A DNA stretch of 63,821 bases, the filler included, from Acidimicrobiia bacterium (GTDB taxonomy: Bacteria > Actinomycetota > Acidimicrobiia > Spongiisociales > JAENVV01): assembly GCA_041577335.1 (NCBI GenBank). It is 3 parts of 3 records of this genome, joined end to end, with 100 filler letters (N's around TTAATTAATTAA, not from the genome) between each part and the next. Parts side by side here need not be neighbours in the genome. Positions count along the whole stretch, not along the records: positions 1 to 26,429 come from JBFGJH010000045.1; 2 more parts are not named here. One strand, written 5' to 3'. Every line of letters begins with the position of its first letter. Within the stretch, counting starts at the first letter, position 1. A model generated the notes under the pieces. It was not told the origin of the DNA and did no database searches. It saw only the letters and a program-made list of their open reading frames with translations. Positions 1-63,821 of this stretch are shown one piece after another. The position numbers and the translations under genes are program-made.

Positions 1-798
1 TATCTGCCGGTCTCTGAGCGGGTTTTGCGTCTGATCGACCTACCCGGCCTCGTGCCGGTGTTGCAGGCAGCAGTTTTGTGCCTGCCGGGTGCGGTTGTGT
101 CCCATCACGCCGCTGCCTCTCTTCATGGATTCCCGCGGCTGTCCGAAATGGCCGAGGTAACAGTTCCTCGTCATTGCACCCACCGCTTTGATGAGGTCGT
201 GGTCCATCGTGCTGACGACATTGGGACGAATTCTGTAATACGAGTTGCGGGACTTCCGGTGACCACGCCTGCAAGGACGGTATTCGACCTCGCCGCCACG
301 CTCTCGCATCGCCAGCTTGACCGTCTGGTTGAAGAGCTCTTGCTCACCAACGTCGTGGAACTCGAGCAGCTAGTTGCTGTCACTCGAGCCGTTGGGCGCC
401 GGGGCAAGACTGGCACTGGGCTCATGAGGCAGGTGCTCGAGAGGCGAGGTCGGGCCGACTACGGACCTGCATCGGTACTCGAGCGGAAGGGGCTGGCTGT
501 TCTTGCATCGTCTTCGAGCGTGCCGCCTGCTGAGCAGGAGTATCCGATCCCCTGGGCAGACGACGGCCGGAGATTCGATTTGGCGTACCCCTCGTACCGG
601 GTGGCCGTCGAGTGGGATAGCCGGCGCTGGCACGGAGCGTTGGATCGAATGGACAGCGATAGGCGGAGGGACCGCGACTGTGCGAGCAACGGCTGGGTGT
701 TGCTTCGGTTCACATGGGCTGATGTCCACGAGAGACCGGACGAGGTCGTGGCCTCAGTGCTCGATGTTCTCGCACAACGGGGTCGTTCTGTGGGCTGA
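1..798 (+). CDS. AbiEi-like/DUF559 (Vsr-like PD-(D/E)XK endonuclease) domain protein, 5' partial
   Basis: Frame open from base 1; motifs VVSHHAAASLHG, GLPVTTPARTVFDLA, RFDLAYP..RVAVEWDS..WH, DRRRD...GWVLLRFTW typical of actinobacterial AbiEi+DUF559 proteins. Confidence 0.85.
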   Translation, partial: YLPVSERVLRLIDLPGLVPVLQAAVLCLPGAVVSHHAAASLHGFPRLSEMAEVTVPRHCTHRFDEVVVHRADDIGTNSVIRVAGLPVTTPARTVFDLAATLSHRQLDRLVEELLLTNVVELEQLVAVTRAVGRRGKTGTGLMRQVLERRGRADYGPASVLERKGLAVLASSSSVPPAEQEYPIPWADDGRRFDLAYPSYRVAVEWDSRRWHGALDRMDSDRRRDRDCASNGWVLLRFTWADVHERPDEVVASVLDVLAQRGRSVG

Positions 799-917
799 AT
801 GTTGCACTTTTGAAACACTGAACCCCGGGTACAGCCCGGGGTTCAGCCACGATTCGTTCTGTGGGCTCAGCGTTGCAAAACTGAAACACTGAACCCCGGG
901 TACAGCCCGGGGTTCGG
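783..917. repeat. Two tandem ~64-nt palindromic units (period 71 nt)
   Basis: 783-846 and 854-917 share TCGTTCTGTGGGCT...GTTGCA....TGAAACACTGAACCCCGGGTACAGCCCGGGGTTC; unit 1 has a perfect 12-bp stem CTGAACCCCGGG/CCCGGGGTTCAG with TACAG loop (818-846). Confidence 0.95.
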
Positions 918-920
918 CTC

Positions 921-1307
921 TTAGTAATCGATGTCGAAGGTTTGGGCGGCGGCGGTCCAGTTACTGACGATGTTTTGGTGCATCATCAAGACCGCGAGGT
1001 TGCCCGTCACCTTGATCTTGCCGGTCATGAAGGCCGTTTGTGTGTTGAGGTCTCCCTTGGAGATCCCCGCCGCCGTCTCGTAGTCAGAAGCGATGGTGAC
1101 TTCGGGGCCTTCCATCTCGCCGAGGGCGATCTTGGCAGAGCCGTCGGCGATGTCGAGGTAGTAGGGGACGTCCCCGTCGTCGCCGTCGGTCACGATGAAC
1201 TGCACGCCGAGTTTGGTGGTCCCGATCGCGCCCTGGAACCCGTCATGGGTAGCCAACGCCGCAGTAAACGCGTCGGACCACTCTTCGGTCAGGAACTTCA
1301 CACCCAT
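921..1307 (-). CDS. SCP2 sterol/lipid-binding domain protein
   Basis: 128 aa; KFLTEEW N-terminus, GDLNTQTAFMTGKIKVTGN motif; AAGGAG RBS upstream. Confidence 0.9.
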   Translation of the reverse strand: MGVKFLTEEWSDAFTAALATHDGFQGAIGTTKLGVQFIVTDGDDGDVPYYLDIADGSAKIALGEMEGPEVTIASDYETAAGISKGDLNTQTAFMTGKIKVTGNLAVLMMHQNIVSNWTAAAQTFDIDY

Positions 1308-1580
1308 CTGCTCTTACTCCTTGAAATTGCTCCGAGCGAGGTTAGCACCGGTTAACGTGGCTCCCTGAGGCCGCCGGGCGTCACTCGATGCCGGCCCGGT
1401 GCGGCGCTCCACCATCGGTGATCGGGGCGGCGCTTGTCCACATGAGCTGTCCGGAGCGGCGTCGGTCCCACAGCCGTGAGAGCGAGGACGTCGAAAACCG
1501 CGATGCTCTGGCTTGTTCCGGCGAATGAGCAGCCTCGAGCTGACTCGATCCGATGCGGCCAGCTGGGCGGGCCGAATTGC

Positions 1581-3068
1581 CTACCTATAGAGGTTGTACG
1601 CTAGCTGGTCGTCATCGCCCGGCTTGGGCTCGCGAATCGACGGTGGAACCATCCCCGGCTGGAGCATGTATGCGGAGATCGCGTCGATATCGCGCGGGTT
1701 TGGTGGAGGGTCGGTTTCGGCCAGCCCGCAGCTCAGGACCGGGTCTGTGATCGTCGTACATGGATCCGATCCGCTGGAAAGAGTCGGATCGTACTCTCCT
1801 GGAGAGTGCACGGTGTCGCAGCTTCCGGATCCGACGTTTCCGGTGCAGCCGAACCAAGAGGTGTCCAAATACACCGGCCGGAAGCGCTGAATCCAGCAAT
1901 CCTGTCCTGCGGCGCAGCCTCCGTATGTGGTCGTCAATTCGATGGCCCACCCATAGCGGACTGCATTGCCCAGCCCGACGTCGAAGATCACGCCTCCGCC
2001 CCAGGAACTCAGGCAAGCTTCCATGGAAGCATGGTCGGACGTGCCTGGGCAAGCACCCGGCGCCAGGTATGCCCAGAGCGGTGTGTCGTCGGCGAAGTTG
2101 CCCACTGTGACCTCGATCTGGTTGCCGCCTCGGTTCAAGCGACCAGGAATGAAGGTGCCGGCAGCCGAGTAGGCGCTCGAACCGTCAAACAACCCGGATT
2201 GAAGGGCGGAACCGATGCCCGTCTGCACCTTGATCTGATTTGGTCCGGCGTTGAACGCCGGGCAGGAGGCGGTGTCGTTGATGGTAGCTCCACCTGTGAA
2301 CCTCGTGAGAGGATGATCAACTCCCGCCACGATATTCCAGGTCATCCTGCCATTGGTATCGGCATCGTTGCAGCGGGTAGTCGTCTCAACGTACGAGCCG
2401 TTGTATTGCGTGAATTCCTCCGTGCCATACATGCGCATGTCGGCATAGCCATAGTTACCGCTCGTGCCGCCGGCGCAAGGACCCCATTGGGGGTTGGAGC
2501 CCGATCGCAGACACTCGTAGTTATCACCGGAGAGATTCGAAGGAATCGCAAACGGCAGTACCGCTCCGCCCAGAAGCGACCGACCGCCGGCTTCGGCATT
2601 GGCCGAAGTGTCGATGGTGTCGACGCCGAACGTGCGCGCAAAGTACGTGTCTACCTCGATCGTCGGCGTGATGACTCGGGCCCGGTCGAGCGACGAGGTG
2701 TAGCTCACGCAGTCGGTGTTGGGGGCGACAACGACATATTCGGCCGGCCGACCAGGGTCGCAGTTGGCTTGTGACCAGTCGGGAGTGAAGGTCAGATTCT
2801 GGTTGACGATGTCCATCGCAGCCTCAGCGCCGTTGCAGGCCGCCCGAAACTCCGGCTGGGCCTGATTGCAGGTCGCCGTCGTCTGGGTCTGGGCCTTCTG
2901 CACCGCTGCCAGGGCACCGAAGTCACTGGAGTTCTGGTCGGCTCTCCGCTGGTTGACGCCGAAGCCCCAGTCCACGGCCAAGGCAGCAAAACCCATCAGC
3001 ACCAACAGGCTGGCCGCCACGATGAGCATCGTGGTTCCCCGCTCTTCTCGCAGAAGACGCCCAGCCAT
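1581..3068 (-). CDS. TadG-like pilus-associated protein (Tad N-terminal domain, Cys-rich exported region)
   Basis: EERG prepilin-like site, hydrophobic helix, ALAVDWG...QNSSDFGALAA Tad motif, VDTYFARTFG, LPFAIP; start overlaps tadE stop. Confidence 0.8.
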   Translation of the reverse strand: MAGRLLREERGTTMLIVAASLLVLMGFAALAVDWGFGVNQRRADQNSSDFGALAAVQKAQTQTTATCNQAQPEFRAACNGAEAAMDIVNQNLTFTPDWSQANCDPGRPAEYVVVAPNTDCVSYTSSLDRARVITPTIEVDTYFARTFGVDTIDTSANAEAGGRSLLGGAVLPFAIPSNLSGDNYECLRSGSNPQWGPCAGGTSGNYGYADMRMYGTEEFTQYNGSYVETTTRCNDADTNGRMTWNIVAGVDHPLTRFTGGATINDTASCPAFNAGPNQIKVQTGIGSALQSGLFDGSSAYSAAGTFIPGRLNRGGNQIEVTVGNFADDTPLWAYLAPGACPGTSDHASMEACLSSWGGGVIFDVGLGNAVRYGWAIELTTTYGGCAAGQDCWIQRFRPVYLDTSWFGCTGNVGSGSCDTVHSPGEYDPTLSSGSDPCTTITDPVLSCGLAETDPPPNPRDIDAISAYMLQPGMVPPSIREPKPGDDDQLAYNLYR

Positions 3069-3484
3069 CAGCAGGCCCCTCCTGGACCGAAGTTGGGATC
3101 TTGCTCGAGGTAAATGACTGCCCGGTCATCCAGGTTGAGGCTGTTGAAGACCGGCAAGAAGCCGGTGAGTCCGGTTGACGGCGATTGCACTCGCACGATG
3201 ACGGTGTCGCCGACCGCAGCACCGCCGTTGATGGTGACGGTGGCGTTGTCGCGGAAGGCGCCGGCCTTGATGGCGGCACATGTGGTGTTGACGATTGTGG
3301 TGTTGTCGGCGCCGATGGCGGCGACGCGGGCGCCTTCTCGGGCAGCATGGCGCAGATCGAGTTGGTTGGACAGAGCCCACCCGGCTTCCACCATCCCGAA
3401 GAGAAGCGTGAACAGGAGAATGGCGCTGATGGCAAACTCGATCAGCGCGGCGCCTCGCTCTGAGTCATGGCGACGAATGTGCAC
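3068..3484 (-). CDS. TadE/TadG family pseudopilin
   Basis: ERGAALIEFAI...FGMVEAG...AAREGARVAA motif; GTG at 3484 with purine-rich RBS chosen over ORF-track start. Confidence 0.9.
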   Translation of the reverse strand: MHIRRHDSERGAALIEFAISAILLFTLLFGMVEAGWALSNQLDLRHAAREGARVAAIGADNTTIVNTTCAAIKAGAFRDNATVTINGGAAVGDTVIVRVQSPSTGLTGFLPVFNSLNLDDRAVIYLEQDPNFGPGGAC

Positions 3485-3583
3485 GGTTCTTCCCTGATCC
3501 TTCCTGTCCCGACGGCTGCCCTCCCTGCGCGGGCAGCACACGCCGACAGAGGGACACTCCCACGTCCCCTAACTGTGGGGGAC

Positions 3584-3612
3584 ATCGTATCAGGAGAACG
3601 GCTCCGTGACAA
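3584..3612 (-). promoter_or_regulatory. Putative sigma70-type promoter for tadE-tadG
   Basis: Minus strand TTGTCA-N17-TACGAT about 100 nt upstream of the tadE start. Confidence 0.5.
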
Positions 3613-3656
3613 TGGGGAATTCTCACTTTCCGTGGCGAGTCGCTTGCGTTCGGTGG

Positions 3657-4421
3657 CTAGTTCTTCTGGCCCGTCAGACGCCGATTCTTGAACTTGGCCT
3701 TCATGTAATCCCGGTTCAAGAGTGCGATGAAGTCGATCGAGATGCTCTTGGGGCAGGCGCTCTCACATTCACCGTGGTTGGTGCACGACCCGAAGTACTC
3801 TTCCATGGTCTCCACCATGTTCTCGGCCCGGCTCCACCGTTCGGCCTGGCCCTGGGGGAGCAGGTTGAGGTGGGCCACCTTGGCCGCCGTGAACAACTGG
3901 GCTGCCGAGTTGGGGCAGGCTGCAACACAGGCACCGCATCCAATACAGGCCGCCGCGTCCATTGCCGCGTCCGCAGCATCTTTCGGCACCGGGATGAGGT
4001 TGGCGTCGGGCGCCGATCCGGTGGGCACCGTGATGTACCCGCCTGCCTCGATGATCCGGTCGAATGCCGATCGATCGACCGCCAGGTCTTTGAGAACGGG
4101 AAACCCGGCTGCTCGCCACGGCTCGATCATGATCGTGTCGCCGTCGTCGAACTTGCGCATGTGCAGCTGGCATGTCGCCGTTCCCAGCTGGGGGCCGTGA
4201 GCCTGACCGTTGATCATGAGCCCGCACGAGCCGCAGATTCCCTCCCGGCAGTCGTGGTCGAAGACGATTGGTTCCTTGCCGCTTTCGATGAGGCGCTCGT
4301 TCACCCGGTCGAGCATTTCCAGGAACGACATGTCGGGACTGATGTCGCGAGCTTCGTACGTCTCCATACGGCCCGGAGCCGCCGCACTTTGCTGACGCCA
4401 TACTTCCAGGGTGAGATCCAT
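3657..4421 (-). CDS. sdhB: Succinate dehydrogenase/fumarate reductase iron-sulfur subunit
   Basis: [33 protein letters not shown]e-S motifs; ATG overlaps sdhA TAA (TAATG). Confidence 0.95.
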
Positions 4422-6343
4422 TACTTGTAGCTCCTCTGGGAAAGCTTCACATACTCGAACTCGAGAGGCTCTTTGTGGAGAATCGGTGCACCCGGATCGC
4501 CCGACCACTCCCACGCCGACGAATAGGCGTAGTCGTCGTCATTGCGCAACGCCTCACCTTCTTCGGTCTGGGACTCCTCGCGGAAGTGGCCACCGCACGA
4601 CTCGTTCCGGTCGAGGGCGTCCTTGCACATGAGCTCGGCCAGATCGAAGAAGTCGGCTACACGGTCGACCTTTTCGAGCGACATGTTGAGTGATTCGTTG
4701 GTGCCGAGCACTCTGACGTCGCTGCGGAACTCCTCCCGCAACGCGGGGATTTCGGCCAGCGCCTTCTCGAGGCCTGCCTCACTCCGCGACATGCCGCAAT
4801 GTTCGAGCATGATCTTGCCGAGCTCCCGGTGGAAGTGGTCAACCGTTCTGCTGCCCTTCACCGCCAGCCACCCTTCCATTCGATCGCGCACGTCCTGCTC
4901 GACTTCCTGGAAGGCGGCATCGTCGGTCGGCACGGGGTCCTCTCCAAGGAAGGGGGCGAGGTAGTCGCCGATGGTGTAGGGAAGCACGAAGTACCCGTCG
5001 GCCAGTCCTTGCATGAGCGCAGACGCACCCAGCCGGTTGGCTCCGTGGTCCGAGAAGTTGGCTTCCCCAATGGCGTACAAACCCGGCACCGTCGTCATGA
5101 GGTGATAGTCGACCCATAGGCCGCCCATGGTGTAGTGGGGAGCCGGGTAGATACGCATGGGAACCGCGTACGGGTTTTCGTCGGTGATCCGCTCGTACAT
5201 CTCGAACAGGTTTCCATAGCGAGCCTCGATCGTGTCCTTGCCGAGCCGCTCGATGGCATCGGCGAAGTCGAGGTAGACGCCGTTCGACAATGGACCCACG
5301 CCCTTGCCCTGATCGACCATGGTCTTGGCGTTTCGAGAAGCAACATCGCGCGGCACGAGGTTGCCGAACGCCGGGTATTTGCGCTCCAGGTAGTAGTCGC
5401 GATCCGACTCGGGGATCTCGTTGGGCGGTCGGTTGTCGCCGGCCTTCTTGGGCACCCAGATCCGGCCGTCGTTGCGGAGTGACTCCGACATGAGCGTCAG
5501 CTTCGACTGAAATTCCTCCGACGACGGAATGCAGGTCGGATGGATCTGCGTGAAACACGGATTGGCGAACGCCGCCCCTTTGCGGTGGGCGCGCCAGATG
5601 GCGGTGGTGTTGCAGGCCATCGCGTTCGTCGACAGGTAATACACGTTGGAATAGCCACCCGTGGCGAGCACCACTGCGTGGGCGCTGTGCGATTCGATGG
5701 CGCCCGTGACGAGGTCACGCGTGACGATGCCGACGGCACGGCCGTCTCTCACCACGACGTCGAGCATCTCGGTCCGATGGTGGAGGGCAACGGTTCCCAA
5801 GGCAACCTGACGGGCGAGGGCTTGATAGGCGCCGAGAAGCAACTGCTGGCCGGTCTGGCCGCGGGCATAGAAGGTCCGTGACACCTGGGCTCCGCCGAAG
5901 CTGCGATTGTCGAGCAAGCCTCCGTATTCGCGAGCGAACGGCACCCCTTGGGCGGTGGCTTGATCGATGATGTTCACGGAGACCTCGGCGAGCCGATAGA
6001 CGTTGGCCTCGCGCGATCGATAGTCGCCGCCTTTCACCGTGTCGTAGAACAGCCGAAACACCGAGTCGCCGTCGCCGTGATAGTTCTTGGCGGCGTTGAT
6101 CCCTCCCTGGGCGGCGATCGAATGGGCGCGCCGCGCCGAGTCGTGATAGGTGAACGCCTGGACGTTGTATCCGAGCTCGGCGAGGGTGGCGGACGCCGAC
6201 GCGCCGGCCAGACCGGTGCCGACGACGATCACCTTGAATTTGCGCTTGTTGTTGGGGTTCACCAGCTTCATCGAGAACTTGTGGTTTTCCCACAGCGATT
6301 CGATGGGACCTTCGGGAACTTTGGAGTCGAGTGTCAATGTCAT
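4421..6343 (-). CDS. sdhA: Succinate dehydrogenase/fumarate reductase flavoprotein subunit
   Basis: [11 protein letters not shown] motif, [27 protein letters not shown]; start MTLTLDS at 6343 after GAGAGG RBS. Confidence 0.95.
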
Positions 6344-6354
6344 GTCGGTTCCTC

Positions 6355-7077
6355 TCAGGCCACGACGCCGGTGACGATCAGGAGCGGGAAGGCCACATTG
6401 CCGAGCACGATGATCGTGGCAAGGCCCTGCGCCAACCATCTCCGCCAGCGATTGAAGCGGGGGTTGTTGACGCCAATACTCTGGAAGAGGCTCCATGCCC
6501 CATGGAAGATGTGGAGTCCGAGGGCAATGTTGGCCACGATGTAGATGGCGGCAACCCCCACCCGGCTGAGTGAGGCGACCAGGTTCTCATACGGCATGCC
6601 CAGCTGGAAGTCAGGGTTGACGAAAGCCAATCCCCACGTGAGATCCGCCAGATGCCAGACGAGAAAGAGGAGCACGATCGTTCCCGACCATCGCATCGTC
6701 CTCGACGCGTAGTTGGCAGCCAGCCACTGACGGGGTTGCTGGTATTTGTCGGGGCGAGCCTTGGCGTTCACGTACGTGAGGGCATAGGCAGCGTGAATGT
6801 GCACGGCGAAGGCCGCGGCGAGGGGCAACCGCAGGAAGATCCACAGGAACCACGTGCGGGGGAAGATCGGCTCGCCGAAGTCGCGCAGGAACTCGCCGTA
6901 ATGGTTCATCTCTTCGGCGCTTTGGTAGAGGTGCAGGTTGCCGATCATGTGGGCCACCACGAAGGCCAAGAGAATGATGCCCGAGATCGCCATGGCGTAT
7001 TTCTTGCCGACCGGGGATCGGTACAGATCGACGATCCAGATACCCCTCGTCTTGGTTCGTAACTCGGTCAGTGCCAC
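6355..7077 (-). CDS. sdhC: Succinate dehydrogenase cytochrome b subunit
   Basis: Multi-TM protein with conserved His (HMIGNL, HIH, WHL, LHIFHG), first gene of the sdh operon. Confidence 0.92.
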
Positions 7078-7149
7078 GTGCCATCCTCTTTCTCGTGCGG
7101 AGCCATTATGGCAGCGCCCTGCGGGCCCTAGGTAGCCGATACCCGAAAG

Positions 7150-7240
7150 TTGTCCACAGGCAAGGAGTTTTTGGCCGTTTCACCTTGACACCGCGCGGCC
7201 GGGCAGCCACAATCACATCAATGTAATTACAAAGGTGTGA
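7150..7240 (+). promoter_or_regulatory. whiB promoter with DnaA box and palindromic operator
   Basis: TTGTCCACA at 7150-7158; TTGACA(7185)-N17-CACAAT(7208); imperfect 28-nt palindrome TCACATCAATGTAATTACAAAGGTGTGA at 7213-7240. Confidence 0.7.
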
Positions 7241-7252
7241 GAGGGACCCCCT

Positions 7253-7534
7253 TTGCAAAAAAAACTCATAGAAGCACTAGCGCTTCACGATTTGTCCTGG
7301 CAGGACTACGCAAATTGCCGAGGCGCGGATGCTGATTTGTTCTTTCCGGAGCGTGGGGCTTCGACTCGAAAGGCAAAGGCTATCTGTGGTGAATGCGAGG
7401 CGAAGCTCGAATGCCTCGAATTCGCAATTCAGCACAGTGAGAAGTTCGGGATTTGGGGCGGACTGTCAGAGCGTGAGCGGCGCAAGATCCGCAAGCAACG
7501 GGCAGTGGCGGCGCGGCAGCGAGAAGCGGTGTAG
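7253..7534 (+). CDS. whiB: WhiB family Fe-S transcriptional regulator (WhiB/WhiB2-like)
   Basis: Four Cys (WQDYANC, AICGEC, LECLEFA), FFPERGASTRKAK, FGIWGGLSERERR. Confidence 0.95.
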   Translation: MQKKLIEALALHDLSWQDYANCRGADADLFFPERGASTRKAKAICGECEAKLECLEFAIQHSEKFGIWGGLSERERRKIRKQRAVAARQREAV

Positions 7535-7601
7535 TCGAGCGCAGGCTCACAATGCTTGATCCAACGGTTCTAGACTTCGGCTGACCAAAGGAAGGGAAGT
7601 C

Positions 7602-8534
7602 GTGGAGACGGTTGGGATCGCCATCATCGCAGTCGGGGTCGCACTCATGGTGTTTGCGATTGCGACGAGGCGCCGGACGAAGGCTGCCACCGCGGCCATC
7701 ACCTCGGGCCAAGAGGCTCGTGTTGCTGACATCTCCGTCGAGCGCCCCCGTCCTGCCGTCTCGGCGTTTCACGTCGTTGGCCAGGAGGCCCAGGTGACTT
7801 TTGACGTGCCGCTGGCGGCCGACGGTCCCGATGACCTCATGAAAGAGCTCCTCGTCAATGAGGCGCTCGAAGTCACCCGCGAGAAGCGCCACCACCTACC
7901 GATCGACCAAGTGACCCAGGTGGTTGCGTTCGCAGGTCGAGAAGAGGTCACCGAGGTGGGGCGCGTCGAGCTACCCGCTCCCGGGAAGCTGCCCCCACCG
8001 CTCACGGGCGCGGCAGTGCTCGACCTCTCCGCGGTCGACATCGACCCTCTCCAAGAACAGTTCGAAGGCCGAACCGATGCAACTCCGCAGACCTCCTCGG
8101 CGAGTGCCGGAGAAGGTGACCTGCGGCCGGTGGGACAAGAGCTCAGGCTGCCGCGAGCCGTCGACGTGGGGCTGCGGGCGCAGGGCATTGATCCCGGCCA
8201 AATGACCGCGGGTGAGCTGGTGCGAGGCACACTCTCTGTCTTTGGATATGCGATCACCCAAGAAGACGACCATCAGTACCGCGCCGACCGGGCGGGATCC
8301 TCGACCATGATCTTCGAGGTTCCTCACGAGGCGGGTGGCTATCAAGAGTTGAGCGAGACCGCCATCCGCGACTTCACAATGCGCTTCCTGGCTTCCAAGG
8401 CCGATCGAGGCATGCTCGTCAGCGACAAGTTCGGCCCATTCGAGGTCTACGAGCGGGAGCGCAACGACTCGAGAGTCCGCTTCGTGACCCGCGAGCGCCT
8501 CCAGAACTTCCTGGACGGTTTGGCGCTCAGTTAG
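7602..8534 (+). CDS. Hypothetical membrane-anchored protein
   Basis: 310-aa ORF with GGAAGGG RBS, N-terminal TM helix, host-like codon usage. Confidence 0.75.
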   Translation: METVGIAIIAVGVALMVFAIATRRRTKAATAAITSGQEARVADISVERPRPAVSAFHVVGQEAQVTFDVPLAADGPDDLMKELLVNEALEVTREKRHHLPIDQVTQVVAFAGREEVTEVGRVELPAPGKLPPPLTGAAVLDLSAVDIDPLQEQFEGRTDATPQTSSASAGEGDLRPVGQELRLPRAVDVGLRAQGIDPGQMTAGELVRGTLSVFGYAITQEDDHQYRADRAGSSTMIFEVPHEAGGYQELSETAIRDFTMRFLASKADRGMLVSDKFGPFEVYERERNDSRVRFVTRERLQNFLDGLALS

Positions 8535-8563
8535 TTGGTCGACCGACTTTGGCTGCGGCCTCG

Positions 8564-8656
8564 GTTTCCTCCCCTCGCGGCGCCGAAGGCGGGGTGTTGG
8601 GGGTGGTGCTTCCGCCGGTAGGCGGAATCGGAGGGGGCCCGGAGCGAAGCGGAGGG
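8564..8656. repeat. REP-like multi-hairpin intergenic element (copy A)
   Basis: GTTTC(C)TCCC...GTGTTGGGGG..G-hairpin(CGCCGGTAGGCG)-GGGGGCC...GAGG architecture shared with 22486-22572. Confidence 0.6.
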
Positions 8657-8844
8657 TTGGTGCCTACCGGGAGGCGGGCGTCGTGTTGGTGGCTTCCCAC
8701 GTTGTCGCCGAACTCGCATACGCCCCGGCGATAGCCGAGGCCACGCCCCAACCTTCGCTTCGATCACTGGAGGAGGAGACGGGGCGCTCGCCTCCTCAGC
8801 TCGCGTTCACTCTCGGGAGGGAGAGATTGCTGGCTTTTATGGCG

Positions 8845-8870
8845 GGAACCAATTCACGGACGATGGCGTC
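8845..8870 (+). promoter_or_regulatory. Putative ECF (SigE/SigH-type) promoter upstream of tatA
   Basis: GGAAC-N17-CGTC. Confidence 0.55.
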
Positions 8871-8951
8871 CAAGAAGCGAAAGAAGGATGAGCCGCGCGG
8901 TGTGCGCCGACGGAGGGACTAGGGTTTGTATCCCGAAAGGAGACCGACACT

Positions 8952-9149
8952 ATGCCGCGTATCAGCGGATGGGAATGGCTCATCGTCGCTCTCATCATCA
9001 TTGTTCTCTTCGGTGCGAAGAAGTTGCCCGACCTGGCTCGCTCGCTTGGAGCGTCTGCCAAGGAATTCCGTAAGGGCATCGAGGCCGGCGCTACCGACGA
9101 CGAAGAAGATTCGACAATCACCGAGGCTTCCAAAAAAGAAGCCGAGTAG
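8952..9149 (+). CDS. tatA: Twin-arginine translocase TatA subunit
   Basis: EWLIVALIIIVLFGAKKLPDLARSLGASAKEFRKG; AAGGAG RBS. Confidence 0.95.
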   Translation: MPRISGWEWLIVALIIIVLFGAKKLPDLARSLGASAKEFRKGIEAGATDDEEDSTITEASKKEAE

Positions 9150-9151
9150 CC

Positions 9152-9177
9152 GGAACTATTTCATGTGCAGCCCCGTT
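9152..9177 (+). promoter_or_regulatory. Putative autoregulatory ECF promoter of sigE
   Basis: GGAAC-N17-CGTT, 16 nt before the sigma factor start. Confidence 0.65.
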
Positions 9178-9193
9178 AGGGGGGTAGGCCACC

Positions 9194-9697
9194 GTGGCTG
9201 AACACGTACCCCTGACTTGGGAAGAGGTCGCACAGACCCATGGGCGCAAGATCTACAACTTCGCTTATCGACTCACCGGCAATCCCGACGACGCCGCCGA
9301 CCTCGCCCAAGAGGTGCTCTTGCGGGTACGCCGTGGTCTCTCCAGCTACTCCCCGGGGTCGTTCGAAGGCTGGTTGTGGCGTATCACCAGGAACGCCTTC
9401 ATCGACGAAGTTCGCCGCAAGAAACGCCGTCCAACCACGGCGCTGCCCGAGGACATCGATCGCACCTCATTGGCCAGCACTCCAGCACCCGATGACGTGC
9501 TCGCCTCTATCAGGCTCGGCGACGACGTGCAGAAGGCACTCATGGCGTTGCCGTTCGACTTCCGAGAATCCGTGGTCATGTGCGATTTGATCGGCCTTTC
9601 GTACGATGAGATCGCGCTGGCGACCGAGGTGCCGGTGGGAACGGTGCGCTCTCGCATCCATCGAGGACGCAGGCTGCTGCGTGAGGCGCTGCAATGA
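9194..9697 (+). CDS. sigE: ECF sigma factor, mycobacterial SigE-like
   Basis: AYRLTGN..AADLAQE, PGSFEGWLWRITRN, GLSYDEIA...VPVGTVRSRIHRGR. Confidence 0.9.
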   Translation: MAEHVPLTWEEVAQTHGRKIYNFAYRLTGNPDDAADLAQEVLLRVRRGLSSYSPGSFEGWLWRITRNAFIDEVRRKKRRPTTALPEDIDRTSLASTPAPDDVLASIRLGDDVQKALMALPFDFRESVVMCDLIGLSYDEIALATEVPVGTVRSRIHRGRRLLREALQ

Positions 9698-10104
9698 CCC
9701 ATCTCGGCGACCTGATCTCTGCCTACCTCGACGGTGAGACCACGAGTGCGGAAACCGCCCGAGTGGTCTCTCACATCGAGTCGTGCGAAAGGTGCAGAGC
9801 CGAGATGGCCGACGTCCATGCTGCTCGAGGCGCACTGCGGTCCCTCCCCGTACTCGAAGTCCCCGACGGTGTATTCGAGAACATCGGCCTGGCCCCCAGC
9901 GTGGTTCCGCTGCGTCGGCGGCCGGTGACCTGGGTTGCCGCCGCGGCTGCGGCGGTGTTGATCGTCGTTGCGTCCGCGTCTCTGGCTACGCCAGACGCGA
10001 TCGGAGTCACCCTGTACGACGTGTCGCTCAACCACGGGCAGCAGCAGCTGACCGATCCCGGGATCGCCCCCAAGCTCGCCATCCTGTCCGGGGCCGAACA
10101 ATGA
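9694..10104 (+). CDS. Zinc-finger (zf-HC2) anti-sigma factor, RseA-like
   Basis: LISAYLDGE...HIESCERC (HxxxCxxC), then a TM helix; ATGA overlap with sigE. Confidence 0.9.
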   Translation: MTHLGDLISAYLDGETTSAETARVVSHIESCERCRAEMADVHAARGALRSLPVLEVPDGVFENIGLAPSVVPLRRRPVTWVAAAAAAVLIVVASASLATPDAIGVTLYDVSLNHGQQQLTDPGIAPKLAILSGAEQ

Positions 10105-10985
10105 GGCGGATTGCGGTCGTTGGCATCACGGCGATGGTCGTCATTGCCGGTTTCGCCGCCGGAGCGTCGGCGCAGGTTGCCGAACTGGTAGAGCAGGGCG
10201 AGCAAGCTCGCTACTCGGGCGAACAGACCGTGGTCTGCAACACACCCGACGGCCGGACATCGGAAGTTTTCGAAGTTGCCCAGGCTGAGGGCGTGGCGGT
10301 GTCCCGGGACTCTGCAGGGGTCATGCGTGCCGCGGCCGTCACACCCACCGGCGAGTGGAATCTCGCCGGCAAGTATGAGGTGCGAGACCGAGGCGACGGA
10401 ACCTTTCTCCAACGGCCCGTCGCCGTCGTGGAGATCATCGAAGGCGAAATCCTGAGACTGCGTCTCCGTTTCGATCTCGAGACCGGCGTGTTGCTTGCGT
10501 CGGACGTGTACAACGGCGACGGCACACCGTATTGCTCGACCCGGTTTGTTGTCTTCGTGCCCGGTGACGCCGGTCTCGCCGCGAACGTGGAGCCCGAGCT
10601 CCTCGACCTTTCCTCGGTTGACTCGTTCAATGAGTCGGCTCTACCGGAGGAGATTGCCGGGTTCGACCGGATCTCCGTCGGCGAGGGCCCACGGGAGGAG
10701 ATTGTGTCGGCCTATTACGGCGACGGCATCTTCTCGTTCACCGTTCTCAATGCTGAGCGAGTCATCGACATCCCCGAACTGGCCGAAGCTCCCACTGCGG
10801 AGATCGAAGGTCACTCCTATCGACGGCAGTTCACACTCAGCACTGTCGTTGTTGAGTGGTCGTCCGATGAAGGGGGATACGTGCTGATAGGAAATATCCC
10901 GCTCGACGTGCAGTCACAGGTGCTGAGAGCGCTTCCCACACCCTCGCAGGGGTTCTTCGACCGCCTGTGGAGCCTGTTCAACTAG
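10101..10985 (+). CDS. Exported MucB/RseB-like anti-sigma accessory protein
   Basis: Signal peptide, YSGEQTV, FDLETGVLLA, YGDGIFSFTV pattern; ATGA overlap with the anti-sigma gene. Confidence 0.65.
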   Translation: MRRIAVVGITAMVVIAGFAAGASAQVAELVEQGEQARYSGEQTVVCNTPDGRTSEVFEVAQAEGVAVSRDSAGVMRAAAVTPTGEWNLAGKYEVRDRGDGTFLQRPVAVVEIIEGEILRLRLRFDLETGVLLASDVYNGDGTPYCSTRFVVFVPGDAGLAANVEPELLDLSSVDSFNESALPEEIAGFDRISVGEGPREEIVSAYYGDGIFSFTVLNAERVIDIPELAEAPTAEIEGHSYRRQFTLSTVVVEWSSDEGGYVLIGNIPLDVQSQVLRALPTPSQGFFDRLWSLFN

Positions 10986-11035
10986 CGAGACCTGACTCGG
11001 GTTCCTTGCCCGGCCGATTTGGTTCCTCGGCGACT

Positions 11036-11497
11036 TCAGGCCAGTGCCGCGAGGCTTTCCCAATACGACGAGATCGGCCTCGGCGTTCCGAGAGAATCTG
11101 AGGCGATGATGTCCCGGACCACGCCATCAGCGTCGAGAAGGTACGTGGACCGCTTGGCGCAACCGAATCGTTCGTCGAAGCATCCGTACGCCTTGGTCAC
11201 GGCGCCGTGCGGCCAGAAGTCGGACAATATCGGGAATTCGAATCCCTCCTCGGCCGCCCAGTGGCCGTTGACGACAGCGGTATCGCAGGTGATCACCACG
11301 ACGTTGGCGTCCATGGCATCGAGCTGTTGCATGTTGTCGCGCAGGTCACAGAGTTCGCCCGAGCATGTGCCACTCAACGCGAACGGGATGAACACAACGA
11401 GGGTGCGACGGCCCTTGAACGAATCAAGAGACACGGGCTCTCTCACTTGGCTGTAGAGCGTGAATTCGGGAGCCGGGGAGCCGACGGACGCGACCAT
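11036..11497 (-). CDS. Peroxiredoxin (AhpE-like)
   Basis: GSPAPEFTL, FIPFALSGTCSGELC, ILSDFWPHGAVTKAYG. Confidence 0.9.
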   Translation of the reverse strand: MVASVGSPAPEFTLYSQVREPVSLDSFKGRRTLVVFIPFALSGTCSGELCDLRDNMQQLDAMDANVVVITCDTAVVNGHWAAEEGFEFPILSDFWPHGAVTKAYGCFDERFGCAKRSTYLLDADGVVRDIIASDSLGTPRPISSYWESLAALA

Positions 11498-11551
11498 GAA
11501 GGGTCCTTTCGTGTCTTCGTGGGAGCGCAATGTAGCGGTGGCGGCTTGCGA

Positions 11552-12634
11552 TCAGATATCCGGCAGGAGGACGCGGGCTGCCCAGGCAACCGGGTCCTTG
11601 ACCTCGGAGATGCTGGGCATGATCTCGGGTCCTTCGAGGAGCCGATGGGCCGCATCCGATCCCCACCGAGCAGCCACCTCGGCCACGAACACTCGTCCGA
11701 GCTCGTAGGCGTCGGCTGAGATTTCAATGCCGACCAGGCGGTCCAGCATTTGGTCACCGCCGGTCGGCTCGCTCCGCAGCATGGCATGAGCGGACCGTAT
11801 CCGTCCTAGTTCGGGCAACAGCTTTTCACCCATGGTGTCGAGGAGATACTCCACGTAGCCGGCCAGGACGATCACGAGAGCGTGCAAATCGCCGAGCGAG
11901 GCGCGCTGCTCGTCGGGTGACATGAGACCGGAAAGGCCTACCGGGTCTTCCATGAGGCGCTGGATCTCGGTGGGGTCGCTGATCGATTGGAACCTCTCGA
12001 AAAGACTGGAAAGGTCGAGCCCGACGCCCGCCGAGTATTCGGCGGCTCGTTCCTTGAGGAGCGGGCGCACCCAGGCCTGGTCGACAAAAGTCTTGTGGGC
12101 GACTTCCTGGACCGCGGCCCAGAGCCTCACCTGGCGTCGATCGAGGTCGTAGTCAACGGCCATTGCCTCGAGGTTGGGCACGATCAGCTGGGGAGGCGCA
12201 ACCTGGGACGATGGAAAGCCGGCGTCGAACGTCCCGAGCGCGCGATGTCCGAGAAAGCCCACGAATGATCCCATCTGGAGGCCCAGCATGGCGGGCATCA
12301 TCGGCTGAATGATCATGGCCATCGGGTCGTCCGGCGACAGCTCCGGTGCCGCCACGTCGGCGACCAGGTAGTCATACGCCTTGAGGTTCGCCTCGATCCA
12401 CGACCGTTTGTCCATCGGCTGGATATCGATGGCCGAGTCGGGGGAAAGGGGCGTTGTTGCCTCGAGCTGGAGTTGGGCGAGCCTGCCCAAGTCTTGGTAT
12501 TCCTCGGTGATCCACGGATCGAGAGGCTCGGCGTCGCCGGCGAGTTGCTTGGCAACCTCGGCTCCCAGCTTCCAGTTCACAGGTCCGGGGGCATTGAAGA
12601 GCTCAAAGAGCTGGCTGAAAAGATCGTCGCTCAT
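11552..12634 (-). CDS. DUF2342/zincin-like putative metalloprotein
   Basis: GPVNWKLG, WIEANL, LIVPNL, RLWAAVQEVAH, YELGRVFV. Confidence 0.8.
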   Translation of the reverse strand: MSDDLFSQLFELFNAPGPVNWKLGAEVAKQLAGDAEPLDPWITEEYQDLGRLAQLQLEATTPLSPDSAIDIQPMDKRSWIEANLKAYDYLVADVAAPELSPDDPMAMIIQPMMPAMLGLQMGSFVGFLGHRALGTFDAGFPSSQVAPPQLIVPNLEAMAVDYDLDRRQVRLWAAVQEVAHKTFVDQAWVRPLLKERAAEYSAGVGLDLSSLFERFQSISDPTEIQRLMEDPVGLSGLMSPDEQRASLGDLHALVIVLAGYVEYLLDTMGEKLLPELGRIRSAHAMLRSEPTGGDQMLDRLVGIEISADAYELGRVFVAEVAARWGSDAAHRLLEGPEIMPSISEVKDPVAWAARVLLPDI

Positions 12635-12665
12635 GATTCCTGGATCGACTCGTACACTGCATTCT

Positions 12666-13100
12666 ATGGAGTTCGACGACCTACGGACACTCGTGGCGGT
12701 GCGAGGCCGCGCGCTCGACGTGGCCGCACTCTACGAGGCGGTGCGCGATGATCGTGCAGGAGCGTCCGTGATCTTCACCGGCATGGTCCGTAATCATGCT
12801 CCCGGAAAGACCGGAGTGACCCACCTCGAATATGAAGCCTACGACGAGCATGTCGCCGGCAAGATCGAAGAGATCTGCGTCGAGGTGCGCCGCCAATGGA
12901 ACGTGCTCCATATCGCGGTCGAGCACCGCACAGGCACCGTGGTCGTTGGCGAGCCCTCGGTGGTGGTTGCCGTGTCGTCGGCGCATCGCGGCGACGCTTT
13001 CGAAGCGGGACGATATGTGATCGACCAGCTCAAGCAACGGGCTCCCATCTGGAAAAAAGAACACGCTGCCGAAGGCGCCGAGTGGGTGCAAGGCGCCTGA
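12666..13100 (+). CDS. moaE: Molybdopterin synthase catalytic subunit MoaE
   Basis: GASVIFTGMVRNH, LEYEAY, HRTG, VSSAHRGDAF, LKQRAPIWKKE. Confidence 0.93.
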   Translation: MEFDDLRTLVAVRGRALDVAALYEAVRDDRAGASVIFTGMVRNHAPGKTGVTHLEYEAYDEHVAGKIEEICVEVRRQWNVLHIAVEHRTGTVVVGEPSVVVAVSSAHRGDAFEAGRYVIDQLKQRAPIWKKEHAAEGAEWVQGA

Positions 13101-13263
13101 ATTCGTCGGCCTGCTACAGATTTCACCAATATGTCGCGCTTTCCTCTGCGAACGCTCCCAGGTTCTTTTAGGGTTTGGGCGTTCGTCACTACGTTCCGCC
13201 AGGCGGAATAGGTCGGGCCGCACCGGGTCCGCACACCACAATGCAACGTAAGGAGGAGGTCCC

Positions 13264-15147
13264 ATGACAGCAACGATGGACGCCCTCGAAACGCCGGGCA
13301 TCGGAGCTGGCTACCCGACGGTCGCCGTTCGGGTGAAGGAATGGGCCGAGTCTCTCCCGGATGCAGTGGCGCTGCGCGAAAAGGACTACGGCATCTGGCA
13401 GGAGATCACCTGGGCCGAGCTGTGGGATCTCATCGTCGATGCAGCCCATGGACTGTTGGCCCTGGGAGTGGAACCCGGCGACCGGGTCTCGATTCATTCG
13501 GAAGATCGGCCCGAGTGGGTGATTCTCGACATCGCCACGGTGGCCGTGCGGGGGATCACGGTCGGTCTCTATCCGACGAATCCGGCGGCTGAAGTCGAGT
13601 ATCTCCTCAATGACTCCGCCTCGAGAGTGCACCTTGCCGAAGATCAAGAGCAGGCGGACAAGGTCATCGACATTCTCGATCGCCTCACGGTGCTCGAGAA
13701 GATCATCCACGTCGAGCCGCGCGGCTTCCGTGACCTGCGCGACGACGACCGCTTCATCTTCTGGGATGACTTCCTCGACCTCGGTCGCTCTCACCGTTCC
13801 GAGCATCCCAACGCGGTGGCCGAGCGAATGGCCGATGCGACCGGCGACGATGTGATGACCCTCGTCTACACCTCGGGAACCACCGGGCCGCCCAAGGGAG
13901 CGATGCTCGTCAACGCCAACGTCACATTCTGCGAGGAAACACTCGTCACGGCCAAGAATCGTATGCGCAATGACCGCCAGCCCGGCCCCGATGACCAGAT
14001 TCTGACCTATCTGCCTCTCTGTCACGTGGCCGAGCGCATCTTCTCCACCTGGACCATGACCAGCACCGGTGCGGTGCTCAATTTCGCCGAGTCGATCGAA
14101 ACGGTGCAAGAGAACCTGCGCGAGATTCAACCAACGTTGTTTTTCGCGGTGCCCCGCATCTGGGAGAAGCTCCACGCCGGCGTCATCATCAAAGCCAAGG
14201 ATGCGACTCCTTTCAAGCGCTGGTGGTTCAAGCTCGGCTTTGCCATGGCGGACTACGTGGGGCGGGAGCGGATCAAGAACGGCGGTGACCACAGCCTGTC
14301 GGGCCGCATCGTCTACGCAATCGGATATCCGCTCGTGTTTCGGGCGCTGCGCGAGCGCATCGGCCTTCGCCGCTGTCGCTGGGCGGCCTCGGGGGCTGCG
14401 CCGATCGCCCCCGAGGTGATTCAGTTCTTCCACGGCCTGGGCGTCGACGTCATGGAGCTGTACGGCATGACCGAGAACTCGGCGGTGGCGACCTACAACC
14501 CTGTTGGCGACATGAAGCTGGGAACCGTCGGTCTTCCGTATCCGGGGATCGGATTCCGAATCGATGAGGCAACCGGAGAGATCCAAACCAAACATCCCGG
14601 CGTGTTCAAGGGCTACTGGAACAAACCAGACAAGACCGCTGAGACGTTCACCGCTGATGGCTGGCTGAAGACCGGAGACGTGGGAGAGTGGGTGGACGGC
14701 ACCCACGTGAAGATCGTCGACCGCATGAAAGACATCATCATCACGTCGGGCGGCAAGAACATCTCGCCGTCGGAAATCGAAAACAGCCTGAAGACGTCGC
14801 CGTACGTCAAAGAGGCGATGGTCATCGGCGAGCGCCGCAAATACCTGACCGCGCTCATCGGCATCGAACTCGACACGGTCGGCGACTGGGCCACCCGCCG
14901 GAACATCCCGTACACCACATACCGCGACCTCTCCGAGAAGCCGGAGGTGCTCGAACTCATCGAAGCCGTCGTGGGCTCAACCAACGAGAAGTTCTCCCGG
15001 GTGGAGAACATCCGCAAGTTCCGATTGATCCCCAAGGAACTCGACCATGAAGACGGCGAGTTGACCGCCACCCAGAAACTGAAGCGCTCGTCCATGGCCG
15101 CCATGTTCGAAGATCTCATCGAAGACATGTATCGGTCCAAGGACTAG
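13264..15147 (+). CDS. Long-chain fatty acid-CoA ligase (AMP-binding)
   Basis: YTSGTTGPPKG, LPLCHVAER, YGMTE, WLKTGDVG, DRMKDIIITSGGKNI; strong AAGGAGGAGG RBS. Confidence 0.92.
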   Translation: MTATMDALETPGIGAGYPTVAVRVKEWAESLPDAVALREKDYGIWQEITWAELWDLIVDAAHGLLALGVEPGDRVSIHSEDRPEWVILDIATVAVRGITVGLYPTNPAAEVEYLLNDSASRVHLAEDQEQADKVIDILDRLTVLEKIIHVEPRGFRDLRDDDRFIFWDDFLDLGRSHRSEHPNAVAERMADATGDDVMTLVYTSGTTGPPKGAMLVNANVTFCEETLVTAKNRMRNDRQPGPDDQILTYLPLCHVAERIFSTWTMTSTGAVLNFAESIETVQENLREIQPTLFFAVPRIWEKLHAGVIIKAKDATPFKRWWFKLGFAMADYVGRERIKNGGDHSLSGRIVYAIGYPLVFRALRERIGLRRCRWAASGAAPIAPEVIQFFHGLGVDVMELYGMTENSAVATYNPVGDMKLGTVGLPYPGIGFRIDEATGEIQTKHPGVFKGYWNKPDKTAETFTADGWLKTGDVGEWVDGTHVKIVDRMKDIIITSGGKNISPSEIENSLKTSPYVKEAMVIGERRKYLTALIGIELDTVGDWATRRNIPYTTYRDLSEKPEVLELIEAVVGSTNEKFSRVENIRKFRLIPKELDHEDGELTATQKLKRSSMAAMFEDLIEDMYRSKD

Positions 15148-15151
15148 CTGC

Positions 15152-16117
15152 GTGCTCACTTTCCTCGCGCAGGAAGTTTCCGAGCCGTCCGCATTCGCCG
15201 AGTTTTTGGCCGAAGGGCTTTCGCTCGGCGCCATCTACGCGTTGCTGGCGATGGGTTTTGTGATCATCTTCAAAGCCACCCAGGTCCTGAACTTCGCCCA
15301 CGGCGCTCTGGCCGGCGCCGGGGCTTTCCTCGTGGCGGCGTTTGCTTCGATCTTGAACATCCCGGGCCGGTACATGGTGAACGCCCCGGCATGGCTGCAA
15401 TGGACCCTGTCGGTCATCGTGGCGTTGTTCTTTGCCGCACTGATGGGAATGCTCCTCGAGAGGTTGTTCCTGCGACCCATGGTCGGCGAGACACTGTTCG
15501 CCGTGGCGATCGTCACCCTCGGCATTGACATCTCACTGCGAAACATCACCAATGACTTCATTGGGACCGACCCGCGGTCGCTGGGAGGGCCGTTCGGGAC
15601 CAGCGTCCTCGACTTGGGCTGGGTGCGCATCGCCCATTGGGAGATCGCCACGATTGTCACCTCATTGGTGATGGTCGGCCTCGTCGCCGCGTTCTTCCGG
15701 AGCCGAACCGGCATCGCCATGCGAGCCACCGCCTTCGACCAGGAAGCCGCCCGCGCCCAGGGCATCAACGTCGGCAGGATCTTCTCCATCGCCTGGGCGA
15801 TCGGCGCCGTTCTGGCCACCATTGCCGGGATCTTCGTCTCAGTGTTCCCACGCCGGTCCGCCGGCGTCGATACCACCACTGCGTTCTTCGCGTTCAAGGC
15901 TTTCCCCGTCATCATCCTGGGGGGGCTCGACTCAATCGTTGGAGCGGTGGTCGGAGCGTTCATCATCGGCCTGGCCGAAGCGGCAGCAGGCGAGTGGATC
16001 AAGTTCGATTTCCTTGGTGCCGGCTTCGGGGGCATCGTGCCCTACTTGCTGATGCTCTTGGTGCTGTTGGTGCGGCCATACGGCCTCTTCGGCACGGAGG
16101 AGGTCCGACGCGTATGA
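15152..16117 (+). CDS. HAAT (branched-chain amino acid type) ABC permease, LivH-like
   Basis: GAIYALLAMGFVIIFKATQVLNFAHG, GIAMRATA, IILGGLDS, RPYGLFG. Confidence 0.92.
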   Translation: MLTFLAQEVSEPSAFAEFLAEGLSLGAIYALLAMGFVIIFKATQVLNFAHGALAGAGAFLVAAFASILNIPGRYMVNAPAWLQWTLSVIVALFFAALMGMLLERLFLRPMVGETLFAVAIVTLGIDISLRNITNDFIGTDPRSLGGPFGTSVLDLGWVRIAHWEIATIVTSLVMVGLVAAFFRSRTGIAMRATAFDQEAARAQGINVGRIFSIAWAIGAVLATIAGIFVSVFPRRSAGVDTTTAFFAFKAFPVIILGGLDSIVGAVVGAFIIGLAEAAAGEWIKFDFLGAGFGGIVPYLLMLLVLLVRPYGLFGTEEVRRV

Positions 16118-17373
16118 GGGGCAGGCCCAATCTCTTCACGTCGTACGAGTCCGATCAGGCGATGCTCAACACCACCACCAAGAAAGTCATCTTGTTCACT
16201 CTGTTGGCATTCTTGGTGCTGCTGCCGTTCACCGGAGGCGGAGGGCCGGGGAATGTGCGCCTGTTCGATTGGACCATCCCCGGGTTTGGGTGGCTCGCCG
16301 CCGAGTCGTGGCTGCAGCTCATGGGCACCGTGTGCATCTTTGGTATTGCGGCGCTCGGGTTGAATCTTCTGACCGGCCTCGCCGGCCAGGTGTCCCTTGG
16401 CCACGCTTTCTTCATGGGAATCGGCGCATATACGGCCGCCTGGCTGGGAGCAGCGGAAGGGCCCCTTCTGGGCATGGGAATGCCGATTTGGATCTGGCTG
16501 CCGGCCGCGGGACTGGTGGCTGCCGGCGTCGGTGTGCTCGTCGGACCGACGGCGGTCCGGGTTCGTGGCCTGTATTTGGCGATCGTGACGCTCGGACTCG
16601 TGTTCATTGGAGAATACTTCTTCCGCAACTGGCGAACCTTGACGGGGGGATCGCAGGCGGGCCGCGATTTCCCGCGTCTCCAGGTGAGGTTCTGGAAAGA
16701 AGAGGCGGCTCTCATCGATACGACCGCCGATGGCTCATGGCTGACGACCAACGGTAAGGGTTTCTTGTTCCTGCTATTCCTACTCGTGGTCTTTGCGTTG
16801 CTTGCCAAGAACATTCAGCGCACTCGCACGGGGCGTGCGTTTCAGGCGATCCGGGACCGTGATGTTGCCGCCGAGATCATGGGCGTCAACGAATTCCGTT
16901 ACAAGCTGCTGGCCTTCGGCCTCAGTTCGTTTTATGCCGGGGTCGCCGGAGCGCTACTCGCCGCGTACTTTGGCCGAACCATCCCTGAGCGATGGGACCT
17001 TTTCCTGTCAGTCCAGCTCATCGCCATCCTTCTCATCGGCGGGGCCGGGACAACCTCCGGAGCCATCCTGGGTTCCGCCTTTGTGATCATGCTCCCTCGC
17101 TTTGTGCAAAACGGCACCGAGTGGCTCAAGGGCCAGATCGCAGAGGGCGGCATCATTGCGACGATTGCCGACCCCATCATCGCCACTTCCAACACCGACT
17201 TCGGCCTCATCAACACGCTGCCAGGTACTGGTCCCGGCTTGAGCGTGTTGCAGCTGAACCAAGTTCTCTACGGACTGCTTATTATCTTGTTTCTGATCTT
17301 CGAACCTTTCGGCCTCTACGGCATCTGGTTGAGGATCCGGAATTATTGGAAAGGATGGCCTTTCACGTATTGA
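16114..17373 (+). CDS. HAAT ABC permease, LivM-like
   Basis: GLNLLTGLAGQVSLGHAFF, RVRGLYLAIVTL, GRAFQAIRD; ATGA overlap at 16114. Confidence 0.92.
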   Translation: MRGRPNLFTSYESDQAMLNTTTKKVILFTLLAFLVLLPFTGGGGPGNVRLFDWTIPGFGWLAAESWLQLMGTVCIFGIAALGLNLLTGLAGQVSLGHAFFMGIGAYTAAWLGAAEGPLLGMGMPIWIWLPAAGLVAAGVGVLVGPTAVRVRGLYLAIVTLGLVFIGEYFFRNWRTLTGGSQAGRDFPRLQVRFWKEEAALIDTTADGSWLTTNGKGFLFLLFLLVVFALLAKNIQRTRTGRAFQAIRDRDVAAEIMGVNEFRYKLLAFGLSSFYAGVAGALLAAYFGRTIPERWDLFLSVQLIAILLIGGAGTTSGAILGSAFVIMLPRFVQNGTEWLKGQIAEGGIIATIADPIIATSNTDFGLINTLPGTGPGLSVLQLNQVLYGLLIILFLIFEPFGLYGIWLRIRNYWKGWPFTY

Positions 17374-17454
17374 TCGTTCTGGCTCGCCGCTCGGGCGGCG
17401 AGGAGAAACCCGGCCGGGGCGTCCCGGCTCTATGCAGGAGGAAACCAAAAGACT

Positions 17455-18846
17455 ATGAGAAACAGAATGAAATGGCTGGCGCTCATGCTGGTGTTCGGTC
17501 TGGTAGCCGCAGCCTGCGGCAGCAGTTCTGAAACCACGGAAGCGCCCGCCGACACAGAGGCTCCCGCCGCAACCGAAGCGCCGGCCGCCACAGAGGCGCC
17601 GGCGGCAACCGAGGCGCCTACCGATACGGAGGCGATGATGGACATCGCTACCGACTTCGGCGTAGATCTCGACGCCGGAGTGATTCGGGTTGGCATGTTG
17701 TCGGACCTCACGGGTCCGTTCGGTCCGCTGGTATCGGCGATCCTGGCCGGTACGCAGGCCTACTGGGATGGAGTGAATGCCGCTGGAGGCGTCAACGGAC
17801 TCCAGGTGGAGCTAGTGGTTCGTGACACGGTCTACGTGATCGACAATCACATTGCCTTCTACGAAGAGATCAAGGACGACGTGGTCGCCCTCGGTCACTC
17901 CACCGGCTCACCCCACACTGTTGCCATCAACCCGCAGCTGCAAGCTGACGGAATGCTGGCGATCCCATTGACCTGGTATTCGGGATGGTCGGATCCGGCC
18001 ATCAACGCGAACCTGCTCTCGCACGGCACGCCGTATTGCGTGGAAGCTCACAACACGTTGGGGTACATCACCACCGAGGCACTGCCTGATTCGACGACCA
18101 TCGCCATTGCCTCCGTGCCAGGCGACTACGGTCAGGACTCGGCCCAGGGCGCCAAGCTCGCTGCCGAAGCAGCCGGACTCGAAGTTGTGTACGACGGCGA
18201 AGGCGCCATCATCCCCACCGACGAGACAACGCTGACCGCCGTTGCCGACGGCATCGTCGACTCAGGAGCGGACATCGTGTGGGTGGCGACCACGCCTTCC
18301 ACGATGTCTTCGATCTACGGCCAGGCTTTGGCGCAGGGGTTCGAGGCGGTGTGGTCGGGGCCCTCTCCGTCGTTCAGCCCGGCGTTTGTTGCACCGGACT
18401 CGGCGATCAAGGACGCGTTCACTCGTGACTTCATTGGTGGCACGTACACCAGCTTGTGGTCTGACGACGCCACCTCTGCCTTGGGCGAGCAGCTGGCAGA
18501 GGCCGGCCTGCCGCCTTCGGACTACTACTTCGAGGGCGTCGTAGAAGCGCAGATCATGCATGCGGCGTTGCTGAAGGCCTATGAGAACGGTGATATGACC
18601 CGTGCCGGCGTGTTGGCGGCTGGCAAGAGCCTCGACAACGTCGACTTCGGTGGAATAGCTCCATCCGAGGCTTATGCCGGCGACGCAGCGGATCGTCTGC
18701 AGCGCCAGGGTACGGTCTACAAGCCTGATCCGGACGGCTTGGCAGCAGGAACGAGCGGTGGAACCGTCTCACTCGCGACCAACTACACGTCTGACCTTGC
18801 CGCCAACTTCGATTTCACGGGTGCGTGTTACACGCTCGGTGGCTGA
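17455..18846 (+). CDS. HAAT ABC substrate-binding lipoprotein
   Basis: Lipobox LVAAAC, IRVGMLSDLTGPF, VNAAGGVNG; AGGAGG RBS. Confidence 0.9.
   Translation: MRNRMKWLALMLVFGLVAAACGSSSETTEAPADTEAPAATEAPAATEAPAATEAPTDTEAMMDIATDFGVDLDAGVIRVGMLSDLTGPFGPLVSAILAGTQAYWDGVNAAGGVNGLQVELVVRDTVYVIDNHIAFYEEIKDDVVALGHSTGSPHTVAINPQLQADGMLAIPLTWYSGWSDPAINANLLSHGTPYCVEAHNTLGYITTEALPDSTTIAIASVPGDYGQDSAQGAKLAAEAAGLEVVYDGEGAIIPTDETTLTAVADGIVDSGADIVWVATTPSTMSSIYGQALAQGFEAVWSGPSPSFSPAFVAPDSAIKDAFTRDFIGGTYTSLWSDDATSALGEQLAEAGLPPSDYYFEGVVEAQIMHAALLKAYENGDMTRAGVLAAGKSLDNVDFGGIAPSEAYAGDAADRLQRQGTVYKPDPDGLAAGTSGGTVSLATNYTSDLAANFDFTGACYTLGG
17536..17634 (+). repeat. In-frame 18-nt tandem repeat encoding a TEAPAA linker
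   Basis: TEAPAD TEAPAA TEAPAA TEAPAA TEAPTD TEA; codons diverged between units. Confidence 0.85.
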
Positions 18847-18861
18847 TCGAACTGTGAGCCA

Positions 18862-18887
18862 GGCGGGGCGGCACATGCCGCCCCGCC
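18862..18887 (+). terminator. Strong intra-operon hairpin after the SBP gene
   Basis: GGCGGGGCGGCA-CA-TGCCGCCCCGCC perfect inverted repeat; no U-tract, so possibly an mRNA stabiliser or partial terminator. Confidence 0.6.
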
Positions 18888-18911
18888 CCCTGACCGTTTG
18901 GTGGAGGACCG

Positions 18912-19709
18912 ATGCTGACCGTAGAGAACCTCGAAGTCGTGTACAACGATGTTGTGCTCGTGCTGCGCGGTGTCTCACTCGATGTGGGCGACGGGCAGAT
19001 CGTGGCGTTGTTGGGCGCCAACGGTGCCGGCAAAACAACCACGATGCGCGCAGTGACGGGCCTTCTCGAAGTCCACGAGGGCGATGTCACCAAAGGGAGC
19101 GTGACGTTCGACGGCACTGACATCACTCACCTTGACCCGTCCCACCGCGTGAAGTTGGGTATCAGCCAGGTCATGGAGGGCAGGCGCGTATTCGCCGAGC
19201 TCTCCGTCGACGAGAACTTGGCCGCAGGGGCCTATACGAACAAAGACTCCAAGGCTGTGAAAGAGTCCTACGAACGGGTCATGACCTTGTTTCCGCAGCT
19301 CGAGCAGCGCCGCAAATCGGTAGCCGGGTATTTGTCGGGCGGGGAGCAGCAAATGCTGGCCATCGGGCGTGCTCTCATGCAGGGGCCCAAGCTTCTCATC
19401 CTCGACGAGCCGTCACTGGGCCTTGCCCCGTTGCTCGTCCAGCAGATCCGCGACATCATCGTCGAGATCAACGAACAGGGCACCTCGGTGTTGCTGATCG
19501 AACAGAATGCCCACATGGCTCTGTCGATCGCCCACCACGGGTACATCATGGAAACAGGCAAGTTGGTGATGGACGGCGACCCCAAGAAGCTGCTCAAGGA
19601 TGAGGACGTGCAGGAGTTCTATCTGGGTCTCCACACCGACGGCGGCGGTGAGCGCAAGTCGTTCCGAGACGTCAAGCACTACAAGCGACGCAAGCGGTGG
19701 CTGTCATGA
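18912..19709 (+). CDS. ABC ATP-binding protein, LivF-like
   Basis: GANGAGKTT, LSGGEQQ, ILDEPSLGLAP, IEQNA. Confidence 0.93.
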   Translation: MLTVENLEVVYNDVVLVLRGVSLDVGDGQIVALLGANGAGKTTTMRAVTGLLEVHEGDVTKGSVTFDGTDITHLDPSHRVKLGISQVMEGRRVFAELSVDENLAAGAYTNKDSKAVKESYERVMTLFPQLEQRRKSVAGYLSGGEQQMLAIGRALMQGPKLLILDEPSLGLAPLLVQQIRDIIVEINEQGTSVLLIEQNAHMALSIAHHGYIMETGKLVMDGDPKKLLKDEDVQEFYLGLHTDGGGERKSFRDVKHYKRRKRWLS

Positions 19710-20563
19710 GTGAGGTCATCCGGGATCATCACACACTCGAAGACCTCGACGCCGCGCCGCCGAGTGCGGGCAACTATGAGCATCTCCTCCAGGTCAAGGA
19801 CATCAAGCTGTCGTTCAAGGGTGTGAAAGCAATCGACGGCGTCTCGTTTCACGTCGATGACGGAGAGTTGTTCTCGGTCATCGGACCGAATGGAGCCGGC
19901 AAGACGTCGATCTTCAACTGCCTCAACCAGGTGTACAGACCACAGGAGGGTCAGATCCTGTGGAAGGGCGAATCCATCATGGGCATCAAACCCAACAAGA
20001 CGGCTGAGCTGGGCATTGCTCGTACCTTCCAGAACATCGCTTTGTTTGCGCACATGACCGTGCTCGAGAACATCCTCACCGGGCGGCACATTCGCATGAA
20101 TTCGGGGTGGCTGTCGGGCTCGGTGTGGCTCGGCAAGGCCAAGAAAGAGGAGATGGCCAATCGTCGTCAGGTCGAGGACATCATCGACTTCCTCGAAATC
20201 GAGCAGTGGCGCAAATACCCGGTCGGATTGCTTCCCTACGGAGTGCAGAAGCGGGTCGAGCTCGGACGAGCCTTGGCAATGGGCCCCGAGCTGCTCCTGC
20301 TCGACGAGCCGGTCGCCGGTATGAATCTCGAAGAGACCGAGGACATGGCCCGCTTCATCCTCGATATCAGGGACGAGCTCAACATTGCGATGATCCTCGT
20401 CGAGCACGACATGGGACTCGTGATGGATATCGCCGACCGGATCATGGTTCTGGACTTCGGCGTGCCGATCGCGACCGGGTTGCCCGAAGCCATCCAAAAG
20501 AATCCCGACGTGATCAGGGCCTACCTGGGCGAGGAGCACAGCACCGAGGTAGCCCCCGAGTAG
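19706..20563 (+). CDS. ABC ATP-binding protein, LivG-like
   Basis: GPNGAGKTS, GIARTFQN, LPYGVQKRVE, LDEPVAG, VEHDM. Confidence 0.93.
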   Translation: MSEVIRDHHTLEDLDAAPPSAGNYEHLLQVKDIKLSFKGVKAIDGVSFHVDDGELFSVIGPNGAGKTSIFNCLNQVYRPQEGQILWKGESIMGIKPNKTAELGIARTFQNIALFAHMTVLENILTGRHIRMNSGWLSGSVWLGKAKKEEMANRRQVEDIIDFLEIEQWRKYPVGLLPYGVQKRVELGRALAMGPELLLLDEPVAGMNLEETEDMARFILDIRDELNIAMILVEHDMGLVMDIADRIMVLDFGVPIATGLPEAIQKNPDVIRAYLGEEHSTEVAPE

Positions 20564-20600
20564 CGACTCTTGCGCGGGTCGAGAGGATCTCCTCCCGTCC

Positions 20601-21179
20601 TCAGCTGCGGGTGCCTACCAATCTCCAGGCCAGCGGCGTTGCGCTTGCCGCGATGAGCAGCTTCACGAGGTCGCCGATGACGAATGGCGCGAAGCCGAGA
20701 GCGAGCGCAGCGGCGAAATCGACCTCGAGGAATCGCATCAACCACGTGGTGCCGAATGCGTAGATGATCACCGATCCGAGCAGGAAAGCGGGGAGCGATG
20801 ACGCAAATGTTCGGTCTTGTTTGCGCTCGGCGAGCAGACCCACCACATAGGCCGCGGCGACGAAACCAAACAGATATCCGGCCGTGGCACCCGTGGCGGC
20901 CTCCCATCCTCCTGCGCCATCGGCGTAGATCGGCGCGCCGAGCGCACCAACCAGTACATACAGCAACTGACTGGACGCGCCGGCGCGGCTGCCCAATGCT
21001 GCTCCACCGAGCAGAACCACCAAGGTCTGGCCCGTGATGGGCACCGGTGTGAATGGAAGGGGGATGGCGATTTGTGCGGCCAATGCCGTGAGCGCCGCAA
21101 AACCGACGACGGCCAGAACGGTTGCGACCGTGCTCCGAGGCAAGATGCGGCCAGTGAGTACGGCAGGGTGGGCGAGCAC
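20601..21179 (-). CDS. bioY: Biotin transporter BioY
   Basis: PFTPVPITGQTL, GATAGYLFGF, PFVIGDLVK. Confidence 0.92.
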   Translation of the reverse strand: MLAHPAVLTGRILPRSTVATVLAVVGFAALTALAAQIAIPLPFTPVPITGQTLVVLLGGAALGSRAGASSQLLYVLVGALGAPIYADGAGGWEAATGATAGYLFGFVAAAYVVGLLAERKQDRTFASSLPAFLLGSVIIYAFGTTWLMRFLEVDFAAALALGFAPFVIGDLVKLLIAASATPLAWRLVGTRS

Positions 21180-21280
21180 GGTGTCTCCTCGGATCGTCGA
21201 ATGATTGACTCGTTTGGCACCAGTGACGTTACCGCAGTCGCTCGTGGTGTTGCGCCGTCAACTCGGTACCATGGCCGCTC

Positions 21281-22339
21281 ATGGAACCAGACCCCGGCGC
21301 GCTCGTCCTGGACTACGACGTCCCCCACCAACCTGCTGCGACTCCCATCGCCAAATGGCCGTTCTGGGTGGCCGGGCTCATGGTGGCTCTGGCCGGCGCG
21401 GTGGCCGTTTCCATGATGGTCACCGTGCCGTACATCGCCTTCAGCCCCGGTCCGGTGATCGAGATCGACGAGATGATGGTGCTCGGAGAGCCCGATCCAC
21501 TCACTGGTGAGTTCTACATGCTCACCGTTGCCACGACGCCCCCCCTGACGGCCCTGGAGTTCTTGGTTGCCAACTTCGACAACGAGTCGGACATCTATGC
21601 CCGCGAGGCGATTCGCCCGTCAGGTATCTCAGACGAGGAGTACGCGCAACGCAACCGTGATCTCATGGACGAGTCCAAATCGACTGCGGTGCTCGTCGCG
21701 TTGGAGCGCAGCGGCTACGAAGTCACCTACACAGGCGAGGGTGTTCTGGTGGCAGGATTCTCCGAAGGGTCCCCCGTCGAAGGCGTGCTCATGGCCGACG
21801 ACATCATCACGGCCGTTGACGGCGCCCCCGTCGATACCGCCGGCGACTTCATCTCGCTGGTCTCCGAACGGGAAGTCGGCGACGAGGTGGATCTGACCAT
21901 CGACCGGGACGGCACCGTTCTCACCAAGACGGTGACCCTGATCCCGCATGTCGACGATGACGGCCGGGCCATGGTCGGGTTTCTCGCCACCACCTACAAC
22001 TTCGACTTCGTCACTCCGATCGAGATCGACATCGACGACGACAACATCGGCGGCCCGTCCGCCGGCCTGATGTACACGTTGACCCTGATGGACCTGCTCC
22101 AACCCGACGACCTCACCTCTGGCCGGGTCATTGCCGGCACGGGCACCATTCGCCCCGATGGCTCGGTCGGCCCCATCGGGGGTGTTCGACAGAAGGTCTA
22201 TGCCGCCGAAGAAGTCGGCGCCGACTACATGTTCGTGCCCGCCGACAACTGGGAAGAGGCTCTCACCGCCGATCATTCCATCCAGCTCATCCGCGTCGCC
22301 ACCGTCGACGAAGCACTGGAATTCCTCCAGTCCCTATAG
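21281..22339 (+). CDS. PDZ-domain Lon-like (S16) protease, YlbL family
   Basis: N-terminal TM, PDZ region, IGGPSAGLM (Ser) and GPIGGVRQK (Lys) dyad. Confidence 0.9.
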   Translation: MEPDPGALVLDYDVPHQPAATPIAKWPFWVAGLMVALAGAVAVSMMVTVPYIAFSPGPVIEIDEMMVLGEPDPLTGEFYMLTVATTPPLTALEFLVANFDNESDIYAREAIRPSGISDEEYAQRNRDLMDESKSTAVLVALERSGYEVTYTGEGVLVAGFSEGSPVEGVLMADDIITAVDGAPVDTAGDFISLVSEREVGDEVDLTIDRDGTVLTKTVTLIPHVDDDGRAMVGFLATTYNFDFVTPIEIDIDDDNIGGPSAGLMYTLTLMDLLQPDDLTSGRVIAGTGTIRPDGSVGPIGGVRQKVYAAEEVGADYMFVPADNWEEALTADHSIQLIRVATVDEALEFLQSL

Positions 22340-22418
22340 CGATCGAATCACGATTCGATTCGGTTGTTGGCGCGTGCCTTCGCACGCCCTCACACTGTCG
22401 GCACGGCGCGCAGGTCGC

Positions 22419-22572
22419 CGTGCCTCCTGAATGAGGGGGTTGGCGGAGCGCCCCCCTCGAGCTCCCCCAATGGAAGTGCCACAGTGTTTCTCCCTCCAGC
22501 GAGCGGAGCGAGTGTTGGGGGGAGTGGCGGCGCCGGCAGGCGCCGGCAAGGGGGGCCGAGCCGGAGGCGAGG
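22419..22572. repeat. Composite REP-like intergenic element (copy B)
   Basis: 22419-22470 matches 25507-25580; 22486-22572 resembles 8564-8656; CTCCCCCAA can pair with TTGGGGGGAG. Confidence 0.7.
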
Positions 22573-22693
22573 TCTCGTGCTCAGCAGGTAGAAGCAAGGA
22601 GCCACTGGTGTTCGGTCGCTGATTTGCTTCGTTCGGTTGGCCGGGGCCGGCCGGTCGACCCAATGGGAACGGTGGTCGGTTATCGTTTCGGTC

Positions 22694-24397
22694 ATGTCAG
22701 ATGCTCCCTCCTCCGGTCGGCCGTTCAAGGCCGCATTTCGGGGATACGACCAGGACGAGGTCGATCAATATCTCACGCAATTGGAGCTGAAGCTCGAAAA
22801 GACACGCGAGCATCAAGAGGCACTTGCGGCCCGTCTCGAGCAGCTCGGCGAGAAGAAACATGACTTCGACGCCCTCGGGGCCGAGCTCAGCCAGATGCTC
22901 AACCTCGCTCAAGAAGCCGCAGACGGCATGCGCAAGCGGGCCACCGACGAAGTGGCACTGTGGCGAGCCGAGGCGAGAGCCGAGGTCGACCACGCGGTGA
23001 GGTCATCGACCGACGACTCCGAGGCCATGAGAGCCGACGCCTGGCGAGCCGCTGAACAGCTTCTCAATCAGGCGCAATCCGAGGCCGAACGGATCCTTGC
23101 CGAAGCCCAGCGAGAGGCGCTGGCGCTCACCGGTCAGGCCGAACGCGACGCCCACCGACTCGGTTCCAACGCCAAGCGCGATGCCGAGGAGCAGATGAAG
23201 CTCGCCAAGGTCGAGGCTGAGCGAATCCTGACCGAAGCACGAGCCGAACGCGACCAGATCGTCGATTTGGCCCGCAAAGCCGCCGACCAGGCTCAGGAAC
23301 GAGCGAGGGCCTTGGAGATAAGGCGGAACGACCTGCTCACGGAACTCGAATCGGTGCGCTCGACCGTGTCGCGTCTCGAGTCCGATCTCGAAGAAAAGCG
23401 GCAAGCCCTCTCTGCGGTGCCCGCTGCTGACCGGCTCGACGACGATCTCGAGCCGGCCGAAGCAGGCGAACCAGCCGAAGCAGCTGACCAACTCGTAGAG
23501 GTCGAAGCATCCCCGCCGACAGAACAGGGACGGACCAAATGGGCGAAAGACTCAATCCGCATCATTCCTGCGGCCACGGCGGACGAAGACAAGCCCGTGG
23601 ACGCAACCGAAATGGCCGACGAGGCCCGCCTGCGCAATTCTGAGCCGGCGGCCGAAGCAGAAGGAGCGGCCTCTGAGGAAGAAGACGGATTGACGGACCT
23701 TTTCGCCGAGCTCACCAGCGGTGACGCCGAGGATGGTGAGATCGTTGTGGAACATGAGGAATTCGACGGGTTTGCGCTGCGAGATCAGCTGCTGTTGCCG
23801 ATCACCAACCGCATACTCCGTTCTGTGAAACGGCAATTGACCGATTCTCAGAACGTTGCGCTCGAAGCGCTTGGCGAGGCCGGCGAGGACTGGACACCTG
23901 ACGTAACCGACGTCGAAAAGGCACTACACGGCGACTTTGTGATTCTTGCTCAGGAGTCGTTCGCAGCGGGATACGCAGGTGTGGAGACCATGACCGGAGA
24001 GTCTCTGGGCCGGCCCAAACCGGAAGCGAGCGAGGTGACGGAGCAGACCGGAGCATTCACCGCTGCTCTGGAGGAATCGCTCGTGGCGGCCATAGCCGAT
24101 GCTGATTCCGAGCGAGCTTCCTCATCGGCGGTGTCACGTACGTATCGAGTATGGCGAACCGACGAAGCTGAACGCAGAATCCGCAGCTATGCCCGGCTCG
24201 GCTACCACAAGGGAGTCGCTCGTGGCCTCTATGCGCTCGGCATGACCACCATGGAATGGGTGCTCGGCTCTCCCACCTGTGAGATCTGTGCCGCGGAAGC
24301 CGAGAAGTCGCCGATGGAGATAGCCACCCACCTCCGCAAAGACATTCCTGTCCCTCCGATCCACCCAGACTGTTCCTGTACCTTGGTCCCTGCGTAA
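22694..24397 (+). CDS. DivIVA-domain coiled-coil protein with C-terminal MuF-like domain
   Basis: FKAAFRGYDQDEVDQYL DivIVA motif, long Ala/Glu/Arg coiled coil, C-terminal W...TCEIC...PPIHPDCSC. Confidence 0.85.
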   Translation: MSDAPSSGRPFKAAFRGYDQDEVDQYLTQLELKLEKTREHQEALAARLEQLGEKKHDFDALGAELSQMLNLAQEAADGMRKRATDEVALWRAEARAEVDHAVRSSTDDSEAMRADAWRAAEQLLNQAQSEAERILAEAQREALALTGQAERDAHRLGSNAKRDAEEQMKLAKVEAERILTEARAERDQIVDLARKAADQAQERARALEIRRNDLLTELESVRSTVSRLESDLEEKRQALSAVPAADRLDDDLEPAEAGEPAEAADQLVEVEASPPTEQGRTKWAKDSIRIIPAATADEDKPVDATEMADEARLRNSEPAAEAEGAASEEEDGLTDLFAELTSGDAEDGEIVVEHEEFDGFALRDQLLLPITNRILRSVKRQLTDSQNVALEALGEAGEDWTPDVTDVEKALHGDFVILAQESFAAGYAGVETMTGESLGRPKPEASEVTEQTGAFTAALEESLVAAIADADSERASSSAVSRTYRVWRTDEAERRIRSYARLGYHKGVARGLYALGMTTMEWVLGSPTCEICAAEAEKSPMEIATHLRKDIPVPPIHPDCSCTLVPA

Positions 24398-24414
24398 TCG
24401 GCCCGATCAGGTGG

Positions 24415-24443
24415 GACTCGACCCGATCAGGATCGGTCGAGTC
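24415..24443. terminator. Hairpin between convergent genes
   Basis: GACTCGACC(C)GAT-CAGG-ATCGGTCGAGTC, 17 nt after the DivIVA stop. Confidence 0.5.
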
Positions 24444-24563
24444 GATCGAGCGCCCCTTCGGCGGCCCTCAAAGCCCCGCGACAGCAGCGACCAACTCAAA
24501 CTCCCCCAAATCGAGGCCGTGCGTCGGGCGCCCGTCGGATGCTCGTGGTTGGAGCAGGTTTGG

Positions 24564-25361
24564 CTAGCGGAGCGTCAGGTAGTTGGCTTGTTCGCAGACC
24601 TGGTGCATGCGCCGGGTTTCGTCGAGGTGTTCGCTGCCAATGGCAACAATCCGGTCGACCGCGCCCAGCGCAAGGGCGGCGCGGCCGTCCTCGTGGTGGT
24701 GCAGGGTCGTGAAGATATCCACGATTCCCTGGCGCAGCGTCGAATCGAGACGTTTCGAGACGGCGATCGGTTGGATAGGTGAGGGCCCCAGCGAGTCGAT
24801 GATTCGCACCGACCTTCCGAATGCATGGTTGCGCCGCAGTTCCACGGACAGGCAATGCGAATCGATCGCCGACGCGTCCACTTGTCCGTTGGCGACCATG
24901 CTCATCGACACTTCGTGGTATCCCGATTCGATCACCTCCTTGAAGAACCCCTTGGTTTCGCCGATCGAGACCAGGTGGTAGCGGGTGATTCCGTACCCGG
25001 ACTGGGAGAGCGGTTCGTTGTAGGCCCACGCACTTCCCCGCAGGTCGAGGAACGACCGATAGGGGCTGTTGCGGTGGACGATGACATCCGAGAAGTAGAT
25101 AGGAAGGCGGCCATATCGGGCATCCGCCAAGACTGGCGCTGCCACCGGCACGGCGGGCGATATCCCCTCGCGTTCGAACATGACGAAGGCGAGGCTGCAC
25201 ACGAAGCACACGTCGTTGACGTCGTTGACGCAGTTTTCGTAGTCCGTCTCGCCCACCAACTCCGTCGTGAGCCCGAGGCGTGTGCCTACCGCCACGGCAA
25301 GCGCTTCGTAGAAAGGCATCAGATTCGGGGCGAGAAAGGTGCCGAACCGCAGATCAGCCAT
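24564..25361 (-). CDS. PhnD/phosphonate-binding-protein-like protein lacking a signal peptide
   Basis: DVCFVCSL, YFSDVIVH, DLRGSAWAYNEPLSQSGY, SGYHEVS..MVANGQVDASAIDS; start MADLRFGTF. Confidence 0.8.
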   Translation of the reverse strand: MADLRFGTFLAPNLMPFYEALAVAVGTRLGLTTELVGETDYENCVNDVNDVCFVCSLAFVMFEREGISPAVPVAAPVLADARYGRLPIYFSDVIVHRNSPYRSFLDLRGSAWAYNEPLSQSGYGITRYHLVSIGETKGFFKEVIESGYHEVSMSMVANGQVDASAIDSHCLSVELRRNHAFGRSVRIIDSLGPSPIQPIAVSKRLDSTLRQGIVDIFTTLHHHEDGRAALALGAVDRIVAIGSEHLDETRRMHQVCEQANYLTLR

Positions 25362-25506
25362 ACGATATCGATGTACAGCATACGCTCTCGATCGGATTGA
25401 ATCCGATCGAGTTTCAGGACGCGCTGCTTTGCGGTGCCGCGCCGAAGTCGCCGCGGAATCGCCTCCCCCATGCGATTCCGTCGGCAGGTTGCGACACGAA
25501 CTGTCC

Positions 25507-25580
25507 GCACCTCCTGCATGAGGAGGCGAGAGCGCCAAGCGTTCTCGGCTGGCGGTAGCCGCCCCCTCGAGCTCCCCCAA
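25507..25580. repeat. REP-like intergenic element (copy C)
   Basis: CCTCCTG(C/A)ATGAGG...TGGCGG..GCCCCCTCGAGCTCCCCCAA shared with 22419-22470, with an extra inserted hairpin GAGAGCGCCAAGCGTTCTC. Confidence 0.7.
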
Positions 25581-25725
25581 GCTGCGGTCGGTCGCCCGAG
25601 CTGCCAAACCGAAGCTCCATTCGAGTGCCTCCGCCGCACCGACAAGGCGGTGCGGCCCTGGCCCCAGGTGCCAGGCAGCTCCGACGTGGCAGCACAGCCT
25701 GGCGGTGCCCATAGAATGGGCCGCC

Positions 25726-26429
25726 ATGTTGTCTAACGAGCCGGTCTCACCGAAAGCGCCAACTGCCCCGCGTCGCCGCTGGGTGCGCATCGCCATCATC
25801 CTGGTCGGCCTCTACCTTCTGCTCCAAGCGGCTTCTACATTGTGGACCGAGCTCCTTTGGTACCGCTCGGTGAATCTTTCCTCGGTGTGGTCCGAGCTCC
25901 TGTTGTTGCGCATCGGGCTGATGGCCGGCGTGGTGGCAGTCAGCTTCACGTTCGTATATTTCAACTTGGTCTGGGTCGATCGATCGGCGGTGCCGGTGTT
26001 CGCGGCCGACGAGGGCGAAGAAGTGGTCGCCCGGTTCCAGGACTGGGTAGGCCCGCGACGCACCCGAGTCAGAATCGTCATCAGCGCGTTCCTGGCGCTG
26101 ATGACTGGACTGGCCGCGGGATCGTGGACGTACGACGTGGTCTTGTTCCTCAATCAGCAGACGTTCGATCTGGTCGATCCGATCTTCAACAACGATGTCT
26201 CCTTCTACGTGTTCCGGCTTCCGCTCCTCAGAGCGATTGCCACGTATGCGTTCCAGCTGGTCGCCTTGACAACGGTGGTCGTGACATTTCTGCACTTCAT
26301 GAATGGCAGCATCCGGTTGCTCGCCAACCGGGCCCCAGAGGTTTCTCGGGGAGCTCGGATTCAGCTGTCTGTGCTGGTCGCCGGCTTGTTTCTGGTCAAG
26401 GCGGCCAGCTACCGCCTCGACACCTTCGA
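25726..26429 (+). CDS. UPF0182 family membrane protein, 3' truncated by the gap
   Basis: WTELLWYRSV, VDPIFNNDVSFYVFRLP, KAASYRLD. Confidence 0.9.
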
Positions 26430-26529
26430 NNNNNNNNNNNNNNNNNNNNNNNNNNNNNNNNNNNNNNNNNNNNTTAATTAATTAANNNNNNNNNNNNNNN
26501 NNNNNNNNNNNNNNNNNNNNNNNNNNNNN
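26430..26529. other. Artificial contig linker
   Basis: N44-TTAATTAATTAA-N44; stop codons in all six frames; genes truncated on both sides. Confidence 0.98.
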
Positions 26530-27401
26530 TGGAAGAGGCAGGGGTGGTGTCGCGATCGCGGGGACGGCTGGAGCTGACGCCGCGCGGGATGCGCAAGCTA
26601 GGGGAGCGCGCCCTGGCCAAAGTGTTCGAGCGAATCACCGTCGATCGGCCCGGATCTCATGATCACCCATTGGCCGGAGGGTCGGGAGAGCGCACCGGTT
26701 CTGCTCGGCCCTGGCGATTCGGCGACCCGTTCCGCCTCGACATCAACCGCACTCTCCAGAATGCCGTTGTCCGATCCGGCCCGGCCGCCGAGGGCGGAGT
26801 AACACTCCACGCCGACGACTTCGAGATCGAGGAACACGAATATCGCACGGCGGTGGCTACGGTGCTGCTGTTGGATATGAGCCGGTCGATGCCCTTGCGC
26901 GGCCATTGGCTGCCGGCCAAGAGGATGGCGTTGGCGTTGCACACGCTCATCACCACCGCCTACCCGGAGGATTCGCTCACCATCGTCGCCTTTTCGGACT
27001 ACGCCCGCGTCATGAAACCCGAGGATCTCGGCGATGTCGATTGGGAGCCGGTGTACGGGACGAACATGGAACATGCCTTCAGCCTGGCCGGGCGCATCCT
27101 GGCGAAGCATCGCGACTCCGACAAGCAGGTGCTGCTGGTCACCGACGGCGAGCCGACGGCTCACCTCGAAGGTGATCAGGTGTTCTTCCAGTGGCCGCCC
27201 GCGCTCGAGACGCTGGAGAAGACCTACCGCGAGGCGATGCGCCTTGCCAAGTCCGGAGTCACGATGAACATCTTCATGCTCGAGCAAGAGCCCGGCCTCG
27301 TGCGCTTCATCGACCGCCTTGCCGAGATCGTCCGAGGGCGTGTCTTTGCGGCGCAAGGCGACGAGATCGGCGACATGGTGGTGAGGGAGTACCTGAGATA
27401 G
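26530..27401 (+). CDS. vWA domain protein, 5' truncated
   Basis: LELTPRGMRKLGE, WRFGD, LLDMSRSM MIDAS, GTNMEHA, LVTDGEPTAH. Confidence 0.88.
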
Positions 27402-27542
27402 ACCGCTCGACGATTCGGTCCAAACCTCGTCATAACGATCTGTCCAGGTTCGGTGTTTCTCAATGGGCGGTCTCCCTCGAAGAGGCCGGCGTCGGGCCTG
27501 CGGGTCGTCGTATCGAGCTCGCTCGGCCAGAGCTCGAACGAA

Positions 27543-28037
27543 TCAGGTGAGGGCGATGAGTATCAGGAGGAACACTGTGGTCGTCATCGCGAGGACTGTG
27601 CGGATGGCGTTCCAACGATTCCAGCGCGGCTCGAATGCCTGGCGCGCGTTGGCGAGCTCGAGTTCGGCCATCGTGTCCAATTCGATCGCCTGCAGTTGAT
27701 TGTTGAGTGGGATGTTGATGGTGGCGGTGGGCAACTGAACCCCGAGCACGTAGATGAGGCCGGCGCCCACGAGGAGCAAGCGCGAGGCGCCTTCCACCTG
27801 CTGCCAGCCGGCTACCACGGTTGCGATGACTGCGGCCACCGACCCTACCCAGACCAGCATGAACAGAGGTTGGCGGTTCTGGATGATGCGGTCCATGGCA
27901 CGGAATCCGGACAGGAACTCACGGTCACCGAGCGTGCCGAGACCCGGCATGGCAACAATGGCAAAGGCGAGCAAGAATCCGGCGACCAGCCCGCACAGAA
28001 GCGCGGCGAGGACAAGGAGGAATTCAAAGAGCTGCAT
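27543..28037 (-). CDS. DUF1772 (anthrone oxygenase-like) membrane protein
   Basis: GLVAGFLLAFAIVAMPGL, NIPLNNQL, FEPRWNRWNAIRT. Confidence 0.88.
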   Translation of the reverse strand: MQLFEFLLVLAALLCGLVAGFLLAFAIVAMPGLGTLGDREFLSGFRAMDRIIQNRQPLFMLVWVGSVAAVIATVVAGWQQVEGASRLLLVGAGLIYVLGVQLPTATINIPLNNQLQAIELDTMAELELANARQAFEPRWNRWNAIRTVLAMTTTVFLLILIALT

Positions 28038-28151
28038 TCGGGCGGACGCTCCCTCCGCGTTGATGTGCGCCCTGGAGGCTAGGGGAGGATCTCACGGTGC
28101 GCACGGAAGCACACAGTGCCGTACGACTCGTCAGGACCCGAGGCAGCCCGC

Positions 28152-28835
28152 CTACCACATAGGCCACGGCACGGCGGGCCGGTCGTGGGGTGGGTGGGGG
28201 TGGACAGGGCGAGCCAGGAGGGCTTCCACCCGTTCCGTCACGGCTCTGGCTTCTCGATGGCCGAGGAGCTGGCGGATCCGCTTCGACAGAGCGTTCTCCA
28301 TCGCGCCACACAGGCGACGCAGGCCGGCCACCAGCTCTGGCGGAATCGGCCGGCCGCCCAAGCCCCACAAGATCGTTCGGAGCTTGTCCTCGGGGTGGAA
28401 CGTGAGGCCTTGATCGATGCCCCAGATCTTGCCCGTGCCCCGTTCGATGATCATGTGGCCCAGCTTGCGGTCGGCGTTGTTGGTGACCAGGTCGAGCACC
28501 GCGAATGGCCACAGCCGGTCGTCGACATCCTCCTCGACCAGAGGGCGCGGGTCGATGTCGGTGTCCTCGTCGATGAAGCGCTGGGCCGATCCCCGTCCAT
28601 ACGGCCCGTCGGTGATCACCGTCTCTGGGATGACGTCGATGCCCATGGCGGCAGCCACCTCATAGGTCAGCGCCTCCCGCGAGCCGAGGGTTCCCAAGTC
28701 GAAATCCCATAGTGGTCGTTCGCCCCGGTCGGGCTTGTAGACCCAGAGAGCGTCGTCGGCCGCCCGGGCGAGCAGCGTGGCATTCGACGCGTACGGGAGC
28801 CGGCCAAGGACTTCGACCAGGTCCACCGTGGCCAT
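28152..28835 (-). CDS. SCO1664 family (PI3/4-kinase-like) protein
   Basis: ASNATLL, VYKP..GERPLWDF, NNADRKLGH, WGIDQGLTFH, KLRTILW, PWPMW. Confidence 0.9.
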   Translation of the reverse strand: MATVDLVEVLGRLPYASNATLLARAADDALWVYKPDRGERPLWDFDLGTLGSREALTYEVAAAMGIDVIPETVITDGPYGRGSAQRFIDEDTDIDPRPLVEEDVDDRLWPFAVLDLVTNNADRKLGHMIIERGTGKIWGIDQGLTFHPEDKLRTILWGLGGRPIPPELVAGLRRLCGAMENALSKRIRQLLGHREARAVTERVEALLARPVHPHPPHDRPAVPWPMW

Positions 28836-29326
28836 CAGTCGGCGTGGTGGCCATTGGTCGACGGGCAGCGGTGACCGTCTGGGTCTTTGGGCAGCCGGCA
28901 CAATTCGCAGAGTGGCCGACCTTGGCCGACGACGTCGAGCGCCTTCAGTGCCATTGCTTGGAGCTGCTCGGGAGCGATGTCGAATTCGATGCCTTCTTGG
29001 TCCTCCTCGGCTGCGACGATGGCAACGGTGACCAGCTCCCGCTCGGGCGAGGCTTGCAAGGTCAACCCTCCCAGCCGAAATGATGGCTCGCCAGGCTCGG
29101 GTAGCTCGATCCTCGAAATGATCTCCTCGACGACGTGGCGGCTGGCGGTCACCTTCGATTCGGCCAGTAGCTGGAGCGATTGGGCGCCCAAGGCCGCCAC
29201 TTGCTCTTTCTCGGCATGAATCCAGAACGGCTCACCGTTGGCGACAACGTGGATGAAAAACGTCCGGGAGCCGGGCTCGCCGACAGCGGCGGCCACAAGC
29301 AGCTCGGCCGGCCCCAATGACCTCAT
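28835..29326 (-). CDS. DUF3090 family protein
   Basis: VGEPGSRTFF, EKEQVAAL, GRPLCELCRLPKDPDGHRCPSTNGH. Confidence 0.9.
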   Translation of the reverse strand: MRSLGPAELLVAAAVGEPGSRTFFIHVVANGEPFWIHAEKEQVAALGAQSLQLLAESKVTASRHVVEEIISRIELPEPGEPSFRLGGLTLQASPERELVTVAIVAAEEDQEGIEFDIAPEQLQAMALKALDVVGQGRPLCELCRLPKDPDGHRCPSTNGHHAD

Positions 29327-29925
29327 TCGATCGCCCCGAATGTGTTGATGGTTTGTACCACCGGGGAACCCTCTGCGGGCACGTAGACGACGGAAACACT
29401 GGCGGGCGCTACGACCATCCGTTGAAACAGGTCGAGCGGCTGGCCGAGATAGTGGGCGAGAACCATCTTGATGACGTCGGAATGGCTGACGATTGCGGCC
29501 GTCCCCCGGCCTGTCTTCGCCGCTATTCGGTTGCACGCCGACACCGCTCGTAGCTGAACTTCAAGAAAGGACTCACCCTCCGGAAACCTCACCTGAGACG
29601 GATTTGCCACGACCTGTTTGAACAGCTTCAACCGCCGCATCTGGGTGAGTGTCTTGCCTTGCCATGTGCCGAAGTCGACTTCGATGACGCCCGTTTCCCT
29701 GACCGGACGGAGACCATGCGGCTTGGCGATGATCGCGGCGGTCTCCGCGGTTCGGTCGATCGGAGACGTGTAGACCCTGTCGATCTTCACCGATGCCAGG
29801 CGATCTGCGGTCTGGCGGGCGACTTCTTCCCCCTTGGAACCCAACGACACGCCGCCAAGCCGGCCAGTCAGGCGTCTCCCGGTTTCGGGCGTTGGGGCAT
29901 GTCGAATCAGCAGGAGGCGCGCCAT
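29323..29925 (-). CDS. Histidine phosphatase family protein (MSMEG_4193-like)
   Basis: LLLIRHAPT, TSPIDR, EVDFGTWQG, FPEGES, VSHSDVIK, LDLFQR. Confidence 0.9.
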   Translation of the reverse strand: MARLLLIRHAPTPETGRRLTGRLGGVSLGSKGEEVARQTADRLASVKIDRVYTSPIDRTAETAAIIAKPHGLRPVRETGVIEVDFGTWQGKTLTQMRRLKLFKQVVANPSQVRFPEGESFLEVQLRAVSACNRIAAKTGRGTAAIVSHSDVIKMVLAHYLGQPLDLFQRMVVAPASVSVVYVPAEGSPVVQTINTFGAIE

Positions 29926-29936
29926 GACGGATCAGC

Positions 29937-30971
29937 CTAACTCGGCGCTGATGATGCGCGAATGGGCGGTGCGGCTGTGGTCTGGCGAACCACCAGAGAG
30001 GGCTCGAGCACCGTGTGGCGAGCGCGGCCGCGACCACCATCGAGGCGTTCCAGGAGAAACTCGACCGCAAGGCGACCCATCTCGTGCCGCGGCTGATTGA
30101 TCGAGGTGAGCCCGATATGGCGCAACCCCGCCAGCGACGAATTGTCGTAGCCGATAACCGACACGTCGCCGGGGATGGAAAACCCGCGTTCCTCGAGGGC
30201 CGACATTGCTCCTATCGCCGAGAAGTCGTTGGAGGCAAAAACCGCAGTCGGCAGATCGGCGCCGTGATCAAACAACGTCCCAATGCCTGCGGCTCCGCCG
30301 TCCTCGGTGAAATCGCCCGCGGCGGTGCTCATCACTACTCCAGGGCCGGCCTCGGTCATGGTGGCCTCGAAGCCCGCCTTCCGCTGCTGGGAGCTGGGGC
30401 CCTCGGAGCCGGTGAGATGGGCGATCCGCCGGTGCCCGAGCTGGAGCAGGTGCTCGGTCGCCAGCCGAGCCCCTACGAAATCGTCCGTTGTGATCGAATC
30501 GACTCCGGTAACGCCGGTGCGGGCAGCCAACTCGATCACCGGTGTTGACGCCGCCGCGGCGCGAATCGTCTCGGCATCCAGCTGAGTGCCCGCCAGGATG
30601 AGCCCGTCCACCCGATACTGGAGGAACGTGTCGACGGCGGCCGCTTCTCTGCTCGGGACCCGGAAACCGGTATTGAGGAGCGCTCGGTAGCCCTCCTCCG
30701 ACGCAGCGGTGTCGACGCCGTCGACGACGTCGGCGAAAAAGGGATTGTGCAGGTCGGACAGGATCATCCCGATGACGAACGATCGGCCTCTCACCAGGCT
30801 CTTGGCGGCTGCGTTCGGCCGATAGCCGAGCTCGGCTGCCGCAGCCAGGACCGCGGTGGTCCGCTCGGCGCTCACGGAGCCGGTCCCGCTCATCACGAGG
30901 CTCACCAGGGACTTCGAAACGCCCGCCCGCTCGGCTACGTCATTGATGGTGGGTTGTCCCCGCATTCCCAT
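29937..30971 (-). CDS. LacI family transcriptional regulator
   Basis: TINDVAERAGVSKSLVSLV, LGYRPNAAA, LGHRRIAHL, PGDVSVIGYDN. Confidence 0.95.
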   Translation of the reverse strand: MGMRGQPTINDVAERAGVSKSLVSLVMSGTGSVSAERTTAVLAAAAELGYRPNAAAKSLVRGRSFVIGMILSDLHNPFFADVVDGVDTAASEEGYRALLNTGFRVPSREAAAVDTFLQYRVDGLILAGTQLDAETIRAAAASTPVIELAARTGVTGVDSITTDDFVGARLATEHLLQLGHRRIAHLTGSEGPSSQQRKAGFEATMTEAGPGVVMSTAAGDFTEDGGAAGIGTLFDHGADLPTAVFASNDFSAIGAMSALEERGFSIPGDVSVIGYDNSSLAGLRHIGLTSINQPRHEMGRLAVEFLLERLDGGRGRARHTVLEPSLVVRQTTAAPPIRASSAPS

Positions 30972-30997
30972 AGAAGACAAAGTCTACCGGCCGCTTG

Positions 30998-31011
30998 TTG
31001 GAGCGTTCCAA
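30998..31011. promoter_or_regulatory. LacI-type operator in the regulator's own promoter
   Basis: Near-palindrome TTGGAGCGTTCCAA with central CG, just upstream of a minus-strand -10 TAGACT (30981-30986). Confidence 0.75.
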
Positions 31012-31016
31012 GACCT

Positions 31017-31568
31017 CTAGTTGCGTGCCCACTCCTCGACTACCCGGACGGCTTCGCTGGTCAGCTGCATGTCGGGGTGCAGCCGGGAACCACCAACGAC
31101 GCTGACCACCGCCTCGGCAAACTGCTCGGACGGTCGGCGTTCCCATGGCCAGCTCTCGCTGTGCCAATTCGTGCCCGGCCCGTGACCCATGGCGGCAACG
31201 AAGGCGTCGCGAAGCTCGCGGTCGGAGCAGTTGAAGTCGAGGTGGTGACCAAACTCATGCACATAGGTCCGACGGATGCGCGCGCTCGTGTTGGGGACTT
31301 CGATCTCGATATAGTTGTTCTCGTAGAACCCGGCCTCGGGTCCCAGGTCCCAATTGTGGGCGACGGTGACGTCTTCCAGGCAGCCGACCTGGGCAGGAAA
31401 GGCAGCGAGAACATCCGCAAAACTCGAGTCGCCGAGAGCCATGACGTCGCCAGGGGTGCCGTCGCGGTAGTGAACGCGCGGAGGGCTGTCATCGGTGCCG
31501 GTGGCGGTGCCGAACACGGCAAACCCAATGAGGAGGCCCAGCACTGCGAGGGGAATCCAGCGAATCAT
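31017..31568 (-). CDS. Exported zincin-like (HExxH) protein
   Basis: Signal/TM helix, YVHEFGHHLD and downstream EQFAE; ATGA overlap with the SRAP gene. Confidence 0.75.
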   Translation of the reverse strand: MIRWIPLAVLGLLIGFAVFGTATGTDDSPPRVHYRDGTPGDVMALGDSSFADVLAAFPAQVGCLEDVTVAHNWDLGPEAGFYENNYIEIEVPNTSARIRRTYVHEFGHHLDFNCSDRELRDAFVAAMGHGPGTNWHSESWPWERRPSEQFAEAVVSVVGGSRLHPDMQLTSEAVRVVEEWARN

Positions 31569-32236
31569 GAGGCGATCGGCTCCACCAACCTGGCGTCGTT
31601 GTTGCGTACCGAGTTCACGAGAGTCGACACCTTGGTGAGCCGGAGCGAAGGAGGCGGGTTCGCGTCGAGGATGGAGAGCAGCACTCCGGGATCCTGCTCT
31701 TCTTCGTCGAGCCAATCGTCCCACAACAACGGTGCCAGCATCACCGGCATTCGATCGTGGACGTCTTCGACCACCGGAGAGGCGGTGGTCGTGAGGATCG
31801 AGCAGGTGGTCCAACGCTCTTTCGACTCGGGATCGGTCCACCGAGTCCAGATCCCGGCGAAGGCCGTCCTCGAATCCTCCTCCTGGATGAAATAAGGCTG
31901 TTTGGACCCGTCCAGCTGTCGGCGCCACTCGTAGAACCCGTCGGCACCGATGAGGCACCGCCGTCGTGCGAACGATGACCGAAAGGGTGGCTTGTCGGCA
32001 ACCGTTTCGACCCTGGCGTTTATGTGAATGGTGCGCCGGTGCTTGGCGTAGTGGGGGATGAGGCCCCAGTGGAACGATCCCAGCAAGCGTTGCCCCTCGT
32101 GGCCGGCCACCGCATACACCGGATCGGTCGGTGCCACATTCCAGGACGGGGCGAGTGCTTCCGTGCGCACTTCGTCGACGCCGAAGAACTCGGACCACTC
32201 GTCGAGGTCGGATGAGATCACGAACCGCCCACACAT
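31565..32236 (-). CDS. SOS response-associated peptidase (SRAP, YedK/HMCES family)
   Basis: MCGRF, WNVAPT, WGLIP, INARVET, DGFYEW, HDRMPV. Confidence 0.95.
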   Translation of the reverse strand: MCGRFVISSDLDEWSEFFGVDEVRTEALAPSWNVAPTDPVYAVAGHEGQRLLGSFHWGLIPHYAKHRRTIHINARVETVADKPPFRSSFARRRCLIGADGFYEWRRQLDGSKQPYFIQEEDSRTAFAGIWTRWTDPESKERWTTCSILTTTASPVVEDVHDRMPVMLAPLLWDDWLDEEEQDPGVLLSILDANPPPSLRLTKVSTLVNSVRNNDARLVEPIAS

Positions 32237-32287
32237 GGGCCGTAGGGTATCTCCCCTGGACGGCCGTTCCCACTCTTCGCTCGGTCG

Positions 32288-32314
32288 GGAATCAACGGCG
32301 GGGCCGTTCGCGTT
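32288..32314 (+). promoter_or_regulatory. Possible SigH/SigR-type promoter of the patatin gene
   Basis: GGAAT-N18-CGTTG ending 8 nt before ATG 32324. Confidence 0.45.
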
Positions 32315-32323
32315 GTATTGGCC

Positions 32324-33208
32324 ATGACCCCGATCGTCGGAGTGTTCGAAGGTGGTGGTGTGCGAGGGATCGCCCTCGCCGGAGCGGCGGCCGCCACGTT
32401 GGACGCCGGCTATCGGTTCGAACGGGTGGTGGGAACCTCCGCGGGGGCGCTGGTCGGTTCGCTCCTGGCGGCCGGCTATTCGTCACGCGAGCTCCGCGAA
32501 ACGGTCTGCCAGATCGACTGGCCCGGTTTGCTCGATCGTTCGGTCGCCGGCCGGATTCCTGGCGTCGGCAAACACCTATCCGTGTTCTTCGACCAAGGTC
32601 TCTACATCGGCGAGGTCCTCGAACGTACGTGGGACGCCCTTCTGGCCGCCAAGGGCATGCGCAGCTTTGCCGACCTTCCCGGCGTTCTCAGGGTGGTCGT
32701 GACCGATCTTTCGCACACCCGGGGTCTGGTCTTTCCCGATCACCTCGCCGAGGCGGGCTATGCGCTGACCGAATTCTCCGTGGCCCGGGCGGTCCGCATG
32801 TCGGCGTCGGTCCCATTTGTGTTTCACCCGGTCGAGTTCCAGGATCGGGTGACGGGCGAGGTTTCGCTCATGTCCGACGGGGCGATGGCCGCCAACTTCC
32901 CGATTCAAGTGGTTGACCGCCAGGCGGGCCTGCCCGCTGTGGGTTATCGCTTTCGTCCGCTCACGGACCATCCCCATGTTGATATCCGCGGCCCGATCTC
33001 GTTCGCGGCAGCGGTCATCCGGTCGGGAATCGGTGCTCGCGAAGGTCTGCCGGCTCTACAGTCATCGCTGGTTGAGGTTCTGGACATCCCTGCCGAGCGT
33101 GACGGTCTCGACTTCCAGCTCACCGATCGGCAGGCGCGTGCCATGTTCGACGAAGCTCATGCGGCGGTCGCCGAGCAGCTGGCACGGAGCCCGCTCACGG
33201 TCGCATGA
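32324..33208 (+). CDS. Patatin-like phospholipase
   Basis: FEGGGVRG, GTSAG nucleophile, SDGA catalytic Asp. Confidence 0.92.
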   Translation: MTPIVGVFEGGGVRGIALAGAAAATLDAGYRFERVVGTSAGALVGSLLAAGYSSRELRETVCQIDWPGLLDRSVAGRIPGVGKHLSVFFDQGLYIGEVLERTWDALLAAKGMRSFADLPGVLRVVVTDLSHTRGLVFPDHLAEAGYALTEFSVARAVRMSASVPFVFHPVEFQDRVTGEVSLMSDGAMAANFPIQVVDRQAGLPAVGYRFRPLTDHPHVDIRGPISFAAAVIRSGIGAREGLPALQSSLVEVLDIPAERDGLDFQLTDRQARAMFDEAHAAVAEQLARSPLTVA

Positions 33209-34430
33209 CCGTAGTGCCCCCCGGGCGCCGCATCGCCACCATCGCCCAGACGCCAAAGACAGGCCCGAGAGCGAGGATCGGAAACGCCCACCGCCAACCG
33301 ATCGAGCCAGCGATCAAAGGAACTCCGCGAATCGTCACGAGCGTGAGCAAGAACCCAAGAGCAGTCTGCAGCGCCAGCGAGGTTCCCCGCACCTCGGGCT
33401 CGGACTCCTCGGTAGCCATCGTCGAGAACTGAGCCGAGTCGGCGACCACGGTGATGCCCCACACCACGAATACGGGGATCACCAACAGGGCCGCCTGGCC
33501 GAACAAGAATGGCGTGATGAGGGCGCACGCGCCCGAGATTGCCATCGCTCCGCCGGCGATGAGCGGACGCCCGAAACGATCTGCCCACACACCGCCAACC
33601 CATGCCCCGATGCCGCCCGCCGCGATCACGACGAATGTGACCACGCCGATGGAACCGTAGGACACTCCGCCCGCCGCGGCGGATGCGGCCAAGAAGGCCG
33701 CCGTCCACGTCCACATGGCGTACAGCTCCCACATGTGGCCCAAGTAGCCGAACGTCGAGAGGCGATAGCCGCGGTTGCGGACCACTCGACCGATCTGACG
33801 CCACGAGAACGGTGAGGCAGCGGTCTCGAAGGGCCCGTCGGTCACACCGACCCTCATGATGATCGCCGCGGCGACGGCAAGGACCGAGCTGGCGATGACA
33901 ACACCTTGCCACCGTGCTCCCAGACCCCTCACCAGATGCGGAGTTGCGCTCCCCACCGTCAGGGCACCGACCAGCACCCCCAATGCCATTCCCCGGCCAC
34001 GGTCGAACCATCCGGCCATCACCTTCAGCCCCGAGGGGTAGACGCCGGCGAGAGCTACCCCGGTGAGGAAGCGGAGAGCCATTCCCAGCCAGACGGCGTC
34101 CGCCGTCACGGTCAGCAGCCCGAGGTTGGCGGTCGCCCCGGCGATGGCCGCTCCTGCGAACAGCCGGCGACTGGGGATCCGGTCAGCCAGGTTGGTGATC
34201 GCCACCATGAGCGCGCCCACGACAAAACCGATTTGCACTGCCAGCGTGAGCCCGGCCAGCGCTGCCTCGGTGAGTTGCCATTCGTCTTCCAGCTGCGGGG
34301 CAACTGCCGAAGCCGAGAACCACAGCGTCAGTGCCAGCAGCTGGCTCCCGGCGATCACGGCCAGCGCCTTGCGGGGGTGTTCGGCGGCCGGCGAGGCTCC
34401 GGCGGGCGGATCAACGGGCTGCACGGTCAT
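33195..34430 (-). CDS. MFS transporter
   Basis: About 12 TM; LWFSASAV, AGVYPSGLK, GYLGHMWELYAMW, ADSAQFS. Confidence 0.92.
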   Translation of the reverse strand: MTVQPVDPPAGASPAAEHPRKALAVIAGSQLLALTLWFSASAVAPQLEDEWQLTEAALAGLTLAVQIGFVVGALMVAITNLADRIPSRRLFAGAAIAGATANLGLLTVTADAVWLGMALRFLTGVALAGVYPSGLKVMAGWFDRGRGMALGVLVGALTVGSATPHLVRGLGARWQGVVIASSVLAVAAAIIMRVGVTDGPFETAASPFSWRQIGRVVRNRGYRLSTFGYLGHMWELYAMWTWTAAFLAASAAAGGVSYGSIGVVTFVVIAAGGIGAWVGGVWADRFGRPLIAGGAMAISGACALITPFLFGQAALLVIPVFVVWGITVVADSAQFSTMATEESEPEVRGTSLALQTALGFLLTLVTIRGVPLIAGSIGWRWAFPILALGPVFGVWAMVAMRRPGGTTVMRP

Positions 34431-34554
34431 GCCTTTCGTAACGGCGGTCTCCCGGGAGGTAATCCGCTATCCATCGAGCCGACTGTCGGGAAGCCGACCA
34501 TTGTGCGCCGAGTGACCGGGTGTCGCGGTTGATTCCTGGGAAAGGTACTACTTG

Positions 34555-35769
34555 ATGAAAAGACTCGCTCTGTTGCTCTCGCTGTTTCTCATTGCTTCTG
34601 CCTGCGCAACCGCCGCCACCCCCGAAAGTGAGGCTGCGGCGGTCTCGACCGAGCCCGCACCAGCAGCCGAACCGGTGACCGAGGCCGCGGCCAATCCAAC
34701 TCCCGACGAGCCCGGCCAGGTGCCCTCGGCGCTGGATGACCGCAACGACCCTTCGTTCCCCGCTCCTCTCGTCGACGTCAATCAGATCTTCTCCGGTGGG
34801 CCGCCGCCCGACGGGATTCCGCCCATCGACGAGCCGCAATTCATCAGCATCGACGACGCTGAAGCCTGGCTCGAAGACGACGAGCCGGTCGTGTACGTCT
34901 CAATCGACGGCGACAACCGGATCTACCCGGTGCAGATCCTGATCTGGCACGAGATTGTCAACGACACCGTTGCAGGAGTGCCCGTCTCGGTGACGTACTG
35001 TCCGCTGTGCAACTCGGCGGTCACCTATGAACGGACCATCGACGGACAGGTCACCAGCTTCGGCACCAGCGGCAGTCTCTTCAACTCTGCGCTGGTGATG
35101 TACGACCGGCTCACCGAGAGCCAGTGGACCCACTACGACGGCAAAGCTGTGGTCGGGCACCTCGTCGGTGCCGAGCTCGAGCCGGTGCCGAGCCCCCTGC
35201 TGTCTTGGGCCGACGCCAAGGAGCAGTTTCCTGATGGGCAAGTCTTGGACCGGGATCAGACCGGGCATCGCCGGTCATATGGCACCAACCCCTATGCCGG
35301 ATACGACAATCCGACTGGTGTCCCCTTCCTCTTTCGCGGTAACGCAGACGACCGCGCGGAGCTCATGCAGAGGGTCGTCGGCGTGGCGATCGGTGAAGAT
35401 TCCGTGGCCTGGCCGCTCGACGCCTTGCAGGAGGGCTCGGCATCGGCGACCGCTGGCTCGGTAGGCGATACCGACCTGGTGATCTTTTGGAAGTCGGGTC
35501 AGTCCACGGCGCTGGAGACCGATGGAGTTGGCACTGGCCGCGACGTGGGTTCGGTGGGCGTGTTCAAGCCAGAGATCGACGGGCGGGCATTGACCTTCAG
35601 CGCCGGCGAAGGCGTGTTCCGGGACGAGGAAACCGGGTCCACCTGGTCGATAACCGGGGTAGCCGTGGACGGGGGGCTCGCCGGCAGCCAACTCGAGCAG
35701 GTGCCTCACCTGGACAGCTTCTGGTTCGCTTGGAGCAGCTACCAGCCCGATACCGAGCTCGTCGAGTAG
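34555..35769 (+). CDS. DUF3179 domain lipoprotein (Cys form)
   Basis: Lipobox IASAC, GGPPPDGIPPID, WHEIVND, VTYCPLCNS, LVMYDR, FWFAW. Confidence 0.9.
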   Translation: MKRLALLLSLFLIASACATAATPESEAAAVSTEPAPAAEPVTEAAANPTPDEPGQVPSALDDRNDPSFPAPLVDVNQIFSGGPPPDGIPPIDEPQFISIDDAEAWLEDDEPVVYVSIDGDNRIYPVQILIWHEIVNDTVAGVPVSVTYCPLCNSAVTYERTIDGQVTSFGTSGSLFNSALVMYDRLTESQWTHYDGKAVVGHLVGAELEPVPSPLLSWADAKEQFPDGQVLDRDQTGHRRSYGTNPYAGYDNPTGVPFLFRGNADDRAELMQRVVGVAIGEDSVAWPLDALQEGSASATAGSVGDTDLVIFWKSGQSTALETDGVGTGRDVGSVGVFKPEIDGRALTFSAGEGVFRDEETGSTWSITGVAVDGGLAGSQLEQVPHLDSFWFAWSSYQPDTELVE

Positions 35770-35780
35770 GCACCTCCCGA

Positions 35781-35812
35781 AAAACGGAGACGGAGGCCCG
35801 AAGGCCTCCGTC
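35781..35812 (-). terminator. Intrinsic terminator of rnpB (possibly bidirectional)
   Basis: GACGGAGGCC-CGAA-GGCCTCCGTC (35789-35812) with a minus-strand T-run shortly downstream. Confidence 0.75.
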
Positions 35813-35816
35813 ACGC

Positions 35817-36187
35817 TTGCGAGTCCGCCGATAAGCCGGATTCTGTTGAGGGACCGGCCGTGAGGCCGGTGCCCGAAGACAGCCATCCATCTGGGAGTGC
35901 CGTTGCCGACACCCTCGTGCGACCTACCCGAGGCTCATCTGGACGGGCCGCCCGTCGCCTCTGCTTGGTCTTGCTCCGAGTGGGGTTTGCCAAGCCGAAT
36001 CGGTCACCCGATCCGCTGGTGGTCTCTTACACCACCGTTTCACCCTTGCCACCGAAATGGCGGTCTGCTCTCTGTTGCACTTTCCGTCGGCTCACGCCGC
36101 CTGGGAGTTACCCAGCACTCTGCCCTGCGGAGTCCGGACTTTCCTCCGCCGCTGCAAGCAGCGACGGCGACTGTCTGGCGAACTCGC
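35817..36187 (-). ncRNA. rnpB: RNase P RNA (type A)
   Basis: Minus strand GAGGAAAGTCCGGACTCC, AGTGCAACAGA, GGCAAACCCCAC..GGAGCAAG, ACAGAATCCGGCTTA; P1 ends GCGAGTTCGCC/GGCGGACTCGC; -10 TACCAT upstream. Confidence 0.97.
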
Positions 36188-36225
36188 TGCCATGGTACCT
36201 GGGTCGCCGATCGGGCGGAATCCCC

Positions 36226-36594
36226 TTATTCCGGAGAATGTTTTCTGCGGTCGGCGAGCCACCCGCCGGCGCCGCCGAGCGCCAGACCCCCGCCGAGCAG
36301 CGCCAGCAGTGAAGGCACCGACGCAGTGCCACCCGAACTGCTTGCGTAGAGAGATACTCCGCCCGCCATGACGAGACCGGCGAGGGCCCCATGAAACACC
36401 GCTCGCAGAGTCGTTCGTGCTGCTGCATATCCGGCTGCCGGGAGGCCGGCGCCGAGCCCAAGGAGGAGGGCGACTGTCGACGGATCGTCGATCTGGGTGC
36501 TGTTCAACAACGCCCAGGTTGCCACCGAGACAACTGCCGCGACAATCGCGCCAACCGCCACACCCACGATGACGCTAAACCACTGAGTGACCAC
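36226..36594 (-). CDS. Small hypothetical 4-TM membrane protein
   Basis: 122-aa hydrophobic ORF with GAGGGAG RBS immediately after katG. Confidence 0.7.
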   Translation of the reverse strand: MVTQWFSVIVGVAVGAIVAAVVSVATWALLNSTQIDDPSTVALLLGLGAGLPAAGYAAARTTLRAVFHGALAGLVMAGGVSLYASSSGGTASVPSLLALLGGGLALGGAGGWLADRRKHSPE

Positions 36595-36615
36595 AGGTCT
36601 CCCTCGAAGCTGAGA

Positions 36616-38904
<2,289 letters not shown>

Positions 38905-38958
38905 TCAACTCGAACGCCCGGACACTTCCGAAGAGAGCGCGAAGTCTCGGTGAATACG

Positions 38959-38984
38959 AAAAAAAAGGGCCCGCTGGGGGCCCT
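38959..38984 (-). terminator. Intrinsic terminator
   Basis: AGGGCCC/GGGCCCT stem followed by T8 on the minus strand, after the GGCT-like gene. Confidence 0.85.
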
Positions 38985-39005
38985 CCTATGACGGTGGGTT
39001 CTGAT

Positions 39006-39470
39006 CTAGATCAACGGCTCTTCGACGTACTCTTCGATGCCGGCAACCCATCCGGTTGGCAGCGACCAGTGCCGGCCTCCTGAGACGATGCGTTCCATAT
39101 AACTCCGACTGGGCGAAGTGGATAGATCGCTGGTCTCGGCCGCAGCGTGGGTGACGACCGCATGACGCTTGCCTTCGCGGTCGACGGCCTTGAATTCGTG
39201 CGTCTCGTGGCGCCCTTCGTCTGATTCAAAAGCGGTGATTGCCCGGAGGTCAGCGGTGGAGACTCGAAACATGGCTCCCCACACGGTGTTTCCGGGCTCC
39301 GAGACGATCGACGGCAGCGATCCGTCCCAGGCGGTCGTTTCATGGGGAAACACGAGTTTGGTCTCAGGGAGATGCGCAATGAAGGCGAACTCGGCTCCGG
39401 GCGCCACGGCCGAAATGATCGAGGGGTCGATCATCGCCGTATAGGCGAAATAGAGCGTCGAACCTGCCAT
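39006..39470 (-). CDS. Gamma-glutamylcyclotransferase-like protein
   Basis: LYFAYTAMID, TVWGAMFRV, ESDEG, PSRSYMERIVSG; GGAGGAG RBS. Confidence 0.8.
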   Translation of the reverse strand: MAGSTLYFAYTAMIDPSIISAVAPGAEFAFIAHLPETKLVFPHETTAWDGSLPSIVSEPGNTVWGAMFRVSTADLRAITAFESDEGRHETHEFKAVDREGKRHAVVTHAAAETSDLSTSPSRSYMERIVSGGRHWSLPTGWVAGIEEYVEEPLI

Positions 39471-39606
39471 CACTTCTCCTCCGCAGTCATCAATGAGAGG
39501 CCATGGTAGTGCCACGTGGAGTGAACGCCAGGAACCAGGCTGAGACATTTGACATCATCGCCGCCGGCGGGAAACCTGACGGTCCTCCCGGGAAGGCAGA
39601 TCTTCG

Positions 39607-40647
39607 ATGTCCGATTTCGCTTGGGCGCCCGTCTTGGCGCAACTCGCCGCCGGCGGTGACTTGGCCCGGGAGACGGCCGCAGCAGCGATGACTGAGATCA
39701 TGGAGGGACGGGCAACGCCCGCCCAGATCGCCGCATTCGTCGTCGCCCTGCGTATCAAGGGTGAGTCGACGGACGAGATGACCGGGCTCGTGGCGGCAAT
39801 GCGGGATGCATCCGTGAAGGTGGACATCGGGATCGACGTTGTCGATGTGGTGGGCACGGGCGGAGATCGGGCGGGGACGTTCAACATCTCCACGACTGCG
39901 GCCTTCATTGCCGCCGGAGCAGGGGCTTCGGTCGCCAAACATGGTAATCGTTCGGCGTCTTCGCAGTGTGGGTCGGCGGATGTGCTCGAAGCCCTCGGCG
40001 TCGTCATCGATCTCCCGGCAGAGGCAACAGCAACGCTCGTTCGCGAGGAAGGCTTCGGCTTCTTCTTCGCCCGGAGCTACCACCCGGCCATGCGCCATGC
40101 CGGGCCTGTACGCGCCGAGTTGGGCATACCCACCGTGTTCAATTTCCTCGGCCCCCTCACCAATCCGGCTGGTGCCAGGCATTATGCGGTGGGAGTGTCC
40201 GACCCGGCGATGGCCGAAAAGATGATCGGGGTGCTCGCCAATCTCGGCGCCCAAAGCGCCTTCGTCTTCTACGGCGAAGACGGGCTCGACGAACTGACCA
40301 CCACGGGACCGTCGTACATCTATCGGTTGCGGCGCAAGGAGATCACCCACGCCGAATTCACTCCCGAGGATTTCGGAGTTTCCCGCGCCTCACTCGCCGA
40401 CCTACGAGGGGGCGACGCCCGAACCAATGTGGACATCGTCAGATCCATCCTGGGCGGCGAGGCAGGCCCGAAACGGGACATTGCCGTCATCAACGCGGCT
40501 GCCGCCATCGTGGCGTTCGGCGCTGCCGGCGGGTTTGCGGAAGGGATCGAAGCGGCCACGAGTTCCATCGACTCCGGCGCTGCCCAGCGAGTACTGGAAC
40601 AAGTTGCTCGTCGCAGCCAGGACATGGCGGGCACCGATTCAGGGTGA
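39607..40647 (+). CDS. trpD: Anthranilate phosphoribosyltransferase
   Basis: DVVGTGGD, FNISTT, KHGNRSASS, GSADVLE, LGPLTNP, DGLDE. Confidence 0.96.
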   Translation: MSDFAWAPVLAQLAAGGDLARETAAAAMTEIMEGRATPAQIAAFVVALRIKGESTDEMTGLVAAMRDASVKVDIGIDVVDVVGTGGDRAGTFNISTTAAFIAAGAGASVAKHGNRSASSQCGSADVLEALGVVIDLPAEATATLVREEGFGFFFARSYHPAMRHAGPVRAELGIPTVFNFLGPLTNPAGARHYAVGVSDPAMAEKMIGVLANLGAQSAFVFYGEDGLDELTTTGPSYIYRLRRKEITHAEFTPEDFGVSRASLADLRGGDARTNVDIVRSILGGEAGPKRDIAVINAAAAIVAFGAAGGFAEGIEAATSSIDSGAAQRVLEQVARRSQDMAGTDSG

Positions 40648-40666
40648 CGCGCCAAGAGTGGCCCGA

Positions 40667-40726
40667 GTGAACAAATGGGGAACTCGCGGCGCCGAAGTGG
40701 GCATTGGGTGCAGTGGCGAATACACT
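40667..40726 (+). promoter_or_regulatory. OmpR-type direct-repeat box plus -10 element of the selenoprotein gene
   Basis: GTGAAC-AAATG-GGGAAC-TCGC (11-nt period) starting 54 nt before TACACT (40721); same geometry at 47739. Confidence 0.65.
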
Positions 40727-40734
40727 TTCCGCCC

Positions 40735-41391
40735 ATGAAGCTCCGGGTCGTCCCTGTATTTGTTGCTCTGCTGCTCGTCATGGGTGCTTGTGGCACCGGC
40801 GATACCTCGGTGACCACCGACGCCGCCCCGGCGACGGTAGTGACGGCCAACATGGGCGGCGAAACGACCGCCGAGCCGGCGACGAGCGAGACCACTTCTG
40901 CTGCTACCGAATCGACCACTTCTTCGCCCGCATCCACGGAGGCAGCATCCGTCGAGCCGAGTGGCGTCGACGGCCCGGCTGCTCCTGATTTTTCGTTGGC
41001 TCTCGCTGATGGTTCCACCTACCAGCTGTCGGCCGACTCCAAGCCGGTCTATATGGTCTTTTGGGCCGAGTGGTGACCGACATGCAAACGGGAGTTGCCC
41101 GTTATCGAAGCCATCGCCCCGGACTACGTCGATGATGTGACGTTCCTTGCCGTCGCCTGGAAAGGCACGCTGGAAGACACTCGCGACGAGGCGGCCCGCC
41201 TCATCCCTTCCGGAAACGTGAAGTGGGGCCTCGACGCCGATGAAGAGGTCTTCGGCCTGTATGGGGTTCCCTACCAGCCGGTCACCGTCCTGGTCACCCA
41301 TGACAACATCGTCAAAACCTCCTGGCCGGGTGCCCTGTCGGAAGCCGAGATTCGCGCCGAGATCGAGTCGTTGATCGAGACCGCGTCCTAG
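40735..41391 (+). CDS. Selenocysteine-containing TlpA/thioredoxin-like lipoprotein (UxxC)
   Basis: ORFs 40675-41076 and 41095-41391 are in the same frame; reading through TGA 41074-41076 gives APDFSL...VFWAEW-U-PTCKRELP...YGVPYQPVTVLV; lipobox VMGAC. Confidence 0.88.
41074..41103 (+). promoter_or_regulatory. Sec UGA codon and bacterial SECIS-like hairpin
   Basis: TGA, 10 nt, then stem AACGGG/CCCGTT (41087-41103) with loop AGTTG. Confidence 0.7.
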
Positions 41392-41401
41392 GGAGCTTCG
41401 C

Positions 41402-42007
41402 TCAACCGGGCGCTTGAAAGGTCTCTCCTGTGGACGCGGCGCCTGGAACTTCGCCGCGATCGATGGCATCGACGGTGGCGAGAAGGATGGGAAGATCGAC
41501 GCCTCCGCTGATTTTGCCGACGATCGTGCCGTCCCGATCGACGAAGAAGGTCTCCGGGATGCCGAAGAGGCCGAATTCGATGGCGGCCAGGCTGTCAGGG
41601 TCGGACACGTAAGTCGCCTCCTCGGATCGTCCGAACGTGTTGATGAATTCGACAGCGTTGGCGGGTTGGTCTTGATACAGGACCCCCACGAATTCGACGT
41701 CGTCGTTGGCGAACTGATTGGCGGCGGCAGCCAGGGCGGGTTGTTCTTCCTGACATGGGGGACACCAGGACGCGAAAAACGTGATCACCATGATGCTGCC
41801 GCGCTGGTCCGAAAACGAATACACGCGGTCGGAATCGATCTCGGGCAGAGCAAGATCGGCCACCCTCTCGCCGATCAGCGGCGTAGCGACAAGTGCGGGC
41901 TCCGAGTCGCCCAACCTGGTGCCGAACACCACAGCCAGGACGGCGATGAGTGCCACTGCGCCCCATCCCAGCCATTCGAGGCGATTGCGGCCAGGTGCAT
42001 TGGTCAT
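41402..42007 (-). CDS. ccmG: CcmG/DsbE-like thiol:disulfide oxidoreductase
   Basis: TM anchor, FFASWCPPCQEE, FGLFGIPETFFVD; last gene of the ccm operon. Confidence 0.85.
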   Translation of the reverse strand: MTNAPGRNRLEWLGWGAVALIAVLAVVFGTRLGDSEPALVATPLIGERVADLALPEIDSDRVYSFSDQRGSIMVITFFASWCPPCQEEQPALAAAANQFANDDVEFVGVLYQDQPANAVEFINTFGRSEEATYVSDPDSLAAIEFGLFGIPETFFVDRDGTIVGKISGGVDLPILLATVDAIDRGEVPGAASTGETFQAPG

Positions 42008-42759
42008 GGCCCGTCCAGCGCTTCGATGGCCGTTCTCGCCACGTCCCGAACGTCATCGCTCAGGCTGGCATCGTTCACGATGATGAGCCAGGTGGCTTCG
42101 GCGTCCGCAAGGCGGCCGGAATCGGCATAGACCCGGCCGAGAAAGAACCGAGCGTCCACATTGTCGGGAACCAACTCCAGGGCCCGGTGCAGGGTCTGCT
42201 CGGCCAAGTCGCTGTCTCCAGATATGTGAACCAGCCACCCGATCCGGCCGAGCGCTTGGGATGCTTCTGCGGCTGCTGGTTCGTTCTGGAGCACTTCGTC
42301 ATACCAGCGGAACGCCTCCTGTTGGTTTCCCTCGTCGAAGTACCGGCCCGCCAGCGCGAGGCGCATCTGATTGATCTGAGGGTTGCCGAGGTTGGCGGCG
42401 ATGACTTCTGCCATCGTCTCGTTGGAGATCGAGTCCAGATCGACGCCGGTTCCCTCTGCGCCCGATCCGGTGATGAAACCGCCGTCTCGCTCGGTAGCGG
42501 ATTGGATGACCGTCACCGAGATAGCCGCGACCGCGGCCGCCACCAGCACGGTTCCGACGAGTGCCCGTCGCCACGACCGAGCCGAAGCGGGCGGTGGATC
42601 CTCGATCGTCGTCTCGCCGACCAGAGAATCGAGTTCCGCCTGGTAGGTAGCCGTCAATCGGTCGGCTGTCTCCCGGTCGAGCTCGCCGGCGGCGAGCTGT
42701 GACTCCACCTCTTGGAGGTCGAGGCGTGCCTGGGCGAGGCGCTCTGCGTTAGAGCTCAC
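42004..42759 (-). CDS. CcmI/CycH-like TPR membrane protein
   Basis: DLQEVE...AGELD...LTATY N-terminus, TM helix, TPR-like helices (ALELVPDNVDARFFLG). Confidence 0.75.
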   Translation of the reverse strand: MSSNAERLAQARLDLQEVESQLAAGELDRETADRLTATYQAELDSLVGETTIEDPPPASARSWRRALVGTVLVAAAVAAISVTVIQSATERDGGFITGSGAEGTGVDLDSISNETMAEVIAANLGNPQINQMRLALAGRYFDEGNQQEAFRWYDEVLQNEPAAAEASQALGRIGWLVHISGDSDLAEQTLHRALELVPDNVDARFFLGRVYADSGRLADAEATWLIIVNDASLSDDVRDVARTAIEALDGP

Positions 42760-43154
42760 ACGCGCTCACCGTTCCGGCGTCTCGTGCTCAAGGCCAGGTA
42801 AAGCCCGGCTGCTGCCACGGCAAATGGCGCAGCCCACAGCAACACCCGACCGCTGGTTGCCGGCGCGTCGAGTCGAATCGCCGCCGTGTAACGAGCCTCG
42901 AAGAACTCGAGGATCTCATCGTCGGACATGCCTGCGGCAATCTGGTCTTCCACCAATGCCAGCATGTCTCGGGCGTAGGTCGATGGGGAGGCGGCAATGG
43001 AGGTGCCGTCGCATACCGGGCAGGCGATCCGGTTTCCCAAATCGTCGAGGCGCTCCTCGGGCGTCGGCTCGGCCGCGATCACTCCGTAGGCGACGATGGC
43101 GGCCAGGCCAACCGTTATCAGCACACTCGCTATCTTTCGCAGCCGCTCAGGCAC
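42756..43154 (-). CDS. ccmH: Cytochrome c biogenesis protein CcmH
   Basis: RIACPVCDGTSIAAS, GMSDDEILEFFEARY, LLWAAP. Confidence 0.9.
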   Translation of the reverse strand: MPERLRKIASVLITVGLAAIVAYGVIAAEPTPEERLDDLGNRIACPVCDGTSIAASPSTYARDMLALVEDQIAAGMSDDEILEFFEARYTAAIRLDAPATSGRVLLWAAPFAVAAAGLYLALSTRRRNGERV

Positions 43155-45165
43155 TGGCTACCGCCGGCGACTCCTTGTCGCCCTCGGCAGCCCTGCGCAT
43201 GACCACCGACCACAAACCGCCGAATCCGGCCACGAGCCCACCCAGCCAGACCAGCCACTGGAGAGGGAACCACCAGACGTCCATGGTGATGCCTGCCGAA
43301 TTGATGGCGATGAGCGTGAAGTAGAGGTCGCCGGAGGCCCGCGAAACCACCCCCGGCGTCGGTACGGCCGGTCCCTGGCCGGCGAACGTATTGACGCGCG
43401 GGCGGACGATGGCGACCGGATTCCCATGGCGCGTCACTTCGATGGTCGCTCCGGTGATGGAGCGGTTGGCATCTTGGGAGGTGAAGGGGCTCGTGTACGC
43501 GAATTCGTAACCCGATAACGAAGCACTCTCGCCCGGCTCGAGATCGACGGTGGCCGTGGTCGAGAGCCCCGCAGAACCGGCGATACCGATGGCGAGGAGG
43601 GCGATTCCGATATGTGAGATTTGACCGCCCCAGAATCCCGGATCACCACGGATGATGCGAAGTATCGACGGGCCTAGTCGCTCGTGCCGCTTCTCGGAGC
43701 TGCGCCGGGCCAGCCGCAACAGGTGCAGCCCGATAACGCTGATCACAAAGACGGCGGCCACGACACTCAGTAGCGGCCAGGCCGCCCGCAGGCCCCGGAT
43801 CACCAGAAGGGCGCCGACACCCAGCGAAATCTGCAGCGGCAACCGGACGCGCTCCCAGACGATGCGCGGCCGGGCAACGCGGTAGGGCATCACCGGGCCG
43901 AGGCCCATGGCGAGGAGGAGGGCGAACGACAGCGGGACCGCGAACTGGTCGAAAAACGGCCGTCCTACCCCGATCGTGTCACCCGAGAACGCTTCAATCA
44001 GCAACGGGAAGAGGGTTCCGATCAGAACGACGAAGGCAAACACCGTCAAGAGGAGGTTGTTGGCGAGGAACGCCCCTTCCCGGCTCGACAGTGACTCCAA
44101 GCGCGGGCTTTGGGCCACCAGATGGCTGCGCCGCGCGAACAGCCCGAACGACACGACCACGGTGACCAAAAGCATTCCGAGCAGGGCGGGGCCCACGGCG
44201 CTCTGCGTGAACGAATGCACGCTGGCGATGGCCCCCGATCGTGTCAGGAACGTGCCGAGGATGGTCAGCGAGAAAGTCGAGATCACCAGCACGAAATTCC
44301 ACGCCTGCAACATGCCCCGTCGCATCTGCACAAAGCTGGAGTGGATGTAGGCGGTCGCCAGCAGCCAGGGGAGGAACGAGGCGTTCTCGACCGGGTCCCA
44401 CGCCCAATACCCACCCCACCCCAACACTTCATACGACCACCATCCGCCGAGGACGATCCCGACGGTCAAGAACATCCAGGCAGCGAGCGTCCAGCTCTTG
44501 GTGCGTTTTGCCCATTCGATGCCGGGCTGGGCAAGAGCGAGCGCAGACATGGCGAAGGCAAAGGGAACGGTCAATCCGACGTATCCCAAGTAGAGCATTG
44601 GCGGATGGATCGCCATCAAGATGTGGTTTTGCAGGAGGGGGTTGGGGCCGCGCCCTTCAGCAACGGCAGCCGCCTCGGCCCACGGTGCTGGGCTGGAGGC
44701 AAGGCAGTTCGACCCGACTGCCGAGGTACATATTTCGAAGGGATTGGCGATGGTGGCCATCATTCCGAAGAAGAACACCCCAACCAGGCCCATGACGACC
44801 AGGGCACCGGCCCCCAACGAGTCAGGATGGCGGCGCCAGCTGCGGTACACGAGATAGGTGAAGCCGGCGAGAACGAGGCCCCATAGGACGATGCTTCCCT
44901 CGAGCGCCGCCCACGCCGTGGCAACCTTGAACACGAACGGCGTGGTGGTGCGGCTGTGATTGGCGACGTAGGCCAACGAGAAGTCGTCAGTGAGGAGGGC
45001 CAGCTGCAAGACCACCATTGCCATCACAGCTCCGCCGACGTAGAGCTTGATGGGCATGTCGAGGGCAGCCTCACGCCCTCTCGTGGAGCGGTATCCGGCC
45101 AACACCAGCCATCCCGCTCCGACGAGCGCCGCCAGGATGCTGACGCCACCCAGGAAGGCGTTCAT
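43147..45165 (-). CDS. ccmF: Heme lyase CcmF
   Basis: DFSLAYVA, NPLLQN...IHPPMLYLGY, WGGYWAWDPVENASFLPW, FLTRSG, SVHSF. Confidence 0.96.
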   Translation of the reverse strand: MNAFLGGVSILAALVGAGWLVLAGYRSTRGREAALDMPIKLYVGGAVMAMVVLQLALLTDDFSLAYVANHSRTTTPFVFKVATAWAALEGSIVLWGLVLAGFTYLVYRSWRRHPDSLGAGALVVMGLVGVFFFGMMATIANPFEICTSAVGSNCLASSPAPWAEAAAVAEGRGPNPLLQNHILMAIHPPMLYLGYVGLTVPFAFAMSALALAQPGIEWAKRTKSWTLAAWMFLTVGIVLGGWWSYEVLGWGGYWAWDPVENASFLPWLLATAYIHSSFVQMRRGMLQAWNFVLVISTFSLTILGTFLTRSGAIASVHSFTQSAVGPALLGMLLVTVVVSFGLFARRSHLVAQSPRLESLSSREGAFLANNLLLTVFAFVVLIGTLFPLLIEAFSGDTIGVGRPFFDQFAVPLSFALLLAMGLGPVMPYRVARPRIVWERVRLPLQISLGVGALLVIRGLRAAWPLLSVVAAVFVISVIGLHLLRLARRSSEKRHERLGPSILRIIRGDPGFWGGQISHIGIALLAIGIAGSAGLSTTATVDLEPGESASLSGYEFAYTSPFTSQDANRSITGATIEVTRHGNPVAIVRPRVNTFAGQGPAVPTPGVVSRASGDLYFTLIAINSAGITMDVWWFPLQWLVWLGGLVAGFGGLWSVVMRRAAEGDKESPAVASA

Positions 45166-45566
45166 GCCTCGGCCTCTTCGTACCCTTCTGGGGCGCGATA
45201 TTCCTCACTGTGTTGAATGATGAGCTGTTCGGCCCGAAACCGGTCATCTTGCCAATAGCCCTCCGACAGCACCGAGATGTCCTCCTGGAACAGCTGTGGT
45301 GGTGTGGTCGAGGTCACCACGGTGATCTCGTCCTCGCCGTTGGTCACCGTGAAGACAAGCTCCGAGCCGGAGTCGTCGATGGAGCCCGGCACCACGATCC
45401 CGGCGAGCCGGAATCGCTCGCCATCGGGGAACTCCGAGCGTCGCTCCAAGGCTTCGTCGACGAACAGGTAGTAGACCGTGTTGTCGGCCAGCCCGCTGAA
45501 CAGAATGAATGCGATGATGACCGCCATCACGCCAATCGCAGGGATCACGAACCAACGATTGGACAC
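45162..45566 (-). CDS. ccmE: Heme chaperone CcmE
   Basis: TM anchor, VYYL, RLAGIVVPGS, HSEEY (HxxxY). Confidence 0.92.
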   Translation of the reverse strand: MSNRWFVIPAIGVMAVIIAFILFSGLADNTVYYLFVDEALERRSEFPDGERFRLAGIVVPGSIDDSGSELVFTVTNGEDEITVVTSTTPPQLFQEDISVLSEGYWQDDRFRAEQLIIQHSEEYRAPEGYEEAEA

Positions 45567-45567
45567 G

Positions 45568-45684
45568 TCAGTCCTCTGACCGGTGGGCTTTCAGGCGGCG
45601 GTCGCGGCGCACGAGCGTCACGACATAGGCAGCCATGAATCCGTACGCAGCAACAAACGAGAGCCAGACCGCCGTTTCACTCAT
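45568..45684 (-). CDS. ccmD: CcmD-like small membrane protein (38 aa, absent from ORF track)
   Basis: MSETAVWLSFVAAYGFMAAYVVTLVRRDRRLKAHRSED; one TM plus basic tail; overlaps the ccmC end and stops 1 nt before ccmE. Confidence 0.8.
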   Translation of the reverse strand: MSETAVWLSFVAAYGFMAAYVVTLVRRDRRLKAHRSED

Positions 45685-46387
45685 CGCGGCCACCCAACGA
45701 CGGGGCGACCACCGCGTCGCCCGCCAAGTCAGACCCAACCCCGGTATCGGCAGGCACCATCCCCTGGCTTGTCCGCCACGTCACAAACACCAGATAGACC
45801 AAGGTGTATGCGGCCACGTTGATCAGCATGGAAGTGACGATCTCGCCGCTCTCGATCTGCCATCCGTCGGGCCTGACCGACTGGGTTTGATGGAGTGAGC
45901 GAAACAGATTCACCGAGAAGTAGCTGAGTGGGACGGTGAGGAAGCCGAGCACCCCTATCACGGCCGAACGTTTCGCACGTTCCGTCTCATCGGGCATACC
46001 TCGGCGAAGGCCCATATACCCGAGGTAGATGAAGAACATGAGTGCGGTCGAAGCCATGCGGGCGTCGCCCCAATCCCAGGCGATGCCCCAGGTCACCTGC
46101 CCCCAGATCATGCCGGACAGCAATGAGAGGGCGGTGAACAAGACCCCGACTTCGGCGGACGCGGCCGCGAATGCGTCGAACCGTCGCCGGCGGGTGGCTA
46201 GCCAACCGAGGCTCCCCAGAAGCGTTCCGCCGAAGGCCAGGAACGCCACCCACGACGCCGGCACATGAACATTGATGATGCGCACGTACTCACCTTGGAC
46301 TGCATCGGGGGGATGCTGGCCGGAGAGGTAGAGGCCGTAGCCGAGCGCCGCCAGCGCCAGCAAGGACAGTACGTATCGGGTTTTCAT
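45677..46387 (-). CDS. ccmC: Heme exporter/cytochrome c biogenesis protein CcmC
   Basis: QGEYVRIINVHVP, WWD region GMIWGQVTWGIAWDWGDARM, RSLHQ. Confidence 0.93.
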   Translation of the reverse strand: MKTRYVLSLLALAALGYGLYLSGQHPPDAVQGEYVRIINVHVPASWVAFLAFGGTLLGSLGWLATRRRRFDAFAAASAEVGVLFTALSLLSGMIWGQVTWGIAWDWGDARMASTALMFFIYLGYMGLRRGMPDETERAKRSAVIGVLGFLTVPLSYFSVNLFRSLHQTQSVRPDGWQIESGEIVTSMLINVAAYTLVYLVFVTWRTSQGMVPADTGVGSDLAGDAVVAPSLGGRDE

Positions 46388-47052
46388 TGCGTTTCCTCCA
46401 GCGGCCCGGCGGTGAGAACTCCGATCACGGCCAGCCCCAGGACGGTGAATGCGATTATGAGGGCTGGGAGCAGGATACTGTCCCCCCGAGACAACGACTC
46501 CGTGGCTTGAGCGGCAGCGACGAGCAACGGAGCCGCCAGCGGGGCAACCAGCAGCGGCGCGAGCGCGGTCCTGGTGCGAAGCCCACGAGTGAGCTCGGCG
46601 GCGACGGTGCCGACGATGCCGAGGCCGAGCGTGACGGCCATCACGATCGGTAGGAGCAACGGCCAGCTCGTGGGCAAGTTGGCGTCGAACAGCACGACTG
46701 TTGCCGGGGCGAGCACCAGCGCGAACGCCAGCGAGAGAAGGGTGGTGGCGAGCACCCGGCCCGTGAAGCGGGCGGCGGGGTCGATTCCCAGCATCCGCAA
46801 AGCCTCGCGTTGTGGGGTGGTCCCGACCGCCGACCGGCGAAGAGCGATAGTCATGCCGAAAAGCAGAAGGATCACCCAATACATCGGGCCGGCGATCCGC
46901 TGCAACAGGGGGTTGTCGAGCGGCAAGGCCAGGGGGATGAGGAAAAGGGCGATCAGTCCGAACGGAATCGTGATCCACAGCACCTCGCCAGACCGTCCTT
47001 CGACCATGAGATCCTTGCGCATGATCACGCCGGCGGCCCTCCAAAAGGTCAT
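46384..47052 (-). CDS. ccmB: Heme exporter protein CcmB
   Basis: KDLMVEGRS, LAPLLVAPLAAPLL, 6-TM pattern, operon position. Confidence 0.88.
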   Translation of the reverse strand: MTFWRAAGVIMRKDLMVEGRSGEVLWITIPFGLIALFLIPLALPLDNPLLQRIAGPMYWVILLLFGMTIALRRSAVGTTPQREALRMLGIDPAARFTGRVLATTLLSLAFALVLAPATVVLFDANLPTSWPLLLPIVMAVTLGLGIVGTVAAELTRGLRTRTALAPLLVAPLAAPLLVAAAQATESLSRGDSILLPALIIAFTVLGLAVIGVLTAGPLEETQ

Positions 47053-47690
47053 GTGAGGCCACCACGCTCGAGGCGCAACCGCCGGGTGGTCAGGTCGGCG
47101 AGCCGGGACGTATCGTGAGCGACGATGATGGCGGCGCCCCGACGCCCGAGAACATCGGCGACGACGGCGGCGATCAGCTTTTCAGCGGCGCTGTCGAGGC
47201 CGGCGTGGGGCTCGTCGAGGAGCAGCAGTCGAGGCTCTATGAGGAGGAGACGAGCCAGATCGACGCGACGCTGCATTCCCTGGGAGGTTTGGTCGGCCCG
47301 CCGATCAGCCGCGGCACTCAAGCCAACGCCGTCGAGAAGCTCATCCACCCGGCCCGGTCGACGGCCGAGGAGCCGGCCATAGAAAGACAGGTTCTCCCGG
47401 AGAGTCAGCTCCTCGTACAAGGCTGGTTGATGGGCCAGCAACCCGATCTCGGGCCGGACGGACTGGGCGCCGGGCGAGCCGAGATGGGCATCGAACACCG
47501 TCCCGGAGCCGGTATCGAGAGGCAGCAAGGTGGCGCATACCCTCAACAACGTCGACTTGCCTGCACCGTTGGGTCCCTCGATGCCCAGCACCTCGCCCTG
47601 GGCGAGCTCGAGTGACAGATTGCGAAGCACGGTGGTCGAACCGAGACGCACGCCGGCATCCACGAGCGTGAGCAAAAGAGGAATGGACAC
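47049..47690 (-). CDS. ccmA: Heme exporter ATP-binding protein CcmA
   Basis: GPNGAGKSTLL, LYEELTLRENL, SQGMQRR, LLDEPHAGLD; GTG start 6 nt after TACACT. Confidence 0.88.
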   Translation of the reverse strand: MSIPLLLTLVDAGVRLGSTTVLRNLSLELAQGEVLGIEGPNGAGKSTLLRVCATLLPLDTGSGTVFDAHLGSPGAQSVRPEIGLLAHQPALYEELTLRENLSFYGRLLGRRPGRVDELLDGVGLSAAADRRADQTSQGMQRRVDLARLLLIEPRLLLLDEPHAGLDSAAEKLIAAVVADVLGRRGAAIIVAHDTSRLADLTTRRLRLERGGLT

Positions 47691-47738
47691 GGCCAAAGTG
47701 TAGGTCTCATGCTGACCGGCTCCCACCCGGCAGCGCTC

Positions 47739-47798
47739 GTGAACAACCGGTGAATTCGCTCGCCAGGCGTTGGGGTTGGTGCCGGCCGGCAATAGCAT
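47739..47798 (+). promoter_or_regulatory. OmpR-type direct-repeat box plus -10 element of the response regulator
   Basis: GTGAAC-AACCG-GTGAAT-TCGC starting 54 nt before TAGCAT (47793). Confidence 0.65.
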
Positions 47799-47804
47799 GA
47801 CCAG

Positions 47805-48494
47805 ATGCAAGCAAAACGAGTACTGATCGTCGATGACGAGCCCATGGTTCGTGAAGTGGTGACTCGGTATCTCGAACGGGATGGCTTTGGGGTGGGGGAA
47901 GCCGCCACGGGCGACGAGGCGTTGGCCAAGCTCGACTCGTTCCGCCCCGATTTGGTGGTCCTCGACATCATGCTGCCAGGCATCGGAGGCCTCGACATCC
48001 TCTCTTCGATCCGGGCCGAACGCGACCTGCCCGTCATCATGCTCACTGCTCGAGCCGACGAAACCGACCGGGTGATCGGTCTCGAGCTCGGCGCCGACGA
48101 TTACGTCATCAAACCGTTCTCGCCTCGGGAGCTGACGGCGCGAGTGAAGAGCGTGCTGCGTCGAACCGCCGGGACGACCCGTCAACCGGCCGGCCGGCTC
48201 ACCTTTGGCGATCTGATCATCGACCTCGCCAGTCGCGAGGTCACGGTGGACGGTTCTGATGCCCGGCTGACCGTGAAGGAATTCGACGTCTTGGCGTTCT
48301 TGGCCGACTCTCCCCGCCAGGTGTTCTCGCGCTCGCAGCTTCTCCACCACGTGTGGGAATCGTCTCCCGAGTGGCAGGACCCCTCCACCGTGACCGTTCA
48401 CATCCGGCGCATCCGCAACAAGATCGAAGTCGATCCCGAGTCGCCCCGTCATCTGGTGACGGTACGCGGTGTCGGCTACCGGTTCGAGCCATGA
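47805..48494 (+). CDS. OmpR/PhoB family response regulator
   Basis: LIVDDE, VLDIMLP, GADDYVIKPFS, VTVHIRRIRNKIE, TVRGVGYRF. Confidence 0.95.
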   Translation: MQAKRVLIVDDEPMVREVVTRYLERDGFGVGEAATGDEALAKLDSFRPDLVVLDIMLPGIGGLDILSSIRAERDLPVIMLTARADETDRVIGLELGADDYVIKPFSPRELTARVKSVLRRTAGTTRQPAGRLTFGDLIIDLASREVTVDGSDARLTVKEFDVLAFLADSPRQVFSRSQLLHHVWESSPEWQDPSTVTVHIRRIRNKIEVDPESPRHLVTVRGVGYRFEP

Positions 48495-49684
48495 AACTCG
48501 TAGCCCCCCTCATCATCGTCGTCGTCCTCGGACTTCTCATCGTCGAGGCCGCCATGCAGCCAACGTCCAGCGATCGCCTGATGCTCTACACCATCTTCGG
48601 CGGCGTCGCGTTGCTGGCGAGTGCCGTGGCTGGTTGGATGAGCCGCGGCTCTCGGTTCCGCTCACTGCGCACGACGCTGCAGGTCTTGGCGGTGTCTTCG
48701 GTTCTCGTGGCAGCCGTAGCCGTGGCCGTCTCGGCATGGTCGATGGTCATCAATACCCACGATCTGCGCATCGTCCTGATCGCCCTCGGGTTGGGGGTGG
48801 CTCTCGGTGTGACCTTGGCGATCACGGTGACCGGGCGGCTCACCGACGACCTGAATCAGCTGGTGGCCACGGTGCGAGCCGTCGGGGACGGAGATCTGAC
48901 TGTTTCGACAGGCATCGATCGCATCGATGAGGTGGGGGAAACAGCCCGGCAGGTCGACGCCATGATTGTGCGCCTCGCCGAGGCGCGGGCCGTCCGGGAA
49001 AAGGATGAAGCTGCCCGCCGTGAGTTCCTGGCGGCCATCGGTCACGACCTGCGAACGCCGCTCACAGCCATGCGGGTCGCCATCGAAGCGATCGAGGATG
49101 GTCTGGTCGAAGACCCAGATCGCTACCTGAAGTCAATGAAGACGGATATCGACACCTTGGCCGAGCTCATCGATGATCTCGCGGTGTTGACGTCGTTTGA
49201 AGCCGGAGGGGTTCGGCCTTCTGAGCATGTGGACGTTGCCGAGCTCGCAGACGAGACGGTGGAGGCCCTGGCTCCTCTGGCGGCGGCATCCGGGGTGAGC
49301 GTCCGCGTCGGCGGCTCGACTCCGGTTCCGGTTCGGGGCGATCCGGCTGCGCTGGGACGCGTGTTGCGCAACCTGGTGGACAACGCCCTCCGCTATGCCC
49401 CTGACGGATCTGTGGTGGAGGTCTCGGCGACGACCGCCGATGGTTTTGCGCACGTCTCCGTGGCCGATGAAGGGCCAGGGTTCCCGCCTGACCTGGTGTC
49501 GCGTGCCTTCGACCGGTTCGCTACCGACGATCCGTCGCGGCGCCGGGGGAGCGGCACGGGTCTCGGGCTGGCAATTGCCAAGAGCGTTGTCGAGGCCCAT
49601 GGCGGCTCGATCTGGATCGACCGCGACGCACCCGGCGGTTCGGTCTCGTTCCGGATTCCTACTTCCCCACCAGGAGGCGGCTAG
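48491..49684 (+). CDS. Membrane sensor histidine kinase (HAMP-HisKA-HATPase)
   Basis: About 4 TM with short loops, HAMP, GHDLRTPL, NLVDNA, DEGPG, GTGLGLAI. Confidence 0.93.
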   Translation: MKLVAPLIIVVVLGLLIVEAAMQPTSSDRLMLYTIFGGVALLASAVAGWMSRGSRFRSLRTTLQVLAVSSVLVAAVAVAVSAWSMVINTHDLRIVLIALGLGVALGVTLAITVTGRLTDDLNQLVATVRAVGDGDLTVSTGIDRIDEVGETARQVDAMIVRLAEARAVREKDEAARREFLAAIGHDLRTPLTAMRVAIEAIEDGLVEDPDRYLKSMKTDIDTLAELIDDLAVLTSFEAGGVRPSEHVDVAELADETVEALAPLAAASGVSVRVGGSTPVPVRGDPAALGRVLRNLVDNALRYAPDGSVVEVSATTADGFAHVSVADEGPGFPPDLVSRAFDRFATDDPSRRRGSGTGLGLAIAKSVVEAHGGSIWIDRDAPGGSVSFRIPTSPPGGG

Positions 49685-50601
49685 CCGGGAGCGACGCTAT
49701 ATCGGCGCTCGAAGGCCTGCGCCTTCCGCTCGATCGCCTTGGGGAGCTCCATTATCTTCTCTTGGACTTCTTGCGCGGTGGCAGACAACCCGGTGATGGA
49801 ACCGATCTTCCAGTCTCGCAGGAGCGGCATCACCACGCGGTCATGGTGGATCCGCATGTTGTACACGCCCGCCTTGGCCATCTCCACCGCGCGCCGGAGG
49901 TAATTGGGCATACCCACCCCGGGCATCTCGAAGTTGGCCAGGACCCGGTAGATGTTTGGCAAGACCAGGCTGGGCGCTTCTTTCATCATCGCGGTGACGA
50001 CGCCGCGGTAGAACATGAAATGATGGTTCTCATCGGTGGCGATGCGAGCCATGATCTCGTAGGCGGTCTCGTCGTCAGTGATGCGGCCGGCATTGCGATG
50101 CGAGACCCTCGTCGCCAGCTCCTGTACGGCGGTATACGCGAAGAGCGCGGCAGGGTTGGCGGCGCCCGAGTTGTAGCCGATTTCCATGGTGGCCAGACGG
50201 TCATCTTCGAGCTCGCGGGGGTCGCAGTTACGGCTGGTGAGCAGATAGCTGCGAATGGCGATGGCGTGCTGACCCTCTTCAGCTGTCCACAAGTGGTTCC
50301 ACTCTTTGAGGACGGGATGGGTTTTCGAGTGCGACTCGATTTCGGCGTGGTAATACGGGAGGTTGTCCTCGGTGAGCAGGTTCAGAACCAGGGCGGTGCG
50401 TGCTTCCGGCGAGAGGCTGCACTGAGACTCGTCCCACGGTTCCTCTCGATAGTTCCGGCCCTGCTCCCATGGAACATATTCGTGGGCATACCAATGCTCA
50501 CGACGCTCGCGATGATCGTCCATCAGCGCTTGCACCGTCGGGGTCACCGATGCGACCAGTTCGTAGTATTCGTCGTTGTTTGTCTGAGTTGGCTCCACCA
50601 T
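49681..50601 (-). CDS. Acyl-ACP desaturase (DesA-like diiron)
   Basis: NLLTEDNLPYY, WTAEEGQH, QELATRVSH, DENHH. Confidence 0.92.
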   Translation of the reverse strand: MVEPTQTNNDEYYELVASVTPTVQALMDDHRERREHWYAHEYVPWEQGRNYREEPWDESQCSLSPEARTALVLNLLTEDNLPYYHAEIESHSKTHPVLKEWNHLWTAEEGQHAIAIRSYLLTSRNCDPRELEDDRLATMEIGYNSGAANPAALFAYTAVQELATRVSHRNAGRITDDETAYEIMARIATDENHHFMFYRGVVTAMMKEAPSLVLPNIYRVLANFEMPGVGMPNYLRRAVEMAKAGVYNMRIHHDRVVMPLLRDWKIGSITGLSATAQEVQEKIMELPKAIERKAQAFERRYSVAPG

Positions 50602-50630
50602 GCCACCCAGCATACGCCATCGGCCGCGAT

Positions 50631-51356
50631 TCAGCCCTTCGCGCTGCCAGAAGATCCGTCGGGATGAGGCGTGGACGCGGTGCCCGTCTGCCCTCTCCGA
50701 GCGGCAGCCACGGCCACGATGGCTGCGCCGATCACTCCGGCCACGTAGAGGCTCGTACGGCCCCCTCCCAGGGACAGCCGCAGTGGTTCAGTCATGAGAC
50801 GCGCCGTGCCGGCAACGAGCACGGCAAGCGCCGCGACCAGGCCAGGGCGCGATGTTCGCAGTCGGCTCAGCACTAGTGCCCCGGCGGCCAGCAGCAGAGC
50901 CGTGTACAGCTCGACCGGGTGCCGCCCAACGTCGGATCCTGCCGCAGAGAAGGCCCATGGCAGTGAAGTTGCCACTCCCAGACAGGCGCCGGTGATGACG
51001 CACCCGGCATGCCATCCCGACAAACCCCAGAGGGCGACGGGTGCGATCTCGTCGAGTGTGGCCCACCCATCTCTGCGGGTGGCCCACAACAGTGTCCCCA
51101 TCGCGCCCAGCGAGGCGCCCAACGGGTCGACGCCGCCCCGGATGACGATCAGGTCACCCGGGTTGGTAACGGGGTTGGTGCCGGCCGCCACCATCGACCA
51201 CACCCGGCCCACAAGGACTCCGACGACTGCGGCGTTGAGGATGAGATCGAAGGCGTTGTCGGGAATCGGGTGGAGGCCCGAGCGAGCGAGCAGTCGGGCC
51301 GACAGCCATGCCGCCGCCAAGCCCGCCAGCGCCGCGAACAACAGCGTGAACTCCAT
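50631..51356 (-). CDS. Divergent prolipoprotein diacylglyceryl transferase (Lgt)-like protein
   Basis: GVLVGR, GACLG..TSLPWA, RHPVELY, RLMTEPLR. Confidence 0.75.
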   Translation of the reverse strand: MEFTLLFAALAGLAAAWLSARLLARSGLHPIPDNAFDLILNAAVVGVLVGRVWSMVAAGTNPVTNPGDLIVIRGGVDPLGASLGAMGTLLWATRRDGWATLDEIAPVALWGLSGWHAGCVITGACLGVATSLPWAFSAAGSDVGRHPVELYTALLLAAGALVLSRLRTSRPGLVAALAVLVAGTARLMTEPLRLSLGGGRTSLYVAGVIGAAIVAVAAARRGQTGTASTPHPDGSSGSAKG

Positions 51357-51832
51357 TACGGGGCCGTGATCTCGTCAATGCCCAACACGAGCGCTCGCTC
51401 ATCGATGATCCCGGCGTGCACGGTCACATTGCCGGCGGCATCGACGAAATAGGTGATCGGAACCCCAAAACCACCGAGCTCGCTCCGGACCGAGCCCGAC
51501 TGATCGAACCAGTGCTCGAACCCTCCCAGGCCGAATTCATCGATGAAAGCAGCGGCATCGGCCTGTGAGTCTTGTGTGTCGATTCCGACAAATCGCACTT
51601 GCTCGCCGAACTGATCATGGGCCGCCGTGAGCAACGGTGCTTCCGACCGGCACGGCCCACACCAGGATGCCCAGATGTTGATGACGAGGGGCTGGTCGGC
51701 TTCGGCGATGAGGGAACGAATGCCCGGCCCGTCGATTTCGGGGAGCGGACCGGAGGACGAGACACCGGTTGTGCCACATGCGGCGATGGAGAACAGTGCG
51801 ACAACCAGTGAGGCAGCGAATGCCCGCCTCAT
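51356..51832 (-). CDS. TlpA-family disulfide reductase lipoprotein
   Basis: Lipobox IAAC, NIWASWCGPCRSE, GVPITYFVD. Confidence 0.9.
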   Translation of the reverse strand: MRRAFAASLVVALFSIAACGTTGVSSSGPLPEIDGPGIRSLIAEADQPLVINIWASWCGPCRSEAPLLTAAHDQFGEQVRFVGIDTQDSQADAAAFIDEFGLGGFEHWFDQSGSVRSELGGFGVPITYFVDAAGNVTVHAGIIDERALVLGIDEITAP

Positions 51833-52464
51833 GGGTTGCGCCCCAGCGCTACGGCGGTGATGCCAAGGCCGACGAGCACGGTCCCCGAAATCCACCGCTG
51901 CGCGCCGCGAAAACGAGGCGACGAGGCGAGCGCTCGGCCGGCGCTTCCCGACAGGAAACCGTATGCCATATCGCTCACCAGCGCAATGAACACGAACACC
52001 AGGCCCAGGATCGCTGCTTGGATCTGCGGGTTGGCTCCGCCGGCGTCGATGAACTGGGGAAGGAAAGCAACGAAGAAGATGGCCGCTTTGGGGTTGAGGA
52101 CGTTGACCACGAACCCCCGACGAAAGCGCTGCCAGTCTCCGCGAGGGTTGGTGTGGGCATCGCCGGCGCCGTCACCGTCGTTGGCAAGCACTGTTCGGGC
52201 TCCGAGGTAGATGAGATAGGCAGCGCCGGCCAGCTTAAGGAAGGTAAAGGCACCCGACGATGCCGCCAACAGGGCCGAGAGGCCCAGTGCGGCGGCCGTC
52301 ACATGGATCAAGCCCCCGGAAAAGATGCCGAACGCGGCGACGATCCCGGCTCGCCGCCCGCCGCCGATGCCTTCGCCAACGATGTAGACGACGGCCGGCC
52401 CTGGGCTCACGACCAGGATGAGAGCAGCCACGGCGAAGAGGCCGAGCGTCGTGGGTGACGGCAT
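51829..52464 (-). CDS. LysE/RhtB family exporter
   Basis: [37 protein letters not shown]. Confidence 0.93.
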
Positions 52465-52542
52465 GCCGGTACGGTACCAAGCTCCGGTCGAAACCTCGGT
52501 GGGGCGCTGTTCATCGGGGCTCTTTGCACTAGGTTCCTACCC

Positions 52543-52945
52543 ATGGCACACCGACCCACCGTTATGACTCTCGTGCTCGCCGGGGGGGAAGGCCGACGGC
52601 TCTTTCCTCTGACTCGCAGCCGGGCCAAGCCCGCAGTGCCCTTTGGCGGTCAGTACCGGCTCATCGACTTTGTGCTTTCCAACCTGGTGAACGCACGCTT
52701 CATGCGAATCGCCGTTCTCACGCAGTACAAATCTCATAGCCTCGACACCCACCTTGCCCGAACGTGGCGCTTGTCGGCCGTGCTGGGCAACTACGTCACG
52801 CCGGTTCCCGCTCAGATGCGCCGCGGTCCTCGGTGGTACTCGGGCTCGGCGGACGCCGTCTACCAGAACTTCAACCTTCTGGACGACGAGGCGCCCGACC
52901 ATGTTGTGGTGTTCGGAGCAGACAACATCTACCGCATGGACCCCA
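52543..52945 (+). CDS. glgC: Glucose-1-phosphate adenylyltransferase, 3' truncated by the gap
   Basis: [47 protein letters not shown]. Confidence 0.95.
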
Positions 52946-53045
52946 NNNNNNNNNNNNNNNNNNNNNNNNNNNNNNNNNNNNNNNNNNNNTTAATTAATTA
53001 ANNNNNNNNNNNNNNNNNNNNNNNNNNNNNNNNNNNNNNNNNNNN
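52946..53045. other. Artificial contig linker
   Basis: N44-TTAATTAATTAA-N44. Confidence 0.98.
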
Positions 53046-53795
53046 CCCGACGGCTGGCTGCCGGAGGGCTTCGTGGCTCCAACGGGCGCCGCTGCCGGAA
53101 CCATCAACTTCACCGCCCGCGAGATGCTCCGCACTCCGCAGTTTCACCTCATTTCCCTCACCTTCGCGGCCAGCGCCGGTGCGGGGCTCATGGCCATCGG
53201 TTTGATGAAGCTCTACCCGGTGGAAGCCTTGACCGAGTCGGGCTTCACCGATCTCGAGGCGAGTGCCATCGCCGGAACGGCCATGGCGGTCTTTTTCAGC
53301 CTCGCCAATGGCATCGGCCGGATCGCCTGGGGGACGCTCAGCGACACGCTGGGCCGCAAGCTCTCCCTCATCGTGATGGCGGCAACGCAGGGGTTACTGA
53401 TGTTCGCCTTCATCCCCATGGCCGGTAATCGCTACACGCTGTATGTGGCGGCAGCCTTGATCGGTTTCAACTTCGGCGGCAACTTCGCACTCTTCCCGGC
53501 GATCACCGCCGATCGTTTCGGCAACCAGTCGGTAGGCGCCAACTATCCGTGGGTCTTTCTGGCCTACGGGTTCGGGGGCATCGTCTTCCCGATCGCCGGC
53601 GGCTGGCTCGGCGACCTCGGCAATTTCCCGCTCGCTTTCGGACTGTGTGGCGCTGCGTGCATCGTCGGCGCGCTGGCGGCCTTCCTGGTGTTCCCGCCCC
53701 ACCACGACGAAGCCGAACGGCGGTTCACACTCAAGCGCTTCCTCCACAACGCCCACCTCTTCGAAGAGGATTTCGAGGAGGAGTTGGTCGGATAG
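53046..53795 (+). CDS. OFA (oxalate:formate antiporter-like) MFS transporter, 5' truncated
   Basis: ANGIGRIAWGTLSD.LGRK, GFNFGGNFALFP, GANYPWVFLAYG. Confidence 0.88.
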   Translation, partial: PDGWLPEGFVAPTGAAAGTINFTAREMLRTPQFHLISLTFAASAGAGLMAIGLMKLYPVEALTESGFTDLEASAIAGTAMAVFFSLANGIGRIAWGTLSDTLGRKLSLIVMAATQGLLMFAFIPMAGNRYTLYVAAALIGFNFGGNFALFPAITADRFGNQSVGANYPWVFLAYGFGGIVFPIAGGWLGDLGNFPLAFGLCGAACIVGALAAFLVFPPHHDEAERRFTLKRFLHNAHLFEEDFEEELVG

Positions 53796-54035
53796 CGCGA
53801 GCAGGCTCACGTCTGCCCCCCGGATGGGCCGGTACGGCCGTCCGCCCTTCATTGATTGCGCCGGCCTGACGTCACCGAGTATCGGAGCAGATCGACGCCG
53901 GGACAGGAAGCCCGCCCGGATCCACAAAGAACTCGCGTCGCCCGCGGCGCCGCGTGGAGTGGAGGCCCCCGCAGCCGACCGCCTCGTAACGGAGGCGGCT
54001 CGATCGATCCGGAATCCTGCCATCATCCTGTGGTC

Positions 54036-55256
54036 ATGGCCGGCGCATTCCTCATGGTTTATGGGTTCATCTCGCTCCTCGGGGCGCTGAACGCCGCTCG
54101 GCCTGTGACCAACCCGACTGCGCGTCTCCCGGCTATCTGGCTGTGGGCAATGCTGGTCGGCGAGTACGCCGGGCCATTGTTGGTCTTGCGATTGGCTGCC
54201 ACCGGCGGTCTCATCCTGCTGGGAGCGCTCGACAACACTGCCGGCGTGGTCGGCTTTGTGTTCATGGCGTTGGGGCAGGCGGTTCTGGCGCTGGTCTGGC
54301 TCCTGTCGAGATCAGAGGCGCGCCGCCTCACGAGCGCGCTCGCGCCTGCCCACCGCGTTCGCGCGCACTCGTGGCGCGAGCGCCTCACTCGTCGGCCCAC
54401 GCTTCTGCCGTCCGGAACGGAGCTGGTCTGCAATGTGGAATTCGACGGAGGCGCTGTCGACGTCTACCGGCCACAGGCGAACAACGGTCCGGCACCTGCG
54501 CTCATCTACGTACACGGAGGCAGCTGGACATCGGGCGATCCCCATCAACAGAGCCGCACCCTGTTTCACCACTTTGCCGCCAACGGCTGGCAGGTGTTCG
54601 CGGTCCGATATCCGCTCGCTCCGACGCCAACCTTTCCTGCCAATGTCGAAGCAGTGATGGAGGCCGTGCGGTGGGTGCGGGACCGTCCGGAGATCAATGC
54701 CGATCGCGTCGTCCTGGCGGGCGGATCGGCCGGTGGGCACCTGGCCACCCTGGCGGCGCTTCGGCTCTCAGCCGGGAATCTGTCCGATGCGCCGGCGGCG
54801 TGCGTGCCCCTCTATGGAGTGTTCGATTTCGCCAACCGGAACAACACGCGACCACACTGGGAGGTCATTCCCCGAGCGGTGCTCGGTGCCAGGCTCGCCG
54901 AGAACCCTGCGCTGTACCGGGATGCTTCGCCACTCGATCAGGTGCACCGCGACGCTCCGCCGATGTTGGTGGTTCATGGCACATTCGACTCGCTGGTACC
55001 TCCCCAAGAGTCGGCCCAGTTCGTCTCCGCCCTTCGACAATCATCTCACAACGACGTCCAGTACATGCGGGTTCGAGGCGGTCAGCATGCGTTCGATGCC
55101 ATTTCCTCACCACGCACCCGAGCCGTTGTGGGGGCGATCTCGGAGTGGCTCAGCTCGGCTCTGCCGACGACCACTTCTCCCAGGCATCGCGCAAGTACGG
55201 AAGAAGATCTTCCAGGTTCTGACGGGCCGATGCTCGATCGACCATCGGGTGGCTGA
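54036..55256 (+). CDS. Membrane-anchored alpha/beta hydrolase (HSL-type esterase)
   Basis: N-terminal TMs, YVHGGSW, GGSAGGH, HGTFDSLV, GQHAFD. Confidence 0.9.
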   Translation: MAGAFLMVYGFISLLGALNAARPVTNPTARLPAIWLWAMLVGEYAGPLLVLRLAATGGLILLGALDNTAGVVGFVFMALGQAVLALVWLLSRSEARRLTSALAPAHRVRAHSWRERLTRRPTLLPSGTELVCNVEFDGGAVDVYRPQANNGPAPALIYVHGGSWTSGDPHQQSRTLFHHFAANGWQVFAVRYPLAPTPTFPANVEAVMEAVRWVRDRPEINADRVVLAGGSAGGHLATLAALRLSAGNLSDAPAACVPLYGVFDFANRNNTRPHWEVIPRAVLGARLAENPALYRDASPLDQVHRDAPPMLVVHGTFDSLVPPQESAQFVSALRQSSHNDVQYMRVRGGQHAFDAISSPRTRAVVGAISEWLSSALPTTTSPRHRASTEEDLPGSDGPMLDRPSGG

Positions 55257-55626
55257 TCCCTGCCAGATACACTCCCCAGCGCTCGTCGGTGGGCGGCGCC
55301 ATCTCGAGCAACCAAACTTCCCGGTCGATACGCCATTCGAGGCCCGCCCGCGAACCATCGGGGGCAACAATGAAGGCATCGCCGCTCACTCGGCCGGGCT
55401 CTCGCTCGAAATCAGTGATACCGCCCCACAAGAAGCCGTCGACGCAGACGTCCTCCAAGACTCGGAATCCGTGGAACGGGGGCGATTCGGGAGGCGGCGC
55501 CATGAACGCGGGACGCTCCGGATCAGCAGTCTCTGCTCGGAGATCGAGCATCAAGTGACTGGTCACGTCTTTCAAATCTCGAGCGGCTGTCCCGGTCTCG
55601 CTCCGTCCCAACTTCCACCACGCCAT
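55150..55626 (-). CDS. Hypothetical protein
   Basis: 158 aa with protein-like aromatic-rich composition (FHGFRVL, GDAFIVAPDGSRAGLEW, RWGVY); possible -10 TATGCT just upstream. Confidence 0.65.
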   Translation of the reverse strand: MAWWKLGRSETGTAARDLKDVTSHLMLDLRAETADPERPAFMAPPPESPPFHGFRVLEDVCVDGFLWGGITDFEREPGRVSGDAFIVAPDGSRAGLEWRIDREVWLLEMAPPTDERWGVYLAGISHPMVDRASARQNLEDLLPYLRDAWEKWSSAEPS

Positions 55627-55705
55627 TGAGAAAGAAGCATATCGGACGCCCGGACAACCCCCGTTTCAAGTGCGCAACCCGGCGTTATCGCGTAGTCTCA
55701 TTCCC

Positions 55706-56089
55706 ATGACAGAGTTCACCGTCAGGATGGCTAACCGGCCGGGTCAGCTCGCAGAGCTCACCGAGGCCTTGGCCTTTGCCGGCGTCAATATCGAGGCACT
55801 GGCGGCGTTCGGGATCGACGAAGAAGGGTACGTGCGAATCATCGTCGCTGACCCATCTGCAGCACGCCGGACCCTCCGCAAAGCCGGACTGGCGTTCTCG
55901 GAACGTTCGATTCTCACAACGGTGATATCTCACGAGCCCGGGTCGTTGGCCCGGCTCACCCGGAAACTGGCCTCGAGCGGCGTCAACATCGAAGCGCTCT
56001 ACCTACTCAACTCGCATGCCGATGGCCAAGAGTTTGCACTCGTAGTGGCGGAGGCCGAACCAGCCGAGCATCTCCTGCAAGCGTTGTAG
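55706..56089 (+). CDS. Tandem ACT domain protein
   Basis: Two repeats NRPGQLA...AGVNIEAL and HEPGSLA...SGVNIEAL. Confidence 0.9.
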   Translation: MTEFTVRMANRPGQLAELTEALAFAGVNIEALAAFGIDEEGYVRIIVADPSAARRTLRKAGLAFSERSILTTVISHEPGSLARLTRKLASSGVNIEALYLLNSHADGQEFALVVAEAEPAEHLLQAL

Positions 56090-56161
56090 GCGCCTCGGAC
56101 GATGCCACCGCACGGGCGGTGGTACTTCGCAGTGTGCCAGGGGATCCTTACACTGTCGGCC

Positions 56162-57223
56162 GTGCGTATCTTCACCATCCTCCTCGCCTCCCTCCTGGTT
56201 CTGGGAGCGTGCTCGGGCGACGCCGAAGTAACCGGCAATACCGTCAACCGGCAGGCCCCGTCGACAACCGCGGCTCCCTCGACTGTTCCGGCGACCACGA
56301 CAACGACCACGAGCACGACGACCACCCTTCCTCCCGTCGTGTCGCCCCTCAACGGCCTTGCCGTTGAGGACCCCGAGGTCGTCGACAGGCGCGTCCTTGC
56401 CGTGAAGATCGACAACCACTGGAATGCGCGGCCGCAGTCCGGCATCGAAGACGCCGACGCCGTCTTCGAACTGCTCGTAGAGGCCGACCTCACACGGTTC
56501 ATTGCGATGTTCCATGACAACGACGCGACGTTTCTCGGCCCTATGCGTTCTGGGCGGCCAACGGATCCGACGCTCATCAAGCAGACCGGAGGTACGTTCA
56601 CGATTTCGGGAGCGCAGCCCTGGGTATCGGGCGTCATCAACCGCGCCGGCGTGCCGCTCATCGGCGAGGTTCGGCCCGCCACCTTCCGGATCTCGAGCCG
56701 ACGGGCTCCACACAACCTGTACGTCGACACCGAACAGCTGCGGGTTGTCGCCGATGATCGCGGGTATAGCAATGAGCCACCCCCTGACCTCTTCGAGTGG
56801 GGGCCCTTGACCGACGGCGGGGAAGCCGCCACCGAGGTATTCATGGACTGGTCATCGGCGACCAGGGTGACCTGGGTGTGGACCGGCGAGGCGTACGAGC
56901 GAATGCTCGGCGACCTCGCCCACAACTGGCGGAGCGAAGACGGCGAAACCGAGGAGCCCATCTCGGCGGATACCCTCGTTGTGCTGTTTGCGCCCCGCTA
57001 CTGGGCGTCGGGCAGCACGGGGTCTTCCGTCCCGGCGATGGACACGGTGGGCGAAGGCATCGCTTTGGTGTTCGCCGAAGGCACCGTGATCGAAGGCATG
57101 TGGGCCCGTGAGACGATCGAGGAACCATTCGCACTGGCCGACGCCGCCGGCGATACGATCGCCGTGCCTCCCGGCAAGCCATGGATCTCGGTTTTCCCTG
57201 ACAGCCGAACTGTGAGCTGGTGA
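56162..57223 (+). CDS. DUF3048 domain lipoprotein
   Basis: Lipobox LGAC, Thr-rich linker, AVKIDN...ARPQSG, TRFIAMF, GPMRSGR, APHNLY. Confidence 0.9.
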   Translation: MRIFTILLASLLVLGACSGDAEVTGNTVNRQAPSTTAAPSTVPATTTTTTSTTTTLPPVVSPLNGLAVEDPEVVDRRVLAVKIDNHWNARPQSGIEDADAVFELLVEADLTRFIAMFHDNDATFLGPMRSGRPTDPTLIKQTGGTFTISGAQPWVSGVINRAGVPLIGEVRPATFRISSRRAPHNLYVDTEQLRVVADDRGYSNEPPPDLFEWGPLTDGGEAATEVFMDWSSATRVTWVWTGEAYERMLGDLAHNWRSEDGETEEPISADTLVVLFAPRYWASGSTGSSVPAMDTVGEGIALVFAEGTVIEGMWARETIEEPFALADAAGDTIAVPPGKPWISVFPDSRTVSW

Positions 57224-58542
57224 ACTCAGCAGCCGGCATCGCTTCCAAGGTCCGAGCCGGCGAACTCACGCCTGCCGCCGTCGGCGACGAAACCCGCGCC
57301 CTCATCGGAACCGACCCGCTCAACGCGTACACCTCGCTGAGCGAGTCGGAACCGGCAGCAGCATCCGGGCAGCTGGCCGGCGTACCGGTGGCCCTGAAGG
57401 ATCTCATCGACCACGCCGGCCATACGACAACCTGTGGCTCGGGTTTCTACGTGGGCACACCGGTACGGTCGGCGACGATGGTCCGCCGGCTCGAAGCAGC
57501 GGGAGCAATCGTCGTCGGCCGAACCGGGCTGCACGAGTTTGCTTTTGGGTTCTCGTCCGAGAATCACTGGTTCGGGCCTGTTCGCAACCCTTGGGACCCG
57601 GCGACGTCGCCAGGTGGCTCATCGGGAGGGTCGGCCGCCACGGTAGCTGCCGGTCATGTTCCGATAGCCATCGGCACCGATACGGGAGGTTCGGTCCGCG
57701 TCCCTGCCGCTTTGTGCGGTGTCTACGGGCTCAAAGTCACCCATGGGCGCATCCCGTTGAGCGGCGTCTTCCCGCTGGCGCCGTCGATCGACACTGTCGG
57801 GCCCATCGCCCGCTCCATCGACGATCTGCAGATCTCATACGACGTGATGCGCGGATATGACGAGGCCGACCGCTGGTCGAGGCGACCGCCGACGGCCATC
57901 CTGCCGGTCTCGCGACCCCTCAGAGCGGGCGTCCCGATGCAGTGGTTGGAAGAGTGCGCGGTCTCCAACGACGTCCGCTCTGCATTCGAGCGTGCCGTCG
58001 CCGCCATTGCCGAGGCGGGCCACGAGGTGGTCGAGATCGACGAGCCTCTTCTGACATCTCGCGGCGACACCACGACGGCCGCCTACGCCGAGGTGGCCTC
58101 CGTCCACAGGTCGTGGTTCGAAGAAGGCAAGCCTTACGGACCCCAAGTCGCCCCTCGAATCGAGCAGGCCCTCGCGGTCACGATGGAACAATACGCCGAG
58201 GCGAGGGCATCCCGGGCGGCCGCGAACACGGCGGCACGAGCCGTGTTCGACGGCGTCGATGTGCTGTTGACACCGACGGTGGGAGCGATGCGGAAAGTCA
58301 TCGGTGAGGATGACATGGTCGTTGGCGACACAGTTCACCACTATCGATCTGTCTTGTCGTGCTTCACGGCGCTGGTCAATCACCTTCGCTCGCCGGCACT
58401 GGTCATGCCCGTCAATGTGGAGGGATCGCCGCCCCCATCGCTCCAGGTGATTGGACCGCGTTGGTCGGAGCCGCAGCTGCTGGAGTTCGGGCGACAACTC
58501 GAACGAGCCGAGATCGTCGCATTTCGGCCACCAGGAGCCTGA
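57220..58542 (+). CDS. Amidase signature family protein
   Basis: GVPVALKD, PGGSSGGSAA, GTDTGGSVRVPA. Confidence 0.92.
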   Translation: MNSAAGIASKVRAGELTPAAVGDETRALIGTDPLNAYTSLSESEPAAASGQLAGVPVALKDLIDHAGHTTTCGSGFYVGTPVRSATMVRRLEAAGAIVVGRTGLHEFAFGFSSENHWFGPVRNPWDPATSPGGSSGGSAATVAAGHVPIAIGTDTGGSVRVPAALCGVYGLKVTHGRIPLSGVFPLAPSIDTVGPIARSIDDLQISYDVMRGYDEADRWSRRPPTAILPVSRPLRAGVPMQWLEECAVSNDVRSAFERAVAAIAEAGHEVVEIDEPLLTSRGDTTTAAYAEVASVHRSWFEEGKPYGPQVAPRIEQALAVTMEQYAEARASRAAANTAARAVFDGVDVLLTPTVGAMRKVIGEDDMVVGDTVHHYRSVLSCFTALVNHLRSPALVMPVNVEGSPPPSLQVIGPRWSEPQLLEFGRQLERAEIVAFRPPGA

Positions 58543-58612
58543 TTGGCATTGTTACCGCCCGCACCCCGGTAACCTGACACCGCCAAATCGGCAAATCGAC
58601 AAAGGACGCAGG

Positions 58613-60475
58613 GTGGCAGAGGAAACTGCGACGATCGACGAACGGAAGAAACTCGAGAAGGTCGTCATTCGCTTCGCCGGCGACTCCGGTGACGGCATGC
58701 AGCTCGCCGGGAACCGATTCACGGATGCCTCGGCCGCATTCGGCAACGACCTCGCCACTTTCCCGAGCTTCCCGGCAGAGATCAGGGCGCCCGCGGGGAC
58801 CCTGCCAGGCGTGTCTTCATTTCAGGTTCAAATCGCCGACTTCGACATCCTCACCGCAGGCGACGAGCCCGATGTGCTGGTCGTGATGAATCCGGCTGCC
58901 CTCAAAGCCAACCTCGCCGATCTGCAGCCGATGGGCACCCTCGTCATCAACACCGAAGCCTTCGAGGACCGGAATCTGACCAAAGCCGGATACGAATCGA
59001 ACCCGCTCACCGACGGATCGCTCAACGGCTACAAGGTGATCGAGGTTCCCATGGAGAGCCTCACCAAGGAGGCCGTCAAGGACTCCGGTGTCACCGGTCG
59101 GGACGTGTTGCGCAGCAAGAACATGTTCGCGGTCGGGTTGATGGCGTGGCTCTTCCACCGCCCACTGGAGCCCACGGTTGAGTGGATCACCGCCAAGTTC
59201 GGAAGGAACGAAGCGGTCAAGAACGCCAACGTGTCGGCTCTCAAAGCCGGATACAACTTCGGCATCACCACGGAGGCCACCAAGACAACCCCGTTTGAGG
59301 TCGCGCCCGCCAAGATGGCGCCCGGCGAGTACACAACCATCTCGGGCAACCTGGCGCTGGCCTGGGGGTTGATCGCGGCGTCACAAGCCGCGGAACTCCC
59401 GCTGTTCTATGCCTCGTATCCGATCACACCCGCCTCGGATATCCTTCACGAGCTGGCTCGCCACAAGAACTTCGGTGTGAGGACATTCCAGGCCGAAGAC
59501 GAAATCGCGGCCGTGGGGGCAGCCATCGGCGCCTCCTTTGGCGGTCACCTGGCGGTGACAGGCACCAGCGGGCCGGGGCTGGCATTGAAGTCGGAGGCCA
59601 TCTCATTGGCGTTCATGGCGGAGCTACCGTTGGTGGTGGTGGATGTTCAGCGCGGCGGGCCGTCGACCGGCCTTCCCACGAAACCGGAACAATCGGATCT
59701 TCTTTTTGCGATGTATGGTCGCCATGGTGAGTCGCCCCTTCCCATCGTTGCCGCCGCCAGCCCCTCAGACGCCTTCGCATCAGCCATCGAGGCGGCCCGC
59801 CTGGCCCTGAAATACATGACGCCCGTGATCTTGCTCTCCGACAACACGGTGGCAACCGGGGCTGAGCCCTGGCGACTTCCTGACCTGTCCGAGCTGCCGG
59901 ACATGTCCGTGCGGTTTGCTGAGGGCCCCAACTCGGCCGATGGGCGGTTCCTCCCGTATGTGCGCGACCCGGAGACCTTCGCCCGTCAGTGGGCGGTGCC
60001 CGGAATGCGCGGTCTCGAACATCGGCTCGGCGGTCTGGAAAAAGAAGAAGTCACCGGCAACGTCTCCTACAACCCGCAGAACCATCAGCTGATGACCGAT
60101 ACTCGCGCCTGGAAAGTGGCGAATATCGCCAACGACATTCCGCCACTCGAGGTGGACTCCGACGACGGGGCAGAGATCCTCCTCCTCGGCTGGGGCTCGA
60201 CGTATGCGGTCATTCGAGCCGCATGTAATCGGCTTCGCAAGGATGGCCACAAGCTGGCCAGGGCGCATCTTCGCCACCTCAACCCCTTTCCCCCCAACCT
60301 CGAAGGAGTTCTGCGCAGCTATGAACAAATCCTCATTCCCGAACTCAACATGGGCCAGTTGACTCGGCTGCTCCGAGCAGAGTTCCTCGTGGACGCCGCC
60401 TCGATCCACAAGACGGCCGCCACACCATTCAAGATCACCGAAGTCGAGAACCGAGTCATGGAGATGTTGTCGTGA
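58613..60475 (+). CDS. korA: 2-oxoacid:ferredoxin oxidoreductase alpha subunit
   Basis: FAGDSGDGMQ, AEIRAPAG, YPITPAS, AEDEIAA, QRGGPSTGLPTK. Confidence 0.93.
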   Translation: MAEETATIDERKKLEKVVIRFAGDSGDGMQLAGNRFTDASAAFGNDLATFPSFPAEIRAPAGTLPGVSSFQVQIADFDILTAGDEPDVLVVMNPAALKANLADLQPMGTLVINTEAFEDRNLTKAGYESNPLTDGSLNGYKVIEVPMESLTKEAVKDSGVTGRDVLRSKNMFAVGLMAWLFHRPLEPTVEWITAKFGRNEAVKNANVSALKAGYNFGITTEATKTTPFEVAPAKMAPGEYTTISGNLALAWGLIAASQAAELPLFYASYPITPASDILHELARHKNFGVRTFQAEDEIAAVGAAIGASFGGHLAVTGTSGPGLALKSEAISLAFMAELPLVVVDVQRGGPSTGLPTKPEQSDLLFAMYGRHGESPLPIVAAASPSDAFASAIEAARLALKYMTPVILLSDNTVATGAEPWRLPDLSELPDMSVRFAEGPNSADGRFLPYVRDPETFARQWAVPGMRGLEHRLGGLEKEEVTGNVSYNPQNHQLMTDTRAWKVANIANDIPPLEVDSDDGAEILLLGWGSTYAVIRAACNRLRKDGHKLARAHLRHLNPFPPNLEGVLRSYEQILIPELNMGQLTRLLRAEFLVDAASIHKTAATPFKITEVENRVMEMLS

Positions 60476-61476
60476 CGACCGCTGAATACACACGAACCGA
60501 CTTCCAAACCGATCAAGAGGTGCGCTGGTGCCCAGGGTGCGGCGACTACACAATCCTGGCCTCGATGCAGAAGTACATGGCAGGAGCGGGCATCCCCAGG
60601 GAGAACGTAGTCTTCATCTCCGGTATTGGGTGTGCGGCTCGCTTCCCCTATTACATGGAGACGTATGGGCTCCACTCGATTCACGGTCGGGCCCCGGCCA
60701 TCGCCACCGGCCTCGCCACGGCGCGGCCTGACCTGAGCGTGTGGGTCGTGGGAGGCGACGGCGACATGATGTCGATCGGCGGCAATCACCTCATCCATGC
60801 CCTCCGCCGCAACGTCAACATCAAGATCCTCATGTTCAACAACCAGATCTATGGCCTCACCAAGGGTCAGTACTCCCCCACGTCCGAACAGGGCAAGCTG
60901 ACCAAGTCTTCGCCGATGGGCTCCATCGACCATCCGTTCAATCCCGTTTCGCTGGCACTAGGCGCCGAAGCGACCTTCGTCGCCCGAACCATCGACATGG
61001 ACGCCAAACATACGGGCGCCATGCTGGAAGCGGCGCACAACCACACGGGAGCGGCGTTCGTGGAGATCTATCAGAACTGCAACGTTTTCAACAACCATGC
61101 GTTCATCCATCTCACCGGGAAGGACGAACGGAACCACAACCGCATCTATTTGAACCATGGCGAGCCCATCGTGTTCGGTGTGGACGACGAATCGTGCGTG
61201 GTCATGCGCAACGGCCTGGCAACGATCACCAAGACCGCCAGTGTGGGCGCCGCCGAGATTCTCGTGCACGACGAGACCAACGTGAGCCAGTCCTTTGCAC
61301 TCAGCCGACTCAGCCACGGGCCATCTGGCCCAACGCCCCTCGGCGTGTTCGTCGATCGGAGCCGACCGACATATGAGTCGGAGGTCGATCAGCAACTCGC
61401 CGGGGCTCACGCCAACAAGGGAGCGGGCGACCTTGCGAAGCTGATCCGCAGCCTCGGCACCTGGGTGGTCGAGTAG
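60472..61476 (+). CDS. korB: 2-oxoacid:ferredoxin oxidoreductase beta subunit
   Basis: WCPGCGD, SGIGC, HGRA, GDGD, NNQIYGLTKGQYSPT. Confidence 0.93.
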   Translation: MTTAEYTRTDFQTDQEVRWCPGCGDYTILASMQKYMAGAGIPRENVVFISGIGCAARFPYYMETYGLHSIHGRAPAIATGLATARPDLSVWVVGGDGDMMSIGGNHLIHALRRNVNIKILMFNNQIYGLTKGQYSPTSEQGKLTKSSPMGSIDHPFNPVSLALGAEATFVARTIDMDAKHTGAMLEAAHNHTGAAFVEIYQNCNVFNNHAFIHLTGKDERNHNRIYLNHGEPIVFGVDDESCVVMRNGLATITKTASVGAAEILVHDETNVSQSFALSRLSHGPSGPTPLGVFVDRSRPTYESEVDQQLAGAHANKGAGDLAKLIRSLGTWVVE

Positions 61477-61518
61477 CCCAACCAAGCATTGGTCGCCCGT
61501 CGCCCCGCCGACATTGAG

Positions 61519-61971
61519 TCACTCCGTGAGTTCGACCAGCCTCTCGACGAACTCCCGCTGAGCCGGGTTGAGGGCGATACGGGCGTCGTCAATGCCGAAC
61601 CAGGCGAACCGATCGATCTCGGGGATCTCGATCGTCCTCCCCGACTTGGGCGGCCATTCGATCTCGATGAGGTTGGAGCCGAGATCTGCCGGATCCACGT
61701 CGAGCTCGGCAGCGAATCCCAGGACCTCTTTGCCCGACTTTTGACGGATCGATCCGATCAGAGTGAGGTGGGTGGGGGCGGGGATTCCGGTTTCTTCTTC
61801 GAATTCCCGACGGGCCGCGTGCTCGGCGTCTTCGCCGTCTTCGATTTCGCCTTTGATGAGGCTCCAGGCCCCTTCATGGCGCTTCGCCCAGAACGGCCCG
61901 CCCGGGTGGGCGGCGAGCACCTCGAGATGGGGACTGAAGCGATACAGAAGAATCCCGGCGGACCTCCTCAT
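61519..61971 (-). CDS. NUDIX hydrolase
   Basis: SAGILLY, HPGGPFW, KGEIEDGED..HAARREFEEETG, EWPPKSG, PEIDR. Confidence 0.9.
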   Translation of the reverse strand: MRRSAGILLYRFSPHLEVLAAHPGGPFWAKRHEGAWSLIKGEIEDGEDAEHAARREFEEETGIPAPTHLTLIGSIRQKSGKEVLGFAAELDVDPADLGSNLIEIEWPPKSGRTIEIPEIDRFAWFGIDDARIALNPAQREFVERLVELTE

Positions 61972-62657
61972 TTGGGGACATCGAGGTGCTTGGCCGCCTC
62001 ACGGAACGACAGGCCGGACAGGGCATTGCGATGGTCGACCAGGAAGCGCACTACCTCTTCGGGGGCGACCCTGGCGTAGGTGCGGAGCGCCCAGCCGATT
62101 GCCTTCCGGATGAAGAACTCGGTTTCGTGGCAGCGGCGGAGGCACAAATCGAACAACAGGTCGCGGTCTGTCTCCTCCTTGTGGCGGAGTTGGGAGAGGA
62201 TGGCTGTCCGGCGAATCCACATATGGGGATCATCGATCCAGCGACGGATCACGGGCTCGACCCGCTCGCGATCTTTCTCAAAGGCGCCGCCGACGAGGTC
62301 GGCAGCGATCTGATCCACGAAGTCCCACCATGCCCCTTCTCGAACCAGAGTCTCGTAAAGGCTCAGTGAGGCGGGCTGGACAAATCGTCTGTGGGCCGTG
62401 GCGTAGTCGATGGCCAAGTATTTCTCTTCACGGGTCGGCCGCTCCCACAGCGCCCGGACAACCGCCTCGTAGTCTTCCTGGCCGGCGGGCGGATAGGCAG
62501 TCTTGAGGTGGCGAGCGATCGGCTTACGGTCGGGCGAGCCGACCCCATAGAACGGCATGTCAGTCTTCATGTAGGCCGCCATCGCCGCCGCTCGCTCGAG
62601 GTCGGCGTGAGACGCCAGCTGATTGTCGACGTACGAGAGCAGGCCGGCGATGTCCAC
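61968..62657 (-). CDS. AlkD-like DNA alkylation repair protein
   Basis: AAYMK..MPFYG, WWDFVD, WIRRTAILSQL, EFFIRKAIGWALR, LSFREAAKH. Confidence 0.9.
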   Translation of the reverse strand: MDIAGLLSYVDNQLASHADLERAAAMAAYMKTDMPFYGVGSPDRKPIARHLKTAYPPAGQEDYEAVVRALWERPTREEKYLAIDYATAHRRFVQPASLSLYETLVREGAWWDFVDQIAADLVGGAFEKDRERVEPVIRRWIDDPHMWIRRTAILSQLRHKEETDRDLLFDLCLRRCHETEFFIRKAIGWALRTYARVAPEEVVRFLVDHRNALSGLSFREAAKHLDVPK

Positions 62658-62676
62658 AGAGCTACCGTACCCGGCA

Positions 62677-63189
62677 ATGTCGGCGGTCACCGTCCAATAC
62701 TTCAAGCATCCGGATACCCTTCATTGGCGGCATGAGATGGTGCGCCTCGGTGAGGACGAATACGGCGTTTGGCTGGGAGCGCGCCGAGGGTCCACGATCC
62801 AGCGAGGCGCGGAACCCGCCCAGCGGGCGCCGTGGCACTTCGTGCAACTCCTTCAACCTGGTTCATGGTGGACGCTCATCGCCAACGATCCGACCAGGAT
62901 CCGCTTCTACATCGACATCATCACTCCGCCGGTATGGCAGAGCGCTGAGCTCGTCACCATGACCGACCTGGATCTCGATGTCATCCTCGAGGTCGGAGGC
63001 ACGGTCTACATCGACGACGAGGATGAGTTCGCCGAGCACCAACGAACCCTCCACTACCCAGACCTGTGGATCACCAAGGTCCCGGAGACCGCCGCCGAGA
63101 TGGCGGACCGGATCAGCCGATCAGAGGAGCCGTTTCACTCCGTGGCCGAATCATGGCTGAGCCGGCTGGCGGGCACGGCTGCCGATTGA
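62677..63189 (+). CDS. DUF402 domain protein
   Basis: LHW, LGEDEYGVWL, YIDIITP, DLDLDV, IDDEDEFAEH. Confidence 0.9.
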   Translation: MSAVTVQYFKHPDTLHWRHEMVRLGEDEYGVWLGARRGSTIQRGAEPAQRAPWHFVQLLQPGSWWTLIANDPTRIRFYIDIITPPVWQSAELVTMTDLDLDVILEVGGTVYIDDEDEFAEHQRTLHYPDLWITKVPETAAEMADRISRSEEPFHSVAESWLSRLAGTAAD

Positions 63190-63198
63190 CGGGGTGCT

Positions 63199-63720
63199 TC
63201 ACGCCTCGAAGGAACCAACGGTTTCGCCGTTGACGATCACGGTGTAGGCGCCGTCTTGGAATGACCCGAGCGGCACGGTGACCTCGACGTCTTCGACCTG
63301 AGCGATGCAGGAGGCGGCAGGATCGTTCAGCGGGATCGAGTACACCTCGATGAGGATCTCGTCGCCCACGATTTCGACCTTCCACCCCGCCGAGTCGCAG
63401 GGAGTGGGGATGGTCCCGTCAACCACCACGGTCACCTGGATCGGATAGCTCTCCATGACGAGGACGTCGGCCGAGCTCAGAGTGAAGACACCCTTCTCGA
63501 CGGGCGGTTTCACGGGGTCGGCTCTCGGCACTCCGGGCGGCTCGGCAACAGTCGAACCTGGGGCAGCTCCATTGTCAGGGGAAACTGTGGAATCGGCGGT
63601 GTCGACCAAGGTTGTGGCGCTTTGGCCCGCATCGGTCGGCGCGTCGATGTCTCCGACACCTGAGCCACAGGCCGCCGCACCGATGGCAAGCACCGCTATC
63701 AATATCATCAGTTTCTTCAT
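63199..63720 (-). CDS. Hypothetical lipoprotein
   Basis: MKK + hydrophobic + AAAC lipobox, linker, beta-rich C-terminus with two Cys (ESYPIQV..PTPC..SCIAQ). Confidence 0.8.
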   Translation of the reverse strand: MKKLMILIAVLAIGAAACGSGVGDIDAPTDAGQSATTLVDTADSTVSPDNGAAPGSTVAEPPGVPRADPVKPPVEKGVFTLSSADVLVMESYPIQVTVVVDGTIPTPCDSAGWKVEIVGDEILIEVYSIPLNDPAASCIAQVEDVEVTVPLGSFQDGAYTVIVNGETVGSFEA

Positions 63721-63728
63721 GCCTTTGA

Positions 63729-63754
63729 GACGTCGGCCTGACGGCGCCGGTTCC
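63729..63754 (-). promoter_or_regulatory. Putative ECF (SigE-type) promoter, leaderless transcript
   Basis: Minus strand GGAAC-N17-CGTC ending 8 nt before ATG 63720. Confidence 0.6.
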
Positions 63755-63821
63755 CTAATCGGCTCATGCCATCGCCACGAGTTCGAGCATCGATTCATCG
63801 AAATACTCGTGTGCCCCGTCC

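Follow-up and report, generated by a model that had tools for sequence, protein, structure and literature searches.

A chromosomal gene of Acidimicrobiia that joins a DivIVA scaffold to a distant relative of the phage MuF domain

DivIVA is the best-known scaffold of bacterial poles and septa, and in Bacillus subtilis the F/R loop of its N-terminal domain has a role in membrane binding. MuF is among the commonest domains of phage virions and, as reported by Jamet et al. (PMC5576092), occurs in about 35% of tailed phages. The SPP1 gp7 protein is described in PMC6316719 as binding the portal strongly, by which it is targeted into the procapsid, and MuF toxins are thought to share this portal-binding route (PMC6316719, PMC5576092). 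In the portal-MuF fusions (phrog_2662), of which the putative portal protein of vB_BpoS-Strzyga is an example, MuF is joined to a portal domain. In the MuF polymorphic toxins, as described by Jamet et al. (2017, PMC5576092), MuF is the N-terminal end of a multidomain protein whose other end is variable and carries the toxin, and the genes belong to prophages.

The gene analysed here resembles each of these systems in part. Its product keeps the F-R-G-Y-D loop and the following coiled coil of the DivIVA/Wag31/GpsB family (PF05103), but it has over twice the length of the canonical 241-aa DivIVA of this genome, its gene adjoins PDZ-Lon and UPF0182 genes outside the division cluster, and it carries an acidic tether and a MuF-like domain not known from any characterised DivIVA. 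With phage MuF/SPP1 gp7 (PF04233, TIGR01641) the C-terminal domain shares the predicted fold and the motif order G.G ... [RK]-T-[DEQ] ... W ... C..C ... PP.H..C.C, whereas it scores under the Pfam and NCBIfam thresholds, is acidic instead of basic, stands C-terminal to a cellular scaffold and is encoded by a chromosomal core gene. The portal-MuF fusions are the closest sequence relatives found; the whole domain of about 205 residues aligns with the final ~220 positions in the phrog_2662 profile, and the best structural overlay is also with a portal fusion, yet where those fusions have a portal domain the N-terminal partner here is DivIVA with a coiled coil. As in the polymorphic toxins, MuF makes up one end of a multidomain protein; the order of parts is however the reverse of that given by Jamet et al., there is no prophage, and the Pfam, NCBIfam and PADLOC-DB scans revealed no toxin domain in the fusion protein. 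A description of a DivIVA-MuF fusion was not found in the literature searched, in keeping with the preliminary description, which had proposed an undescribed system.

The window, that is, the whole stretch of 63,821 nt that was analysed (assembly GCA_041577335.1), consists of several contigs joined by runs of N, and contig C45, which carries the gene, ends at position 26429. The features of the locus are as follows.

21281..22339, + strand, PDZ and Lon_C (S16) protease gene, upstream neighbour (Pfam PDZ_2 4e-11, Lon_C 1.2e-8)
22440..22570, no strand, dispersed intergenic repeat within the 355-nt gap upstream of the fusion gene
22694..24397, + strand, whole gene for the DivIVA-MuF-like fusion protein, 567 aa plus stop (open frame)
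22721..23032, + strand, DivIVA N-terminal domain, residues 10-113, with the FRGYD loop at residues 15-19 (Pfam PF05103, TIGR03544)
22856..23410, + strand, long single helix, residues 55-239, presumed coiled-coil oligomerisation region (AF2 full-length model)
23411..23767, + strand, acidic disordered linker, residues 240-358 (low pLDDT, pI 4.05)
23768..24394, + strand, MuF-like domain, residues 359-567, four long helices and a small hairpin (AF2, Foldseek, profiles)
24278..24379, + strand, Cys/His knuckle C529, C532, H557, C560 and C562, presumed zinc site (conservation, alignment)
24564..25799, - strand, PhnD-like periplasmic binding protein gene (Pfam Phosphonate-bd 3.6e-28)
25705..26429, + strand, UPF0182 gene, N-terminal transmembrane part only (Pfam UPF0182 1.4e-39, profile positions 4-218 of 770)

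Translation of 22694-24397 on the + strand gave a single uninterrupted frame of 567 aa, in which all the motifs quoted previously were located: FRGYDQDEVDQYL at residues 15-27, ESFAAGY at 421-427, WRTDEAERRIRSYARLGYHKG at 487-507, MEWVLGSPTCEIC at 520-532 and PPIHPDCSCTLVPA at 554-567. The DivIVA N-terminal domain was clearly recognised by Pfam over residues 10-113 (E 1.3e-17; 64.4 bits against a cut-off of 28) and by the NCBIfam DivIVA-domain model TIGR03544 (25.2 bits, cut-off 22). In the full-length AF2 model it is followed by the expected coiled-coil region, the helices being at residues 20-51 and 55-239 (the latter with pLDDT mostly >90) and the compact domain at 359-567, while stretches across 239-355 are of low confidence, likely disordered and interrupted by two short helices. 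The helix region gave weak NCBIfam matches to Wag31, Scy and FliH-like models. The linker contains 37 D+E residues against 8 K+R. Thus the DivIVA motif, the acidic linker and the helical C-terminal region of the preliminary description were all recovered, and its coiled coil of ~230 aa was right as to a long helical region but should be shortened to about 220 helical residues (20-239).

Three short motifs are conserved within the linker, W..IRIIPA (282-293), VDA..MA.E.R (302-314) and L..LFA.L (333-341), and its W, L, F, L and R columns are at least 90% conserved in alignment A1. The idea that D.L..LFA.LR copies the C-terminal peptide of FtsZ was rejected, the likeness to the genome's own FtsZ, which ends in ...DDELEIPSFVQG, being vague. 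The family PF28068 appears in the precomputed annotation of many homologues and, among the matches listed, is absent from nine homologues without DivIVA; as these nine retain the entire C-terminal domain, PF28068 probably lies in the N-terminal half and not in the MuF-like domain. We regard the identity and architecture of the protein as nearly certain.

The genome keeps its canonical 241-aa DivIVA on contig C6, in a YlmE-like - SepF - YggT - DivIVA cluster, and the fusion protein scored far below the Wag31 equivalog NF050102 (42.9 bits against a cut-off of 260). The fusion gene is a DivIVA paralogue in which the C-terminal tetramerisation end has been replaced by the helix, an acidic tether of ~120 residues and the MuF-like domain. 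It was found in 223 of the 301 sampled Acidimicrobiia genomes, in 216 of the 238 high-quality ones and in 126 of 135 genera; it is nearly universal in this class and present in a few other Actinomycetota lineages. The search yielded 271 homologues at E<=1e-3, with Pfam DivIVA in 110 of the 120 listed among the matches, and the same fused frame was seen in 11-12 of 13 translated relatives. The linker is bridged without a joint by contigs from four runs of three studies (22639-23725, 23180-24500, 22889-23900 and 23080-23970). That two genes had been joined by frameshift, read-through or chimeric assembly, an outcome which the preliminary description had named as fatal to its proposal, is therefore extremely improbable. 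As judged from sequence comparison, the gene is under purifying selection, dN/dS being about 0.15-0.3 in all four segments with dS saturated. It is a core, single-copy, syntenic and vertically inherited chromosomal gene that lies outside variable islands.

The preliminary description had assigned the C terminus to the MuF family. Its proposed HMMER comparison with Pfam Phage_Mu_F (PF04233) failed, the fusion protein giving no match even at E<=10; TIGR01641 (SPP1 gp7 family) was not among the NCBIfam matches at E<=1, and the C terminus matched no other Pfam family at E<=10 and no NCBIfam model in that scan. PF04233 was reached by 3 of 19 close members of the family (best E 0.012) and by 1 of 13 distant full-length members (E 0.066). 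Since the search with the fusion protein itself was empty, MuF homology required more sensitive routes. The AF2 model of the MuF-like domain had a pLDDT of 93.8 and a pTM of 0.89, and a Foldseek search with it against BFVD, which compares a predicted model with predicted models, returned 21 matches at E<=1e-3 with probability 1.00, almost all of them phage minor-head, portal or MuF proteins. Among the best 50 matches, 26 of the 30 rows that carry a name were minor capsid, head morphogenesis, portal or MuF-fusion proteins, and the best overlay was with an 817-aa portal protein (TM 0.76, rmsd 3.6).

Profile searches led to the same group of proteins. Of the family domains, all 11 distant ones (E from 3.5e-14 to 2.9e-4) and 3 of the 17 close ones matched positions ~490-709 of the 717 in phrog_2662, and one family member matched phrog_2468 'head morphogenesis' (E 1.3e-7). 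SPP1 gp7 itself matches phrog_2662 in the same part, at 591-712 (E 2e-16), and the portal protein of Brevundimonas phage Strzyga, a phrog_2662 member, carries both Pfam Phage_portal and, at 662-768, Phage_Mu_F. HHalign of family profile A3 against this portal protein aligned precisely its MuF stretch, with a probability of 96.5% (E 8.5e-10, 108 columns). The profile-level links to phage proteins run through phrog_2662, phrog_2468 and phrog_115; the fusion protein alone reached PHROGs at E about 0.001-0.01 only. On the strength of predicted fold and profile searches, we take the C-terminal domain to be a true but distant MuF relative (SPP1 gp7-type), as had been claimed, and it descends from a phage MuF head protein module of this type.

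Several other comparisons did not reach significance. These were HHalign against the single sequences of SPP1 gp7 (E 0.25) and Mu gp30 (E 0.11) and against an alignment of 19 gp7 family sequences (E 0.028; the score was 21.7, and 17.3 with the reversed control); in all three the motifs nevertheless line up. With tblastn, the MuF-like domain gave 199 weak matches in phage records (best E 0.03), all at head-protein features, which is no more than suggestive; a distant family member gave none at E<=1e-3 and, at E<=10, nothing but short knuckle matches. The IMG/VR scan with the family alignment returned no relative. No solved MuF structure was found by Foldseek against PDB (best E 0.21), the wide VIA structure search returned generic helical bundles only (top Z 9.1), and the family profile against PDB sequences returned designed repeat proteins only.

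In the Cys/His knuckle, C529 and C560 do not vary across alignments A3 and A7, and C532 is conserved there to 90% or more; the knuckle lines up with the C..C / H..CRC terminus in the phage portal-MuF protein. We presume it to be a zinc site. The Cys/His ligands are variable or lost in some lineages; where the knuckle has been lost, it is dispensable.

The flanking PDZ-Lon and UPF0182 genes that had been reported are both present, with the refinement that a PhnD-like gene intervenes before UPF0182 and that the UPF0182 gene is incomplete because contig C45 ends there. The PhnD-like gene at this place is specific to this genome, with no tblastn match in 20 related loci. PDZ-Lon immediately precedes the fusion gene in 15 of these loci and occurs somewhere in the locus in 19, and UPF0182 directly follows the fusion gene on the same strand in 19, including 3 of the 4 loci outside Acidimicrobiia; the distance from the fusion-gene stop to the UPF0182 start was -4 to about 90 nt in most loci. 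The gene string PDZ-Lon protease > DivIVA-MuF > UPF0182 is conserved in nearly all the loci compared. In one streamlined genus with genomes of ~1.1 Mb, the fusion gene was found in none of 65 genomes and PDZ-Lon directly adjoins UPF0182, which indicates that the pair works without the fusion gene. Gene adjacency alone is weak evidence for contact of the fusion protein with UPF0182 or PDZ-Lon.

The locus has no portal or terminase neighbours, its neighbours being conserved cellular genes, and neither Phage_portal (PF04860) nor SPP1_portal (PF05133) was matched anywhere in the assembly, which is 90.75% complete. The context of the fusion gene is not a prophage, as the preliminary description had also concluded. 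Given envelope-gene neighbours and no prophage, a component of viral origin seems to have been co-opted for a cellular job.

We infer that the protein is probably a membrane-anchored adaptor, which may act with the neighbouring envelope quality-control genes. The best explanation overall, to which we give a probability of roughly 45%, is a DivIVA-anchored adaptor with a MuF-like docking module whose partner works in envelope quality control. The DivIVA domain would anchor the protein at negatively curved membrane, at poles or septa, the long helix would oligomerise it, and the acidic tether would display the MuF-like domain for docking, in parallel with phage gp7, a strong binder of an oligomeric ring (the portal) that targets itself or a fused cargo. 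The most likely partner would be UPF0182 and/or PDZ-Lon, the adjacent envelope/membrane-protein quality-control machinery, which in this way would be localised to, or controlled at, sites of growth and division. A scaffold-adaptor mode as such seems somewhat more likely than not; UPF0182 and/or PDZ-Lon as its partner is a tentative assignment, with the odds against it.

According to a recent preprint (bioRxiv 10.1101/2025.11.14.688347), UPF0182 proteins have 7 TM helices and a periplasmic dome, their phenotypes correlate with ftsH and yccA, and the assembly is a predicted tetramer linked to FtsH and YccA. Rv3193c is reported among the Tn-seq hits of the rv0954 cell-division study, beside pbpA, rodA and lamA (PMC8093794). 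By analogy with gp7, the MuF-like domain may have kept ring-docking, now on a cellular membrane oligomer for which the UPF0182 assembly is the best candidate, in which case poles and septa would be the sites where DivIVA-MuF positions or gates membrane-protein quality control; we consider this specific form speculative and unlikely. Should the large domain of UPF0182 lie in the periplasm, as the preprint has it, the cytoplasmic side comprises a short N-tail and short loops, a small docking surface. A complex prediction run without controls, for the MuF-like region (252 aa) and the UPF0182 transmembrane region (315 aa) of a relative, scored 0.00 against a mark of 0.32, a result that weighs neither for nor against contact.

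The same architecture could also serve a partner or purpose unrelated to the neighbours, such as scaffold self-assembly, a client in division or polar growth, or a Zn/thiol-based sensor, the gene order being merely historical. Such a reading fits the adjacency of PDZ-Lon and UPF0182 where the fusion gene is missing, the three linker motifs, which could bind other clients, and the loss or variation of the Cys/His ligands; but a UPF0182 linkage in 19 of 20 loci, often with a near-zero gap, exceeds what history alone would lead one to expect, and we think it doubtful, if a serious contender. The preliminary description had suggested two other roles. The MuF-like domain might bind DNA and DivIVA fix the chromosome or a plasmid at the pole, in a manner resembling the RacA-DivIVA system. 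Stiege et al. 2003 name gp7 in their title as a DNA-binding protein, and the first helix and the WRTDEAERR helix of the MuF-like domain are locally basic. The domain as a whole, however, is acidic in every one of 29 family members, with a pI of 4.5-6.3 where an SPP1 gp7-like protein has 9.46. This speaks against unspecific DNA binding; the preceding tether is more acidic still (pI 4.05), and no par, smc or origin-type neighbours were seen at the locus; DNA tethering is accordingly very unlikely.

As a MuF mimic, the protein might instead bind the portals of infecting phages at the membrane and block assembly or DNA entry. Portal binding is the only established MuF activity in the sources consulted, the assembly yielded no cognate portal gene, and some actinophages, going by the title of a reference, depend on or target DivIVA/Wag31. 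Against this stand the single-copy, syntenic, vertical inheritance of the gene throughout the class and its position outside variable islands, the purifying selection on it, and the PADLOC-DB scan at E<=0.01, which gave no match for the fusion protein, a distant homologue or the PDZ-Lon neighbour. This pattern is unlike that of a defence or decoy gene, and the decoy role put forward in the preliminary description is highly improbable.

Here one of the commonest virion domains has become a fixed part of the core genome throughout a bacterial class, joined to a pole and septum scaffold. DivIVA-MuF is a clear example of a host having made a virion part its own, and it gives a handle on what the MuF fold binds. 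Its neighbours, PDZ-Lon and UPF0182, are envelope genes with conservation throughout Actinobacteria, whose link to membrane-protein quality control is only now emerging. The gene also suggests a layer of spatial organisation peculiar to the lineage in Acidimicrobiia, which are abundant, hardly cultured and essentially unstudied in their cell biology. Should docking on UPF0182 prove true, the MuF fold would for the first time have a function in cells, and a domain that for decades has had no clear role in phages would gain a tractable model outside viruses.

An Rfam search of the 5' intergenic region of the fusion gene gave no match. Promoter and terminator scans found nothing above shuffled sequences. 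The dispersed repeat at 22440..22570 in the upstream gap has 12 additional copies in the same assembly, with 71-97% identity.

Translation of window positions 22694 to 24397 (+) gave a single unbroken open reading frame of 567 residues, in which all the motifs quoted in the preliminary description are present; the start codon ATG at 22694 agrees with the N-termini of the homologues. Pfam identified residues 10 to 113 as a DivIVA domain (E 1.3e-17; 64.4 bits against a cut-off of 28), and NCBIfam matched the N-terminal part with its DivIVA-domain model and, weakly, with coiled-coil models of the Wag31, Scy and FliH types. The full-length protein was modelled by AlphaFold2 with 34 aligned homologues as input (mean pLDDT 80.2). 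The model comprises a helix at residues 20 to 51, one long helix at 55 to 239, a low-confidence region at 239 to 355 with two short helices (304 to 315 and 332 to 341), and a compact C-terminal domain at 359 to 567. The linker is strongly acidic (pI 4.05; 37 D+E versus 8 K+R) and variable, except for three motifs that are conserved across the order:

23537-23572, linker motif W..[IV]R[IV][IV]P
23597-23635, linker motif VDA..MA.EVRR, predicted short helix
23690-23716, linker motif D.L..LFA.LR, predicted short helix

The latter two may be binding motifs.

To our satisfaction, the fusion is not unique to one assembly, since both domains occur together in most homologues and independent contigs span the linker. 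A word-indexed search returned 271 homologues of the C-terminal region, and 110 of the 120 listed carry Pfam DivIVA in the same protein; nine of those listed have no Pfam label at all and are short (321-515 aa). Named entries are called 'DivIVA domain-containing protein' or 'hypothetical protein', and those with a stated organism come from Acidimicrobiia or Actinomycetota MAGs. An exhaustive HMMER search of 1.84 billion representatives gave 419 clusters at E<=1e-3, of which 185 reach E<=1e-10. Of the 150 clusters listed, nearly all have the MuF-like domain at the C-terminus, and most of the proteins have 500-870 residues. Among 13 relatives translated from genome loci, DivIVA was above the cut-off in 11, just below it in one (26.3 bits) and absent from one. 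Contigs of four public runs from three studies bridged the linker without any joint. The dN/dS ratios were about 0.07-0.41 in all four segments of the gene against four relatives, and 0.15 for the MuF-like part in a same-genus pair; as dS is saturated, these figures show only that dN is far below dS. Many of the homologues listed also carry the precomputed Pfam entry PF28068.1, which is found on none of the listed DivIVA-less proteins with the whole C-terminal domain and therefore probably covers some of the N-terminal half. Outside the class, one genome contains two adjacent MuF-like genes, at 9232-10641 (-) and about 10669-10887 of locus L055, with no detectable DivIVA domain and no UPF0182 downstream; this pair is a DivIVA-less offshoot of the family.

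The preliminary description had assigned the C-terminus to MuF. The HMMER comparison suggested there came out negative: the 207-residue C-terminal piece gave no Pfam match, PF04233 included, at E<=10, and the SPP1 gp7 model of NCBIfam was not among the matches listed for the fusion protein. The PHROGs minor head and head morphogenesis families reached E of about 0.001-0.01, three of the 19 close homologues reached PF04233 (best E 0.012), and tblastn of the domain against phage records yielded 199 weak matches (best E 0.03), the features under the 30 listed being minor head, capsid maturation protease, head morphogenesis, scaffold, MuF-like fusion and hypothetical proteins. These weak sequence signals all pointed the same way, suggesting MuF. 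HHalign of the cellular family against a 19-sequence SPP1 gp7 family alignment was not significant (score 21.7; reversed control 17.3); in the relaxed alignment of the two, G.G, R-T-[DE], W, C..C and C.C are in register. In the ESM Atlas the nearest named clusters, which are leads only, are 52-88% viral (scores 0.89-0.90), and PF04233 occurs in 28% of the members of one of them.

Stronger signals came from the fold and from distant family members. The domain model built from 19 homologues was very confident (pLDDT 93.8, pTM 0.89). Foldseek against predicted viral structures gave 21 matches at E<=1e-3 (best E 2.7e-5); of the 30 named entries in the top 50, 26 are minor capsid, capsid/head morphogenesis, portal or MuF-like fusion proteins, and of the remaining four, two are uncharacterised, one is Bacillus phage G gp15 and one a Zeta-toxin-domain protein. 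An 817-residue portal protein gave the best overlay (TM 0.76, rmsd 3.6). No solved structure resembling the domain was found, so predicted models stand on both sides of the fold comparison; at that level the fold matches those of phage minor-head, portal and MuF proteins. Eleven distant members, drawn from outside the class as well as from its other families, were compared with PHROGs. All eleven matched phrog_2662 ('portal protein'; E 3.5e-14 to 2.9e-4), whose positions of about 490-709 of 717 align to their whole domain, and one also matched phrog_2468 'head morphogenesis' (E 1.3e-7); phrog_2662 was matched by 3 of 17 close members as well. SPP1 gp7 itself matches positions 591-712 of phrog_2662 (E 2e-16). 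A member of this family (E 1.2e-105), the 775-residue 'putative portal protein' of Brevundimonas phage vB_BpoS-Strzyga, carries Pfam Phage_portal at 110-448 and Phage_Mu_F at 662-768 (E 8.9e-6, 26.9 bits), and exactly its residues 660-772 align to the 29-sequence cellular-family profile (HHalign 96.5%, E 8.5e-10, 108 columns). Because fold, sequence profiles and this bridge to SPP1 gp7 agree, we concluded that the C-terminal domain truly belongs to the MuF superfamily, though as a distant member, and that it is most similar to the MuF module that ends portal-MuF fusion proteins. The assignment thus stands as distant homology beyond the limits of the curated Pfam and NCBIfam families, and PF04233 does not reach the domain in the window.

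Some same-order proteins, at L043 9403-11031 (-) and L044 9816-11747 (-), end shortly past the WRSDEAERR helix and have no Cys/His knuckle, the presumed zinc site. An end right after the WR[ST]DEAERR helix was verified in two loci, and C-terminally short matches occur in at least 19 genomes among those listed in the close-homologue class survey; one genome (G033) has two knuckle-less copies on different contigs. As some lineages lack the knuckle, the helical part can function without it.

Since N runs at 26430-26529 and 52946-53045 show that the window consists of at least three joined contigs, gene order across them is meaningless and UPF0182 is cut at 26429. Contig C45, one of 128 in the 3.38-Mb assembly, supplies positions 1-26429, and on it the fusion gene has the following neighbours:

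upstream, branched-chain amino-acid ABC transporter
21281-22339, upstream, PDZ + Lon_C protease
24564-25799 (-), PhnD-like phosphonate-binding protein gene, between the fusion gene and UPF0182
downstream, UPF0182, first 241 codons only, cut by the contig end

The flanks are thus those named at the outset, PDZ-Lon and UPF0182, and no portal family was found in the assembly (90.75% complete); PADLOC models gave no match. In 20 related loci, 16 across the class and 4 outside it, UPF0182 lies directly downstream on the same strand in 19, and PDZ-Lon lies directly upstream in 15 and anywhere in the locus in 19. The PhnD-like gene occurs in 0/20 and is therefore a recent local insertion. Between the fusion stop and the start of UPF0182 the spacing is mostly -4 to about 90 nt (exceptions about 200 and 680 nt), which fits co-transcription. 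Elsewhere in the assembly, a canonical 241-residue DivIVA is clustered with an Ala_racemase_N-fold (YlmE-like) gene, SepF and YggT, and adjoins an isoleucyl-tRNA-ligase-like gene assigned from its Anticodon_1 and DUF5915 domains. A third DivIVA-like gene of 216 residues (L006 1150-1800 (-), contig C64), flanked by an MgtE-like gene and greA, matched the DivIVA profile twice, both times within its first ~30 positions. With these two elsewhere, the fusion is an extra paralogue and not the division DivIVA.

The close-homologue profile matched 195 of 301 species-representative genomes of the class, and a broader profile 223 of 301 (216/238 high-quality genomes; 126/135 genera). The misses fall mainly in one genus with genomes of about 1.0-1.1 Mb (0/65) and one family (2/7); in two small genomes inspected, PDZ-Lon directly adjoins UPF0182 with no gene between. 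In the phylum survey 41 of 401 genomes matched, 16 of them, in six families, from the roughly 370 that lie outside the class. Four unpublished genomes are counted in these tallies, G212, G254 and G275 in the class and G438 in the phylum; the conclusions are the same without them. Similarity declines steadily as taxa become more distant, and nearly all genomes have a single copy, which fits vertical inheritance after one old capture. According to Jamet et al. (PMC5576092), MuF occurs in about 35% of tailed phages; because it is so widespread there, phage to host would be the economical direction. Full-text literature searches, which reached few subscription journals, found no description of a DivIVA-MuF fusion. 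Within the MuF superfamily, this is the first branch we could find that is cellular and not part of a prophage.

The N-domain of DivIVA proteins binds to curved membrane, at poles and septa. We rate the fusion as a DivIVA-family scaffold with a new effector end. Its architecture, the homology of both ends, its conservation and its gene order are observed; from established family knowledge we infer, as the best reading of its action, a membrane-anchored oligomeric scaffold whose flexible acidic tether would present the MuF-like domain for docking with a partner; the likeliest partners are the envelope quality-control proteins of the neighbouring genes. Strong binding to the SPP1 portal takes gp7 into the procapsid (PMC6316719), a route that MuF toxins are believed to share (PMC6316719; PMC5576092). 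UPF0182 proteins are described as having a periplasmic dome and seven TM helices, and in three actinobacteria the phenotypes of their knock-down correlate with ftsH and yccA (bioRxiv 10.1101/2025.11.14.688347); Rv3193c appears beside pbpA, rodA and lamA in a Tn-seq table of an rv0954 cell-division study (PMC8093794). The preliminary description had proposed that the MuF-like domain tethers DNA or that the protein is a phage decoy. The tether is weakened by the acidity of the domain in 29 of 29 members, and the decoy by the core, syntenic inheritance of the gene.

The 355-nt gap upstream of the fusion gene contains a G+C-rich dispersed repeat (22440-22570) with no Rfam match. The same assembly holds 12 further copies at 71-97% identity, one of them at window positions 25550-25580, and contig depth spikes at the 22440-22570 repeat in one run.
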